64,000 nucleotides of DNA from the NCBI GenBank assembly GCA_965372715.1, contig CBDVDH010000010.1, positions 1-64,000 of the forward strand, read 5' to 3'. This DNA is from an uncultured bacterium. GTDB lineage: Bacteria; B130-G9. Within the stretch, counting starts at the first letter, position 1. Each line of letters starts with the position of its first letter. Below the pieces are notes generated by a model. It was not told the DNA's origin and did not search any database. It was given only the letters and a program-made list of their open reading frames with translations. Positions 1 through 64,000 of this stretch are shown one piece after another. The position numbers were made by a program, and so were the translations under genes.

Positions 1-1
1 G

Positions 2-1282
2 GAGGATGGAGGGGAGGGGCTGGCCGCCCCGAATCCCCCATCTGAAGATGGGGGTTAATGGACGCGAGAAGAGCGCCGATAGCCTGGACAGCACGCGACC
101 GAAGACATTGGGCACAAATCGAATGTCAACGCCGGTTGGCAGCCGCCCCCTGCTGATTGAAAGCGACACTAGGAACCACTTGAGCATCTGAAGGTATCTG
201 CCAGCAAACATCGCCTGCCGCGACAGGGCATAAGCCGAGGCGCAGCGCTCTGCCCGATCGTCGGCGCCGGTAACAGGGCGCCCGGCCCTGGACACGCCAC
301 GCGCTATCGACCGGAGCTTCCGCCACGTCGCCCCATAGTCCGTTATGCCAGGTCCTGTCCCGAGCGGGTATCTCAGGTCAAGCTGCCTCAAAAGCGGCGC
401 CCAGTTGGCTGGTTGACGCAGCAGGCGGCGGTCATATCTCAACGCGTTCTGGATGGCTTCCTTCGCGGAATCGTCTTGCTCTAGACTGAGATGGTGTCCC
501 GCCTGCTTCATCCAGGTCCCCGCCAACCTCCGGATACGAACCTTGCGGCACGCACGAGGCCCCATCCTGGCGAAGTGCTTGCGAGCGGCCCAAATCGCAT
601 ACACGGAGTGCCTGGGCACGTTCTTTGACTTGCTCGAAGGCTTCACCTCGCGACGCGCCAGGACGCCGCTTACACGCCTGAAAACGCATCCTTCGGCCCA
701 GAGCTTCCACCAAAAATGCGTGTCCTCAACACTCCGCAACTCCTCGTCAAAGCCGCCAACCCTCCGCGCCTGGTCTGCCAGGACAAGCCCTGCAATCGGT
801 GGGAAGTCGGGCGGAAAGGGGCTGGTTTCGGGGTCGCGCTCGGGTCGCGCACGCGAGAAGTCCCTGAGCAGATTGCCGTCCGAAGGGTCTATGTCCAGCC
901 ATCCGCAATACGTAACAGCCACATCAGGGTAGTTCTCCATGAAAGCCGACTGCTTTTCAGCCTTTTCGGGCATGAATGTATCGTCTGAATCCAAGAAGCA
1001 CAAATACTTGCCTCGCGCGACTCTAATGCCCGCGTTTCGCGCGGCGCTGACGCCTTGATTCTCTTGTCTAATCAACGTGATCTTCCCTTTGTATCTGCGC
1101 AGGACTTCCAGCGTGCCGTCCGTGGAACCGTCATCGACGACGATCACCTCGACGTCAGGAAGCGTCTGAGCAAGAGCAGAGTCGATCGCCCTCGAAATGC
1201 TCGTCTCGTCGTTGTGAACAGGAATAATAACGCTCACAAGCGGAGAGCTGGGAGCAGCGCTATCTCTTTGGGCGTCAGTCAT
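2..1282 (-). CDS. GT2-family glycosyltransferase (3' end runs off the window; absent from ORF track)
   Basis: Manual translation from ATG 1282: MTDAQRDSAAPSSPLVSVIIPVHND...VIVVDDGSTDGT...YLCFLDSDD...VGGFDEELRSVED; open to position 2; paralogue of 1275..2570. Confidence 0.9.
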   Translation of the reverse strand, partial: MTDAQRDSAAPSSPLVSVIIPVHNDETSISRAIDSALAQTLPDVEVIVVDDGSTDGTLEVLRRYKGKITLIRQENQGVSAARNAGIRVARGKYLCFLDSDDTFMPEKAEKQSAFMENYPDVAVTYCGWLDIDPSDGNLLRDFSRARPERDPETSPFPPDFPPIAGLVLADQARRVGGFDEELRSVEDTHFWWKLWAEGCVFRRVSGVLARREVKPSSKSKNVPRHSVYAIWAARKHFARMGPRACRKVRIRRLAGTWMKQAGHHLSLEQDDSAKEAIQNALRYDRRLLRQPANWAPLLRQLDLRYPLGTGPGITDYGATWRKLRSIARGVSRAGRPVTGADDRAERCASAYALSRQAMFAGRYLQMLKWFLVSLSISRGRLPTGVDIRFVPNVFGRVLSRLSALFSRPLTPIFRWGIRGGQPLPSIL

Positions 1283-2570
1283 TATCCCTCTGCCCTCGGG
1301 CCTTTGTCCTACGCGAAAACCGACGCAAACCGAGCGCGACAATCGAGGCAAACCGATATCGGATACGACGCAGTCCCCTCCTGATGAGTGGCCAGTCAAC
1401 GCCCGCCGGAAGCTTACCCCTGCCAACCAAGAGGGCTTTGATCCCCCATCTCAACGTTTCCAGCAGGCTTCCCCTCAGATAGGCCTGTACTGACAAGGCG
1501 TAAGCCAAAGCCGACTTCACGGCCCGGCGGTCCCGTGGTGCAACACAGTCAGCGCCCTCACTCATGGCGCCGAGGGCCGCCTCCACGAGCTGCTGAAAGA
1601 GGGCGGGAAAGCGATTGACGTCCGTTATCTGGCCGTCCGGGGCCGACAGCTCCAGCTGTGTATAAAGTCGCGCCCAGTTAGCGGGCTCGCAGAGCATCCC
1701 TGGGTTATACCTGAAGCCCTGCCGAAACGCCTTCTGGACAAGCTCATCCTCGCCTCGAACGAAATGATACCCAGCCTGTCGAATCCACTCACCGGTAAGC
1801 TTCCAGACCCTGGTCTCGCGGTCCGCCCTGGCCCCCATTCTGGCGAAGTGCATCCTGAACGCGCAGATGGCGAACATCGAATGTCTAGGGACGTTCTTTG
1901 ACTTGCTTTCAGGCCTGACCCCTCGACAGGCTACGGCCCCCTTGGTCCGTTTGAAGGTGCAGCCCTCGGCCCAAAGACGCCGCCACAGATCGGAATCCTC
2001 AACGCATTTGAACCGCTCGTCGAAGCCGCCAACCCGCTCGAACCAATTCCGTCGAACCAGGGCCGCAAAGACAGGGAACGGGGGCGGGAAGACATCCGAG
2101 ACGAGGCGCCGGTCAGGCCGAGCCAGCGAGTAATCTCTGAGCACATTCCCACTCTGAAGATCGACCTCCAGCCAGCCGCCATAACACAGTCCGATATCGG
2201 GATGCTGATCAAGGAATCTGGCCTGAATCTCAGCCCTGTCGGGCAAGAAAGTGTCGTCAGAATCGAGAAAGCACAAGTAGCGACCGTGGCTCGCAGCGAC
2301 CCCCGCGTTCCGCACCACCGCCACGGTGCCGCAATTGTCTTGCCTGAGCGAGATTATCCGACCTTCAAATTGCCTGATAATATCAGGCGTCCCGTCGGTC
2401 GAGCCGTCATCGACAACGACAACCTCGACGGCGGCGAGTGTCTGCCCGAGGGCGCTTTCGATCGCCCTACCAACATATTTCTCGTCATTATACACAGGAA
2501 TGATAATGCTGACTTCAGGATTGCGGATTGCGGATTGCGGATTGCGGATTGCGGAGGGTGCCAAGTGCAT
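1275..2570 (-). CDS. GT2-family glycosyltransferase
   Basis: VSIIIPVYN, VVDDGSTD, FLDSDD, GGFDE..ED motifs; N-terminus encoded by a heptamer repeat. Confidence 0.92.
   Translation of the reverse strand: MHLAPSAIRNPQSAIRNPEVSIIIPVYNDEKYVGRAIESALGQTLAAVEVVVVDDGSTDGTPDIIRQFEGRIISLRQDNCGTVAVVRNAGVAASHGRYLCFLDSDDTFLPDRAEIQARFLDQHPDIGLCYGGWLEVDLQSGNVLRDYSLARPDRRLVSDVFPPPFPVFAALVRRNWFERVGGFDERFKCVEDSDLWRRLWAEGCTFKRTKGAVACRGVRPESKSKNVPRHSMFAICAFRMHFARMGARADRETRVWKLTGEWIRQAGYHFVRGEDELVQKAFRQGFRYNPGMLCEPANWARLYTQLELSAPDGQITDVNRFPALFQQLVEAALGAMSEGADCVAPRDRRAVKSALAYALSVQAYLRGSLLETLRWGIKALLVGRGKLPAGVDWPLIRRGLRRIRYRFASIVALGLRRFSRRTKARGQRDND
2518..2555. repeat. Tandem heptamer (GGATTGC)x5 plus GGA in the 5' end of the GT2 gene
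   Basis: Directly visible; encodes SAIRNPQSAIRNP on the minus strand. Confidence 0.95.
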
Positions 2571-2580
2571 GAGTCAATTC

Positions 2581-2610
2581 ATTCGTGCTAATTCGTGTTC
2601 ATTCGTGGTT
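2581..2610. repeat. Three 10-nt units ATTCGTG-NNN, intergenic
   Basis: attcgtgcta attcgtgttc attcgtggtt. Confidence 0.8.
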
Positions 2611-2639
2611 TGACTATCCTGCCGGCCTTGCCGACGCCG

Positions 2640-3866
2640 TCACTTCTTCAGCCCCCGTATCAGCCGTTGAAGGCTAACGGTCAACTTCGTCAGGAATGGC
2701 CCTATCACAATTTGGACCGCCTGGCGCGAGGGCGCGTCTTTCGGCAGTCTGCCTTTCGAGATCACGAGGAACTGCACGAAGAGCTTACGGGCCCTAAAGC
2801 CCTTGCCGTCCGCAAACGCGCGTCGATACATTGCGTGAGCAAGCGCCGCCTTCTCGGAAGACCTGCCCCTATCCGAAAGCTGCATTCTGGGCTTAGACTC
2901 GTCGTGCTCAAGTATCAACACAATCCTATCCCATATCTCTGACAGGCTGGGCGCCCAGTTGTGGTCCGGCAGCGGAAACGTAGGGTTGGCGTGGTAGATG
3001 ACCAAGTCCCAATTGTTATAGGTGGTGAGGAGCGACCGATCGTAGGAGAAGGCATTCCTGAGCGCTGCCGCAGCCTCAGGCGCGCTCTTCTGAGCGATGT
3101 GTCCGCAGGCAATCCGCAGCCACGTGAACCCTAGGTGTTCATCCCTGGCCCTTGCGGACATGCTCTCGCCCATGGCCTCGACGTGACGCTCGACCATCTT
3201 CAGGTGCAAGTGCCAATGCGTAACAGGGTCGCCAGACAAACTCCCAACGCGAATCCTGTAAGTTCCCACGAGGTCGTTATGGGACATGAAAACGCAGCCC
3301 GCGGCCCAGAGCTTGAACCTCAAATCGGTATCCTCAGACCGTCGTATGCCCTCGTCGTAGCCTCCGACCTTGTCAAGCCACTCGCGCCTGACCATAAAGG
3401 CCAGCGTCGGATAGTAAGGCGGGAATGGCGCTTTGCTTCTGTCCGATGCGCCATCCCTCGGGCGCGTCGTCTTGATCACACTGCCGTCCCGAGCATCGAC
3501 CCACCGACAAATACCGTAGCACAACCCAACCTCAGGATGTCTGTCGAGTATCTGGGACTGCTGCGCCGACTTCTCAGCAACGATGAAGTCGTCCGAGTCG
3601 ATGAAGGAGACGTATTCGCCGCGAGACATCTCGATACCTTTGTTCCTTGCGGCGCTTTGACCTTGATTACCCTGGGTTACGATAACGATTCTACCCTCGT
3701 ATCGCTTGAGCGCCTCTGCCGTCCCATCTGTCGAGCCATCATCGACGACGATCACCTCCAAAGGCGCCAACGTCTGTGAAAGCGCGCTCTCGATTGCGTC
3801 TGCTACGTAGGTCTCGTCGTTATAAACGGCAATAACGATGCTGACCTTTGGCCGACCTCTCCCCAT
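2640..3866 (-). CDS. GT2-family glycosyltransferase
   Basis: VSIVIAVYN, VVDDGSTD, FIDSDD, GGYDE..SED motifs. Confidence 0.92.
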   Translation of the reverse strand: MGRGRPKVSIVIAVYNDETYVADAIESALSQTLAPLEVIVVDDGSTDGTAEALKRYEGRIVIVTQGNQGQSAARNKGIEMSRGEYVSFIDSDDFIVAEKSAQQSQILDRHPEVGLCYGICRWVDARDGSVIKTTRPRDGASDRSKAPFPPYYPTLAFMVRREWLDKVGGYDEGIRRSEDTDLRFKLWAAGCVFMSHNDLVGTYRIRVGSLSGDPVTHWHLHLKMVERHVEAMGESMSARARDEHLGFTWLRIACGHIAQKSAPEAAAALRNAFSYDRSLLTTYNNWDLVIYHANPTFPLPDHNWAPSLSEIWDRIVLILEHDESKPRMQLSDRGRSSEKAALAHAMYRRAFADGKGFRARKLFVQFLVISKGRLPKDAPSRQAVQIVIGPFLTKLTVSLQRLIRGLKK

Positions 3867-3886
3867 GGTTTCCTGTTCTTTCTCAG

Positions 3887-4312
3887 CTATCTGGAATCAC
3901 CGAATTCATTTATGCGGCGCCCGTCGCCTCGCGCATTGAGAGCGTCTTCTAGCCTCTGTATGAACAGGTCCTCGAGCGATACGGAAAAAGCCTCGACGAA
4001 CGAATCGCCCAAAACCAATATCCTGAACTCACCCTCGGGCTTTTGATAAGGGCACTCCGGCCCCCTGAGGCCCTTGGAATTGATCTTCTCAAAGACCCTG
4101 TATTGCCCCCTCTTCTCAATCCAGCCCTCCTTGCCCGGAATCTTGCGCCAGCCAAGAACAGGGTCACATTCGCAGAGCAACTTGGGATTTACGCGCGCCC
4201 CAAATCCCTTAATGTAGTGCAGGGCAAACTCCGCCGCAAGCAGAGCAATGCCCAGGGGAAAAAAGAAAAGCAGCAGGTTCATCGCAATGAACTTGTGTCT
4301 TTCCGCGCTCAT
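3887..4312 (-). pseudogene. Truncated membrane-anchored SGNH/GDSL hydrolase (O-acetylation-type), N-terminal part only
   Basis: TM segment, DPVLGW, INSKGLRG, RILVLGDSF (block I), then a TAG before blocks II-V; the next gene starts 21 nt later. Confidence 0.65.
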
Positions 4313-4379
4313 CGTAACTGACCAGCTCCCTCTTCATTCTCAATACCGTGGAGCGGTTCCACACGAGTTAGACCACCCC

Positions 4380-4408
4380 AAAGTAGCGCCGTCAACAGTG
4401 TCAGTCAA
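4380..4408 (-). promoter_or_regulatory. Putative sigma70 promoter TTGACT-N17-TACTTT for the SGNH/GT2 unit
   Basis: Consensus match upstream of 4312. Confidence 0.5.
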
Positions 4409-4638
4409 GTTCAAAGCGCTCGCAGCTCATCTAAGCGCACGGCCCTCAACCTGCCCACCCTGATTCTCGTCCCAGCAAAGAGGAGCAGGTAGCACCATAT
4501 TGAGGTCAGAACGCACAGACTCAGGGGATTCTTTCAACGCTCGGTTCAGAACTCAACTCCTTATCTTATGACAGATCATCAGATAGAGGGTGGCGCTCAG
4601 TCCAGGCACTTGAAGCTCGCCTCGACTTGTCATAAGTT

Positions 4639-5520
4639 TTGGGAGGGTTAGGAAAGCAGCGCCGGGAGAACGGGAGGCGGATTCGGAGTGCGCTCATGCC
4701 CAGATCAAGGAATAGGAGTCGATTTCTGATGAGGAGTGTCCCGAAAACAACGCTGCAAACCGTTTTCGGCAAGAGGAGTTTCGAGAAAGCGAGAAGCAGC
4801 TATTATGGGATCAGAAGGTGGGTCAAGAAGCGTTACCGGGGAGTGAAAAGCAGGTATTACTGGGTTAGAAAGCACGGACTTCGCTACAATTCGGTTTATC
4901 CCTATACTTGTGTTCAGGGCGGGTTCCCCGAAGACCATGCCATTGCCCTATATGACGTCGCCAAAAGTCTGCCTAACGACGGTCCCGTTCTGGTCGAGAT
5001 AGGTTCCTGGTTGGGCAGATCGGCCGTAGTGCTCTCGCGCGCGATAAGGGACAAGAACGGCGCCACCCTCTTCTGCATAGACCCGTTCAACGCGGACAGT
5101 GACTCGGTGTCGTCGGCGAACCTGCGCCGGGCAAGCCAGAAAATCGGGCGGACGTTGATGGACCTGTTTACCGAGAACCTGAGGCGATTCGGCGCCTCCG
5201 AGCGCGTGAAGATACTCAGGGGCTACAGCAGCGAGTTCTCCGGAGACTGGGACAAGCCCATCGACCTTCTGTTCATCGACGGCAACCACGCTTACGAGCC
5301 TGTCAAGCGCGACTTCCTCGAGTGGTCTCCGTTCATCAAGCCGGGCGGTTACTTGATAATGCACGATGCCAGCTTCGATCCTCAATTCAGGTTCCCAGAC
5401 CCCATCAAGGTCGTTAAGGAGTTCATTATAGACAACAGCCAGTGGGTTGATCACAAACTGATTCGTCACATGTTCATCGCAAGGAAAGCGCCAGATCGCT
5501 CGCCGACGGTCCCTTTGTGA
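4639..5520 (+). CDS. Class I SAM-dependent methyltransferase (Methyltransf_24-like); start uncertain
   Basis: LVEIGSWLGRS, CIDPF, LFIDGNH.Y, IKPGGYLIMHD. Confidence 0.85.
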   Translation: MGGLGKQRRENGRRIRSALMPRSRNRSRFLMRSVPKTTLQTVFGKRSFEKARSSYYGIRRWVKKRYRGVKSRYYWVRKHGLRYNSVYPYTCVQGGFPEDHAIALYDVAKSLPNDGPVLVEIGSWLGRSAVVLSRAIRDKNGATLFCIDPFNADSDSVSSANLRRASQKIGRTLMDLFTENLRRFGASERVKILRGYSSEFSGDWDKPIDLLFIDGNHAYEPVKRDFLEWSPFIKPGGYLIMHDASFDPQFRFPDPIKVVKEFIIDNSQWVDHKLIRHMFIARKAPDRSPTVPL

Positions 5521-5557
5521 GATTGCTCGACTGAGGATAAAGACAACGAAAGAACGC

Positions 5558-6799
5558 ATGAAGTCAAGGCCAAAAGTGGCTTCAGTAGGCGGCATAGCAG
5601 GGACGTTCCCAGCGCGGAAGTTCGAGCCGCTGCTCAAGCTCGGTTTGGATATCACACTCTTTTTGTATCGGGAGTGCTCATTCCCTGCAGAACGGGCCAT
5701 CCTCGCCCGTTATCGCTCTCGAGTCAAATACCTCCCAAAGAGAAAGTCGGGATGGAAATCGAGAGTAAGACACAGGCTCCTCTTGCTGCAAAGGGCTCTT
5801 TTCTGCCCCGGACGCACCTTAAGATTGATCGCTGCCGCTTTACGTCGTCATGGTCTAACCGCTAAAGCAAGGGGGAGTGTATTCAGGCTTCTTCCATTTC
5901 TGGGACAGGGTTTTGACCTCGTGCATCTCGAGGACGGTTGGCTCGCTCAAGAGTTGCTTGACCTCATACTTTTTAAGCACATCCTCGGGGTCAAGATAGT
6001 CGTGAGCTTCAGGGGAGCTGATCTATTAGTCAATTCGTTGATCAACACAGAGACTTGCAGGACTATGCTAGAAGCCTCCGACGATTCCCATTTCGTGTCC
6101 GAGGCGCTACTGCGCCGCGCGAGGGAGCTCGGTCTGCCGCAAACTAAAGGCCGGGTAATTCCTCCTGGGATAGAGCCTCATCTGTTTGACCCCAGCTCCT
6201 CGCCTCGACCAGACCGGGCCTCGCCAGAGGATGGTCTCAGACTACTCAGTATTGGTCGATTGGACTGGGGAAAGGGCTATGAATACGGCTTGAAAGTCAT
6301 ATCGATCATTGCGGGGCGCGGAATGAAGGTGCGCTACGATATTGTGGGGGAAGGCAGACTATACGAAGCATTGCGTTATGCCGTGTGGCAAATGGGCCTG
6401 GAAGGCGTGGCGCATCTGCACGGTCGGCTGGGGAGAGACGAGTTCCTGCCACTCATGCGTCAGGCGCACATATTCATCCACCCGGCAGTTCGCGAGGGTT
6501 TTGGCAACGCTGTGCTGGAGGCCCAGTGCTTTGGACTCCCCGTGGTCTGCACAGACGCCGGGGGTCTGCCTGAGGCAGTCGAGGATGGTGTAACTGGCTT
6601 CGTCGTTCCTTCGCGCGATCCTGAAGCACTTGCGGACAGGGTCTGCGAGTTGGCCAAAGACGAAGAGCTGCGTGCCAGAATGGGTGAGCAGGGCAGAAAA
6701 CGTGTTCTGGCCAAGTTCACACTTGAGCAACAGGCTGCTCGTTTTCTAGAGTTCTATCTTGACGTAGCAGGCGGGCAGCAGCACGTCGAAGAGCAGTAG
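5558..6799 (+). CDS. GT4-family glycosyltransferase
   Basis: IGRL..GKG, EGFGNAVLEAQCFGLPVV..DAGGLPE.V.DG.TG. Confidence 0.92.
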   Translation: MKSRPKVASVGGIAGTFPARKFEPLLKLGLDITLFLYRECSFPAERAILARYRSRVKYLPKRKSGWKSRVRHRLLLLQRALFCPGRTLRLIAAALRRHGLTAKARGSVFRLLPFLGQGFDLVHLEDGWLAQELLDLILFKHILGVKIVVSFRGADLLVNSLINTETCRTMLEASDDSHFVSEALLRRARELGLPQTKGRVIPPGIEPHLFDPSSSPRPDRASPEDGLRLLSIGRLDWGKGYEYGLKVISIIAGRGMKVRYDIVGEGRLYEALRYAVWQMGLEGVAHLHGRLGRDEFLPLMRQAHIFIHPAVREGFGNAVLEAQCFGLPVVCTDAGGLPEAVEDGVTGFVVPSRDPEALADRVCELAKDEELRARMGEQGRKRVLAKFTLEQQAARFLEFYLDVAGGQQHVEEQ

Positions 6800-6890
6800 C
6801 CCTGTTGACAGAAGAGGAAGTGATGTTGGAGAGGATCGCGCCTGCCTCAAATCCGTCAACGATTCAGGACCGAATACGTCAGCGTGTCAT

Positions 6891-7016
6891 GTGGAGATAG
6901 ACGCTGAGCCAATGTGGGTGCGCGTTATCCACGAAAGGAACCTGCTAAGCCAATTCGTCGGCGAGGAGATACCACTGAGCAAGCTTTCCGCGGGCGATTT
7001 CGGCTTCTCCCCTTGA
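6891..7016 (+). pseudogene. Orphan 41-codon C-terminal fragment paralogous to the end of 9947..10792
   Basis: VEIDAEPMWVRVIHERNLLSQFVGEEIPLSKLSAGDFGFSP* vs EIASKPMWVRVIHDENLRNEFEGEEVPIDRLTAADFGFSP*. Confidence 0.8.
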
Positions 7017-7124
7017 TTGCCGCGCACTCACATAAGGGATTATCCCTGGGCCCATGAAACAGTCTCTTGATGATTAGGTAGCAGGCACAAACAAGGCGCA
7101 GGCAAAAAACAGGAAACTACAACA

Positions 7125-8222
7125 GTGAAGCTATCGCAAAGACTCAGGAATTACTGGATGCTGGGCAACCCGTTCAGAACGCGCATCGGCTACGTTGGCT
7201 GGACCGGTCATAAGAACCTGGGCGACGAGATGCTCTACCAGGCGTATCAGCGGCTGTTTCCTGATTATCACGTTCTGCCATTTATCAGCCTTCGCTCAAG
7301 CAGGAGAGACACCTACAGGAAGATCACAGGACGAGACATCTTTGCGGCGGGATGCCTCGGAGGAGGAACGCTGATAAACAGGAGCAAGAAAAGGCTCGCG
7401 ATGTTCTCGGAGTTGCTTGACGAGTGTCCCGTGTGTTTCTGCCTGGGCACCGGCGTTGCAAATGCTGGGTTCTGGGAGGGCCGAGGCGACTGGCAAGATC
7501 AGCTCTCAGCGTGGGTTGACCGCCTCAAACAGTGCCAGTTCGTGGGGGTTCGGGGTCCTCTTGGCGCAGCGGTTCTCAAGCAGGCCGGACTTGAAGATGT
7601 GGAGGTTGTGGGCGACTCGGCCCTCATATTCGCAGAAGAGTCATACGCCACTTGCGAAGAGAACGTGCTCGGGGTGAATGTGGGCACGGCGCTGGGCAAT
7701 GTCTGGGGCACAGAGGATGGGATGGTCGAAAGGATCGCACTCGCCTGCAAGGCGCTTCGGTCAAAAGGCTGGAAGATTCTGTTTCTGTGCGTTTGGCCAG
7801 ATGATATGGACAGCACCCGCGCGCTGGCCAAGCAGATCGGAATAGCAGACCCTCAGATTCATCTCATCACAAGCGACGTTAAACGGGCGCTCGATGTATG
7901 TCGGCGTTGCACAACGTTCATCGGAATGAAGCTTCACTCGGTCGTGGCCGCCATCTGCGCGGGTGTGCCCTCAATTATGATTGAATACCGACCCAAGTGC
8001 CGGGACTTCATGGCCTCGATGGGCCTAGAGGAATACGTCGTTCGTTCAGACAGTATTGAAGTGGACCACTTGGTCAGCCTGTCCGAGAGCCTCGCCTCAA
8101 ATCGACCCGCAATTCAGGACAAGATGCGCAAGCGAACTGCCGAGCTCAAGCAACGTCTGACGGATGCTGCCAGCAAGATTAAGCGGACTATTAAAGACCG
8201 GGCCAAACGAGTAGACCAATAG
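7125..8222 (+). CDS. Polysaccharide pyruvyl transferase family protein
   Basis: G..NLGDE, LGGGT, VGVRGP, VGDSAL, GMKLHS. Confidence 0.85.
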   Translation: MKLSQRLRNYWMLGNPFRTRIGYVGWTGHKNLGDEMLYQAYQRLFPDYHVLPFISLRSSRRDTYRKITGRDIFAAGCLGGGTLINRSKKRLAMFSELLDECPVCFCLGTGVANAGFWEGRGDWQDQLSAWVDRLKQCQFVGVRGPLGAAVLKQAGLEDVEVVGDSALIFAEESYATCEENVLGVNVGTALGNVWGTEDGMVERIALACKALRSKGWKILFLCVWPDDMDSTRALAKQIGIADPQIHLITSDVKRALDVCRRCTTFIGMKLHSVVAAICAGVPSIMIEYRPKCRDFMASMGLEEYVVRSDSIEVDHLVSLSESLASNRPAIQDKMRKRTAELKQRLTDAASKIKRTIKDRAKRVDQ

Positions 8223-8526
8223 CAGCGACGGATCCTTCCAGTGCAAGTGAAGCCGGACTGGCTAACATTGCTGGGGATGTGCCGCCCTCTCTTTGCTTCT
8301 GAGCTTCTTTGGGCGGTTCCTTGCAGAGCGATTCTTCCGCGGGAGCTTGATCCCATTGTCCCAATCGTGGCATCGTTTATGGGTGATAGTCAGCCGTTTT
8401 AATTGGAGAATCACGGCTCCGGGACAGGGTTCTGGTAACTATGGATGCTTAACGGAGGTGCAGTGGGGATCAGCTGTCACATTTGACAATAATCAATGAG
8501 GCCAGAGCATTAACAGAGGTGGCAAC

Positions 8527-9753
8527 ATGCCCAATCTAGGCAAAGCCCTAAAGAGATTGGTGAGGCGAGTCATGCGTGTTCGCCGCACCCGACGTAAGCG
8601 CAAGATAATCCCTAACGAGATCGAGGGGCTGGGCGGATGCGTGCGCTTGGGGACAGACACCAGGATCAAAATACTGAATGACCTGATCAAATCCCACGGG
8701 TACGAAAGATACTTGGAGATCGGAACTCGGACGGGGGCCACGATCGCGAAGCTAGACTGCCCAGTCAAACATGGGGTGGACCCGGCGTATGAATGTAGTT
8801 TCCAGATGACTTCCGACGAGTTCTTCGAGCAATTGCCCGCAGACAAGCATTACGATCTCGTCTTCATAGACGGCCTGCATCTGGAGGAGCAGGTCGATGA
8901 GGACTTCAAGAATGCCCTGGCGCATCTCTCAGAGGGGGGAACTATCGCAATGCACGACTGCAATCCCAAGAGTGAGGAGCTCCAGCGGTCCTACGACGAC
9001 ATTTCTCTCAGAAAGGGGGGACCCTGGAACGGCACCGTGTGGAGGTCTTTCGCCAAGCTGAGGATGACCCGCAAAGACCTAACTACGTTCGTCCTCGATA
9101 CTGACCACGGGCTCGGCATCATACAGCGGGGCGAGCAGAACCTGTTCAACATGCCGCCCGGACGGCAGCTGGATTACAGCCTGCTCGATGATTACCGAAA
9201 GGACCTTCTGAACTTGCTCTACTCCGTCCGGGTTTGCACGCTGAGTGAGGCAGGCGAAATTGCTAGGAACCGGGAGCGATTCTGGCTGTCAAACTGTGAG
9301 TGCCGGCAGGTCCGTCCCCGAGAGTCTCCTTTGCTCACCGGTCCCTGCCTTACTTTCGGGGAAAGTTCTCCTTCTGCTGGCTCTAGCGTGATGGAGGTAT
9401 CCAGGTCTGAGGTGGAACAGGTACTTCGTAAGGCAGAGGCCAAACATCTGGTCCCGATGGTGTTCAGAGATGATAAGGACCTCCGTCAAGCTGGTGGTAT
9501 CTGCTTTTGCAGCGATGATTTCTGCCGGTGTTTGCTGAGATCAGACAAGAGCAAATACGCCAAGGGCGCTTTCGTTGAGACGACTGAGTGTGATAGCTGC
9601 GCCAGTTGTGGGAAGTGCGAGCTCGTTTGCTGCTTCAGTGCTAGGAAAGTAGTCAAGGGTCAACTGATTGTGCATCCAGATGCATGTTACGGTTGCGGCC
9701 TTTGTGCTGATGTGTGTCCCCAGGATTGCATCCAAATGGTTCAGAGAACTTGA
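8527..9753 (+). CDS. Methyltransf_24-like SAM methyltransferase fused to a C-terminal Cys-rich 2x[4Fe-4S] ferredoxin-type domain
   Basis: YLEIG, GVDP, VFIDGLH, MHDCNP, WNGTVW; then C.CR, ICFC, CxxCxxCxxxCC and CxxCxxCxxxCP. Confidence 0.8.
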   Translation: MPNLGKALKRLVRRVMRVRRTRRKRKIIPNEIEGLGGCVRLGTDTRIKILNDLIKSHGYERYLEIGTRTGATIAKLDCPVKHGVDPAYECSFQMTSDEFFEQLPADKHYDLVFIDGLHLEEQVDEDFKNALAHLSEGGTIAMHDCNPKSEELQRSYDDISLRKGGPWNGTVWRSFAKLRMTRKDLTTFVLDTDHGLGIIQRGEQNLFNMPPGRQLDYSLLDDYRKDLLNLLYSVRVCTLSEAGEIARNRERFWLSNCECRQVRPRESPLLTGPCLTFGESSPSAGSSVMEVSRSEVEQVLRKAEAKHLVPMVFRDDKDLRQAGGICFCSDDFCRCLLRSDKSKYAKGAFVETTECDSCASCGKCELVCCFSARKVVKGQLIVHPDACYGCGLCADVCPQDCIQMVQRT

Positions 9754-9946
9754 GCCATATCCGCCGGCCGCAGGGGATCAAGCTCCACCTCGGATGCGGC
9801 TTCGGGTCGGTCGAGCGACACCTGACGAAGGATTATCATGGGCCTGATGGCATTAGAGCGGAATGCCACAAGCTATGATGATTCTGATACCTCGACATGA
9901 TGGAGGCGATTGACCTGAATCCCTTCCTCGTCCTGACTGATAGGTC

Positions 9947-10792
9947 ATGAGATTCCAGCATTTCCTTATGACGAGATTCAACGTCGGCCTCTACCCAAGG
10001 AACATGGAGCAGGCCTATTCTGATAAGCTCGGCAGAGTGCCGGCGGAGGACCCAGAGAGATGGATGAAAAGCCGTTTTGAGCTGTTCGAGAGGTTCTGCG
10101 TTCCCTCCGTAAGGAACCAATCGGTAAGGAACTTCACCTGGCTAGTTGTCTTCGACGCCAAGACACCACAACGCTACCTCGACAGGGCCGATCGCCTGGG
10201 GCATGACTGCCATCTCCTCTCTCTGAGGGCCGAGCGTGGACATCGCAGAACGTTGAGGCGCTACGCGGCCCGGAGCCTGAAGCCCGACACTGAGTATCTC
10301 ATAACCTCAAGGATCGACAATGACGATGCGATTCACAGGGACTTCGTGGGGACGGTTCAAGGTCATCTGCGGGAAGAGGCCCCCATGAGGCGTGGGAGTC
10401 TGGCCAGGACCATACACAAATGGCTGCCGGACGGAACGCGAGTGGGTGACGGTCGCTTCAAGCGAGTGCTGCGGAGATTGGTCCCCAATCAAGGGCGGAT
10501 CGCCATCAACTTCACGCTGGGCTTTTCATTCGAGGGAAAAAGGCTCGGTCTGTTCATCAATGAGCGCAATTCATTTATCTCATTGCTGGAAAGGACGGAC
10601 CTCGTTGGCGGCATCCTGACCACATGGGCCACGGAACACAAGAAGATAGGCCAGATAGCTAGGGTTCGGGAGATCGCCTCGAAGCCGATGTGGGTGCGGG
10701 TGATTCACGATGAGAACCTGCGCAACGAGTTCGAGGGCGAGGAAGTGCCGATAGATAGGCTGACGGCCGCCGATTTCGGCTTCTCCCCGTGA
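9947..10792 (+). CDS. Putative (rhamnosyl-type) GT-A fold glycosyltransferase
   Basis: HFLMTRFN, RFELFERFC.PS..NQ, ITSRIDNDD, VIH..N. Confidence 0.75.
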   Translation: MRFQHFLMTRFNVGLYPRNMEQAYSDKLGRVPAEDPERWMKSRFELFERFCVPSVRNQSVRNFTWLVVFDAKTPQRYLDRADRLGHDCHLLSLRAERGHRRTLRRYAARSLKPDTEYLITSRIDNDDAIHRDFVGTVQGHLREEAPMRRGSLARTIHKWLPDGTRVGDGRFKRVLRRLVPNQGRIAINFTLGFSFEGKRLGLFINERNSFISLLERTDLVGGILTTWATEHKKIGQIARVREIASKPMWVRVIHDENLRNEFEGEEVPIDRLTAADFGFSP

Positions 10793-10838
10793 ATGCGGGC
10801 CTCATCTGGCAGCCGGGCGAGGTTGGTGTCCTGAAGGG

Positions 10839-12599
10839 TTAAGACGTCTCTTCGGAGCTCGCGGGTCGCTGCTGGGCTTCCCATAATTCCTGATACGTAG
10901 GACTCGACCTCATGAGCGCCTCGTGAGGCGCAAATGCCTCGAGCTTTCCATCTGCAAGCACAGCGATTTTGTCGGCCTTTCGCAGTGTTGAGAGGCGGTG
11001 CGCGATGACAAGTGTGGTGCATTTTCTCATCAACCCCTCCAGCGCCTCCTGCACTTGCATCTCAGTCGAGGAATCCAACGCGCTTGTTGCCTCATCCAAG
11101 AGCAGGATCGGCGCGTTCTTGAGTACAGCTCTCGCAATGTTGATTCGTTGCTTCTGCCCTACCGAGACATCGGTGCCCCTGGGCCCAATCACCGTATCGT
11201 AGCCGTCCTTCCAGCTCACGATATCGTCGTGGATATTGGCTGAAACGGCGGCGGCATATACATCTTCGTCAGAAGCGTCGGGCCGGCCATAGCGGATGTT
11301 CTCCATTGCTGAGACCTGAAACAGGAAGGGCTCCTGGGTAACTATGGCAAGGTTCCGCATCAGATGTTTGAGCTTGATCCTTGTTATGTCCGTGCCATCG
11401 AAGAGGATTCTACCTCGGTCAGGATCGTAGAACCTCGCGGCTAGATTCAAAAGCGTCGTCTTGCCTACGCCGGAGGGACCTACAATCCCGATCGTCTCTC
11501 CCCGTTTGACCGCAAAGTCGATATCTGACAGGATCGGCTCCTCGTCATAGGAGAAGCAGACCTTCTCGAATCGGATCTCATTCGGCGGCGAATCCAGTCC
11601 CACGGCATCCTTCGCGTCCTTGATGTCCGGTTCCACGGCCATGAGTTCGTCGATCTTGTCGATGGCGACGCTTTGAACTTTGACCTGCACATAGACGTTC
11701 AGCAACTGCCTGGTGCTTCCCAGAAGCAATTGCAGCGCCAGGATGAACGCGATGAACGTGGAGATGTTCATCTGACCGGACGACACCCTCGCACCGCCCA
11801 GCATAATGACGAAAAAAATGCCAAATCCGCTGAGGCTGTCGAGCATCACACCGGCGAGAGCCTGTCGCTTGACAATCCCCATCGCGGCTTTCAGCAGCCC
11901 CCTTGCCGACTTGAGGCAGGCTTTGGCTTCCCGCTCCTCGCCCTCGAATATCTTGACGATTCTTATCCCCGAAAGGACCTGAAGCAGGAGATTCACAATT
12001 GCGATACCGTGGAATCGATTCTGCTTCGCGTATCGGGATATCGCAGCCCCGATCCGGGCTAGTGGGAAAACGACAAAGGGCATTGCGAGCAAGCCCCAGA
12101 TTGTGAGCTCCGGGTCCATTGTAAAGGCCAGAAAAAACAGACTGGCAATCTGGAGGACGGAGATGATCATGCCGCACGTGTGGTGAACGAGCACCCTGAG
12201 GGATGAGGCGTCGCTGTGGACCGCGCGAAGTATATCTCCCTTGCTGCTGCGACCGAAAAAGCCTACCGAGAGCCTCAAGACGTGTTCAACCAGGTTCAGA
12301 CGAATCTGCATTTCTACGCGCCTGCCCAGCTCCGTCTGGACTACTCTAGTGTAGTAGTCGGATATGCTCCTTGCGACCCAGCAGCCAAAGATCAGCCCGC
12401 CTACGCCAGCTAGCGTCGTCCAGCCGGCTTCAGAGCTCGCGCCCTCAACCGGGGAGAGACTCCTTCCCAGAAAGGTCTTGATCAGCCACAAAAATACAAT
12501 CAGAAGTTCGGCTCTAGCCGCGGCCGCCGCGAAGAACCCAACCGTCAGCAGGCGATGCCGCCACATCAACCTGAACGCGACGCGCAGCTTCTGTATCAT
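10839..12599 (-). CDS. ABC exporter, fused TMD-NBD (MsbA/PglK-like flippase)
   Basis: TM domain; GPSGVGKT, Q-loop, VSVGQKQR, LLLDEATSALD, IAHRL. Confidence 0.9.
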   Translation of the reverse strand: MIQKLRVAFRLMWRHRLLTVGFFAAAAARAELLIVFLWLIKTFLGRSLSPVEGASSEAGWTTLAGVGGLIFGCWVARSISDYYTRVVQTELGRRVEMQIRLNLVEHVLRLSVGFFGRSSKGDILRAVHSDASSLRVLVHHTCGMIISVLQIASLFFLAFTMDPELTIWGLLAMPFVVFPLARIGAAISRYAKQNRFHGIAIVNLLLQVLSGIRIVKIFEGEEREAKACLKSARGLLKAAMGIVKRQALAGVMLDSLSGFGIFFVIMLGGARVSSGQMNISTFIAFILALQLLLGSTRQLLNVYVQVKVQSVAIDKIDELMAVEPDIKDAKDAVGLDSPPNEIRFEKVCFSYDEEPILSDIDFAVKRGETIGIVGPSGVGKTTLLNLAARFYDPDRGRILFDGTDITRIKLKHLMRNLAIVTQEPFLFQVSAMENIRYGRPDASDEDVYAAAVSANIHDDIVSWKDGYDTVIGPRGTDVSVGQKQRINIARAVLKNAPILLLDEATSALDSSTEMQVQEALEGLMRKCTTLVIAHRLSTLRKADKIAVLADGKLEAFAPHEALMRSSPTYQELWEAQQRPASSEETS

Positions 12600-12631
12600 A
12601 GACCCACCTCGACGGCGTTGAATGGGTAACT

Positions 12632-13969
12632 CTAGGCGGAGACTATCTTGTCCCTGTTGTTCTGGGCGCTGCGAGTTGCGTTCCGCGTATCGACCACGAT
12701 GCGAGCGTTATCGACGATGAACTGCGCGTTGTCACGGTACAAGCTATGGTCGGTGACTATCAGGACGCAATCCGCCTCAGAAAGGGCCTCCTTCGTCAGC
12801 TCCACCGAAGTCTTCTGAATCTTGTATTTCCGCATCATCGGCAGCTCGGGAATGAACGGATCGTTGTAGCTGATTGTCGCGCCGCGCTCCATCAACAGCT
12901 CAATTATCCGCATCGCTGGGGACTCCCTAATGTCGTCAACATCGGGTTTATACGCAACCCCCAGGACGAATATCCTGGACCCCTTAACGCTCTTCTGCTG
13001 CTCGTTTAGCGCAAGCGCAAGCCTCTCCACCACGTAATACGGGACCGAAGTGTTGATCTCACCAGCAAGCTCGATGAACCGCGTCGCAAAATCGAACTCC
13101 CTCGCCTTCCAAGCGAGGTAGAACGGGTCGATGGGAATGCAATGCCCGCCGAGGCCCGGCCCTGGATAGAAGGCGTGAAAGCCGAACGGCTTGGTCGATG
13201 CCGCTGAGATAACCTCCCAGACGTCGATTCCCATCCGGATAAAAAGCATTTTCAGCTCGTTGACTAGAGCGATGTTCACGCTTCGATAGATATTCTCCAG
13301 TAGCTTGGTCGATTCCGCGACCTCGGCCGACGAGACGACCACTGTGCGATCGACGATTGCTGAATAGAGAGCATCCGCAAGCTCGGTGCAGTTGGGTGTC
13401 AGGCCGCCTACGACTTTGGGAATCGTCTTCGTCGTGAAGTTCTTGTTGGCGGGGTCCTCCCTCTCCGGCGAGAACGCCAGGAAGAAGTCCTTTCCGACTT
13501 CGAGAGCGCTATCCGCGGTCAGTATCGGCAGAACCACTTCCTTCGTGGTCCCAGGATAAGTTGTGCTCTCCAGGACGACAAGATGCCCTCTTCTCAGCCG
13601 CTTCGCGATGCTCTTCGCGGTCCCTTTAATATAGGATAGGTCAGGCTCCTTCGTGTCCGTAAGCGGCGAGGGAACGCAGATGACGATGCAGTCGGTGTCC
13701 GTCATCTTGTCGAAATCGGTGGTCGCCCTGAAGCCTGCGCTGTCAACGTGCGAGGCGATCTGCTCCGGCGGGATGTGGCGGATGTAGCTCTTTCCAGCGT
13801 TGAGCGCATCGACCTTTCCGGAGTCGATGTCGAAGCCTGTAACGGCGAATCCCTGTGTGCAGAACTCATGCACGAGCGGCAGGCCGACATATCCTAGCCC
13901 GACTACTCCGACCGTGGCTTCCTTGCTCGATATCCTCTTTAGAAGTCGCTCTTTCGACTCCGATGTCAT
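12632..13969 (-). CDS. wbpA: UDP-N-acetylglucosamine 6-dehydrogenase (WbpA-like)
   Basis: GLGYVG, ESTTYPGTT, FSPEREDP, GGHCIPID, AYK.DVDD.RESP. Confidence 0.85.
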   Translation of the reverse strand: MTSESKERLLKRISSKEATVGVVGLGYVGLPLVHEFCTQGFAVTGFDIDSGKVDALNAGKSYIRHIPPEQIASHVDSAGFRATTDFDKMTDTDCIVICVPSPLTDTKEPDLSYIKGTAKSIAKRLRRGHLVVLESTTYPGTTKEVVLPILTADSALEVGKDFFLAFSPEREDPANKNFTTKTIPKVVGGLTPNCTELADALYSAIVDRTVVVSSAEVAESTKLLENIYRSVNIALVNELKMLFIRMGIDVWEVISAASTKPFGFHAFYPGPGLGGHCIPIDPFYLAWKAREFDFATRFIELAGEINTSVPYYVVERLALALNEQQKSVKGSRIFVLGVAYKPDVDDIRESPAMRIIELLMERGATISYNDPFIPELPMMRKYKIQKTSVELTKEALSEADCVLIVTDHSLYRDNAQFIVDNARIVVDTRNATRSAQNNRDKIVSA

Positions 13970-15081
13970 TGCCTGGAGCCCTCCAAAACAGATTTTACAA
14001 CATAGCCCTTCTGTTCATCCGTAAGCTCCGGATAAATGGGCAGGGCGAGCGTCTCTGCGGCAGCCGCCTCCGACATTGGAAACTCGCCCGCCTTATACCC
14101 GAGAAACCCGTAACACCTCTGCAAATGAAGCGGCACTGGGTAATATATCTCACAGCCAACGTCGTGTCTTTTGAGATGTTCCATGACTCTATCGCGAGCC
14201 TTCGTCCGAATCACATACTGGTTGTAGATCGAGTAATTGTCAGCGCGAATATGGGGCGTCTCAATCTCACTGCCCACAAAGGCCTCGTCGTAGAACTTCG
14301 CATTCTGCCGCCTTGCCTCGGTCCACTCGTCGAGGTATCTCAACTTGACTCTCAAGACTGCCGCCTGTATCGCGTCCAGTCTGCTGTTGGCCCCGATCAG
14401 GCTGTGGTGGTATTTGGGCTTACTGCCGTGCACGCGAAGAATGCGAATCCTGTCCGCAAGGGTTTCATCGTTGCTCACGACCATTCCACCGTCCCCATAG
14501 GCGCCCAGGTTCTTAGTTGGGAAGAAGGAGAAACAACCGAAATGACCTATCGCACCGGCGCTCGTCCACTCGCCATTTAGCTTCGTCTTTGACCCGATTG
14601 ACTGCGCCGCGTCCTCAATAACATGAAGCCCATGTCTTTCAGCAATCTCAAGAATAGGCCCCATGTCGGCACACTGACCGAAAAGGTGGACGGGGATGAT
14701 CGCCTTGGTCTTGGGAGTTATCCGGGCCTCAATCAGCGAGGGATCGATGTTGCAGGTGAACGGGTCGATATCAACGAAGACCGGGACGCCGCCGACGCGC
14801 GAGACACAGCCCGCCGTCGAGAAGAATGTATAGGGCGTAGTTACTACCTCATCGCCGGAGGATACACCCGCAGCCATAAGGCTTAGAAGAATCGAATCGG
14901 TCCCTGAGGCGCAGCCCACGCCAAACCTCGCGCCACAGTAATCAGCTATCTCTTGCTCAAGCTTCTCAACCTCAGGGCCGAGTATGAATACCTGCGTCTC
15001 TAGTATCCTGTCTATTGCTTCTTTGATCTCATCCTTTATCTTCGCAAATTGAGGTCTCAGATCAAGCAGCGGAACTCGCAT
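13966..15081 (-). CDS. wbpE: DegT/DnrJ/EryC1/StrS aminotransferase (WbpE-like)
   Basis: IEDAAQS, SFFPTKNLG.GDGG, NSRLD.IQAA. Confidence 0.85.
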   Translation of the reverse strand: MRVPLLDLRPQFAKIKDEIKEAIDRILETQVFILGPEVEKLEQEIADYCGARFGVGCASGTDSILLSLMAAGVSSGDEVVTTPYTFFSTAGCVSRVGGVPVFVDIDPFTCNIDPSLIEARITPKTKAIIPVHLFGQCADMGPILEIAERHGLHVIEDAAQSIGSKTKLNGEWTSAGAIGHFGCFSFFPTKNLGAYGDGGMVVSNDETLADRIRILRVHGSKPKYHHSLIGANSRLDAIQAAVLRVKLRYLDEWTEARRQNAKFYDEAFVGSEIETPHIRADNYSIYNQYVIRTKARDRVMEHLKRHDVGCEIYYPVPLHLQRCYGFLGYKAGEFPMSEAAAAETLALPIYPELTDEQKGYVVKSVLEGSRQ

Positions 15082-15089
15082 TACCTCCT

Positions 15090-15118
15090 CCTTCGCATAA
15101 GGCTATGGCGGACAAGTC
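15090..15118. repeat. Variant of the palindromic repeat family (CTATGGCGGACAAG); supplies the stop codon of the acetyltransferase
   Basis: Shares CTATGGCG with 47069-47110 and GGCGGACA(A/G)G with 46594 and 48400. Confidence 0.55.
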
Positions 15119-15711
15119 CTCCTCACTATCGCACCTTTGATTGTGTATTTCCGACCGCACTCGGGGCACTCCGCCTCGTCAGCATCCAAGAAAGACAGCG
15201 GCACGCCGCATTCACAGGCCCACCCCTTTATGACGGCGGGAACCCCGTAAACCAGCGCATAATCGTGCACATCCCGGCTCACTACGGAACCTGCGCCCAC
15301 AAGAGCATGACGCCCAATCGTTACGCCGCAAACAACCGTCGCGTTCGCCCCAATCGAGGCGCCGGTCTTTACGAGCGTTCGATGATAATCGTCGCTCGTG
15401 TTGCGCACGAAGGCCGATCTCGGCGTCTTTACGTTCGTGAATACCATTGACGGCCCGCAGAACACGTCGTCCTCGAGAACAACACCATCGTATATCGATA
15501 CATTATTCTGAATCTTGCAATTTTCCCCAAGAATAGCGCCCTTCGCCACAAACACGTTCTGTCCGAGTTTGCATCTTTTGCCAATCCTGGCCCCGCCCAT
15601 GATGTGGGAAAAATGCCATATCTGTGTCCCTTCGCCTATCTCGGCCCCGGGGTCCACGATCGATGTCTCATGGACAGAATAACCTTCTGGCACCGCTTTC
15701 TCCTCAGCCAC
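15103..15711 (-). CDS. wbpD: Hexapeptide-repeat N-acetyltransferase (WbpD-like)
   Basis: IWHFSHI, GQNVFV, KIQNNVSIY.GV.LED.VFCGPS.VFTNV, C-terminal CECG..CPECG. Confidence 0.88.
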   Translation of the reverse strand: MAEEKAVPEGYSVHETSIVDPGAEIGEGTQIWHFSHIMGGARIGKRCKLGQNVFVAKGAILGENCKIQNNVSIYDGVVLEDDVFCGPSMVFTNVKTPRSAFVRNTSDDYHRTLVKTGASIGANATVVCGVTIGRHALVGAGSVVSRDVHDYALVYGVPAVIKGWACECGVPLSFLDADEAECPECGRKYTIKGAIVRRTCPP

Positions 15712-16702
15712 CTATTCGCTGCCCTCGACAAAGCGCCTCGTCCGCCTTCTCGAGCGCCTTGACCACCCTAAGGCCATCTCTGCCATCCGTGAGCGGCGTC
15801 GCACCTGTCCGAACGCAACTTATGAAATGCTCACATTCTAGCCTGAGCGGCTCCTTCACCTCTATGTGAGGCGAGTGGATGTCCCCAAAACGCAGAGTTA
15901 TCGAATCACCGTAGGAATCGTAGGACGGCGCCTTGGCGCCTTTGTCGTATATCTTCAACTTCTCCATTGTCTCAACGTCATCGAATACCACCATCTTCTT
16001 GCTGCCGACAACGGTCAAGCGCCTCACTTTGTGGGGGTCCAGCCAGCTCACCTGAATGTGCGCCATCTTTCCATCGGGAAAGTGAAGCGTCAGGAAAACA
16101 ACATCCTCAATCCCCGGCTGAAGGTAGGCCTGCCCGTCCGCGGAAATCCTAATCGGCTCCTGGTCCATTAGATACATCGCTACCGAAAGGTCATGAGGCG
16201 CGAAGCTCCAGAGCGCGCTCTCGTCGGAACGAATTACCCCGAGGTTGGTTCGTTGGGAGTAGATGTAGTATATGTCCCCCAAATCTCCGGACTGTATGAG
16301 CTCCTTCAACCTCGCGACGGCCGGATGATAAAGCAGCAAATGGCCGACCATGAGCCTGAGATCGCTCTTTTCAGCGAGCGCAATCAGGTCCTCCGCGTCC
16401 TTCGAGGCGAGCGCCATAGGCTTCTCAACATAAACGTGCTTGCCAGCCAGAAGAGCTGCTCTCGCATGCTCGTAGTGCAGTTTAGCCGGGCTCGCCACAG
16501 CGACGGCATCAACCTTCTCGTCCCGAAGAACCTCCGAGAGCGAGGGCGTGGCCTTGCAGTCGGGATACGTTTTCGAGACCTGCTCCAGCACCTTCGCATC
16601 GACGTCGCAGCAGTATAGCAACCTGCAATCAGGAAGTGACGCAAAGGCGCGAACTAGGTTCCTTCCCCAAGCCCCTGAGCCGACACACGCGACGTTTATC
16701 AC
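15704..16702 (-). CDS. Gfo/Idh/MocA oxidoreductase (WbpB-like 3-dehydrogenase)
   Basis: GSGAWG, GKHVYVEKP, APHD. Confidence 0.85.
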   Translation of the reverse strand: MINVACVGSGAWGRNLVRAFASLPDCRLLYCCDVDAKVLEQVSKTYPDCKATPSLSEVLRDEKVDAVAVASPAKLHYEHARAALLAGKHVYVEKPMALASKDAEDLIALAEKSDLRLMVGHLLLYHPAVARLKELIQSGDLGDIYYIYSQRTNLGVIRSDESALWSFAPHDLSVAMYLMDQEPIRISADGQAYLQPGIEDVVFLTLHFPDGKMAHIQVSWLDPHKVRRLTVVGSKKMVVFDDVETMEKLKIYDKGAKAPSYDSYGDSITLRFGDIHSPHIEVKEPLRLECEHFISCVRTGATPLTDGRDGLRVVKALEKADEALCRGQRIGG

Positions 16703-17026
16703 ATCAAAGCCCCTTGTCTGAGATGAACGATATTAGATGCCTGAGACTGTGGCAGGAGACCCCGCGCCGCCCGCAGGCATTGCAACGAATAATTCCCCTT
16801 ACCCCAGACGATTTCAAGCGGTTTCCCAGAGTGGTGCTCGAATAAGAGAACAAATTAGACGGCGAAAGGCAACAGGACGAGCAGTAAAGAGCTGTCAATT
16901 GAGTCTTTAGGGAGGAGCTTCGCTCCCTCGAGTGCGCCGCCTCACGAGTTCACAGAGTGGTGCAGCCAAGCGCCGGAACTCAATGCGGCGAATGCAGTGC
17001 GCAGGGGGACTCGCCGAGGGCAGGGG

Positions 17027-17419
17027 CTACTTCTTGCTCTTCTTCTTCGGCTTCTCTTTAGGCGCCCTCTCCACCAGTTCAATAAGTGCCATGGCGGCTC
17101 CATCGCCCTTCCTCGGGCCAAGCTTGAATATCCGCGTGTAGCCACCCGGACGATCGACGAATCTCGGCGCAACCTCGTTGAATAGCTTCTTATGGACTGC
17201 CTTGTTTGATATGTGCTTCGCGGCGAGCCGTTTGGCGTGCAGAGTGTCCTTCTTACCCAAGGTTATCAGCCGCTCCGAGAAACGGCGCGCCTCCTTCGCC
17301 TTGGCAAGAGTTGTACATATACGCTCGTGCTTCAGAAGCTCCGTTGCGAGATTCCGCAGAAGCGCCTTTCTCTGCCCAGTGGGTCTGCCGAGTTTTCTCC
17401 CAGAGACTCGATGCCTCAC
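17027..17419 (-). CDS. rplQ: 50S ribosomal protein L17
   Basis: MRHR..GRKLGR, R.GGYTRI. Confidence 0.97.
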
Positions 17420-18876
17420 TTGCTGTCTTCTCCATCGTGACCGCTTTTCTCTTTGGCGTCAGCCTCAGCAGTTCCCTTCTTACGGGAGGTCTTTGTTCGT
17501 TTCTTCTTCGGAGACGGTCCGGCCTTTTCCCGCACTTCTTGCGCTTTCTCCTTTTTGCGGTCCTTCTGTTCGGACTTCTCCCCACGTTTGACGGTTCTGG
17601 CTCGCTTGGGAGGCTTCGGCTTCTTCACTTCAGCTTCATTCGCATCTTTGACTACCGCTTCCGCCTCTTCGTCCTTCTCCCTTTTGGCGCCAACCCGAGA
17701 GACCTTCTTACGGGGCGCCTTTGCCCGCTTCTTCTTCGCCGGCGGGGCAGCCTCTTTCTGCTCTTCTTGAGGTTCCTCTCGCTTCGGCTCCTCTTTTTCA
17801 GGCTTTGAAGAGGCGGCTCGCTTGGGAGGCTTCGGTTTCTCGAGTTCGGCGGCCATTGCCTCTTCGGCTTCCTCCGCCGCCACTTCATCCGGGTGTAGAT
17901 ACGGCGCAAGCTCTTCTATGTCACTCAGGTCCTGCCCCAGCTCAAGGTCCAACTCGGCCAGCACTTTCTTGACCTCCCGAAGCGACTCCTTACCGAAGTT
18001 CTCAAGCTTCAAGAGCTCCTGGTCTGTCTTGCTTACCAGTTGGGCCACGAACTTGATCTTGGCCGCACGCAGGCAATTCACCGGTCTTGATCCAAGGTCC
18101 AGCTCCTCTATGGTATTCTTCAGGCCAACGTTAATCTCAGCCTTCTCCTCGCCGGCTTCTTCCTCTTCTTCTTCCTCAGGTTCCTCAAACGAAATGAAAC
18201 CAAGAAAGATGTCCTTCAAGATCTTCGAGGCGTGCGCAGCCGCATCCAGAGGCTCGATGCTTCCGTCGGTCCAGACCTCAAGGAGAAGCCGATCGTAGTC
18301 CGCTCGCTCGAGATGCAGCACATTCTCAACGCGGAAATCGACCTTCCTGACAGGCGAAAAGATCGAATCGACCGGTATCCATCCTTCGGGCAAATCATCA
18401 AAGACGTGCTGATTAGCAGGAACGTAACCTCGGCCATACTCAATCCTTATCTCAAGATTCAATTCACTCCTCTCGCCAAGCTCCGCGATGTGGGTCTCAG
18501 GATTGAGTATCTCTACGTCCGGGTCCGGCTTTATGTCTGCTGCGGTTACCTTGCGAGGCCCCTTTGTACTCAGATAAACAACTTTCGGATGGAAGACTGC
18601 GAGCCTCGTTCTCAGCTTCTTGAGGTTGAGGATTATCTCGGTCGCATCCTCTACCACACCCGGCACGGGTGAAAACTGATGCTGAACGCCTTCTATTTTG
18701 ACGGCCGTAACCGACCAGCCCTTCAAAGAGGACAGAAGCACCCTTCTGAGCGAGTTGCCTATGGTAACCCCGAACCCGCGTTCAAATGGCTCCGCCGTGA
18801 ATCTCCCATAGAACTGGGTAGCCTGCTCCGTGACGAAACCCTTGGGCTTACTTATCCCTTTCCAATGCCAATGCAT
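17416..18876 (-). CDS. rpoA: RNA polymerase alpha subunit with a ~165-aa Lys/Glu/Pro-rich C-terminal tail
   Basis: [28 protein letters not shown]; extension after the alphaCTD. Confidence 0.96.
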
Positions 18877-18950
18877 TCTAAATCTGCCCTCCAGTTGTCA
18901 GCAACTGTAAAATGCCATTGCAGCTATTCTCTACGCAATGCGAAAAGCGA

Positions 18951-19592
18951 TTACTTGGAATAAAGCTCAACAATCAATTGCTCGTTGATCGGTATGTCAA
19001 CAATGTCCTCTCGCTTGGGCCAATCCTTGACCAATGCCGTTAGCTGCCCATCGTTGACCTCCAACCAGCGTGGACGGAACTTGCCTCTGGTTCCCATTGT
19101 CTCGATCGCGCCAAAGACCGGACAGTTCTTGCTGGCTCTGCTTTTCTCCCGAACCGAAACCACCTGGCCCTGACTCAGCCTGTAGGACGGGATGTTCACG
19201 GCGCCGCCGTCAACCTGAAAATGCCTATGACTCACGAGCTGTCGTGCCTGTGCGCGCGATACCGCGAATCCTGCTCGATATACGACGTTGTCAAGCCTCA
19301 GTTCCAGAACCTGCAAGAGGTTCTCACCCGTAACACCCCTCATGCGTTCCGCGTCGGTGAAACTGTTCTTGAACTGCCGTTCCAAGAGCCCGTAATAGAA
19401 CCTGACCTTCTGCTTCTCACGAAGTCGGACCCGATAGTCCGAATCCTTCCGACGCCTGCGACCGTGTATCCCCGGACCATACCTGCGTCTGTCCAGAGAG
19501 CACTTGCCAGAAGTGCAACGCTCGCCCTTCAAAAAGAGCTTTTCGTTCTCCCGTCTGCATATCTTGCAGGCTGCACCAGAATACCTACCCAA
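18951..19592 (-). CDS. rpsD: 30S ribosomal protein S4
   Basis: CKICRRE, LELRLDNVVYR, IVELYSK. Confidence 0.97.
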   Translation of the reverse strand: MGRYSGAACKICRRENEKLFLKGERCTSGKCSLDRRRYGPGIHGRRRRKDSDYRVRLREKQKVRFYYGLLERQFKNSFTDAERMRGVTGENLLQVLELRLDNVVYRAGFAVSRAQARQLVSHRHFQVDGGAVNIPSYRLSQGQVVSVREKSRASKNCPVFGAIETMGTRGKFRPRWLEVNDGQLTALVKDWPKREDIVDIPINEQLIVELYSK

Positions 19593-19606
19593 GCTATCCT
19601 CCTATT

Positions 19607-19679
19607 GTAGGGGCGGCTCACGAGCCGCCCTCTGGCCCAAAACGCAGTGTTTATAGGGCGGTTCGTGAACCGCCCCTAC
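19607..19679. repeat. Inverted pair of GTAG-type REP-like palindromes between rpsK and rpsD
   Basis: GTAGGGGCGGCTCACGAGCCGCCC ... GGGCGGTTCGTGAACCGCCCCTAC. Confidence 0.8.
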
Positions 19680-20080
19680 ACTCTACGGCGCTTCGGAGGC
19701 CTGCAACCATCGTGCGGAATCGGCGTGACGTCCCGCATCAGCGTTACCTCTATGCCCTCCGATTGCAGCGCCTTCATCGCCGTGTCCCGACCTGAACCCG
19801 GGCCCTTTACGTAAAGCTCGGCCTTGCGCATGCCCATGCCGATTGCGGTCTGGGCCGCCGCGCGAGCCGCCACCTGCGCAGCGAAGGGCGTCCCTTTTCT
19901 CGAGCCCTTGAAGCCCATCTTGCCTGAACTGGCCCAAGCTATGACGTTCCCGTATTTGTCGGTCACCGTAATGATGGTATTGTTGAACGTCGATTGGATA
20001 TGAATCACGCCCTCAGGAACGACGCGCTTCTCCTTGCGCTTCGTAACTCTTCGGCCCTTCTTCTTGACCCCTTTTGCCAT
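19676..20080 (-). CDS. rpsK: 30S ribosomal protein S11
   Basis: [23 protein letters not shown]. Confidence 0.97.
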
Positions 20081-20168
20081 TCCTTTTACCTATCTATTCC
20101 CTAGAGACAAAACCGTTGACTTTCATCACTCTCAAGACCAACGAAGCAGCACGAAACCGGCAACCCTA

Positions 20169-20549
20169 CTAGACTTTCTTGGCCTTCTTCTTAATTCCTA
20201 TCCCAGGCCGCGGGCCTTTGTGCGTCCTCGCATTAGTCCTCGTTCTCTGACCTCTGACAGGAAGCCGACGCCTGTGCCTCAAACCCCTGTGACAACCGAT
20301 ATCCTTCAAACGCTTAACGTTCATGGATATCTCTTGCCTCAGATCGCCCTCAACCTTCAAGTCTCGCTCGATCACTTTCCGGAGCTTGTTGACCTGTGTG
20401 GATGTAAGCTTATTTACCCGAATGTCAGACCCTATCTCCGTCTGTTCGAGGATCTTCTTTGCAGTCGTTCGCCCTATGCCGAAAATATAGGTCAGACCGA
20501 TCTCGACCCTCTTGTCCTTCGGAAGGTCCACACCAGCTATTCTTGCCAA
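20169..20549 (-). CDS. rpsM: 30S ribosomal protein S13
   Basis: [23 protein letters not shown]. Confidence 0.97.
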
Positions 20550-20574
20550 GAGACCTCTCTCCTTATCTCAACCC

Positions 20575-20688
20575 TCATCCCTGACGCTGCCTGTGTTTGG
20601 GATTCGTGCATATCACCCTGACAACGCCACGCCGCCTGATTATTTTGCAGCGGTCGCACATCCGTTTGACTGACGGCCTTACCTTCAC
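20575..20688 (-). CDS. rpmJ: 50S ribosomal protein L36
   Basis: Manual translation [37 protein letters not shown]. Confidence 0.96.
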
Positions 20689-20731
20689 GCCACGCCACCT
20701 GCCTTTTCAACTCTTCAATTGGAACCCAAAT

Positions 20732-20950
20732 TCACCTCAGACGATAGACAATTCGTCCACGGCTCAAGTCATACGGACTCAGTTCAACTGTTACTTTGTC
20801 ACCAGAGAGAATCCGGATGTTGTATTTTCTCATCTTGCCAGATATGTGGGCAGTCACCTTTCTCCCATCTGGAAGCTCAACCACAAACACCGTGTTCGGC
20901 AAGGCATCGGTTACGACGCCCTCTACCTCAATTCCTTCTCCTTTCGGCAT
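20732..20950 (-). CDS. infA: Translation initiation factor IF-1
   Basis: [20 protein letters not shown]. Confidence 0.97.
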
Positions 20951-20953
20951 ACG

Positions 20954-21625
20954 CTAGAGTCGCTTTTCCTTGGCTCTGTTCCCGATTGAATCAAGAACCC
21001 GCTGAACTACATCCTGGATGCCGCCGTCCGCATCCACCCTGATCAGCAGACTCCTGTCCCTGTAGAAATCTACCATCTGGAGCGTCACGTCGTTATAGAT
21101 CCGCAGCCTCGTCGCTATCTTCTCAGGCTCGTCGTCCTCACGCCGATAGAGCTCGCCCACACACCGGTCGCACTTGCCCTCAACCTTCGGAGGCAAGAAG
21201 TCAATGTGATATTCCTTCGCACAGCGCGAGCACACTCGCCGACCAGAGAGACGCTTTATGAGCGACTCCTGGGGCAAATCCAGCAACACCGCGGCGTCAA
21301 TGCCAATCCCTAGCTTCTCAAGAATCGCCTCAAGGAACTCCGCCTGCCTAACATTCCTGGGGAAACCATCAAGGATAAACCCCATTTTGGGCCCAAGCTT
21401 CTTAAGCGACTCCTCAATGACGCCGTAAAGCACGTCATCGGAGACCAGCTGACCTGCTTCCACGGCCTCCTTCACCTTAGGCCCCAGCTCGCTCCCGCTC
21501 GCCATCGCGCCTCGAAGGATATCGCCGGTCGAGAGATGAGCCAAGCCCTCTCGCTCCGCCAGGATCTTCGCCTGCGTGCCTTTGCCAGAACCCGGCGGCC
21601 CCATCAGAACAAGTCGAAAAGCCAC
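20954..21625 (-). CDS. adk: Adenylate kinase
   Basis: GPPGSGKGTQA, LDGFPR, Zn-lid cysteines. Confidence 0.96.
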   Translation of the reverse strand: MAFRLVLMGPPGSGKGTQAKILAEREGLAHLSTGDILRGAMASGSELGPKVKEAVEAGQLVSDDVLYGVIEESLKKLGPKMGFILDGFPRNVRQAEFLEAILEKLGIGIDAAVLLDLPQESLIKRLSGRRVCSRCAKEYHIDFLPPKVEGKCDRCVGELYRREDDEPEKIATRLRIYNDVTLQMVDFYRDRSLLIRVDADGGIQDVVQRVLDSIGNRAKEKRL

Positions 21626-23004
21626 TATCTCCTTCCTCGTATCTTGCCCTTCTTAACAAAACCTTCGTAGTGCCGCATCACCATCTGCGACTCGATCTGC
21701 TGAACCGTATCCAGCGCAACACCTACCACGATGAGAAGCGCCGTGCCGCCAAACCAGAACGGAACCCCGAGACCATGCGTCAGATAATAGGGAAACAATC
21801 CCGCTAGCCGCTCGCCTATAAACGGGATGTCCGCTATCGGGATTCCATAGACCAGAACGGCCGGGAGCACAGAAACGCCGGCCAGGAAAACAGCTCCACC
21901 GAACGTAAGCCTGGACAGGACCTGGTCGATATAGTCCGCGGTCGCCTTGCCCGCCCTCTTCCCAGGGATGTTCGCGCCGGACTTCCGCAGATTGTCGGCG
22001 ACATCCGTCGGATTGAACACGATCGACGTGTAGAAATAACAGAAGAAGATTATCGCCGCCACGTAGAGCACCGTGTAAAGCAGCCTCCCAGGCGAAAGCT
22101 GCGCAACTACCGGGTCCAGGAACGAGGCGCCGAATATCCCGGCCGCTGTTGCTGGAAACATGATAATCGACGATGCAAAGATGACGGGAATAACGCCGGC
22201 CGTGTTGACCCTGAGGGGCAGATACGTGCTCTGGCCGCCATATAGCTTCCTGCCGATCACACGCTTCGCGTGCTGAATAGGCAACCGCCGCTGCGCCTGC
22301 TGGAGCACAACCACCAGCGCCACAACACCGACCATGAACGCCACAAGTATTATAATCGTGTATATCTTTATCTCGCCCTGGACGACTTGATTGACGGTCT
22401 GTATTATCGCGCTGGGCAATCGAGCGATTATCCCAGAGAAGATTATCAACGAGATGCCATTGCCGATGCCACGCTCAGAGATCTGCTCGCCAAGCCACAT
22501 AATAAAGGCCGTGCCCGCTGTAAGCGTTATCATCGTCAAGAGCTTGAAGCCAAGCCCCGGGTGGATAACGATCGGGACGCCAGAGGGACTAGTCATCTTC
22601 TCCATCCACATCCCGATGCCAAACCCCTGAAGCATACTCAGAACCGCCGTCCCGTAGCGAGTGTACATCGTGATCTTCTTCTTGCCTGCCTCGCCCTCCT
22701 TCGATAGCTTCTCCAGATGAGGCACCACCACAATCAACAGCTGAAGGATGATTGAGGCGCTGATGTAAGGCATGATGCCGAGCGCAAAGACGGTCAGCTT
22801 CGACAGCGCGCCCCCTGAGAACATGTCGATCATGCCCAGGATGGTGCCCCGTTGCGCATCAAAGAACTGGGCAAGAGCTGCGGCGTCGATACCAGGCGTG
22901 GGAAGGTGGCAGCCGAGCCGATAAACAGCAAGTATCCCAAGGGTGAAGAGAATCCGGCGCCGAAGCTCCGGAATCTTGAACATATTTTGTATTTTCTCAA
23001 GCAA
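21625..23004 (-). CDS. secY: Preprotein translocase SecY
   Basis: LGIMPYISASII, GIGNGISL, GGTALLIVVGV. Confidence 0.97.
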   Translation of the reverse strand: MLEKIQNMFKIPELRRRILFTLGILAVYRLGCHLPTPGIDAAALAQFFDAQRGTILGMIDMFSGGALSKLTVFALGIMPYISASIILQLLIVVVPHLEKLSKEGEAGKKKITMYTRYGTAVLSMLQGFGIGMWMEKMTSPSGVPIVIHPGLGFKLLTMITLTAGTAFIMWLGEQISERGIGNGISLIIFSGIIARLPSAIIQTVNQVVQGEIKIYTIIILVAFMVGVVALVVVLQQAQRRLPIQHAKRVIGRKLYGGQSTYLPLRVNTAGVIPVIFASSIIMFPATAAGIFGASFLDPVVAQLSPGRLLYTVLYVAAIIFFCYFYTSIVFNPTDVADNLRKSGANIPGKRAGKATADYIDQVLSRLTFGGAVFLAGVSVLPAVLVYGIPIADIPFIGERLAGLFPYYLTHGLGVPFWFGGTALLIVVGVALDTVQQIESQMVMRHYEGFVKKGKIRGRR

Positions 23005-23006
23005 CC

Positions 23007-23450
23007 TTATATAACCTCAGCCTTGCCGTTCGCCGCCTCAATCTTCTGCACCGCTTTTGGTGTGAACTTATGAGCCCTGACCGTAAGAGATACGGTTAGC
23101 TCCCCGTTGCCCAGTATCTTCAAGCCGTTAGTCTTCCGCTTGAAGAGGCCCTTCTCCTTGAGTAGTTCTGGGCTCACAACGGTCGCTTCTGAGAATCGGT
23201 TAAGCTGCTCAACATTCATAATGGTGTATTCGACCCTGGTCGGATTGTTGAACCCGCGCTTGGGCACCCTTCGCACCAGAGGCATCTGGCCACCCTCGAA
23301 TCCGCCACGCATGCTGTATCCTGCCCTCGACTTCTGGCCCTTGTGGCCGCGTCCGGCTGTCCCGCCGCGCCGCGCTGCGGGGCCTCTGCCGACTCGTCTC
23401 TTCTTATGCCGAGAACCGGGCGCTGGCCTCAGGTCGTGCAGCTTAAGCAT
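23007..23450 (-). CDS. rplO: 50S ribosomal protein L15
   Basis: GRGHKGQKSR, FEGGQMPL.RR.PKRGF. Confidence 0.96.
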   Translation of the reverse strand: MLKLHDLRPAPGSRHKKRRVGRGPAARRGGTAGRGHKGQKSRAGYSMRGGFEGGQMPLVRRVPKRGFNNPTRVEYTIMNVEQLNRFSEATVVSPELLKEKGLFKRKTNGLKILGNGELTVSLTVRAHKFTPKAVQKIEAANGKAEVI

Positions 23451-23652
23451 CAGTCGCCACCCCTTCATCAGAAAATGGCTCGAACTCGACCAGATAGCTC
23501 ACCTTCTTCAGCATCCCCATTATCTCAGGACGGTTGTCCTTGATTATCGTCTGGTGCAAACGCTTAAACCCCAGCTTCTCAACTGTATCTTTGTGACGCC
23601 TGCACCGACCTATCGGGCTGCGAACAAGCGTAGCTCTTATCTTATCAGCCAT
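23443..23652 (-). CDS. rpmD: 50S ribosomal protein L30
   Basis: LVRSPIG, position in spc operon. Confidence 0.92.
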   Translation of the reverse strand: MADKIRATLVRSPIGRCRRHKDTVEKLGFKRLHQTIIKDNRPEIMGMLKKVSYLVEFEPFSDEGVATDA

Positions 23653-23680
23653 AACGAAGAACCCCTGAGCCGATAACCCG

Positions 23681-24181
23681 TCATTCCATTACCTTCTCGA
23701 CCGCGACGCCACGTTCTTCAGCAACCATCTCTGCGCTCCTAAGAGACGCCAATCCCTTAATAGTCGCCCTAACCACATTGTGAGGGCTTCGACTGCCGAA
23801 GCACTTGGTCAGAATATCCTGCACGCCGGCCATCTCCATGACTGCGCGCACCGGACCACCAGCGATGACACCCGTTCCCGGCGAAGCTGGCTTGAGGAGC
23901 ACGCTCGAAGCTGAGGACCTGCAGCTTACGTGATGCGGTATGGTCGAACCAGAGAGTGGGAACTCAATCAGTGAGTGTCTCGCACGTTCCGCCCCTTTGC
24001 GGATGGCATCGGGAACCTCTCGCGCCTTGCCAAGCCCCATACCAACGATACCGGACTTATTGCCCACGACCACAACGGCCGTAAACCCAAAGCGGCGGCC
24101 ACCCTTAACGACCTTGGCCACGCGGTTTATATAGACAACTCTATCATCGAGCTCAAGCCCCGACGGATCAATAAAACTCAA
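23681..24181 (-). CDS. rpsE: 30S ribosomal protein S5
   Basis: [22 protein letters not shown]. Confidence 0.97.
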
Positions 24182-24196
24182 CTACTCCTCCAGACT

Positions 24197-24571
24197 TCAG
24201 AACTTCAATCCTGCTTCGCGAGCAGCTTCGCTAAACGCCTTCACTCTTCCATGGTACTTATATCCGGCCCGGTCAAAAACAACGCTCTCAATCCCGCTTT
24301 TTATCGCCCTCTTTGCAAGGCTCTCCCCGGCCGCCTTCGCCGCTTCCTTATTTGCGCCGCTCTTCAGTGTCCCCCGCTTACGAAGATTGAGCGTTGACTC
24401 ACTGAGCAAAGTGTAACCGCTCTCGTCGTCAATCAGAGCGCCATACAGCTCTCTCAGACTCCGATAAACGCAGAGCCGGGGTCGAACCTTGGTCCCGAAC
24501 ACAGCCTTGCGAATGCTCTTGTGCCTCCTAAACCTTGCCACAAACTTCTTGCTTTTGAACTTCCGCTGCAA
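24197..24571 (-). CDS. rplR: 50S ribosomal protein L18
   Basis: RPRL.VYRS, VFDR.GYKYHGRV. Confidence 0.96.
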   Translation of the reverse strand: MQRKFKSKKFVARFRRHKSIRKAVFGTKVRPRLCVYRSLRELYGALIDDESGYTLLSESTLNLRKRGTLKSGANKEAAKAAGESLAKRAIKSGIESVVFDRAGYKYHGRVKAFSEAAREAGLKF

Positions 24572-24598
24572 TCTGAGAACCTCTATTTCTACCGGAGG

Positions 24599-25150
24599 CT
24601 ACACGCCCGCCTTACCTTGCTTGCGTCGAACATATTCACCTCTGTAGCGAATCCCCTTGCCCTTGTATGGCTCGGGCTTTCTGAAAGACCTAATCTCGGC
24701 GGCTACTTGACCCACTTGCTGCTTATCGGTACCCCTAATCCTGATCACAGTCTCAGATTCGAGATGAATCTCTATTCCGGCAGGGACCGGATAGAGTATT
24801 GGGTGGCAATAGCCGAGGGCAAGCACGAGGTTCTTGACCTCAAGCTTCGCCTTGTAACCTAGCCCATGTATCTCCAAGACCTTCTCGAAACCTTCCGAGA
24901 CCCCCTGCACCATGTTGCTTATCAGCGCCCGGAAAAGCCCATGGAAAGCTCTGCTCTTTCTTGAATCATCGCTCCGCTCAACTGAGACTATCGATCCCGT
25001 GACCCCGGCATGAACGCATGGCAGCAGGTCAAGGTGAAGCTCACCTTTATTGCCCTTGACAGACACCCGCTGACGCCCGCCGTCAAGCCCATCAATCGTC
25101 AGAGTTACCGCTTCGGGGACGGGAATGAGTCTCTTGCCTACTCTCGACAT
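24599..25150 (-). CDS. rplF: 50S ribosomal protein L6
   Basis: MSRVGK, PEPYKGKGIRY. Confidence 0.97.
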   Translation of the reverse strand: MSRVGKRLIPVPEAVTLTIDGLDGGRQRVSVKGNKGELHLDLLPCVHAGVTGSIVSVERSDDSRKSRAFHGLFRALISNMVQGVSEGFEKVLEIHGLGYKAKLEVKNLVLALGYCHPILYPVPAGIEIHLESETVIRIRGTDKQQVGQVAAEIRSFRKPEPYKGKGIRYRGEYVRRKQGKAGV

Positions 25151-25156
25151 AGAACC

Positions 25157-25552
25157 TTACCAGACATTACAAATAACCTCGCCGCCGCAATGGTTGCGAA
25201 TGCAGTCCTTGTCCGTCATCACGCCCTTTGAACTCGACATAATCGCAACACCGAGACCATCGAGGACCTTTGGCAACCCGTTGACGCCTCGGTAAACCCT
25301 GAGCCCGGGCTTGCTTACGCGCTTGATCCCCTTGATCACGGGCTGTGAATCCTTCCCATACCTCAGATAAACCCTCAACACGCCCTGCCTCCGGTCGGGC
25401 ATGACCTTGTAACCTCTGATGAAGCCCTGTTCCTTCAAGACTCGGGCAATCTCGACCTTTATCTTGGCACAAGGAACGTTCAGCTTTCTGTGCCTCGCCA
25501 GGCTTGCGTTCCGTATCCTCGTCAACAGATCGGCAATCGGGTCGGTCATCAT
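25157..25552 (-). CDS. rpsH: 30S ribosomal protein S8
   Basis: TDPIADLLTRIRN, SKPGLRVY. Confidence 0.97.
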   Translation of the reverse strand: MMTDPIADLLTRIRNASLARHRKLNVPCAKIKVEIARVLKEQGFIRGYKVMPDRRQGVLRVYLRYGKDSQPVIKGIKRVSKPGLRVYRGVNGLPKVLDGLGVAIMSSSKGVMTDKDCIRNHCGGEVICNVW

Positions 25553-25567
25553 TTCTCTAGCATCCCC

Positions 25568-25753
25568 CTACCAACTTGCCTTTCTAACCCCGGGAAGCTC
25601 GCCTTCTCGAGCAAGATTCCGAAAACATATACGACACATCTCGAACTTCCTCAAATAACCCCTGGACCTGCCGCAGAGCTTGCAGCGGTTATAGCCCCGA
25701 ACCTTGAACTTAGGCTCACTTCTCCACTTAGCAATCAGCGATTTCTTCGCCAT
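25568..25753 (-). CDS. rpsN: 30S ribosomal protein S14 (Zn-binding type)
   Basis: [19 protein letters not shown]. Confidence 0.96.
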
Positions 25754-25799
25754 CCTACCACTGTCCTAGCTCCCTCTGATGAAAACCGCATAAACACAA

Positions 25800-26342
25800 T
25801 TACGCCGTCTTGAAAGGCATACCTAGATATGCCAGAAGCTCCCGTGCCTCGTCATCGCGCTCCGCGCTGGTTACTACCGTTACCGACAGCCCGTGAATCC
25901 GGCTAGCTTTGTCGTAATCTATCTCGGGGAAAATTATCTGCTCCAAAATCCCAAGCGTGTAATTGCCCCGGCCATCAAAGGCGCGGTCCGATGTTCCCCT
26001 AAAATCCCTGACGCGAGGCAGCGCCGCGTTCACAAGCCGATCGTAGAACTCATACATCCGCCTGCCACGCAACGTCACCATGCAACCAATTGGCATTCCA
26101 GCCCGGAGCTTGAAACCCGCAATCGACTTCTTCGCGCGACTGATGACTGCCTTCTGCCCCGTTATTTGCGCAATCTCCTCCGCCGCCTCGTCCAGAAGCT
26201 TCACGTTCTGGATTGCCTCGCCAACACCCACGTTGACAACTATCTTCACGAGGCGCGGAACCTCGTGCACGTTCTTGTAGCCGAATTGCTCCCTGAGCTT
26301 CGGCGCTATCTCCTTGGTATAAATCTCAAGAAGCCTACTCAA
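25800..26342 (-). CDS. rplE: 50S ribosomal protein L5 (probable TTG start at 26342)
   Basis: [25 protein letters not shown]. Confidence 0.95.
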
Positions 26343-26352
26343 TCCCCAACCC

Positions 26353-26700
26353 CTATACCATCTCGGCGCATTTCTTGCAGATCCTGATTTTTCTGCCATC
26401 AGTCAACGTCTTATGCGCTATCCTGCTCGGCTTGTCACAATTGCCGCAAACAAGCATCACGTTCGATATCTTGATGGGCCCCTCTTTCTCTACGATACCG
26501 CCCTTCTGATCAACGCGCCTCGCCCTCGTGGAACGCCTAATGAAGTTCACGTTCTCCACCAAAATGGAATTGGTCTTATGAAGGACGTGAAGAACCCGGC
26601 CGCGCTTGCCTCTCTCATCGCCGGCAATCACCAAGACCACATCGTTCTTCTTTACGTTGAACTTCTTTCGCCGTTCTTTGGCTAAACCGCGCTTAATCAC
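26353..26700 (-). CDS. rplX: 50S ribosomal protein L24
   Basis: KOW-like VKKND.V.VIAG..RGK.G, GGIVEKE.PI..SNV. Confidence 0.95.
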
Positions 26701-27065
26701 ACTACTTCCGCCGCAAGTGAAACGATTTTCATAAACCTCTTCTCTCGAAGCTCTCTCGCCACAGGACCGAAAACACGGGTCCCAATGGGCTCGTTCTGCT
26801 TGTCAATCAAAACAGCCGCATTCCTGTCGAACTTTATATACGACCCGTCCCTGCGCCTGACCTCTTTGGCGCAGCGAACTACAACCGCGCGAACCTTCTC
26901 GCCCTTTGCTACATTTGAGCCCGGCGCAGCCTCCTTGACGGACGCCGTCACAACGTCCGCGAGCGACGCAGTCTTCCTCCCAGAAACACCGATAACAGAT
27001 ATACATGACAGCTTCTTGGCCCCCGAGTTATCGGCAACGTCAAGCGCCGTCATCATTCGGATCAT
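26697..27065 (-). CDS. rplN: 50S ribosomal protein L14
   Basis: [21 protein letters not shown]. Confidence 0.97.
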
Positions 27066-27097
27066 TTCGCTCTATGCTCCCTCGGCTAGAGAACCGC

Positions 27098-27364
27098 TCA
27101 CTTAGCCTTCTCAACTATCTCAACAAGCCGCCAGTGCTTTCGCTTGGAAATCGGCCTTGTCTCCATGATCTGAACCCGATCTCCGACGCCGCAACGGTTC
27201 TCCTCGTCATGAACCAGCAGCCGCTTCACACGTTTGACATATTTCTTGTAGTGCGCATGCTTCATCAGCCGCTCGATGACGACCACGGCCGTCTTGTCCA
27301 TCGCCGTCCCTACCACAACACCTGTTCGAACCTTGCGTTGCGCCCTAGCTGCTTCTGCCGTCAC
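27098..27364 (-). CDS. rpsQ: 30S ribosomal protein S17
   Basis: MDKT.VV, ETRPISK.K.W. Confidence 0.96.
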   Translation of the reverse strand: MTAEAARAQRKVRTGVVVGTAMDKTAVVVIERLMKHAHYKKYVKRVKRLLVHDEENRCGVGDRVQIMETRPISKRKHWRLVEIVEKAK

Positions 27365-27564
27365 GCTTTTGTCGCCTCTTTCTGATTTCGTATTGTGATT
27401 ACGCGAGAAAGCTCATGGCGGGCAATCCTCAATCGAAGCGGGTTCTGGATCTGCCCCGTTGCCTTCTGAAACCGCAAATTGAACAGCTCCCGCCTGAGGT
27501 CGGCCTCGATCCCTCTGAGCTCATCCGCCGTCATCGCCCAAAGCTGAGATTTGCGAGCCATCAA
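27361..27564 (-). CDS. rpmC: 50S ribosomal protein L29
   Basis: [13 protein letters not shown]. Confidence 0.95.
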
Positions 27565-28007
27565 TTACCTCCGGCCGCCTGGCTCAAAGCTGCCACGTCA
27601 ATCCCCTGAGAGATGAACCTGGTCTTTATCCCAATCTTGTGAGAGGCAAGCCGGATAGCCTCTCTTGCCAACGCTTCGGACACTCCTTCCATCTCATAGA
27701 GAATCCGTCCAGGCAGAACCGGCGCGACCCAATCCTTCGGAGGGCCCTTGCCCTTGCCCATTCTGGTCTCCGCAGGCTTCTCTGTCGTGGGCTTGTCCGG
27801 GAAAATGCGAATCCAAATCTTCCCACCTCTTTTGATCTTCCTAGTCATGGCAACCCTGGCCGCCTCAATCTGACGAGCCGTTATCCAGCCCGGTTCCAAT
27901 GCTTGTAGCCCATACTCGCCAAAAGCCAGCCTGTTCCCGCGGAGGGCCTTTCCTTTCATCCGGCCACGGTGGCGCTTGCGGAACTTGACTTTGCGCGGCA
28001 TCAACAT
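27561..28007 (-). CDS. rplP: 50S ribosomal protein L16
   Basis: [18 protein letters not shown]. Confidence 0.97.
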
Positions 28008-28660
28008 CAGGAAGACCCCTCCTTCTTGGACCTGCCCAAGACCTCGCCCTTGAAAACCCATACCTTAACGCCAATCGCGCCGTATGTGGTTCGGGCAAGC
28101 GTGTAACCGTAATCAATGTCTGCGCGAAGCGTATGAAGCGGAAGCCGCCCCTTCAAATACCACTCTCGTCGCGCCATCTCCGCGCCGCCTAGCCTGCCCG
28201 CGCAGGCAACCTTGATCCCCTCTACGCCTGCTCGAATCGCAGACCCAATCGCTCGCTTCATCGCCCGCCTGAAGGAAATGCGGCGAATGAGCTGCGAGGC
28301 GATGTTCTCAGCTATCAGCTTTGCGTCGGTGTCCGGATTCTCAATGCTCAGCACTTCGATGTGAATGTTCTTGCCGACCTGCTTCGTCAAAAGATCGCGA
28401 AGCTTGGTAACCTCCACCCCCTTGCGCCCAATAACCCTGCTGGGAAACGCTGTCTCAATAAAAATGCGTATGTCATTCTCGCCCTGTCGCTCAATACGAA
28501 CCTTCGAAACGGCAGCGTTCGCCAACTGGCTCTTAATCGTCTTCTTGATCGCGAGGTCCTCGTGAACATACTTCGCGTAATCCCTCTTGGAATACCACTT
28601 GCAGTCCCAGTCCCTAGTTACACCAACTCGAAGCCCGATCGGATTTGCTTTCTGCCCCAA
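28007..28660 (-). CDS. rpsC: 30S ribosomal protein S3
   Basis: [30 protein letters not shown]. Confidence 0.97.
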
Positions 28661-28681
28661 GTCTGCTCTCCCTTTCCTCGA

Positions 28682-29077
28682 CTAACCCTTGCTCTCGACC
28701 TTTACGACGTCGGCCTCGTCCGCGTCCAGCTCGCCCTCGAGGCGCTCCTCGAGGACAATCCTCACGTGGCTCGTCCGATGCCGTATCAGAACAACACGCC
28801 CGCGAGCCTTGAAACGGACCCGCTTCGCCGTCGGCCCTGGCCCAAGGTCCACCCTCGATACGTAAAGCGAATCGGCGTCACCTATCTCGAGACTGTTCTC
28901 CGCATTGGCCACCGCGGACCGCAGAAGCTTGAGCATGATCCGAGCTGTCCGCCGAGGCGACACCGCCAGCAACCTCTCCGCCACCCCTGCGTTCTTGTCT
29001 CGTATAAGGTCCGCAATTGGCTTCATTTTCTGGAACGAGACCCGCTCGAACCGCAGAAGTGCGCTAGCCTGACCCAC
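28682..29077 (-). CDS. rplV: 50S ribosomal protein L22
   Basis: SAVANAE, ARGR....RTSH. Confidence 0.93.
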   Translation of the reverse strand: MGQASALLRFERVSFQKMKPIADLIRDKNAGVAERLLAVSPRRTARIMLKLLRSAVANAENSLEIGDADSLYVSRVDLGPGPTAKRVRFKARGRVVLIRHRTSHVRIVLEERLEGELDADEADVVKVESKG

Positions 29078-29094
29078 GCCTCTTTCTCCCGCTC

Positions 29095-29391
29095 CTACTT
29101 CTTCAATTTCTTGGCACGGGAGGCTCGTTCAAGCTTGCCGCCATGACCGTGAAAAGTCCGCGTCGGTGAAAACTCACCCAACTTGTGACCGACCATGTTT
29201 TCTGTTACGAACACGGGGACAAACTTCCGACCATTATGAATCAAGAAAGTGAGCCCCACGAAATCAGGCACGATTGTCGAGCGCCTCGACCAAGTCTTGA
29301 CTGGTTTCTTGGACTTCTCTTTGAGCCGTCTCCCAACGTGCTTAGCCAGGTGCTCATCCACAAAAAAACCTTTTTTCAGCGACCTAGTCAT
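29095..29391 (-). CDS. rpsS: 30S ribosomal protein S19
   Basis: [20 protein letters not shown]. Confidence 0.97.
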
Positions 29392-29405
29392 CCAAAATAC
29401 CCACG

Positions 29406-30242
29406 CTATTTCGACCTACGATCCCTAACTATGAATTTGCTGGACTGTTTCTTCTTGTTCCGTGTCTTCATCCCCTTAGTCGGCTTGCCCCAGGGACTCA
29501 CCGGATGCCTTCCCCCCGAACTCTTGCCCTCGCCCCCGCCGTGCGGATGATCGACCGGGTTCATCGCGACGCCTCTCACCTTAGGTCTTCTGCCAAGCCA
29601 TCGAGCGCGTCCCGCCTTACCGCAGCAAACCGTGGAATGCTCGGCGTTGCCAACCTGCCCGATTGTCGCATAGCAGTCAAGGTGGAACAGGCGAACCTCG
29701 CCTGAAGGCAACCGAACGTGTGCGTAATTGCCCTCCTTGGCGAGAAGATCCGCCTCCGCCCCGGCGCTCCGAGCCACCTGCGCTCCCTTCCCAGGCTTCA
29801 ACTCAATGCAATGGATACCCATCCCGAGCGGGATGTTCCTCAAGGGCAGAGTGTTGCCCGGCTTGATGTCCGCGGCAGGGCCAGTCTCTATCCTGTCGCC
29901 AACCTTCAGCTTGCCCGGGGCTATCATATAGCGCTTCGCTCCATCAGCATACGTCAGAAGCGCGATCCTGGCGGCGCGATTGGGGTCATATTCCACAGTC
30001 CGCACCGTCGCTGGAACACCCGACTTGTCACGCCGCACGAAATCAATCAGCCGGTATCTGCGTTTTGCGCCGCCTCCGCGATGCCGAACCGAGATTCGGC
30101 CCTCGTTATTGCGACCGGCCATCCTCTTACGAGGTTTTAGGAGAGATTTGACCGTCGGACTCTTGTCCGTGATCTCCTCGAACGTCGAGACCGACATCCC
30201 TCTTTGACCCGCGGTCGTGGGCTTGAACCTCTTTATACCCAT
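29406..30242 (-). CDS. rplB: 50S ribosomal protein L2
   Basis: [24 protein letters not shown]. Confidence 0.98.
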
Positions 30243-30268
30243 AACTTCACCATAATCTCATAGAGACG

Positions 30269-30559
30269 CTATATGTTCTCGAAATACTCAACCCTGGCGT
30301 CCTTCGGAAGCGTTACTACCGCCTTCTTCCACGACGATGTCTTCCCTACGAACCGCCCAAGACTGCGAGTCTTGCTCTTCTGGCGCATTACATTGACCTT
30401 GAGCACCCTGACCTTGAAAGCTGCCTCAACGGCCCGCTTGATCTGCCGCTTAGTAGCGGACAATCCAACCTTGAGCACGACCTTGTTATGATCATCCTTC
30501 AGAGCCGTCGATTTCTCGGAAAGCACTGGAGATCTTAGAATCTCAAATTCTCTAGACAA
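30269..30559 (-). CDS. rplW: 50S ribosomal protein L23
   Basis: PVLSEKS, WKKAVVTL. Confidence 0.96.
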   Translation of the reverse strand: MSREFEILRSPVLSEKSTALKDDHNKVVLKVGLSATKRQIKRAVEAAFKVRVLKVNVMRQKSKTRSLGRFVGKTSSWKKAVVTLPKDARVEYFENI

Positions 30560-31214
30560 CTTCCATCCTCGCCTGAAGCAGCTTCAGGGACTCCTGTGTG
30601 AGGAACAGCCTGTCCGCCAACAGTATGTCGTGGACGGTTACTTGATCGATAAGCTTCACACAGACTGATCTTATGTCGCCCACATACCTCTTCCTGGTAT
30701 GTGGCTTGAGGTTTTGTGCAGACTTCTCGACGATCTTATGTCTCTCTGAAAGAGCGATAAGCACTCTGCCCATTCCCCCAAGCGCAACGAGTCGCGCCAA
30801 GAGCTCCTTCGTCTTGATCTCCTCGAGCCCAAAGTCCTTCACTACGACGACCGCGTCGGACGAAAACCGATCGGACCAGGCCATCTTGAAGGCCAGCCTC
30901 CGAACGTTTTTCGGCGGTCTGCTCTCGACTGCCCGAGGCTTCGGCCCAAATATCACACCGCCGCCACTCCAAAGCGGGGACCTTCTCGAGCCTGCCCTCG
31001 CGCGACCCGTCCCTTTCTGGCGAAAAGGTTTCCGACCACCACCACGCACCTCTGTCCTGGTCAATGTGCTCGCGGTCTTCTTCATGTAGTTGTTATTCTG
31101 GGAGTGAACAACCTCATGCAACACATGAGGCTTGACCTCAACACCGAAGTGCGAGGGGTCCAGCTCGACCGTATCAACCTGATTGCCTTGTGCGTCAAGC
31201 ACTTTCGTTTCCAC
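30552..31214 (-). CDS. rplD: 50S ribosomal protein L4
   Basis: [16 protein letters not shown]...GGG. Confidence 0.97.
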
Positions 31215-31229
31215 TTCTACAAAAACCTG

Positions 31230-31892
31230 CTAACTCTTGCCTTGACTTGTAGAGCTGACCTTCGACACAAGTAGGTACCGACCACCAATGCCACCAGGCA
31301 CTCCACCCTTCACGATGATTGTGTTTCTTTCTTTCATAACCCTCACGACCTTCGCTCGACTGAGCGTCACTCGCTGGCCGCCCATCCGTCCGGGAAGCTT
31401 CTTGCCCTTGTAAACCCTGGACGGTGTGGCAGACGCGCCCATCGAACCAGGAATCCGACCAAAATGTGAGCCATGAGACGCAGGTCCCCCCTTGAAACCG
31501 TGCCGCTTAACCACGCCAGCAAACCCCTTGCCCTTGCTGGTCCCAGTGATCCTGACGAGGTCGCCCTCCTCAAACAGACTGGAGTCCAACTTCTGACCCA
31601 CCTCGTAACCCTCTGGGTCGTCAACTCGAAACTCCCTGAGAAGATCGACTGCGTCCAAGCCCACCCGCTTCAGATGACCTCTCAAAGGCCTGGTAGTTCG
31701 TTTGAACTTCTTGCGCGATTCCAACCCAACCTGAACAGCGTTGTAGCCGTCCGGGCCCTTTGCGTTCTTCACCTGAACGACGCGACAATTCCCTACTTGA
31801 AGCACCGAGACTGGAACAGCCTCGCCGCTTTCAAGAAATATCTGCGTCATGCCAATGTTTCTGGCGATCACGCCCGCCGGCCTCGAGCTCAC
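31230..31892 (-). CDS. rplC: 50S ribosomal protein L3
   Basis: GMTQIF, SKGKGFAG.VKRH. Confidence 0.97.
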   Translation of the reverse strand: MSSRPAGVIARNIGMTQIFLESGEAVPVSVLQVGNCRVVQVKNAKGPDGYNAVQVGLESRKKFKRTTRPLRGHLKRVGLDAVDLLREFRVDDPEGYEVGQKLDSSLFEEGDLVRITGTSKGKGFAGVVKRHGFKGGPASHGSHFGRIPGSMGASATPSRVYKGKKLPGRMGGQRVTLSRAKVVRVMKERNTIIVKGGVPGGIGGRYLLVSKVSSTSQGKS

Positions 31893-32206
31893 TACAACTT
31901 CACCTCAATCTCGACGCCTGCAGGCAAGTGAAGATTAAGGTCCATTATCGTCTTCACCGTCCGCTGTGAGGGCTCCACTATCTCAATCAATCTCTTGTGC
32001 GTCCTTATCTCAAATTGCTCGCGGGACTTCTTGTCAACGTGTGGCGAGCGAAGAACCGTAAACACGCTCCGTTCAGTGGGAAGAGGGATGGGTCCCATCA
32101 CACGCCCACCGGCCTGCCTGACGCTATCTGATATCTTGCGGCTCGTCTCGTCAAGCAGCCGTTGGTCAAACGCTCGGAGCTTGACCCTTATCTTCTCAGT
32201 TTCCAT
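31892..32206 (-). CDS. rpsJ: 30S ribosomal protein S10
   Basis: [21 protein letters not shown]. Confidence 0.98.
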
Positions 32207-32271
32207 GCGCCATCAATTCCCTATTTGATACCTGTGATGGAGAGACCCCGACCCAAGAAACGGAATCGCAA

Positions 32272-32299
32272 ATTATATTTCCGAAAACCGTTCTGTCAA
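32272..32299 (-). promoter_or_regulatory. sigma70 promoter TTGACA-N16-TATAAT for the S10 operon
   Basis: Perfect -35 and -10 hexamers ~65 nt upstream of rpsJ. Confidence 0.8.
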
Positions 32300-32557
32300 C
32301 ACCTAAATTCGAGGAGTTTCCCCGTTCGGGAAACGGGCGAAGAGGGAGAGACCACCGGTAGCCAGAAAGGCTCAGTCCTGTCCATATCGAGTGACGGACA
32401 TCTAATCGCAGAGCCTTCTTTCGCACACAGTCGTATATCACTTCGTAAGCGCTCTTAATGCGGCTATGTGGGTCGCAACTTGGCGATCGAAGCTTCAGTT
32501 TTCGTGAAACTCCTGCCGAATTCAAGAATATCCCTCCCCGACTCGTGTTCTGCTCCT

Positions 32558-34633
32558 TCAATGGCAACTCTTCAGGACCTCCTCCTGTACCGAACGAGGC
32601 ACCGCCTGATACCGGTCAAACTGCATTGAATAATTCCCTCGTCCCTTTGTGAAGGACCTCAGCGCCGTCGCGTAGCCAAACATATTTGCCAGCGGGACCT
32701 CCGCCTTCACCGTCCCAACGTTGTTTCCCGACGATATACTCCAGACTTTGCCGCGCCGGGCCTGGAGATTACCCGTAACCTCACCGACCGACTCAGGAGG
32801 TAAGGTTATCTCAAGCTCACAAATCGGCTCGAGCAAAACAGGATTCGCCATACTCACTGCCTTGCGGAACCCATCCCTACCCGCCAACATAAAGGCAATC
32901 TCAGATGAATCCACCGAGTGATACGAGCCGTCAACGAGCGTAACCTTCACATCAGTCACCGGATAGCCCGCGATAATCCCCTCGCAAGAGGCGCTCAACA
33001 CGCCCTTCTCAACGGCCGGAACAAAATGCTTCGGGATGACGCCCCCAACTGTCTTATCCTCAAACTGCACCCCGGCGCCTTGTTTGGCAGGCTCCACCTC
33101 AAGCCAAATGTGGGCATACTGGCCCCTCCCGCCGGTCTGCTTCTGGATCTTGCCCTCAGCCCTCACCTTCTTCGTTATCGTCTCCCGATAGCTCACTCTC
33201 GGCCGACCAATGTTGGCGTCAACCTTATACTCCCGCACCAGCCGGTCGAGGACTATCTCAATGTGCAATTCGCCCATCCCGGATATGATCGTCTCCCCAG
33301 TCTCCGAGTTGTGCGCGATCTTGAACGTCGGGTCCTCCTGCGCAAGAGTTCTCAAGCAGCTTGAGAGCTTCTCCTTGTCGCTAAGCGTCTTCGGCTCAAC
33401 GCTAACTGACACTACCGGCTCCGGGAAGGTTATCTGTTCCAACACTATTGGCGCCTTCTCGTCGCAAATAGTGTCACCGGTCGCGACGTGCTTTGCGCCA
33501 ACTATTGCCGTGATGTCCCCGGCATAGACGTGAGAAACGTCCTCATACTTGTTGGCGTGGATTCTGAGCAGCCTGGAAACGCGCTCGCGACGCTTCTTCG
33601 CCGGATTGAGAACATACGACCCCGCAGAGAGCTTGCCCGAATAGACGCGACAAAACGCCAAGGTTCCCATCTTTGGGTCAGAAATTATTTTGAAGATAAA
33701 CCCAGAGAATGGCTCCGCATCCCTCACCGCGCGAGACATCTCCGCGCCAGTGACCGGATCAAGCCCCTTCGCGGGCGGAACATCAACCGGTGACGGCAAA
33801 TAATCGCAGATCGCGTCCAGAAGAAGCTGAATCCCCTTATTCCTAAACGCCGAACCACAAAGCACAGGCACGATCTTGTTCTCGACCGTGCCGCGCCTAA
33901 GTAGAAGCCGCATCTCCTCCTTCAACGTGGGTGAGCGGCTGTAAAAACTGTCCAAAATCGACTCGTCAACCTCACTTAGCGCCTCAACGAGGCTCTCGCG
34001 CCACTTCGCCACGCTCGGTGTAAGCTCCTCAGGCACTGGTGTACGTTGAACCTCCGCCCCGAAACTCATGTCACTGAAAAAAAGTGCCTCCTGCTCAACG
34101 AGGTCTATTATCCCCGAGAAATCCGTCTCCGCCCCGATAGGAATCGTCACCGGCGCGGCAATGCAGCCAAAAGAGCGCTTAATGTCCTCTATCGCGGTGA
34201 AATAGTCGGCGCCCACCCTGTCCATTTTGTTCACGAAGACCAATCGCGGGACACTGTACTTGTCCGCTTGGCGCCAAACAGTCTCCGACTGAGGCTGAAC
34301 CTTGCCGACCGCGCAGATTATCATGATAACCCCATCCAGAACCCTGAGGCTCCGCTCGACTTCGGCCGTGAAGTCAACGTGTCCAGGGGTGTCGATGACG
34401 TTGATCCTGAAATCCTTCCAGAAACACGTCGTGGTGGCTGAGGTTATCGTGATGCCTCGCTCCTGCTCGAGCTCCATCCAGTCCATCACGGTGTTGCCAG
34501 AATCCACCTCACCCATCCGGTGCGAGGTCCCCGTGTAATAGTGAATCCTCTCGGTTGTGGTCGTCTTGCCCGCATCGATGTGGGCCATCAGACCTATGTT
34601 TCGATTCTTGTGAAGAGGATACTTTCTCGCCAT
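32558..34633 (-). CDS. fusA: Elongation factor G
   Basis: AHIDAGKTTT, ERGITI, DTPGH, NKMD. Confidence 0.96.
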   Translation of the reverse strand: MARKYPLHKNRNIGLMAHIDAGKTTTTERIHYYTGTSHRMGEVDSGNTVMDWMELEQERGITITSATTTCFWKDFRINVIDTPGHVDFTAEVERSLRVLDGVIMIICAVGKVQPQSETVWRQADKYSVPRLVFVNKMDRVGADYFTAIEDIKRSFGCIAAPVTIPIGAETDFSGIIDLVEQEALFFSDMSFGAEVQRTPVPEELTPSVAKWRESLVEALSEVDESILDSFYSRSPTLKEEMRLLLRRGTVENKIVPVLCGSAFRNKGIQLLLDAICDYLPSPVDVPPAKGLDPVTGAEMSRAVRDAEPFSGFIFKIISDPKMGTLAFCRVYSGKLSAGSYVLNPAKKRRERVSRLLRIHANKYEDVSHVYAGDITAIVGAKHVATGDTICDEKAPIVLEQITFPEPVVSVSVEPKTLSDKEKLSSCLRTLAQEDPTFKIAHNSETGETIISGMGELHIEIVLDRLVREYKVDANIGRPRVSYRETITKKVRAEGKIQKQTGGRGQYAHIWLEVEPAKQGAGVQFEDKTVGGVIPKHFVPAVEKGVLSASCEGIIAGYPVTDVKVTLVDGSYHSVDSSEIAFMLAGRDGFRKAVSMANPVLLEPICELEITLPPESVGEVTGNLQARRGKVWSISSGNNVGTVKAEVPLANMFGYATALRSFTKGRGNYSMQFDRYQAVPRSVQEEVLKSCH

Positions 34634-34754
34634 CTTTCCTACTTATGTTGAAATATCATTAGAAAGGTTGCAGTGGGACACGCCCCGAGCCGAGCAACCC
34701 TCTACCATTGAGAAAGGCCAGCCAGAAACTACAAATGTGATACGCCCAATTAAG

Positions 34755-35225
34755 CTACCATCTGTAGTGCACAAAGGCCTTGTTGGCCTCCGCCATCTTC
34801 TGCATGTCTTCCTTACGCTTTACGGCGCCTCCCCTGTTCTGGCTAGCATCCAAAAGCTCTGCCGCCAGTTTCTCTTGCATCGTCTTGCCATCTCTCTTTC
34901 TGGCGAAGCCAATCAACCATCTAACGCAAAGTGCGGTCCGCCGATGAAGCTTCACCTCCACAGGGACCTGATACGTCGCCCCACCGACCCTTCTCGATTT
35001 GACCTCCAGTATCGGCTTGGCGTTCTCCATGGCCTTGTGCAGAACCTCCACTGGGTTGCCATCTGCACGCTTCTTCATGATCGCAAGAGCATCATAGACG
35101 ATCCGCTCGGCAAGACTCTTCTTGCCCCCACGCATCATGCAGTTCACGAACTTGGTCACAAAAACATCGTCATAAACCGGGTCCTTAGCCAGAACCCGCC
35201 GCTGTATCCTTCTTCGTCTTGGCAT
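34755..35225 (-). CDS. rpsG: 30S ribosomal protein S7
   Basis: [20 protein letters not shown]. Confidence 0.98.
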
Positions 35226-35272
35226 CCTGCTCTCTCTAAAACTGCAGCATCGGGAGCAGCAAAGTGCCCCCT

Positions 35273-35313
35273 TCAGCCGGCGTAGCTCCGCGAGCTACTA
35301 TGGCGAAGTCTGC
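35273..35313. repeat. ~42-bp palindromic repeat (family A), rpsL-rpsG spacer
   Basis: TCAGCCGGCGTAGC-N7-GCTACTATGGCGAAGTCTGC. Confidence 0.85.
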
Positions 35314-35333
35314 TCAGAAAACGAACCTATTCT

Positions 35334-35708
35334 TCAAACCTTCGGTCGCCTAGCTCCATACTTGCTTCTGCTCTTTTTCCTGTTCTCAACACCGGCCGCA
35401 TCAAGCGTGCCTCTCACAACGTGATAACGCACGCCCGGTAGGTCCTTGATCCTGCCTCCTCTTATCAAGACCACCGAGTGCTCCTGCAAGTTATGACCCA
35501 CACCCGGAATGTAGGCGTTTGTCTCCATGCCATTGGTCAAACGCACTCTACAGACCTTTCTCAAAGCAGAATTCGGCTTCTTCGGTGTTGCAACCGTTAC
35601 CCGCAAACACACTCCACGCTTCTGCGAAGCGCCGCCTAAGGCCGGACTACTGCTTCTCTTCTGAACAGGTCTCCTTCCGTGCCTCACTAGCTGATTAATA
35701 GTCGGCAA
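35334..35708 (-). CDS. rpsL: 30S ribosomal protein S12
   Basis: [21 protein letters not shown]. Confidence 0.98.
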
Positions 35709-35742
35709 TATACCCCTCCGTAAATGAATACATCAATGCTCT

Positions 35743-38700
35743 TTAGTCTCCGAAAAGGCCACCGGCCTCCGCGGGTGCCCTGCGCTCCTCCTCCATCTTG
35801 GCGAGCTCCGCCATTTCAATGCTCAACTTAGGCTCAACATTGTGAACCTTCGCCCCAGTGCCAGCAGGAATCAGACGACCCACTATCACATTCTCCTTGG
35901 GACCGTGCAGATAGTCAACCGCCCCAGCAACGCTCGCCCCGGCCAGCACGCGCGTCGTATCCTGAAACGACGCCGCGGACACAAAACTGTCAGTGCTAAG
36001 CGAGGATTTCGTTATGCCCAAGAGCAACGGCTTGCTCTTCGCCGGCGAGGCCGGATGTCCAACCGCAAGCCGCGCGTTTCGCTCCAAAAGTATCTTGTTC
36101 TCCGCCTCAAGCTCTTCGGGCGTGACGAGCAGGTGGTACTTGAATCTGCTGTCGCCCACCCTGATTATCTTCAGATACTTCTGAATGCGCTGATTCTCTT
36201 CCAGCTTCGCGAAATTATCTACGTGCTGCTCGGGCAAGAATGTCGTGTCGCCAGGATCGATTATAACCGACCGGCGGAGCATCTGACGAATAATGAGCGC
36301 GATGTGCTTATCGTTGATGTTAATGCCCTGTAGCCGATAAACCTCCTGAATCTCATTGACCAAGAACTTCTGAAGCTCCTCCTCGCCCAACGCCTCCAGA
36401 ATATCCTGCGGGTCCGGCGAACCCTCCATCAGTGGCTCACCCGCCTCGACCACATCCCCGTCCAGAACTGTTACGTGCTTCCCCCTCGGAATGTAATACT
36501 TCTCTTCCTCCCGCTCGCACTCCGGAACCTTCTTGCCCTTGGCCTCAAGCTCCTCACAAATCGCTGTGAAAGTATCATCCTCGATATAAGAGCCTGGCGC
36601 GAGCTCAGAGTCACCAGCGTCAACGACCTTCACCAAATGAGATTGGACCAACACCTCGAAGAACCGTCTTGTGGTCTTACCATACCTGATCCGGCCCTTG
36701 TTCTTGGCAATGACTGCCCTTTCTTTCGGCTTTCTCGCCTGGAAAAGCTCAACAACCCTTGGAAGACCGCCCGTAATGTCCTTCGTCTTGCTCAGCTCCT
36801 TGTAGAGCTTCGCAACCGCATCCCCTGGCTCCACCTTGTCGCCGTCCTCCACAATAAGGTGAGCGCCAACCGGCAGCTGATAATCTGCGACGACGTCGCC
36901 CGCCTCATCGCGTATCAGAACGCGAGGCGAAAGGATCTTTTCCTCCTTCCTCGGCCCCGCTTTATCAGAGGCCGCCTTCTTGGCCACCTCCATTACTTCC
37001 TCGCTGATTATGGCGCGTATCGGCGTGCCGCTTATCGCGTGGAACTCCTCGCTTATCGTGACGCCAGGAATTATGTCAGCAAGCTCGATGACGCCTTCGA
37101 ACTCCGTCATAATAACCTTCGCATAAGGGTCCCATTCGATAACCTCGTCACCTTTGTTAACTTTGCCGCCGTCCTCGACCTTGATGTTCGCGCCGTGGTT
37201 GACGAAGTGCTTTGCCAGCATTCGCTCCTTCTTGTCCACAATCGAAACATGGCCGCCCCTTGAGGACGTTACGACCCACTCCCCGTGCTTATTCCTGATC
37301 GTTGTTAACTTCTCGTCATATCGAAGCGTCCCTGATTCTCTGGCGGCGATCACATGTTCCTCGACCGTCGTGCTCGCAGTGCCACCGATGTGGAATGTGC
37401 GGAGCGTAAGCTGTGTCCCAGGTTCGCCAATCGATTGGGCGGCGATAACTCCTACGGCCTCTCCGATCTCAACCATCCTGTGTCGAGCAAGATTCCGGCC
37501 GTAGCAGTTGACGCATACGCCGCTTTTAGACTCGCAGGTCAAAACTGAGCGGATTGCGACCTGGCGGATGCCGGCCCGCTCTATCTCTCGAGCCTTGACC
37601 TCGTCTATCTCCTCGTTGTACCGGACAATGGTCCTGCCGTCGGGAGCAAGCACATCCTCCAGAGCCACACGCCCAAGTATCCTGTCTCGCAGAGGTGCGA
37701 TCTCAGTCATACCCTCGTAAAGGGCCGTCATCGTCAAGCCCCCAATCGTCCCGCAATCCTCTTGCGTTATGATCACCTCCTGGGCAACGTCAACCAGTAT
37801 TCGCGTTAGATACCCCGCGTTAGAGGTCTTCAGGGCGGTGTCTGCCAGGCCCTTTCTGCCCCCGTGAGTCGAAATGAAATACTCCAGAACACTAAGACCC
37901 TCACGGAAGTTGGCGTTAATCGGCGCCTCGATAATCTCCCCGGATGTCCTGCTCATAAGACCTCTCATGCCCGCGAGCTGAAGTATCTGCTCGGTGCTGC
38001 CCCTGGCCCCAGAAAACATCATCATGTAGACCGGATTAAATCCCTGAGAGTGCCGAAAATCCAGGCGCCCGCCCTCGACTTCTGAAGCCGACAGCGTCGA
38101 GATGACGCTCTTTGCCACGAGATTCTTAGCCGTCGTCCAGATATCAACCGTCTTGTTATGCCTCTCTCCGTCTGTAATTCGACCGCTCCCGAAATCCGAA
38201 ATGACCTTGCCAACCTTCTCGTCCGCATCGGCAACAATCTCATACTTCTGTCTGGGAATCGCGATGTCGTCAATCGAGATCGAGGCGCCGGAGAGTGTGC
38301 TATACTTGAAACCCAGGTCCTTTAGGCTGTTGAGAACCTTCACGGTCTCTGCCCGTCCATATAACGTGAATATCTCGGAAATGTGTTCGGCAAGGGCTCG
38401 CTCGCTCATGACGTCATTGACAAACGTATAACCCTCCGGCATCGTGTCGTTGAGCATAACCCGGCCAGGCGTCGTTGTGAGCACATTGCGATACTTGAAC
38501 GTATTGGTCCCTCCGCAGTTGGGACATCTGTTGATTCTCTTCTCCTTTTGACGCACAAAGCCGCACTTGCCACATAGCCAGACAACCGCTGGCGTGAACT
38601 TCTCGCCCCAACAAGCAGGACACTTGCGCGGCATCCCTCTGGCCTGAATGAGGTTCCCACACCCCCTGCACTTGAAAACGGGTATCCTTACCCTGACGGC

Positions 38701-40476
38701 ATCCAGAAGAGGGACTCCTTCAAGCGAGTGAACCGTCATAACCTCATCAACATCGCTGAATACATTGCCCTGGGGGCTCTTGTTGCGCATCATCGTGAGA
38801 TAAAAGCACCCAAGCACCATATCCCTTGATGGGACCGCGAGCGGTCTGCCGTTGGCCGGAGAGAGAATATTGCCGCTCGCCAACATCAACGATAACGATT
38901 CCGCTTGTGCCCGCATTGTAAGCGGCACATGAACAGCCATCTGATCGCCATCAAAATCAGCGTTAAACGCCCTGCAAACAAGAGCTGGTATCTCAATAGC
39001 TTTGCCCTCGATCAACACCGGCTTGAAGGACTGAACGCCCAATCTATGCAGAGTTGGCGCTCGGTTCAGTATGACGGTGTGCTTCTCGACAACATCGTTG
39101 AGAATCCGCCACACCTCAATGTTCTCAGAATCGACCATCTTCCGGGCGCTCTTGATCGTCGCAGCAAGCCCCTCGGCCTGAAGACGCTGATATATGAACG
39201 GCTTAAACAGCTCGAGCGCCATCCGCTTCGGGAGACCGCATTGATGGATGTTCAAATGCGGGCCAATCACGATAACCGAACGACCTGAGTAGTCAACTCG
39301 TTTGCCGAGGAGATTCTGCCTGAATCGCCCTTGTTTGCCCCTAAGCATATCAGTCAACGACCGAACCGGACGATTATGAGGCGCAACGACCGGTCTTTGC
39401 CGACGCGTGTTGTCCAACAGGGCATCGACCGCCTCCTGCAACATCCGCTTCTCGTTGCGAACTATCACCTCAGGGGCCTTCAGAGCCAGCAGCTTTTTCA
39501 GCCGATTGTTGCGATTAAGCACTCTCCTATAAAGGTCGTTTAGATCAGACGTTGCAAAGCGGCCGCCATCAAGCGGGACGAGCGGTCTTAGGTCCGGCGG
39601 CAACACCGGGATGACCGTAAGAATCAACCATTCAGGCCTGTTTGCTGGCCGGCCCGCTGTCCCAGAGTGGCGGAAGTCCTCGGCTATCTTCAGCCGCTTG
39701 ACCGCCTTTTTGGAGGTCTGAACGGCTATCCTCACCGCCTTGCCTTCCGGCGGCGAAGCGCCTTCCTCCATGAGTCGCTCTGAGACCTCCTCGAATATGA
39801 GCTTATCGACAACCTGGCCGACCTCGAAGTCGCTATCCTTCGGATGCTTGATCTTCACCCTCGGCCGAAGCGAGCTGCGCAACTGTTCGGCAAGCGCATC
39901 GAGGTCGAGAAGCTCCAGAAGCTCGCGAATCGCCTCAGCACCCATTTGAACCCGAAGTCCCGGCGAGTCCTTCAAACGCCGATACTCATCCTCCGAGACG
40001 AGTTTGCCCCTTTCAACTCCGGACTCGCCCGGCTCAATCACAACATAGGACTCGTAGTAGATCACCCGCTCTAGCTGCTTGATCGTTAGGTCCAGAAGGT
40101 AGCCAATCCGCGACGGAGGCGCTTTGAAGAACCATATATGAGCTACAGGACACGCCAACTCAATGTGACCGAGCCGCTCTCGACGAACGATCGAACGGAT
40201 GACCTCAACGTGGCATTTCTCGCAGACAATCCCACGGTGTTTCATCCGCTTATACTTGCCGCAGTTACATTCCCAGTCCTTGACAGGGCCGAAGATTTTG
40301 GCACAGAAGAGCCCGTCTCGTTCAGGCTTGAACGTCCGATAATTGATGGTCTCCGGCTTTTTGACCTCACCATAGGACCACTCTCGAATCCTCTCCGGAG
40401 AAGCCAAACCTATCCGGATCGCGTCAAATATCCTCTGCTCTTTGGGCCTGTCAAAAAGGTCTATTGTTCCCTTCAA
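35743..40476 (-). CDS. rpoC: RNA polymerase beta' subunit with several lineage-specific insertions
   Basis: [24 protein letters not shown]. Confidence 0.98.
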
Positions 40477-40490
40477 GGTCTAACCTCCGG

Positions 40491-43400
40491 TCACCTTGTT
40501 ATCTTGATTCTGTCCTCAACCGACTCAAGTCCGAGAGAGGCGCGCGAAAACCGAGGGCGCTTACGCGTCTCCAACAGCTCAACATCGAGACCCAGGCTCT
40601 GAAGCTCCTTGATCAAAACGTTGAACGATTCCGGGGTCCCGGACCTCGCAAGGTCTTGCCCCTTCACGATCGCCTCGTAGATTTTGTTGCGGCCCTCTAC
40701 ATCGTCGCTTTTGACCGTCAAGAACTCCTGAAGCGCGCTCGCTGCGCCGTACGCCTCAAGGGCCCACACCTCCATCTCGCCAAGCCTCTGCCCGCCGGAC
40801 TGGGCTTTGCCTCCAAGCGGCTGCTGGGTTACCAAGGAATACGGGCCGGTCGACCGGGAGTGCATCTTGTCATCGACCAAATGATCGAGCTTCATCATGT
40901 AGATGTAGCCAACCGTGACCTTCTGGTCGAACGGCTCACCAGTCTCGCCATCGTAGAGCATCACCTTGCCGGTCACAGGCAGATCTGCAAGCGACAACAT
41001 ACGCTCTATTTCTTTTTCGGTCGCGCCCGAGAAAACGGGACACGCAACCGGCAGGCCATGCTTCGCGATAACGGCCGCAAAATCCCTTAATTCGCTGTCC
41101 GAGTATCGCCTTAGCTCGGCCTCCTTATCCTCGTCCCCCCTGTAGAGCTCGAGAATGAACTTGCTAAGCGCCTTGTCTGAACAACCGTCGTTCAACAGCG
41201 CGGCCATTTTCTCACCAATGACCTTCGACGCCCAGCCGAGGTGTGTCTCCAAGAGCTGGCCCACATTCATTCTCGAAGGAACGCCAAGCGGGCTTAATAC
41301 AATATCCACAGGAGTTCCGTCCTCAAGATAGGGCATGCTCTCTACGGGAAGAACCTTGGCAACAACGCCCTTGTTGCCGTGGCGCCCGGCCATCTTGTCG
41401 CCAACGCTCAAGTTGCGCTTTATCGCCAGATATACCTTCACCATCTGAATAACGCCGGGCCGGAGCTCGTCCCCGCCCCGTATCCGGTCTCGCTGCTCCC
41501 TATACCGCGTCTCAATCAAATCTACCTGGTCGTTGCAAAGTTTCTCCGCTCGCCTCAAGCTCTCACCGAGCTCGCCCTCCTCCTTCTGGGCAATCTCATG
41601 AAGCATGAAGTAGTTAAGCTTCCCGAGCCTGGAGCGAGTTATCTTCTTGCCTTTTTTGCAGATGACCTTCTGGGTCCCGGGAACAGTGTAACCATTCCCG
41701 AGAACCGCCCCGGACAGAATGCGACGCATGATCCTGTCCCGCCCCAAAGTGATGATCCGTCGCTCCTCCTCCTCGCGGCGCTGAACTTGAGCGAGAGTGG
41801 TCTGGACAACTTTGTGCTTCCCAAGCTGCTCCTCTGCCGAGCGCCTGGCAAAGACCCTCACGTCGATAACTGTCCCGTGCACGCCGGGAGGAACGAATAA
41901 CGAGGCGTTCTTAACCTCTCTCGCCTTGTCCCCGAACAGAGCCTTCAGGAGTTTCTCTTCTGGCGAAAGCTGCGTCTCGGCCTTTGGCGTAACCTTCCCA
42001 ACCAGAATATCCCCTGGACCAACCTTCGAGCCAACCCTCGCGATACCACTGCTGTCAAGGTGCCGCAGGGCCTCCGGCCGCACATTTGGGATGTCAGGCG
42101 TGATCTCGTCAGGGCCGAGTTTGTTGTCACGCGCCTCCGTCAAGAACTCCTCAATGTGAATTGAGGTGAACAGGTCCTCGCGGACCATCCGCTCCGAAAC
42201 CAGAATGGCATCTTCGTAGTTGTAGCCATGCCAGGGCATAAAAGCCACGAGAATATCACGACCGAGGGCAAGCTCGCCGCCGCTAATACCGTAACCGTCC
42301 GTTATCAGCTCGCCAGCCCTAACTCTCTGGCCTACACGAACTGACGGGCGCTCATTTATGCAAGTATTCTGATTCGATTTTAGGAACTTCTTAAGATAAT
42401 AGATGTCGAATTTGCCCTCGGAGACCCGGTTGCCTTCCTCATCAAAGACCTTCTCCCCGTCCGCCTCAATGACAACCCGACTCGCCGTTACGCTCACGAC
42501 CAAGCCATCTCTCTTTGACCTCTGAACAACCCCCGAGTCCCTCGCAGCGATCTTCTCCATACCCGTACCAACCAGAGGTGGGGAAGGCTTCATCAAAGGG
42601 ACCGCCTGCCGCTGCATGTTGGAACCCATAAGCGCACGGTTGGCATCGTCGTGCTCCAAGAACGGGATCAAAGCAGCCGACATGCTGACTATCTGGCTTG
42701 GAGAGGCGTCCAGATACCCTATCTTCGATGATGAGTCGGTGTGGAAGTTGCCCCTGAACCTGGCGGTCACTCTGTCCGAGGCGAGGTGCCCCTCATCTGT
42801 CAACGGCTCACTGGCCTGGGCTATGTGATGCTTATCCTCCTCGTGAGCGTCGATGTATGTAATCACGTCGGTTACTCGCCCATTCTTATCGATCTCGCGA
42901 TATGGCGTCTCGATGAACCCTCGCTCGTTGATCTGGGCATAAACTGTCAAGGACGCCAAAAGGCCTATGTTCGGCCCCTCAGGAGTCTCTATCGGACATA
43001 TACGGCCGTAATGGGTCGGATGAACGTCCCGAACCTCGAACGTGGCCCGCTCCCTAGTGAGGCCGCCGGGTCCCAATGCGCTCAACCGACGCTTGTGCGT
43101 TAGCTCCCCCAGAGGGTTGGTCTGCTCCAAGAACTGCGATAATTGGCTGCCCCCAAAAAACTCCCTGATCACGCCGCTCACAACCTTCGAGTTCACCAAC
43201 TCCTGGGGCGTGAGCTCCTCGACATCCTGAGAGTTGATCTTCTCACGTATAAGTCGCTCAAGCCGCATCAGACCCAACCTGAACTGATTCTCCAATAGCT
43301 CCCCCACTCTCCGAATCCGTCTGTTGCCCAGGTGATCGATATCGTCAACCTCACCCTCACCCGCCTTCAACTTGAGCAAATACCCAATCGTGTCGATGAC

Positions 43401-44807
43401 ATCCTCGCGGGTCAGACAACGCTCTGAAACCGGCGTTTTCTTCTTGAACTTGAAGTTGAAGCGAAGCCGACCTATCTCTGAAAGATCGTATCTCTTGGGA
43501 TTGAAGAACACGTTGTTGAAGAACTTCCGAGCCGCCTCGTCATCGCTCGTCTCGACAAGCGAACTCAAATAAGACTGACTGGGGCCTCGCTGCTTTTGCT
43601 CCCCTTCCTCAGCGACCACGTCGTCGGCCTCTATCTTCTCCGCCTCAATCGTTTTGAAGAGCATGTTTGCGAACTCCGCGCTGCGAGAGGGATAGAGCTC
43701 AAACCTCTCAATCTGCGCCCCCTGAATCCCATCAAGGTCCTCCTTATCTAGCTCCTTGCCTTGGGGAACGACCAGGTTGTCCCGCTCATCATGAATATCC
43801 CAAACAACCTCCCGGCCCAGCAGCTCCTTTCGGCTCATAGGAAGATACTCAACGCCTCTTTTTTCAAACCTAGCGAGAGCAGCTCTTGAGATCTTATGAT
43901 GTTTCCTGACAAGAACCGCCCCGGTCTCGGGATCGAGCACGTCCTCCTTCGGCCGATGAGTAAGATGAATCTTCCGATTGAGCTTGCTTCTGAACTTACC
44001 GTCGGGCGACATCTCAATCTGCTCAACGCCAATGAAGCATTGAACAACCTCTTCCTTCGTTCTAAGACCCAGCGCTCGCAACACCGACGAGGCCGGAATC
44101 CGCCGCTTGCGCTTATTGGTATCGATCCGGGCCTGGAGCACACCGCTGGCGTCAAACAGGAACTCAAGCCAAGGCCCTCGCTCCGGCACTACCCGGGCGG
44201 AGTAGTCCTCCCGTCCCGTCTCCTTCGACCGAGAGAAGAAGACCCCAGGGGAGCGATGCAGCTGGTTGACTATGGTGCGTTCGGTGCCGTTGATTATAAA
44301 GGTGCCCCTTGGGGTCATGAGAGGCATCTCACACAAGAATATCGTGCGCTCAATCGCCGCCTTAGGTTTTCTGACCTCATCTGATACACCAAATATGCTT
44401 AAGCGAAGCCTGACACGCAGCGAAGCCGCGTAGGTCATCTCGCGCTGGAGACATTCCTCCTCTGTATAGCGGGCCTCAAGCCGCCGCTTAAGCTGATGAC
44501 CACAGCGCTCGCAAGGCTCCGGACGTGGGAAAAAATCGGACGTCTGCCTACACGGACAAACATACTCCGCCCCTACCTCATACGCGACGAACTCAAGCTC
44601 GCAGTTCCGAGCAGCGTTCTCAATCGGGAACACCTCCTCGAAGACCGCCTGAGCGCCTATCGACTGCCGCCTGCCTGGTCGAATCTCACGCTGAAGAAAC
44701 TGGTTATACGACTCTGTCTGGACAGCTAGAAGCGAAGGGACCTCTACCGCGCTCTTGGTCTTGACGAAGGTCCGTCTAATGTCAACCGGCTTGTTGGCCG
44801 ATATCAT
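40491..44807 (-). CDS. rpoB: RNA polymerase beta subunit
   Basis: ETPEGPNIG, GSNMQRQA, GDKMAGRHGNKG, GEME. Confidence 0.98.
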   Translation of the reverse strand: MISANKPVDIRRTFVKTKSAVEVPSLLAVQTESYNQFLQREIRPGRRQSIGAQAVFEEVFPIENAARNCELEFVAYEVGAEYVCPCRQTSDFFPRPEPCERCGHQLKRRLEARYTEEECLQREMTYAASLRVRLRLSIFGVSDEVRKPKAAIERTIFLCEMPLMTPRGTFIINGTERTIVNQLHRSPGVFFSRSKETGREDYSARVVPERGPWLEFLFDASGVLQARIDTNKRKRRIPASSVLRALGLRTKEEVVQCFIGVEQIEMSPDGKFRSKLNRKIHLTHRPKEDVLDPETGAVLVRKHHKISRAALARFEKRGVEYLPMSRKELLGREVVWDIHDERDNLVVPQGKELDKEDLDGIQGAQIERFELYPSRSAEFANMLFKTIEAEKIEADDVVAEEGEQKQRGPSQSYLSSLVETSDDEAARKFFNNVFFNPKRYDLSEIGRLRFNFKFKKKTPVSERCLTREDVIDTIGYLLKLKAGEGEVDDIDHLGNRRIRRVGELLENQFRLGLMRLERLIREKINSQDVEELTPQELVNSKVVSGVIREFFGGSQLSQFLEQTNPLGELTHKRRLSALGPGGLTRERATFEVRDVHPTHYGRICPIETPEGPNIGLLASLTVYAQINERGFIETPYREIDKNGRVTDVITYIDAHEEDKHHIAQASEPLTDEGHLASDRVTARFRGNFHTDSSSKIGYLDASPSQIVSMSAALIPFLEHDDANRALMGSNMQRQAVPLMKPSPPLVGTGMEKIAARDSGVVQRSKRDGLVVSVTASRVVIEADGEKVFDEEGNRVSEGKFDIYYLKKFLKSNQNTCINERPSVRVGQRVRAGELITDGYGISGGELALGRDILVAFMPWHGYNYEDAILVSERMVREDLFTSIHIEEFLTEARDNKLGPDEITPDIPNVRPEALRHLDSSGIARVGSKVGPGDILVGKVTPKAETQLSPEEKLLKALFGDKAREVKNASLFVPPGVHGTVIDVRVFARRSAEEQLGKHKVVQTTLAQVQRREEEERRIITLGRDRIMRRILSGAVLGNGYTVPGTQKVICKKGKKITRSRLGKLNYFMLHEIAQKEEGELGESLRRAEKLCNDQVDLIETRYREQRDRIRGGDELRPGVIQMVKVYLAIKRNLSVGDKMAGRHGNKGVVAKVLPVESMPYLEDGTPVDIVLSPLGVPSRMNVGQLLETHLGWASKVIGEKMAALLNDGCSDKALSKFILELYRGDEDKEAELRRYSDSELRDFAAVIAKHGLPVACPVFSGATEKEIERMLSLADLPVTGKVMLYDGETGEPFDQKVTVGYIYMMKLDHLVDDKMHSRSTGPYSLVTQQPLGGKAQSGGQRLGEMEVWALEAYGAASALQEFLTVKSDDVEGRNKIYEAIVKGQDLARSGTPESFNVLIKELQSLGLDVELLETRKRPRFSRASLGLESVEDRIKITR

Positions 44808-44820
44808 GAATACCTCCCAA

Positions 44821-45204
44821 TCACTGGATCTCGATGGTACCGCCTGCTTCCTCGATTACCTTCTTAAACTCCTCAGCCTCCTCCTTGCTAACGCCTTCCT
44901 TGATAGTGGCCGGGGCTGACTCCACGAGCTCCTTGCTCTCTTTCAAGCCCAAATTGATCAGGCTGCGAATCGCCTTGATAACGTGTATCTTCTTCTCTCC
45001 GAACGACTTCAGGAGAACGTCAAACTCGGTCTGCTCCTCAGCAGCCTCAGCGGCCTCGCCGGCCGCCGCCGGTGCGCCAATAGGAGCAAATGCCGCTGCG
45101 CTAACCCCGAAACGCTCCTCCAGCTCCTTTACCATGTTGGACAAGTCCTTGACGGACATTTTCTCGATGAATTCGACCACTTGCTCAACTGTCAAACCTG
45201 CCAT
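44821..45204 (-). CDS. rplL: 50S ribosomal protein L7/L12
   Basis: [19 protein letters not shown]. Confidence 0.97.
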
Positions 45205-45252
45205 GCGATTCCTCCGGTGATAACAAACGGGGGGCCAAAGCCTCGGCTCGCC

Positions 45253-45810
45253 TTACGCCGAGGCGCCGGGCTTGTCACCCTCCTTCTTTTCCTTGATCGC
45301 TTCTAGGGCCCTAACAAGCCCGCACATCGTGCCCTTAAGCGTAAAGACAAGCCGCGAAACAGGAGCCTGCAACGCGCGCATGAGCTTTGCGAGCAGCTCC
45401 GGCCTGTCAGGCAACTTCGCTATCGCTTCGATATCCGCCGCCGATGCATACTCACCATCTACAAACCCGGCCCTTATCTTGAGTCCCTGACAATCCTTCG
45501 CAGAATCGAAAAGTAGCTTCACAATTGCCAATGAGTCATCGTATCCTATCCCTAGCGCGGTCGGGCCCGTAAGATCAGACTCCAAGCATTCCAAAGGTGT
45601 GCCTGATATCGCCCGCTTGATGAGGTTATTCTTGGCGACAAGATAGTCCACTTTCTGCTGCCTGGCCCGGCTGCGAAGCTCGGTGACCTCCGATACGGAC
45701 ACTCCCGAGAAATCCACAACCACTATCGACTGAGCAGCCGAAAAGCGCTGCGACAAATCCTTAACAACCTGCCGCTTATACTCTATTCCTCGGCCCATCT
45801 TATCACTCAA
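45253..45810 (-). CDS. rplJ: 50S ribosomal protein L10 (start 45810 or 45798)
   Basis: V.KNNL..RA, L.GPT, LP.R.ELLA; synteny. Confidence 0.94.
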
Positions 45811-46514
45811 CCTCTAAGAGACGCAGCCTTAAGAACGGGTTCAATCTTGATACCAGGCCCCATTGTGGTCGATAGCGTCAGACTCTTCAGATACCGGCCC
45901 TTGCTCGCCGCTGGCTTCGCTCTCATCAGACTCTCAAGAAACGTCCTGGCATTTTCAACCAGACGGTCCTTGCCGAAATCACGCTTCCCAATCACGACGT
46001 GGATGTTGGATGTCCTGTCAACCTTGAACTCTATCTTGCCCGCCTTGAGCTCTGAAACTGCCCTTTTCACCTCAAACGTTACCGTCCCCGTCTTCGGAGA
46101 AGGCATCAAACGCCTCGGACCAAGCACACGCCCAAGCTTCCCCACCTCGGACATCATGTCGGGCGTTGAAACCACTGCGTCGAAATCAAGCCAGCCGCCC
46201 TTTATCTTTGAGATCAGATCATCTGAACCGACAAAGTCAGCACCAGCGTCCTTGGCTTCGGATTCCTTCTCGCCCTTCGCGAAAACCAGCACCCGAACCT
46301 CCTTGCCGGTCCCGTGAGGAAGTAACACCGTGCCCCGAACCATCTGATCCGCGTGCCTCGGATCGACCCCAAGTTTAGCCGCCATATCCAGCGTCTCATT
46401 GAACTTCGAAAACGACAACTCGCAGGCCATCTCTATGGCCTCCTCCAGCGAATAATGCCTACGGCGATCGATCTTCGACGCCGCCTCTTTATACTTCCTA
46501 CCCCGTCTCGTCAT
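45807..46514 (-). CDS. rplA: 50S ribosomal protein L1
   Basis: VRGTV.LPHGTGK, LGPR.LMP.PK.GTVT. Confidence 0.97.
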
Positions 46515-46558
46515 CGTCCGCTCTCTCTTAAAACAACTCTAGACTCAGCAAATCGTTT

Positions 46559-46627
46559 TCAGCCGACGTAGCCTCCGCCGCCGCTAATGCTTTGGCGGAC
46601 AAGCAGGCTACTATGGCGAAGTCTGCC
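46559..46627. repeat. Family A palindromic repeat with a nested TCCGCC...GGCGGACAAG element in its loop; overlaps the rplK stop
   Basis: TCAGCCGACGTAGC-[insert]-GCTACTATGGCGAAGTCTGCC. Confidence 0.85.
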
Positions 46628-47051
46628 AATCTTCGACCTCGATCCCCATGCTCCTGGCTGTCCCGGCGATGATCTTCATCGCGCCTGCGATATCTATCGC
46701 ATTGAGATCGGGCATCTTCAGCTTGGCCACTTCCTCGAGTTGGGCCAAAGATATGCTCGCGACCTTCGTCTTGTTCGGCTCAGCAGACCCCTTGGCCAGC
46801 CCCACCGCCCTCTTCAAGAGAAAAGCCGCCGGTGGATTCTTGGTCACAAAACTGAAAGACCGGTCTTTGAAAATGGTGATTATCGCAGGTATTATCAAGC
46901 CTCTCTGGTCCTTCGTCCGCTCGTTAAACTGCTTGCAGAACTCCATCGGAGCCACTCGATACTGACCAAGTGCGGTTCCTACCGGCGGCGAAGGCGTCGC
47001 TGCTCCGCCCTGTATCTGCAACTTCAGCCTGGCGACAACCTCTTTAGCCAT
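46611..47051 (-). CDS. rplK: 50S ribosomal protein L11
   Basis: A.PSPPVG.ALG, GTARSMG. Confidence 0.97.
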
Positions 47052-47068
47052 CGCACCTAGCCTCCTTT

Positions 47069-47110
47069 TCAGCCGACATAGCTCTGCGAGCTACTATGGC
47101 GAAGTCTGCC
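47069..47110. repeat. 42-bp palindromic repeat (family A), nusG-rplK spacer
   Basis: TCAGCCGACATAGC-N7-GCTACTATGGCGAAGTCTGCC. Confidence 0.88.
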
Positions 47111-47117
47111 ATACTTA

Positions 47118-47816
47118 CTAATCCTCCTCATCCGCCAGCTCCACCTGATCAAAGGCGAGCTCAACCGGAATTGGGCGTCCAAATATGCCTACTGTTACTT
47201 TCAGCCTCTTCTTGTCAGCGGATACATCCTCCACCGCTCCTGAGAAAGGCGCAAACAGACCCTCTACTATCCTCACCCGGTCGCCAACACTGAACGGGAC
47301 ATCCCTCACCCCGGCCTGTCGCCTCTCCTCTTTGCCCTCCTCTATGGCTGCAATTTCTTCATCCGTGAAGCTCTGTAAATCATCACCAGACTTTACGAAA
47401 CCGATCACCTTCGGCGCGTCATTGCAAAGCCTTACTACATCCGTAGTTAACTCCAGCCGCAAAAACACGTAGCCCGGAAACAAAGGGCGCTCCCGCTTCA
47501 TCTCACGCCCGTCCGCTCGCCTGGACTTCACCTGCTCTGTCGGAACGTAAATGCGAGCTATCTTGCCCTCGAGCTCCTTCTGCGTTTCTGAAAGGAACGT
47601 CAGTGCCTTTTTGACCGACTTCTCGTAGCCCGAATATGTATGGACCGCATACCAGCCAAACCGGCCGTCTTCTTCCTCCGCTTTAGCATCCGAAGGCGCA
47701 TCTTTTGAGGCGGCACGTTTATCGGCAATCACCGGCTCAACCGGCCCGACCTCGTCCGGCTGAACGTCCCGAGCCTCCTGGCCCTCGTTGCCTATCGATG
47801 ATACCGAAAACACCAA
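47118..47816 (-). CDS. nusG: Transcription factor NusG with an acidic N-terminal extension (start uncertain)
   Basis: WYAVHTYSGYE, FPGYVF, KOW GD.V.I..G.F..F.G, IFGR..PVEL. Confidence 0.94.
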   Translation of the reverse strand: MVFSVSSIGNEGQEARDVQPDEVGPVEPVIADKRAASKDAPSDAKAEEEDGRFGWYAVHTYSGYEKSVKKALTFLSETQKELEGKIARIYVPTEQVKSRRADGREMKRERPLFPGYVFLRLELTTDVVRLCNDAPKVIGFVKSGDDLQSFTDEEIAAIEEGKEERRQAGVRDVPFSVGDRVRIVEGLFAPFSGAVEDVSADKKRLKVTVGIFGRPIPVELAFDQVELADEED

Positions 47817-47826
47817 ATCCGAATCC

Positions 47827-48009
47827 CTACTTCAAAATGAACTGCAACAGCCTGGCGAGCAATGCGTCCACAACGCCAAGATAGGCAGATATTATCAACG
47901 TCGCAATGATCACAACCGCGGTCGCAGAGATTATCTGGTCCTTGTTCGGCCATGTCACCCGTTTCAGCTCAAGATTCACGTCCCGAAAGAAGGTTATGAC
48001 CTTGTCCAT
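47827..48009 (-). CDS. secE: Preprotein translocase SecE
   Basis: ELKRVTWP plus TM helix. Confidence 0.93.
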   Translation of the reverse strand: MDKVITFFRDVNLELKRVTWPNKDQIISATAVVIIATLIISAYLGVVDALLARLLQFILK

Positions 48010-48050
48010 GTTGAACCTACGTTGCCTTTGTGTTTGATTGACCACCTGGG

Positions 48051-48127
48051 TGGCAGGCCAGGAGGGATTCGAACCCCCAGCTTCCGGATTTGGAGTCCGG
48101 CGCTCTAACCATTAGAGCTACTGGCCT
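48051..48127 (-). tRNA. tRNA-Trp (CCA)
   Basis: Cloverleaf; anticodon arm CCGGA-CTCCAAA-TCCGG; encoded CCA end. Confidence 0.96.
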
Positions 48128-48157
48128 TTGCGCATTGATACCTGACTCCCTGACGCC

Positions 48158-48328
48158 TCACCTCACCTCTTTGTGTGAGGTGTGCTTCCTGCAAAACCTG
48201 CAATACTTGCTCAGCTGGTATTTGTCCTGCTGCTTGCGCTTGTTTCGCGTCGTAGTATAGTTCCTCTGCTTGCAGTCCCCACAAGCCAGGGTGACTATCT
48301 CTCGCTGCTTCTTCGCCTTCTTGGCCAA
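48158..48328 (-). CDS. rpmG: 50S ribosomal protein L33 (Zn type; absent from ORF track)
   Basis: Manual translation [31 protein letters not shown]...[16 protein letters not shown]. Confidence 0.95.
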
Positions 48329-48389
48329 TGGCCGCTCTCTTCACCTTTTGCGGAATCTCGCCTTCGCCCATTGCGGAATGTCGCCCTTA

Positions 48390-48409
48390 GGCAGACTTCG
48401 GCGGACAGG
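48390..48409. repeat. Hybrid repeat fragment GGCAGACTTCG-GCGGACAGG just after tuf
   Basis: Joins the family A end to the GGCGGACAG motif. Confidence 0.5.
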
Positions 48410-48419
48410 TTAAGCGAGG

Positions 48420-49622
48420 TTACTCAATTATCTCTATGATCGCGCCGGCGCCAACCGTCTTGCCACCCTCGCGAATTGCAAATCGCTGCTCAACTTCCAT
48501 CGCAATCGGGCAAATCAGCTTGACTGTCATGTCAACATTGTCGCCGGGCATGACCATGTTAACCTCTTCTGGAAGCGTGATGACGCCCGTAACGTCTGTC
48601 GTCCTGAAATAGAACTGCGGCCGATAACCATTGAAGAACGGCTTATGGCGACCGCCCTCCTTCTCGGACAGGATATACACCCGAGCAGTGAAATGCGTAT
48701 GAGGCGTGATGGTCCCGGGCTTTGCAATAACTTGACCACGCTCGACCTCGTTGCGCTTAATGCCACGCAAAAGGACGCCAATGTTGTCGCCTGCTTCGCC
48801 CGTATCAAGGGTCTTGCGGAACATCTCAACACCGGTGCAAACCGTCTTCCGAGTGTCACTGATACCGACTATCTCGACCTCTTCACCCATCTTGATCACG
48901 CCGCGCTCAATCCTGCCCGTCGCTACCGTGCCTCGGCCCTGAATGCTGAAAACGTCCTCGACCGACATCAGGAATGGCTTGTCCATCGCTCTCTGCGGCG
49001 TCGGAATATACTCATCAACCGCCTTGACGAGCTCCATCACCGACCCGCAGTTCTCGCACTCATCTTTGCCGCAACCACACTCGAGAGCCTTGCGGGCGGA
49101 ACCACAGATTATCGGAACATCGTCACCCGGGAACTCGTATTTGTCCAGGAGCTCCCGAACCTCCATATCGATGATCTCAATCAAGTCCTTGTCATCGACC
49201 AGATCGACCTTATTCAGATAGACAACGATGTAGGGCACGCCAACCTGCTTAGCGAGAAGGATGTGCTCCCTCGTCTGGAGCTTCGGACCGTCATCTGCCG
49301 CAACGACTAATATCGCGCCGTCCATCTGAGCCGCGCCGGTGATCATATTCTTGATATAATCAACGTGACCGGGGCAGTCCACGTGCGCGTAGTGCCGGTT
49401 CTCCGACTCATACTCCACGTGAGCGATGGCAATTGTTATGCCGCGCTCGCGCTCCTCGGGCGCCTTGTCAATTCTGTCGAACGATGTGTACTCCGCAAGA
49501 CCCCTTTTGGACAGGCAAAGCGTCAACGCCGCCGTCAAAGTCGTCTTCCCATGGTCGATGTGACCGATTGTCCCAACGTTCACATGAGGCTTCGTCCGCT
49601 CGAATTTCGCCTTTGCCATCAT
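48420..49622 (-). CDS. tuf: Elongation factor Tu
   Basis: [32 protein letters not shown]. Confidence 0.98.
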
Positions 49623-49710
49623 AAACCTCCTAACATGCGATCAATGGACGGAATCCAGGCAACAGCCGGAATCATCCTCATCCTTCCTAACTTAAGTAAT
49701 CACAATCAGA

Positions 49711-49783
49711 AGCCCACGACCGGACTTGAACCGGTGTCCTCTTCCTTACCAAGGAAGTGCTCAACCTGCTGAGCTACGTGGGC
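49711..49783 (-). tRNA. tRNA-Thr (GGT)
   Basis: Anticodon arm CTTCC-TTGGTAA-GGAAG; T-arm GGTTCAAGTCC. Confidence 0.95.
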
Positions 49784-49805
49784 AGAAATAAATATCAACA
49801 AATAA

Positions 49806-49879
49806 AGCGGGAAACGGGATTCGAACCCGCGACCCTCAGCTTGGAAGGCTGATGCTCTAGCCAACTGAGCTATTCCCGC
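49806..49879 (-). tRNA. tRNA-Gly (TCC)
   Basis: GCGGGAA acceptor; TCAGC-CTTCCAA-GCTGA. Confidence 0.96.
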
Positions 49880-50008
49880 CTAAAACATCTAATCGATCGG
49901 AGCGAATTACCCTCATCACGCCGGCAGGCGCGAAAAAACCGATCTGGCAGCCAGTCAGCAAGGCCCAGCACATTCTCAACGAAAATTGGCGCCTCTACTT
50001 CGCGAACT

Positions 50009-50037
50009 AATATAAGCTCTCCTTATCGCCGAGTCAA
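50009..50037 (-). promoter_or_regulatory. Putative sigma70 promoter TTGACT-N17-TATATT for tRNA-Gly/Thr-tuf
   Basis: Consensus match; a second TTGACT-N16-TAATGT lies at ~50171-50198. Confidence 0.6.
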
Positions 50038-50249
50038 GAAGCTTTTTGCGCGGTTTTCCTCAAAAGACACAAAAAACCATAGCGCCAACCCGGCGCTCAA
50101 CCGCCTTCAAAAGCAACCCCATACAAGGGGAAATGCCGAAAAAAAACATTCACAACGAAGCGAGCCTTTAACATTACACGCTTCTACATTTGAGTCAAGA
50201 GAAAAAACACCTCAAACGAGCCTGGGTTCCTGGAGCTCACGGCCACAGA

Positions 50250-50282
50250 ATGAAACGGGCGCCTCAACAGACGAGGCGCCCG
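50250..50282 (-). terminator. Putative intrinsic terminator after the giant gene
   Basis: 10-bp stem CGGGCGCCTC/GAGGCGCCCG, 7-nt loop, followed by TTTCATT. Confidence 0.65.
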
Positions 50283-50315
50283 CCATCTACTTCAACATTA
50301 GTTCTGATTGTTTCC

Positions 50316-53300
50316 CTATTCTAGCGCGAACGTGGCGATGCCTAGGTCAGAAATCGGCGTCAACGTGCCCAACTCGACCAGCGCTGTGAAGACTGTGTAA
50401 TTCCCAGGCATGTCAAAAGGCGCCCCAGAAGGCAGGTCAGCAGTGAATGCTACGGCCGAGAACTCGAAGCCCGCGTCGAGCGAAATCCCAGCGAAAATAG
50501 GGATGGCATCCGCCACCCAGGGAGCGTCGAGGAAACCCGTAGGAGACCAAAAGGCGCCGTCTGGGGTGAACATGATGACATAGTAGTCAGCGGTTACATC
50601 GTATGGCACGCGCGCATCGATCAAGATTGACACAGTATCTCCGGCCGTTGAATATGTGGCTTTATCCGCTGACAAATCCACAAAAGGCTCACCCGCGAGC
50701 GTGAACGTGTCAATCACCACGTCAGTCACGAGATCGGACGTCCCCGCCTCTAGAACGGTCATTTCGAGCGTGTAGATACCAGATTTCACTACCATCGGCG
50801 CCTGGCACGGAAGTGTAGTGTAAAGCAGCTGCGTAGTCTCATCGTGACCGGTCTCAATCTCCCAGTTGGTGTCATACAGCGAGAATCCTTCCGTCCAGTC
50901 GCCCTCAGAAGACGCGGACCAGGTCCGCTCCTCTGGGCCGCCGAGGTCGAACACCAGCACAAGGGAGAGATCGACCGACACAGGATCATCGGTATTGAAG
51001 ATGCTCATCTCTATCTCGAGCGCGTCGCCAAAGTGGAACGAGTTTCTGTTGGCCCAGACATCCACGACGAACTCGCCTGGGACCTCGACACCCACTCCTG
51101 AGAGGTCAACGGTTACGACCGGCGTTTCGGGGTCGTCCGTTACAACTGAAAGCTCGCCGGAGAACTCACCGTCCGCATCAGGCGCAAAAGTGACCCTAGT
51201 AAGAATGGCGGTGGCAGGTCTCAGCGTCTGAGGCAGTCCGCCCGCGAACGAGACCTCAAACGCAGGATCGTCAGTGGAGACCTCAGTAACCGTCAGGTCT
51301 GCATCGCCATTGTTTGTTATAACAAGGGATTCGGCGCTCTGCTCGCCCACGTTGACCTCGCCGAATGAGAGGCTCTCCGCGCTGACATGAACCTCCGGTT
51401 TTGGAATGTGATAGGTCGTGGCGCCGTCCGGGACAGTCGGCGGTTTCTCGACGTTGCCGACGTTATCTTGACAGACCGTGTAGAACCAATATGCGCCCTG
51501 CCCCTCGGGCGCGGTGAACTCAAACTGGCCCACGGTCCCAGTGCTCTCAAGACCCGAATCCACCCAAGCGCCGCCGTTGTAGCTATACCACAAAGCGGTT
51601 GTTGAGACGCCTGAACCGTCATCTCGAGCGCTAAACAAAACGTAGAACGGAACACTCTTGACAGAGGCATCCGGCGTAAAGACCGACGACCTCGGCGCGG
51701 TAGTATCAACGCTGATACTATCATCGGCGCCGGCGGTCGCTTCCTCATTTGAGGCGAAGTCGTATGCCTGGGTGTAGAACTCATAATAACCATCAGCGGT
51801 AGAATCCGGCGTAAACTCGAACGTGCCTGAGGCCTCGTCAAGGCTCGCCGCGTAAGCCCACGCTCCGCTGTTGAACCGATAGAACATATCAATATGCTCG
51901 ACGCCGGTCCCGGTGTCCGAACTAGTGTAGTCCAGAGAAAGCGGGAACGAGTTGACGACTGACCCTTCTATCGAGCATGACGATGTCGGAGCCGTCCTGT
52001 CCACGACAGTCGAGGCGTCCGCTTCTTCCGGCGCGAGCTCGACGTTGCCAGCCACATCAGAACCCACCGTGTAGAACCTATAGGCGCCGTCCGCCAACGT
52101 CCCTGGCACGTAATTGAAAGTACCCGAAGGAGCGGTTGAAGAAAGCCCCGTATAAGCATAGTCGCCGCTGTTGAAACTGGTCCACAGCTTCACATTGGAA
52201 AGCCCGGTTCCGCCGTCGGAAGCGGCAAAAGAGACGGCAATCGGGAATACGTTCGTGTATTCGGACGGCACACTCGCCTCAGAAACAGGCGCGATGATGT
52301 CGAATATCACAGTTGCTTCCGCAGCATCGGGCGCCAGCTCGACGTTGCCCGCATTGTCGGTCGCAACGGAGTAGAACCTGTATGTGCCAGCAGCGAGCGT
52401 TTCCGGGGTGTAATCGAAATCGCCCTCCGCGCCGGTCGCGGTCAAACCAGTGTCCTCGTAGGCCGCGCCATCAAGCGACACGTAAAGCGCTACGTTCGCC
52501 ACACCGGATGTCGTGTCGGCGGCCGTGAACGGAAGACAGATGGGGAACCCGATCGCATACGTCCCTTCAAAGGCCACGGACGACGAGGGGGCTGTTTGGT
52601 CAAAGACCAGCGCCCCGCCATCGGGCGTGTCAGGAAGCGACTCGAGATTGCCGGCGTTGTCCAGCGTCCGTGTGGCAAACTCGTATGTTCCATCGCCGTC
52701 AGGCGGATCGAAGGAGAAGCTGCCGTCAACCATGAGCGAGAAGGCAGACTTCGCCATAGTAGCCTGTTGGGCTACGTCGGCTGAACCGGTAGGAGTATTT
52801 GTGAGCCCAGAATCCTCCCAAGCCCCGCCATTGAACCTAAACCAAAGCGCCGCGCTCGCAACGCCGCTGGCGGTATCATCTGCCGTGTATGGCACATTGA
52901 CCGGCGTGGTGTTGGCGAAGACTCCCTCAGCCGGCAGGCCCGCCGCAGAGACCGGCTCCGTGGCGTCATAGACCGTTGTAGTTGGAGCCTCGGCTGGCAG
53001 GTCCTCAACGTTACCGGAGTTATCCCGGCCACGGAGGTAGAACCCATACGTGCCCTCGCCCCACGCCGAGACGTCAACCTCGATGACTCCACCGTTGGCC
53101 GGCCCAACCAGACCTGTATCCTGCCACACACCGCCGGCATATATCCAAGCAGAGACGGAGCTCATCCCTGACAGAGCGTCAATCGCCGTGTACGTCACGC
53201 CTATCACCGCAGCGTTAGAGAACTCAGGCGACGTGCAGCTCGTCTGAGGCGCAGTCCAATCCACCATTATCTGATCGTCCGGCGCAACGGGGACCGCCTC

Positions 53301-56300
53301 GGCATGACCTGCTTCGTCAAGGGCCACCGTGTAGAAGTAATACGAGCCTTCTATCTCCGATGCCGGCGTGTAGTAGAGCGTGCCTAACTCGCCCGACCCC
53401 GAAAGACCGGTATCGACCCAGGGGCCGCCCTCGAACTTGGCCCACAAGGCAACATCAACGACCGGCGTTACCGTGTCGCTGGCCATGTAGATCACCTCTA
53501 TCGGGAACACGGTCCCGTAGGTGTCAACGCTCGCCAGCGACTGTGGCGGATTCAGGTCAACAGTGACCGTGCAGTCGTAACCGGCGGGAGGCACACCCTC
53601 GATATTGCCGGCTGCGTCCGTGCCAATGGTGTAGAAGTCATAAACACCCTCGTTACCCTGAGCATCAAACGTGACGGCGCCGTCCATGTCGTAAACCGTC
53701 GCGAACAGATAGTAGGCGCCCTCATAGCAGTAGTAAACGCGGATGGAGACAAGGCCATGGGCCTCAACCGTCGTGTATGTCAGGTCAAACTGTGCGGTCG
53801 GCGAGATGGCTGGCCCCGCAATTGATGTCTCTGGAGCTATACCATCGTAGAGCGTGGTCGCATCAGGAAAGTCCGGAATCGGCTCCAGGAACCAACTGCC
53901 GCTCGTGGCCCTCGTGAAGAACTGATAGTAGCCATCGCCGTCGGGGCAGACGAAATCGAGCGTCCCGGAAGGGTCGGTCGAGACCGTTGACGTTGTTATC
54001 CACCCCGCCGCCTCAGCCTCGGGAAGCGTCGCGCCATATCGGTAGTATAGCGTGACGTGGTCGTATCCGTCGTTGCCGATGTCGGTCGTGAAGTCTATCG
54101 GCACCGTCGGTTCCGTAACGTATCCCGGCGCGTCCATGTCGGACAGCGCTAGCCTTGGATCATAGAGGCAGACCGCGTCCGCATCGCCGCCCGTGCCCTC
54201 CACGTTGCCGGCGGCGTCCGTCGCCGCGAGGTAGAAGTTGTAGTAGCCAGGTCCCATGTCAGGCGCCCAAACAAACTCGCCGGACGCCGCGCTCTCGTCG
54301 AGGCCCGTGTCCCGCAGCGTGTCGTCTGGAACTCCGTCAAGGCCCGTATATCTGTAATACAGGTGAACGTTCGCTATCGCGGTAAGAACGTCAACCGATT
54401 GATAAGCCACGCTTATCGTCGGATCGTTCACGACGCCTTCCGTCTGGCCCGTGCTGACCGGTGGGGTCGTGTCAAAGACGCTCGTGCAGTCCGCCGCCCC
54501 GGGCGCCTCGTCGTTACCCGCAGCGTCGGTGGCGAGGCTCATGAAGCCATAGACCCCGTCGCCGTGCGGGAATGCAAACGCGAACGTGCCACTCTTCATG
54601 GCTATGGAATAGCCCGAGGTCCCGAACGTGTCGAAAACACCAGAATCAGCCCAGGTCCCACCATCGAAGTTATACCAGAGCGCAACTTTGGCGACGCCCG
54701 ACAGGCTGTCGTTTGCGGTGTAATCCAGCGTCAATGGGGACGTTGGTGTCTGCGCTACACAGTCAATCGATGACGCTGGTGGGGTTGTGTCTAAGATTAC
54801 TACTTGGTCCGGCGTGCTTGGCGGCGCCTCCTTATTCCCAACGTTGTCGGTGGCAATTGTCATGAGCTCATAATTGCCGTCGCCAAACTGCGGCGTAATC
54901 ACGGTCGGATCGAGGGAGAACGTACCGCTTTCGCCTGGCTGCGACTGATAGGAATCCTGCCACTGAGTCTCGCCCTCGAAACGGTAGTAAAGCTTCGTGG
55001 AGGCAACGCCCGTGCCCGCATCTGAGGCCGTGAAATCGACGTCAAATGGCAAGTCGCCGATCAGTGGATCAGCCGTGCAGCTCGACTGAGGCATCGTCTG
55101 GTCGAGGTTCACCGTTGTGTCCGCGGAGCCCGGTGAGTCCTCAACATTGCCGGCCATATCCTGCGAAATAGTATAGAAGCCATACACGCCGTCTCCGTCC
55201 GCGAACGTGAACGTAAATGTCCCCGAATCGGCAGAAATCGACTGGCCTGTATCTGTCCACACGCCGCCCTCATACAGATACCAAAGAGCGACCTCATCCA
55301 CATCATCGTTGTCGGACGCGGTGAAATCAACATCGACGGCGGCTGCGTTCGTCTCATCAATGCTCGTGCAGCTCGAAACCGGCTTGGTCGCGTCGTAGAG
55401 CATGTTGGCTTGTGAAGCTGTGGGCGGATTCTCAACGTTGCCGTTTAAGTCCGTCGCTATCGTGTAGAAGTCATACGCGCCCTCACCTGGGGGAGCATAG
55501 AAATCAAATGTGCCAGCGACGCCCGATTCAGTGAGCCCGCTATCGGTCCACGCACCGCCCTCGTAGCGATACCGAAGGACGGTCGAATCCACGCCGCTGA
55601 GGTTATCGTCAGCGGTGAAATCAACCTGAACCGGCAGATTCGTCCAGTAATACTCAAGCCCGGCGTCCGCCGACGAGTCAGGCGGCGTGTCGTCGTATAT
55701 CGTCGAGGCGTCAGGGGCGCCCGGGGCATCCTCTGTGTTGCCCACATGGTCCGTGGCTCTCGTGTAGAAATCATATACGCCATTGCCCGAGCCGAGCGTT
55801 ACGGCAAAGCTGCCGTTCTGAGCAGTCGAGCTGTCTATCATGCTGTAGCCGCCGCCGTCGGACTGCATCCAGAGATCGACTCTGTCCACTCCCGAATTAT
55901 CGTCCGATGATGTGTAGTCAACCGTTATGCTATTGGTCTGCGACCGGCCCGGCGCGGAACAACTCGACGAAGGCGGAGTGTAGTCGTCATAGACGAACGG
56001 CCCGTTCAGCTGCCCAGCATCCGGATACCTATCCGTTCCGCCTCGTCCGTCGTCGGCCGTGAAGTAGTAAGTCGCGAGTCCCTCCTCCGGGATCGTTCCC
56101 GCCCAGACATAGGTTCCATTGTCCGGATCGCCTGAATCCAAGAACATTATGCGCGGTGCATCGTTGACATAGACGAGAAGTGGCGACGGCGCGTCGCCGT
56201 CAGGATCGTAGTAGTCGATGTAGAAGCTGAAGTCCGTGTCGGTCCGACCAAACGCGGGGTCAAACGAGGGATTGGAGAGCACGGGAGGCGCGTTACAGTC

Positions 56301-56822
56301 ATCAAGCATCACATCCTCTATCCTCTCCTGAAGCTCCAGCGCGCAGTCTTCGCGGCAACCCCCAGAATGATACCAGCCAATCACCACGTCGCAGCCGATC
56401 GCCCACTCCTTGGGTATACCACCACCGCCGTCGTTATAAGCGTTTCGCCCTTCATTATAGGTGTCGAGGCCAAAGTCAAACTCGTAGCCGTGGCTATCCT
56501 TGTAGCCCTGCACAGCTGCTGCGCTGTCACCCCAAAGGTCCAGAGCAAGAATCTCGACTGGGTCGCCACTAGCCTGAAAATACTCATAGATATAAGTGTT
56601 AAACGCTGCCAGCGTGTATTCGCAGTGGCTTCACCCTATGCCGAATAAGCTGAGAACTACAATCTTGTCTTCGTATTGTTCGTGCAGCCAAACATCGTTT
56701 CCGTCCAGGTCTTGGTACCTAATGTCGGGCGCAGCATCGCCTTCTCCCGGCGCGCCCCAGGCAAGTGCGCTGGCGAAGATAAACGCTACCAGCAGGATTG
56801 ACAAAAGGATATTCCGATGCAT
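50316..56822 (-). CDS. Giant secreted putative selenoprotein (~2168 aa): signal peptide, thioredoxin-fold (TlpA/AhpC-TSA) domain with UxxC, ~16 Ig-like repeats, ASH/choice-of-anchor-D-like domain, two C-terminal domains
   Basis: ORFs 56631..56822 and 50316..56513 are in one frame separated only by TGA 56631-56633; readthrough gives GDAAPD...DLDG...KIVVLSLFGIG-U-SHC; strong RBS AGGAGG before ATG 56822; 15 ~100-aa DxTxPxS...SGV...GxYxFYTxAxDxAGNxE repeats plus one other Ig-like unit. Confidence 0.82.
52743..52784. repeat. Family A 42-bp palindromic repeat inserted in frame within the giant gene
   Basis: GGCAGACTTCGCCATAGTAGC-N7-GCTACGTCGGCTGA is the reverse complement of the 47069-47110 pattern. 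Confidence 0.88.
56600..56618 (-). promoter_or_regulatory. Candidate bacterial SECIS hairpin
   Basis: UAC-ACGCU-GGC-AGCGU-UUA; G-starting loop 20 nt downstream of the UGA. Confidence 0.5.
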
Positions 56823-56905
56823 TGCTTACCTCCTTTTTAGGTTTCGCATCGCTGTCACAGCCGCTGAGCCCCTTGTGGCTCTACGAGCGGCACAAATAGC
56901 CCAAG

Positions 56906-56987
56906 TGGGGAGAGGAGGGTTCGAACCTCCGAAGGCTACGCCAACAGGTTTACAGCCTGCCCCCTTTGACCACTTGGGTATCTCCCC
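56906..56987 (-). tRNA. tRNA-Tyr (GTA)
   Basis: GCAGG-CTGTAAA-CCTGT, long variable arm, GGTTCGAACC. Confidence 0.95.
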
Positions 56988-57020
56988 ACAAAAAATAGCA
57001 CAACGCTCATTGCAAAGTCA

Positions 57021-57092
57021 AGCTGGCGAAGGGAGTCGAACCCCCGACCGGCTGATTACAAATCAGCTGCTCTACCACTGAGCTACGCCAGC
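57021..57092 (-). tRNA. tRNA-Thr (TGT)
   Basis: GCTGGCG acceptor; CTGA-TTTGTAA-TCAG region with TGT anticodon. Confidence 0.95.
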
Positions 57093-57116
57093 CCAGTATC
57101 AATAATCTCTCCACGT

Positions 57117-57146
57117 AAAATAACTGCTCCCACCTATCAAGGTCAA
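57117..57146 (-). promoter_or_regulatory. Putative promoter TTGACC-N18-TATTTT for tRNA-Thr/Tyr
   Basis: Partial consensus ~25 nt upstream of tRNA-Thr. Confidence 0.4.
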
Positions 57147-57200
57147 GAGGCAAAACACAGAGGAGTTTACGCGAGGCGGATATAGGGAGGGACAGCTCGT

Positions 57201-57339
57201 GTAGGGGTGCTGCTTGCCGCACCCTTAATACACGTTCCGTTGTGATGTCAACCCAGGGCGGAGCAAGCGCCGCCCCTACAAGCCGCCCTTCGTATGTCCG
57301 GTCAAATCAGAGGAGGGCAGGCACGGTGACCTGCCCCAC
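57201..57339. repeat. Cluster of three GTAG-type REP-like palindromes downstream of ispF
   Basis: GTAGGGGTGC..GCACCC; GGGCGGAGCAAGCGCCGCCCCTAC; GGGCAGG..CCTGCCCCAC. Confidence 0.75.
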
Positions 57340-57356
57340 AAGCCCGGCCGCTCTAG

Positions 57357-57836
57357 TCAACCCCGCTGCGCCACAGTCGCCACCGCAAAGGCCGCGATGC
57401 CCTCTTTTGCGCCCAAGAAACCCAGCCCCTCGGTGGTCGAGGCCTTGACGCTGACGCACGGCAGGGGAATGCGCAGGGCGCCGGCTATCGCTTCCCGCAT
57501 CCGGGCATAGTGGGGGCCAAGCTTCGGCTCCTGCGCGATAATCACGCTGTCAATGAATTCGGGAACGTAGCCGGCCTTTTCTATCGTCTCACGGACCTTC
57601 GCCAAGAGGTCGAGGCTGAAGGCGTCCTTGTAACGAGCGTCGGTGTCTGGGAATTGCTGGCCGATGTCCGGCAGACAGGCTGCACCCAAGAGGGCGTCGG
57701 AGATGGCGTGGCAGAGGCAGTCCCCGTCAGAGTGCCCCAGAAGACCCTTTTGGTATGGAACCTCGACGCCGCCCAGCACCAGCTTGCGGCCGAAAGCGAG
57801 CCGATGACAATCAAAACCTATTCCGAACCGAACCAT
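57357..57836 (-). CDS. ispF: 2-C-methyl-D-erythritol 2,4-cyclodiphosphate synthase
   Basis: GFD.H, GHSDGD..HA..DALLGA, KA.TTEGLG. Confidence 0.96.
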   Translation of the reverse strand: MVRFGIGFDCHRLAFGRKLVLGGVEVPYQKGLLGHSDGDCLCHAISDALLGAACLPDIGQQFPDTDARYKDAFSLDLLAKVRETIEKAGYVPEFIDSVIIAQEPKLGPHYARMREAIAGALRIPLPCVSVKASTTEGLGFLGAKEGIAAFAVATVAQRG

Positions 57837-58525
57837 TCCCCGCTCCTCGCGCTCAAGAGGGCGTTTGCGATCGCAAGATCATCCTGGAACGTGACCTTCA
57901 GGTTCGCCGGATGGCCTCGCAGAATCCTGATCTTGCCTCCTATCGCCTCAACCAGCGCAGCGTCGTCAGTGGCGACCAGTCCCTCAGCCCTGGCATGTTC
58001 GTGAGCCTTCAGCAGCCACTCTTTCTTGAAGACCTGCGGCGTCTGGACCTCGTAAAGGTTTTCTCTCAAGACCGTTTGCTGCACGATCCCATCAGCCGTC
58101 GCGCGCTTCAAGGTATCGGTAACAGGGACCCCGTAAATCGCTCCTGCGCAATCGCCGAGCCCCTCGATTGCCGAGGCCACCCATTCACTCCGCAACATAG
58201 GCCGCACAGCATCGTGGATCACGACGATCTCCACCCTTTCGTCGCACGCGTGCAAACCGTTGAACACTGAATCCTGGCGACGCGGGCCGCCAAGGACGGT
58301 CCTGGTCAACTTTGGGAATCGCCCCGCGGGAGCAAGCGACTCGAAGCGCTTTCTGCCCCCTTTGGAGAGCACAAGAACTATCTCTGACACGCCCTCGCAG
58401 CTCTGAAAGGCCTGAACCGAATACAAGACCATCGGGACCCCGCAGACCTCAACGAAAGGTTTCTCAACGCCCGAACCCATCCTAGCGCCCAAGCCGCCCG
58501 CAACTACTATCGCTGAAACGAACAT
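57818..58525 (-). CDS. ispD: 2-C-methyl-D-erythritol 4-phosphate cytidylyltransferase
   Basis: AGG.G.RMG...K, GG.RRQDSV, IHDAVRP, QTPQVF, ATDD, NLKVT. Confidence 0.95.
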   Translation of the reverse strand: MFVSAIVVAGGLGARMGSGVEKPFVEVCGVPMVLYSVQAFQSCEGVSEIVLVLSKGGRKRFESLAPAGRFPKLTRTVLGGPRRQDSVFNGLHACDERVEIVVIHDAVRPMLRSEWVASAIEGLGDCAGAIYGVPVTDTLKRATADGIVQQTVLRENLYEVQTPQVFKKEWLLKAHEHARAEGLVATDDAALVEAIGGKIRILRGHPANLKVTFQDDLAIANALLSARSGEWFGSE

Positions 58526-58603
58526 CTGACTGTCCTTCATCATCGTCGTTCCATAACAGGCCGACACAAGGATGCTGTGTCACAATTCTGCAGACGGTTC
58601 TGC

Positions 58604-58671
58604 GTAGGGGTGTTCGCAGCGCGGCGAACCGCACCCGTTAGGTTTTCGGGCGGAGCAAGCGCCGCCCCTAC
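58604..58671. repeat. Inverted pair of GTAG-type REP-like palindromes upstream of ispD
   Basis: 58648-58671 is identical to 57256-57279 (24 nt). Confidence 0.8.
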
Positions 58672-58750
58672 AGAGCCTTCCCGTCGTTCTGGGGCCGCGC
58701 TCTAGAGACCCGCCGGTTGCAGAGGAATACCCTCCCTGCCGCTGGTCAGT

Positions 58751-59815
<1,065 letters not shown>

Positions 59816-60121
59816 CTCACTCAACCTCCTGTAAGAAAGCTGCACGTTCCCTTGACCGGCCCATTCATCTGAAAAACGCAGGACTGCCACCCAATACGCT
59901 TGTGTAACGCCATCACGTTCCGCTCGACAGATAAGCGTGAAGGGCTCTTGCCCTTGCTGCGGGCCGGTTCAAATGTGCCACAAACTAAAAGAATAAATAA
60001 TATGCCACGAAATCAACGAGGGGCTCAGTACTTTTGATCCTCGCCCATCATTCACCATGCACTAAGCATCCCAAATATCAGATCGCTTTCAACCCGCAGT
60101 CTTGTGCTCAATAAATGTAAC

Positions 60122-61309
60122 TCATTTGGGCCCTACTGGTTCCATCTCCTCGATTCTTTTCTTTTTTCTCTCTTGGGGCTTGCCGCGACGCTTCGGCCTG
60201 CCCGGACACTTCATCGGCTCCCGCGTCTTGAGCCCCAAATAAAGAGGAATCCTTATCTCGTCGCCTATCTTCAGCGTATTTGGGTCCAGGTCTTTGTTGA
60301 AGTCCCTTATCTTCCGCCAGTTGTTCGGGTTGCCGGTATACCACCTGGAAATAGCAAAGAGAGTCTCGCCATTACACCTAATGTTGTGCAGTATGTAGCC
60401 CTCTCTCAAGGCAGCGCTCGCTATATCCACGAGCTCCCCTGCGAGTCTATCCGTCAGACTTGCGCATTCCTTTAGCTTGCCCTTCTCGAGTAGTTGCTTG
60501 GCCCCTGTAATACCTCTCTCCCATGCTCCCAGGTCGGACCGTAGCCCATCAATAACGCTCCTCTTCGCGGCGCCGGTCGAAGCCTCGAATACTCGCCTTG
60601 CGGCGGACACATACTGCTTCTCGAGCGACGTAATCGACGCTCTCAGGTCCTGCTTCCTCAGATCGCTGGCCTTCCTGATCTCTGCCTGAGCGGCCCCAGA
60701 ACTAAGCAGTCTGAAGCTCTTGAATACTCCGTGAATCTCATCCTTGACCAACTCGTAGAGCAAGTCGGAAGTCCGGCAGACAATCGCAAAGCCACTAGAC
60801 CCGGCCGTTATGAGCCAAATCCTGTAGATGAACCTATCCGATTCAACCTGTTGGTGGTAACCCACCTCGAGCGCCTCACCCCAGTGCATTGTCAGTTTGC
60901 GCCGTTCAATCTGGCGCATCGGATAGACCTGGCGAGTTACCGAGGCAATCATCTTCTCATACTTCTCAGGATTGCTCAGATTGCGCTTCGGATTGAAACT
61001 GAACACAGCGACCTTGCCGAACGTTGCGTTGTCCTTGCCCCGGAACGTAACAAGAGTGCCTCGCATATACCACGGGGCCTGAGTAGCTGCCCATCCCAAA
61101 GGGACCACGAACCGAAAACCGTAACCCTCGTTTACATAGGTCCGATGAATGAAAATCCCCGGATCTGAACGGACCCGAACGGGAAAAGAAGCCCCGCAGC
61201 CAACCAACCACAAGCAGAAGAACAACAAGAAAACAGCCCGGGCAAAAAAGTCCGACCTCGCAACGCCATCAAAGCCCGTTGAACTACCGTCTGCGCTAGT
61301 CTGACGCAT
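60122..61309 (-). CDS. Putative lipoprotein with a PsbP-like N-terminal domain and C-terminal LysM domain
   Basis: LVGC lipobox; YGF.F.VP.GW; GETLFAISRWYTGN...W.KI...N....PNTLKIG..I.IP. Confidence 0.7.
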   Translation of the reverse strand: MRQTSADGSSTGFDGVARSDFFARAVFLLFFCLWLVGCGASFPVRVRSDPGIFIHRTYVNEGYGFRFVVPLGWAATQAPWYMRGTLVTFRGKDNATFGKVAVFSFNPKRNLSNPEKYEKMIASVTRQVYPMRQIERRKLTMHWGEALEVGYHQQVESDRFIYRIWLITAGSSGFAIVCRTSDLLYELVKDEIHGVFKSFRLLSSGAAQAEIRKASDLRKQDLRASITSLEKQYVSAARRVFEASTGAAKRSVIDGLRSDLGAWERGITGAKQLLEKGKLKECASLTDRLAGELVDIASAALREGYILHNIRCNGETLFAISRWYTGNPNNWRKIRDFNKDLDPNTLKIGDEIRIPLYLGLKTREPMKCPGRPKRRGKPQERKKKRIEEMEPVGPK

Positions 61310-63230
61310 TCCCCAGCTGCCCTATAACTTGGTCTCTCTTTCTCTTCAAGTCTCTGTTGTCCGGACACGCCCTGACGCCCTCCGAGAAAACCTTCGCCGC
61401 TCGCTGCAGGTTACCCATCTTGTGATAAGTTACGCCCAAATTGATGTAAGCGTCACATACAAGAGACGAACCCGAGCCTATCACAACCTTGAACTCCTCG
61501 GCCGCTTTTGAATAGCTCTTGAGCGAAAGGTACGCATGACCCAGGTTGAAATGAGCGAGCGGAAGGTCCGGCTTGATCGAGAGTGCTTTCCTATAGTTGG
61601 AGAGCGCTCGTTGATAGTCGCTCGCACGTGAATGAACCCGACCGGCCTGCAAATACGCCTCGTAGGAATCGGGATGAATCCGAATAGCTTTGCGGAAGAA
61701 CTCAAGCGCAGTGTCTGGATCATCCTTCATCCTGTCCTTGCCGACTTCTACACAGCAATCCGAGTAGTCCTTTGCGAGCTCGGGGAGCTCTCCCCGAGCA
61801 AGCTCCATCGCCTTCTCAAACCTGACCAGAGCCTTTCGCCTTTCGCCCTTGTCAGACAACGCCTTGGCCTGCAAAGCCACGTCCCTCGCCAAGTCCACGC
61901 GGTCCGACCGTACGCTTCTGCGCCCAGGCGCCAATGCGTCCAACCTGGGCTCCGAGAGCTCGCTCGGCACCGGAGCCGTCAACCTGATCCCTCCTCTCGT
62001 CTCCTCCCCTACCAGAGCCAAAATCAAGTACCCCGAAAGGAAAACAACGCCGAGCATCAGCATCAAAAGGAACATGAGCAGCGGCTCACGCTGGAGCGCT
62101 CGAGGAGACCTTGCCGCCCGCAACAGGACGGAAACCGCGCCCTTCAACGTTCCTCTATGCCTACCCAACGGGGAAGCGGAGGGCCCTTTGGCCTCTCCTT
62201 TCTCGGCCGGCTTGCGCTGCGCCGCCTCCAATGCCGTCTCAAACAGCCCTTCCACCTCAGGCTCCCCAATGTGTGAATGCGCTCTGCCGATGCCACCCTG
62301 CGCCTTGGCGTTGTCCGGGTCCAGCTTCAGAACCTGCTGCCAGATCGCCATCGCAGAACGGTATTTGCCCTCATTATAGAGACTGAACGCTCGCCTGTTA
62401 AGCCTTACGACCTCCGCATACGTAACATCCCCGCTAATAAAGGCCTCCATCTCCTTCACAGTCTGGAAGCGCTCGTCCGGTGATTTCTGCATCGCCTTCA
62501 CAATCGCATCCTCAATCACCTGAGGAATCCGTTCAACGATGCTGCGAGGCGCCGGCGCCGTCTCCTTCACGTGCCGCTCCATTATCTCAAAAGCGCTATT
62601 CCCAGAAAATGCGGGCCGACCTGTTGCCATCTCATACAAGAGGGCGCCGAGCGAATAGAGGTCCGAACGCTCATCAATGGGCTCACGCCTGATCTCCTCC
62701 GGCGACAGATACCGAACGCGGCCCAAGACCGAGGTAGCCGTCAGCATCGCGGTCGCGCCAACTATCCTCGATTGGCCAAAATCCGCCACCTTAAGGCCGC
62801 TGTCCTCGCCCAGGAGAACGTTGCTCGGCCTTATGTCCCCGTGCAGCACTCCCATCTTGTGAGCCGACTCTATAGCCTGCAGAATCTGCGAGAACATCGA
62901 AAGCAACCTCTCTGGCGGCACAGGGCCGTCGTCGGTGATAACCTCTCGCAATGACCGCCGCTTCAACATCTCCATTATTATGAAGTAACTGTCATACTGC
63001 TTGACAAAATCATAGATGACCACGATGTTGGGATGGCTAAGCTTGGACTGCGCAAGCGCCTCAACTCGAAAACGCTCACGTACCGACAGGTCCGATGTCT
63101 GGAAGAGCTTTAGCTGCTTGACAGCGACCGGGCGGCCCAGGCTGGGCTGAACAGCACGATAGACTATCGCGCTTGAGCCCTCTCCAATTAGGCCCTTAAC
63201 TTCGTACGAGCCTACCCACTTACCGATCAT
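61296..63230 (-). CDS. Hanks-type Ser/Thr kinase with TM helix and TPR repeats (probable start ATG 63230)
   Basis: IGEG..AIVY, VAVK, HGDIRPSN, DFG, SPE, SDLYSLG; TPRs AHFNLG, YINLG. Confidence 0.88.
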   Translation of the reverse strand: MIGKWVGSYEVKGLIGEGSSAIVYRAVQPSLGRPVAVKQLKLFQTSDLSVRERFRVEALAQSKLSHPNIVVIYDFVKQYDSYFIIMEMLKRRSLREVITDDGPVPPERLLSMFSQILQAIESAHKMGVLHGDIRPSNVLLGEDSGLKVADFGQSRIVGATAMLTATSVLGRVRYLSPEEIRREPIDERSDLYSLGALLYEMATGRPAFSGNSAFEIMERHVKETAPAPRSIVERIPQVIEDAIVKAMQKSPDERFQTVKEMEAFISGDVTYAEVVRLNRRAFSLYNEGKYRSAMAIWQQVLKLDPDNAKAQGGIGRAHSHIGEPEVEGLFETALEAAQRKPAEKGEAKGPSASPLGRHRGTLKGAVSVLLRAARSPRALQREPLLMFLLMLMLGVVFLSGYLILALVGEETRGGIRLTAPVPSELSEPRLDALAPGRRSVRSDRVDLARDVALQAKALSDKGERRKALVRFEKAMELARGELPELAKDYSDCCVEVGKDRMKDDPDTALEFFRKAIRIHPDSYEAYLQAGRVHSRASDYQRALSNYRKALSIKPDLPLAHFNLGHAYLSLKSYSKAAEEFKVVIGSGSSLVCDAYINLGVTYHKMGNLQRAAKVFSEGVRACPDNRDLKRKRDQVIGQLGNASD

Positions 63231-63370
63231 CTCTGAATCCCTCAACCCACTAAACGAACCAAAAGCTCTTCCCCGCGCCGCCAATCGTAAGCTAAGCGGA
63301 CAAGAGAAGCACCCTTGGGTCCATTTTGCAGCATAGACCTTCAGATCGCAAGCACTATTGTCCATTGAAA

Positions 63371-63399
63371 AACCTAACTCACCCAAGAATAAATGTCAA
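63371..63399 (-). promoter_or_regulatory. Putative promoter TTGACA-N17-TAGGTT for the kinase gene
   Basis: Consensus -35 and partial -10. Confidence 0.45.
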
Positions 63400-63558
63400 T
63401 TCCCGGAGCTGTTTTACAGCAGGAAAACCGGCGAAAAGGGGAAAGGGGAATCCACATCCGCGAAGGCAATGGCGGACAGCAAAGAAAGATGGGTGCAATG
63501 CTCCTTCGTTCGCCGCGCGCCGAACGCCGTCATCCGCTGTCGCCTCGCACGAAAAAGC

Positions 63559-63587
63559 TTGACAAGCAACCGGGGGGGCCGTACAAT
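63559..63587 (+). promoter_or_regulatory. sigma70 promoter TTGACA-N17-TACAAT with a G7 run in the spacer
   Basis: Near-perfect consensus upstream of ORF 63663. Confidence 0.7.
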
Positions 63588-63662
63588 GCATTCTTGTTAC
63601 GAAAAATACGGTTTAACATTTTGCCTTTTTGTCTCAATCAAATAGAATAGGAGGCGCACAGG

Positions 63663-64000
63663 ATGGGCATCACGTATGCCAATGAAACAATTTGCGTAAC
63701 AGGCGGCAGCCAGGACGACCCATACACGATGGCGGACCTCGATGCGGACGGAACCGTAGGCACTTACATCACGCCGGGCGGGTACGCGAACAAAGAATAC
63801 TCCGTCAGCAAGGACCTGGTCATCGGCTCGGAGGACGCGGACACGTTCTTTGACCTCTCGGGCAGCATCATCAAGATGGACCCCGGCAAATACCTGACCG
63901 TCTATACAACGGCCCTTCGCGGTGGCAGCATGGGCCCGACGTTCGCCGAGACTGTCAGTGGCATGGGAACCATTCCGTTCACCGAGGAGAAGACGCAGAA
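63663..64000 (+). CDS. Hypothetical protein, 5' part only
   Basis: RBS AGGAGG; open frame MGITYANETICVTGGSQDDPYTMADL... to the window end. Confidence 0.7.
   Translation, partial: MGITYANETICVTGGSQDDPYTMADLDADGTVGTYITPGGYANKEYSVSKDLVIGSEDADTFFDLSGSIIKMDPGKYLTVYTTALRGGSMGPTFAETVSGMGTIPFTEEKTQ

Follow-up and report, generated by a model that had tools for sequence, protein, structure and literature searches.

Proteins of the TlpA/ResA group, such as ResA, StoA, CcmG (DsbE), TlpA, Etrx2 and SdbA, serve in cytochrome c or Cu-centre maturation and in methionine-sulfoxide repair, and several of them (ResA, StoA, TlpA and DsbE) are N-terminally anchored. Selenoproteins, for their part, are commonly missed by annotation. 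In published lists, bacterial selenoproteins are for the most part redox enzymes; members with a UxxC motif from the TlpA-like (cd02966) and PF00578 families have already been listed, with none in those lists built like the protein analyzed here (PMC13188914, Table 1). Exported selenoproteins with immunoglobulin-like domains also have a precedent, since a recent preprint describes MccSep of Geobacter sulfurreducens as a periplasmic selenoprotein that has an Ig-like domain and whose signal peptide is cleaved (bioRxiv 10.1101/2025.11.18.688581).

The locus considered here lies in a window of 64,000 nucleotides from an uncultured bacterium, and its product is most likely an exported selenocysteine (Sec) redox head on a long repeat stalk, encoded by a gene that public annotation splits. 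The gene and its immediate surroundings comprise the following features.

50316..56822, minus strand: complete coding sequence of 2168 codons plus a TAG stop (50316-50318), with TGA codon 64 read as selenocysteine
56631..56633, minus strand: in-frame TGA, codon 64, the proposed selenocysteine codon, located by translation and found in the same column in 7/7 orthologues
56829..56834, minus strand: Shine-Dalgarno sequence AGGAGG with a 6-nt spacer to the ATG at 56822, read from the sequence
56905..57093, minus strand: tRNA-Tyr(gta) and tRNA-Thr(tgt), immediately upstream in the same orientation and possibly on the same transcript

Two open reading frames on the minus strand, of 63 aa (56631-56822) and 2065 aa (50316-56513), share a frame, and translation of 50316-56822 yields 2168 residues with TGA codon 64 as the sole internal stop and TAG as the terminal one. 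This bears out the proposal, made in an earlier note, of one frame with a single TGA between the two ORFs. The residues around that codon (...LFGIG-U-SHC-EYTLAAF...) follow the TGA exactly as they had been written there. No stop occurs within the 40 codons that separate the TGA from the GTG of the long ORF, and these codons are conserved in frame in the orthologue alignment. The strong ribosome-binding site claimed for the short ORF is the AGGAGG listed above. Likewise, TGA can be regarded as a normal stop elsewhere, as had been stated, because, of 1660 stop-to-stop frames in the genome that reach 300 codons or more, 766 end in TGA, which is the commonest stop. The expectation that standard annotation would split the gene also holds: an orthologue is filed publicly as a 'choice-of-anchor D domain-containing protein' of 2063 aa that begins within the redoxin fold, and the annotated lengths of the orthologues differ (2047-2090 aa) through the choice of start. 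The annotated short form would start in mid-fold and lack a signal sequence, whereas two Coatesbacteria paralogues, P0161 and P0162, start with one. Such a headless filing hides the sole catalytic domain of the protein.

The tRNA-Tyr/tRNA-Thr pair is also found upstream of the gene in 5/5 relatives, and a search of the stretch from tRNA-Tyr to the ATG revealed no site resembling a promoter or a terminator. At gathering scores, Rfam reports five tRNAs in the window and nothing else. Nineteen public sequencing runs match positions 56000-57100 of the window, each over a small share (at most 0.19), and the matches in the four runs that were examined fall mainly on the two tRNA genes. One run contains two near-identical 151-nt contigs, both missing the TGA, and another a single diverged 8.9-kb contig whose aligned pieces skip it; coverage in an RNA run is confined to the tRNA region. 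These matches are uninformative on the base call at 56631-56633 and on expression.

The N-terminal part of the full-length translation divides into two features.

56754..56822, minus strand: N-terminal hydrophobic signal sequence, approximately residues 1-23, MHRNILLSILLVAFIFASALAWG, from the sequence and a modelled helix at residues 3-20
56283..56744, minus strand: TlpA/ResA-type thioredoxin-fold head, approximately residues 27-180, from Pfam, the ResA match, AlphaFold and Foldseek

In the orthologues, small residues occupy positions -1 and -3 ahead of the mature part, in the form W-[AG], as read by eye. The layout of the head as a TlpA/AhpC-TSA redoxin with TGA at the first Cys of a CxxC motif, put forward in the earlier note, is upheld. 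With 31.9 bits (cut-off 26), the Pfam AhpC-TSA model covers residues 28-130 and so extends over the TGA; a sequence match to ResA (E 2.9e-7) aligns U64 with the first Cys of ResA; and the AlphaFold model of the head (pLDDT 95.6) places a helix at residues 65-85, beginning right after U64. The top Foldseek matches (ResA, Etrx2, DsbE, StoA and TlpA) are all extracytoplasmic TlpA-like proteins, with TM scores on the target of up to 0.88 and probability 1.00 to ResA, DsbE and TlpA. Of the family models that had been suggested as a check, AhpC-TSA scores above its cut-off, but Redoxin falls below its own (22.5 versus 26.6 bits). U64, C67 and P137, the latter in a GIP motif, are invariant in 7/7 orthologues; the later proline that had been called a cis-Pro is thus a constant residue of the family, this constancy bearing on the residue and not on its cis conformation. 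Four further Cys of the head (144, 156, 160 and 176) are invariant as well. The score against the ResA subfamily model (NCBIfam NF002854) is 39.6 bits, with a cut-off of 170, and on sequence grounds the head is ResA-like yet no ResA. None of the curated NCBIfam selenoprotein models matches the head. A peroxiredoxin proper (Prx/AhpC) was considered and rejected, given that the peroxidatic motif of that group, PxxxTxxC/U (PMC13188914), is absent and a UxxC motif stands instead; the seven orthologues have G, S, G, A, A, A and A three positions before U, where no Thr is conserved.

All known members of the phylum Ca. Coatesbacteria have retained the gene (7/7 genomes), and in all seven the TGA falls in the identical alignment column at 41-70% identity, although the compared genomes make up one family and their agreement does not, for that reason, amount to seven independent events. 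The residues preceding U diverge among orthologues (GIGU, STTU, GVDU, AGYU, ATWU). Four full-length forms of 2156-2168 aa (2168, 2157, 2156) are available, each with one U and a TAG stop. Homologues with either TGA or Cys at this position, which the earlier note had proposed to look for, exist on both sides: the former are the seven orthologues, and the latter are distant homologues, Cys occupying the U64 column in at least 90% of an alignment of 46 sequences that includes 39 distant homologues. In the same alignment C67 is invariant and P137 is present in at least 90%. A search of 1.84 billion representatives gave just three close matches, all of them leader fragments of 63-65 aa; no Cys-form orthologue occurs there, the next matches having at most 36% identity. 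A homologous-protein search with residues 1-200 returned only the long ORF of the window itself. Two SxxC redoxin paralogues in long TGA-free frames of the relatives (G001:C29 and G004:C90) have different bodies and are hence not Cys-form equivalents.

The genome encodes each component of the Sec machinery that the earlier note had asked about: selA (567 bits), selB (315 bits), selD (371 bits) and tRNA-Sec, the product of selC (75.6 bits, anticodon TCA). Across the phylum, selA and tRNA-Sec are found in 7/7 genomes and selD in 6/7, the genome without a match being 83% complete. A crude scan of the genome for further Sec genes started from 3928 in-frame TGAs with a redox-like context and was narrowed to 82 (U..C/C..U plus a hairpin), of which 20 were chosen by eye. 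No Pfam domain spans the TGA in any of these 20, two candidates proved to be ordinary genes downstream of an upstream in-frame TGA, and the scan is uninformative on the size of the selenoproteome.

Downstream of the TGA lies the candidate element for its decoding.

56603..56615, minus strand: SECIS-like hairpin ACGC-UGGCA-GCGU, conserved in 7/7

Its stem pairs 56612-56615 with 56603-56606 and its loop, UGGCA, starts 19 nt past the UGA; the consensus ACGC-UGGNA-GCGU and the 19-nt spacing are constant in the seven orthologues, with a stem of 4-5 bp. Published criteria for bacterial SECIS elements ask for a loop of 3-9 nt, a stem of 4-16 bp, a distance of 16-37 nt from the UGA, a G within the first two nucleotides of the loop (N1-G-[G/U]-N-N2) and a minimum free energy of at most -7.5 kcal/mol (PMC13188914). 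In 7/7 the loop (U-G-G-N-A), the stem, the placement of the G and the distance from the UGA lie within these bounds, while the hairpin alone, at -4.0 to -5.2 kcal/mol, falls short of the energy threshold; the 52-nt region with the hairpin enforced reaches -6.5 to -15.0 kcal/mol. The hairpin with a G-led loop that had been noticed after the UGA is present and conserved, but in the window sequence alone it does not rise above chance (fold z-scores of -0.04 and -1.04) and is not the minimum-energy fold. Unconstrained folding gives it as the minimum-energy structure in 4/7 orthologues, that of the window not being one of them, and it is significant only through its conservation among relatives. 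This conservation extends to the codon level. The codons of T70, L71 and A73 are identical in 7/7 genomes, and codon 72 encodes A, E, V or D yet always begins with the G that forms the second G of the loop. There are 148 invariant columns whose degeneracy is at least four-fold; 8 of them are codon-identical in all seven genomes, and three of these 8 are T70, L71 and A73 (permutation p 0.003); the hairpin is also the most conserved 13-nt stretch across about 2100 nt. Compensatory changes are absent (0/6 pairs in the 7 orthologues) because the stem never varies, and no Rfam family matches positions 56500-56700 at E values up to 10. The selD gene of the phylum, which has one TGA in 6/6 genomes where it was found, carries a comparable hairpin (GGUC-CGGGN-GACC) 16 nt downstream of that TGA at -5.1 to -6.7 kcal/mol, and both equally weak hairpins share the apical form C[NGGNN]G. 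The occurrence of such a minimal natural SECIS (13 nt) in two genes could help to define SelB recognition in the phylum.

The remainder of the protein is formed by three features.

51390..56270, minus strand: sixteen tandem beta-sandwich repeats of about 100 aa, residues 185-1811, OmpL47-type or Big_13-like, from phmmer, Pfam and NCBIfam
51093..51422, minus strand: choice-of-anchor D or HYDIN-ASH-type Ig-like domain, approximately residues 1801-1910, from NCBIfam and Pfam
50319..51110, minus strand: C-terminal module of two beta-sandwiches, residues 1905-2168, from AlphaFold and matches in the genome

A phmmer self-search seeded with one repeat gives 17 rows across residues 185-1811, which are read as 16 repeats because an insertion splits one of them, in agreement with the stalk of about 16 Ig-like repeats described in the earlier note. 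The repeats score 71.9 bits with Pfam Big_13 and 76.6 bits with NCBIfam barrel_OmpL47 (NF047446, cut-off 40), and the domain that follows scores 57.7 bits with choice_anch_D (NCBIfam NF012200, cut-off 45) and 36.1 bits with Pfam HYDIN_VesB_CFA65-like_Ig. A match at residues 1815-1909 to the NCBIfam model 'OS_HP2 family (seleno)protein' was set aside, for it lies far from the Sec site and reaches 20.6 bits (cut-off 100); it is taken as a probable sign of general Ig-fold likeness. The C-terminal module (AlphaFold pLDDT 89.1) is common to other giant proteins of the genome, with 18 matches, 10 of them ending within 3 aa of the stop. The nearest solved structure, RbmA, has a low TM score (0.33-0.39) that corresponds to a generic tandem beta-sandwich. 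Searched alone, the last 264 residues match no Pfam family at E values up to 10, including the T9SS CTD and any other sorting domain represented in Pfam, and retrieve from a protein atlas unnamed clusters only, below recognition level. Residues 180-2168 are colinear with residues 1393-3381 of P0162 (47% over 2031 columns), and no HSP in that comparison reaches residues 1-170. Judging from these alignments, the body from residue 180 onwards is a cassette common to paralogues with quite different N-terminal heads, and since the paralogues share it under other heads it may be read as a spacer and attachment device presenting the head.

We consider it very probable that this single gene encodes a 2168-residue exported Sec redoxin head on a repeat stalk, operating along the following lines. 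Ribosomes would start at the ATG at 56822 and reach the UGA at codon 64, where SelB carrying Sec-tRNA(Sec) would bind the hairpin that follows, so that selenocysteine is inserted instead of termination taking place. Because the UGA lies so early, completion of this costly protein would depend on the presence of both selenium and the Sec machinery. The predicted product consists, in order, of signal sequence, redoxin head, 16 repeats, choice-of-anchor-D Ig domain and two-sandwich end module, with the putative active site U64-x-x-C67 at the start of helix 1, facing the conserved Pro137 loop. The U64 selenolate may attack a disulfide or some other S-S or S-X bond of an extracytoplasmic substrate, and C67 would then resolve the resulting selenenyl-sulfide, as in thiol-disulfide oxidoreductases of the same fold. 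Re-reduction of the Se-S bond could be effected by a membrane reductase of the CcdA/DsbD type or by ambient reductants; the genome has three DsbD_TM/CcdA homologues, all on contigs other than that of the gene, and none adjoins it. The genome encodes BamA and the host is therefore diderm, and no outer-membrane export or sorting signal was recognised at the C-terminus.

The placement of the head in the envelope admits the opposite topology, in which the N-terminal segment stays uncleaved and tethers the head to the inner membrane as a base, the body spans the periplasm or envelope, and CcdA/DsbD could re-reduce the head there, as for ResA, TlpA and CcmG. The closest solved relatives (ResA, StoA, TlpA and DsbE) are indeed membrane-tethered or periplasmic reductases, and the DsbD_TM/CcdA homologues, the outer membrane and the lack of a recognisable signal for crossing it all fit such an arrangement. 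The small -1/-3 residues just past the hydrophobic core in the orthologues nonetheless suit cleavage, paralogues with other heads likewise begin with ordinary signal sequences, and the shared C-terminal module sits at the very end of proteins in 10/18 places, as an attachment or sorting module would. On balance, this inverted arrangement seems improbable.

Accounts that dispense with selenocysteine fare worse. If a near-cognate tRNA for Cys or Trp, or some other recoding, decoded the UGA, the stalk would carry an ordinary redoxin with CxxC or WxxC, and the weak hairpin without an Rfam match speaks in favour of this reading. Yet TGA is the commonest true stop of this genome and has been kept in 7/7 lineages although one base change yields TGC or TGT, a retention that makes little sense without selection for TGA itself; moreover, selA and tRNA-Sec co-occur in all of these genomes and the hairpin is shaped like the one that follows the UGA of selD, which makes selenium-free decoding very unlikely. 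Highly improbable, too, is a true stop yielding a 63-residue exported peptide and a separate protein of about 2065 residues with an internal start. Public annotation does call the long ORF alone, and leader fragments of 63-65 aa are filed as separate predicted proteins, but each ORF would then hold half of a single thioredoxin fold and the long ORF would lack the signal sequence seen in its paralogues; the 40 codons between the TGA and the GTG are conserved in frame, and the annotated starts scatter as the guesses of gene callers would. As for a nonsense mutation, pseudogene or sequencing error, a bare stop codon in a MAG is all that suggests it, and the recurrence of the same TGA in seven separately assembled genomes, with a frame of about 2160 codons intact in four, renders its probability negligible.

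The Sec-redoxin reading, if correct, provides a concrete, testable case of a selenol outside the cytoplasm, and it brings to light an uncultured phylum's family of modular proteins with heads on stalks. A bolder and rather doubtful extension is that Coatesbacteria make long surface fibres with swappable N-terminal heads, one such fibre being Sec-redoxin-tipped and phylum-wide, and that its selenolate, displayed at a distance from any membrane reductase, acts as a reactive probe or covalent grapple by forming selenenyl-sulfide bonds. Fibre length can be estimated at about 70-80 nm, assuming 19 extended beta-sandwich domains. Were this so, disulfide-rich surfaces, polysulfide, elemental sulfur and metal sulfides in anoxic sediment would be conceivable targets, the protein would be the first selenoenzyme displayed on an extracellular stalk and would, along with SelD, rank among the few visible reasons why the phylum keeps its Sec machinery.

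The earlier note had known of no described selenoprotein with this architecture, and that view needs narrowing. UxxC TlpA-like selenoproteins are already on record, and solely the giant head-on-stalk architecture appears undescribed; no description of it was found in the literature, where the supplements of surveys cited in PMC13188914 could list members. With the listed proteins the head shares a TlpA/AhpC-TSA thioredoxin fold, Sec at the first Cys of CxxC and a bSECIS directly downstream in the coding sequence. The comparison is by description only; Table 1 of PMC13188914 gives no lengths for them, and no fusion to a long repeat stalk was noticed there. ResA, StoA, CcmG (DsbE), TlpA, Etrx2 and SdbA have the same fold (TM on target 0.75-0.88), an active site at the start of helix 1 with a conserved Pro loop, and an N-terminal export or anchor segment, but they are Cys proteins of about 140-180 residues, whereas the protein here has Sec, an extension of 2000 residues and four additional Cys that are invariant. 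MccSep, as described, is similarly an exported bacterial selenoprotein with an Ig-like domain, mis-annotated as two genes at its UGA; it differs in being a multihaem cytochrome, with Sec inside the Ig-like domain, assembled as a 200-kDa tetramer of small subunits, and has neither thioredoxin fold nor repeat stalk. A TlpA-like domain followed by Ig-like domains is found in proteins of other organisms (P0105, 462 aa, AhpC-TSA plus three Big_3_5; P0055, 568 aa), which carry Cys instead of Sec and have Ig domains of other families; their length is a quarter to a fifth of that of the protein here, and identity in the head is only 29-32%. Closest in overall build are the paralogues P0161 (2501 aa, with a different head of about 440 aa) and P0162 (3381 aa, with beta-helix heads), which share signal sequence, repeat stalk, choice-of-anchor-D domain and C-terminal module (46-47% over about 2000 residues) under unrelated heads devoid of TGA and redoxin domain. 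The redoxin domain here makes up the first 8% of a 2168-residue secreted protein, and a Sec site on a repeat protein of this size would broaden the places and scales of possible selenium chemistry.

A 63-codon ORF and a 2065-codon ORF on the minus strand share a single reading frame, and reading through the TGA between them yields a protein of 2168 residues in which that TGA, at codon 64, is the sole internal stop ahead of a terminal TAG. The parts of the gene discussed here are:
50316-56822, minus strand, gene read through as one frame
56631-56822, minus strand, 63-codon ORF with its ATG at 56822
56631-56633, minus strand, in-frame TGA
50316-56513, minus strand, 2065-codon ORF
about 51096-51380, minus strand, choice-of-anchor-D region
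50319-51110, minus strand, end module
The ATG follows AGGAGG after a 6-nt spacer, and the residues around the TGA read LFGIG-U-SHC-EYTLAAF. The read-through translation thus bears out, in all checkable particulars, the two ORFs, single TGA and local residues described in an earlier note, which had proposed a hidden selenoprotein here. That note also took TGA to be otherwise an ordinary stop, and TGA is indeed the commonest end of long frames in the genome (766 of 1660, against 602 for TAG and 292 for TAA). The same genome holds nine AhpC-TSA matches, and only the one in the 2168-codon gene has a TGA inside it. The Sec machinery on which a selenoprotein reading depends is present in full in this genome of 3.56 Mb (95.9% complete), with a tRNA-Sec (75.6 bits, anticodon TCA), selA (567 bits), selB (315 bits) and selD (371 bits); selA and tRNA-Sec each occur in 7/7 genomes of the phylum. 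Judged from these sequences, the organism decodes Sec, with no global recoding of TGA. The selD gene carries one TGA in 6/6 genomes yielding it, its U falling as expected within SGAG-U-AAK (in the window's genome, locus L018, G000:C97, nt 413-415, context SGAG-U-AAKIGP), and the phylum's selD is itself a predicted selenoprotein.

The fold across the TGA is that of a redoxin. Residues 28-130 match Pfam AhpC-TSA at 31.9 bits (cut-off 26), with Pfam Redoxin scoring slightly under its cut-off, and the best matches among sequences of solved structures are ResA thiol-disulfide oxidoreductases (E 2.9e-7), in whose alignment U64 pairs with the first Cys of CxxC. An AlphaFold model of this head, built on 46 aligned sequences, has a mean pLDDT of 95.6 and places U64 directly before helix 65-85; Foldseek ranks ResA, Etrx2, DsbE, StoA, SdbA and TlpA at the top (TM on target 0.75-0.88), all of them extracytoplasmic TlpA-like reductases. 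Within the 46-sequence alignment C67 is invariant, conservation reaches at least 90% both in the U64 column and at P137, and distant homologues hold Cys in the U64 column. Profile, alignment, model and structural search therefore back the proposed placement of the TGA at the first Cys of a CxxC motif. Two closer identities were considered and rejected: the Thr that peroxiredoxins carry three residues ahead of the active Cys/Sec is absent, and the head reaches 39.6 bits against the curated ResA cut-off of 170. Since the fold matches, the peroxiredoxin motif is missing and the score lies far under that cut-off, the head is best classed as a TlpA-like redoxin, neither a peroxiredoxin nor ResA proper.

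In a six-frame search of 61 genomes, the window's genome and the other six of its family each yield an orthologue that holds a single in-frame TGA (41-70% identity). A phylum-wide search recovers the gene in 7/7 Ca. Coatesbacteria genomes searched, from one family and four genera, although these are close kin and therefore do not amount to seven independent observations. The TGA column is identical in all seven, and the three residues preceding it vary (GIG, STT, GVD, AGY, ATW). The four complete orthologues, of 2168, 2168, 2157 and 2156 residues, each contain one U and end in TAG; of the remainder, one runs off a contig end and one lies on a 2.4-kb contig. The G002 orthologue (L042, G002:C46) meets a TAG in mid-stalk after 1518 residues, where four others reach about 2160, and may reflect a real truncation, a frameshift or mis-assembly of the repeats. 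A search of 1.84 billion representative proteins gives just three close matches to the head, all fragments of 63-65 residues covering residues 1-62, which are leader ORFs ended at the TGA; no Cys-form orthologue was found there, because all further matches are at most 36% identical. Both forms envisaged for this position by the earlier note thus exist, TGA throughout the phylum and Cys in distant homologues, and the comparison argues for a conserved TGA, not an accident.

The proposal of a SECIS-like hairpin past the UGA fares less evenly. Taken from the window alone it is unconvincing, since the minimum-energy fold of the post-UGA region is another structure, no better than that of shuffled sequence; no Rfam family matches the region. 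What stands is its retention at fixed spacing: (U)ACGC-UGGNA-GCGU(A) occurs in 7/7 orthologues, with the loop beginning exactly 19 nt past the UGA. Covariation is seen in 0/6 pairs, because the stem is invariant across the seven. Of 148 invariant-residue columns of four-fold or higher degeneracy, 8 are codon-identical in all seven genomes, and three of these, T70 (ACG), L71 (CTG) and A73 (GCG), form the hairpin stem and first loop bases (permutation p ~0.003). The residue at codon 72 varies among A, E, V and D, its first base always being the loop's second G, and the hairpin is the most conserved 13-nt window within ~2100 aligned nucleotides. Given that codons 70, 71 and 73 are frozen in all seven genomes, the constraint visibly acts on the RNA. 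As set out in PMC13188914, bSECIS criteria include G placement as N1-G-[G|U]-N-N2 and a spacing of 16-37 nt; the hairpin agrees with that source in loop size, stem length, G placement and spacing, and falls short in stability (-4.0 to -5.2 kcal/mol alone, against -7.5 kcal/mol). Such weakness seems normal for the phylum, since the selD hairpin GGUC-CGGGN-GACC, found 16 nt past the UGA in 6/6 genomes (L018 and the selD loci L091-L095), likewise has -5.1 to -6.7 kcal/mol. The redoxin gene and selD have in common a 4-6-bp stem, C-G closing and a loop of five bases whose positions 2-3 are GG.

Beyond the head, a phmmer self-search gives 17 rows, counted as 16 tandem repeats because an insertion splits one of them; the repeats, of ~100 residues each and of Big_13/OmpL47 type, cover residues 185-1811, in keeping with the ~16 Ig-like repeats first perceived. 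A choice-of-anchor-D/HYDIN-ASH Ig domain follows at ~1801-1910. Residues 1815-1909 of this region also give a weak match to the NCBIfam 'OS_HP2 family (seleno)protein' (20.6 bits, cut-off 100), probably mere Ig-fold likeness. The last 264 residues match no Pfam family even at E 10 and model confidently as two beta-sandwiches (pLDDT 89), for which the nearest solved structure is the Vibrio biofilm scaffold RbmA, at a low TM that makes it a lead only. This end module is found 18 times in the genome: 10 of the 18 copies finish at most 3 residues from the stop, in frames that include ones of 3180, 3797 and 2164 residues, one is 17 residues short of it and 7 are internal. The module spans ~130-260 aa, with the conserved tail LP..APF..G.Y.LF.AL.E.GTL.P.SD.G.A.F, and may be a domain specific to this lineage, for attachment or sorting. 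Five of the seven frames with internal copies finish in a Cys/Arg/Gly-rich tail (...G.RV/L...), by eye putatively FGE-sulfatase-like.

Four orthologues of 2047-2090 residues are among the database homologues that span the full C-terminal 369 residues; one carries the public name 'choice-of-anchor D domain-containing protein' and starts within the redoxin fold, which is how standard annotation had been expected to split the gene. Two paralogues with other heads, P0162 (3381 aa, with beta-helix repeats) and P0161 (2501 aa), are among these homologues as well. Residues 180-2168 are colinear with P0162 1393-3381 (47% identity, 2031 columns), and the alignment has no match to residues 1-170. Because the body aligns and the head region does not, the redoxin appears as one among several heads on a common body. 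A giant Coatesbacteria family of 2100-3800 aa can be discerned, with a common repeat stalk and end module and differing N-terminal heads (loci G000:C8:8904-9689, C21:22722-23498 and C8:57498-58208); the P0161 head, of ~440 aa, is distinct from the beta-helix head of P0162. Two further secreted paralogues, L044 (G001:C29) and L045 (G004:C90), have a redoxin-like domain with S-R-C replacing CxxC, then an end-module-like sandwich and a long unrelated body.

The 6.5-kb gene lies inside the tRNA-Thr/Tyr-Gly/Thr-tuf cluster, and its neighbours are:
57357-63386, minus strand, upstream ispF (YgbB), ispD, PIN-domain protein, LysM-type protein (weak, sub-threshold), Ser/Thr kinase with TPR
56905-57093, minus strand, upstream tRNA-Thr(tgt) and tRNA-Tyr
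49711-49880, minus strand, downstream tRNA-Gly and tRNA-Thr(ggt)
further downstream, tuf, tRNA-Trp, nusG and rplK (same strand), then frames of 1438 and 1577 aa
From size and place alone, we take the last two frames as putative rpoB and rpoC. In E. coli, the tRNA-Thr/Tyr-Gly/Thr-tuf cluster forms one operon, tRNA-tufB. Of the two tRNA pairs, the upstream one (Thr-Tyr) occurs in 5/5 relatives examined (L039-L043) and the downstream one (Gly-Thr) in L040 only. Consensus scans place a promoter-like site ahead of tRNA-Thr and another past the gene, where a terminator-like hairpin lies too; the stretch from tRNA-Tyr to the ATG shows neither kind of site. There are weak hints that the gene may be co-transcribed with the upstream tRNAs. 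The scanned neighbours (57357-63386 upstream; tuf, nusG and rplK downstream) include no redox partner.

In the mechanism we propose, Sec would be inserted at codon 64 by SelB-dependent decoding and the protein exported by its putative N-terminal signal sequence; the selenolate would attack substrate disulfides, with C67 resolving, and re-reduction would proceed via CcdA/DsbD or ambient reductants. Three CcdA/DsbD homologues occur in the genome, none adjoining the gene, and the organism has BamA. We infer that the body presents the head, the best argument being the several heads on a common body; with 19 beta-sandwich domains of typical size, its extended length is estimated at roughly 70-80 nm. 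With an uncleaved N-terminal anchor, the head would instead stay at the inner membrane in the manner of ResA, a topology that we regard as unlikely.

Parts of this arrangement have precedents. UxxC selenoproteins of TlpA-like (cd02966) and PF00578 kinds are already catalogued as predicted families in Table 1 of PMC13188914, which tempers the novelty first claimed. The preprint on MccSep (bioRxiv 10.1101/2025.11.18.688581) likewise presents an exported selenoprotein mis-annotated at UGA, and P0105 (462 aa) is one of the short Cys-form proteins that join a redoxin head to an Ig-like tail. Genomes of other phyla also have weak redoxin hits (E 4e-5 to 1e-3), each containing one in-frame TGA (G050:C51:9893-10219, G050:C82:840-1220, G008:C35:36957-37406, G041:C1:113760-114056), which may be unrelated Trx-like selenoproteins. 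The part of the claim that holds is the giant head-on-stalk architecture: full-text literature searches found, among the papers listed, no description of a Sec redoxin head on a giant repeat stalk. Recoding and chemistry are thus familiar from known systems; new in this protein are its scale, its modular display and its retention across the phylum.
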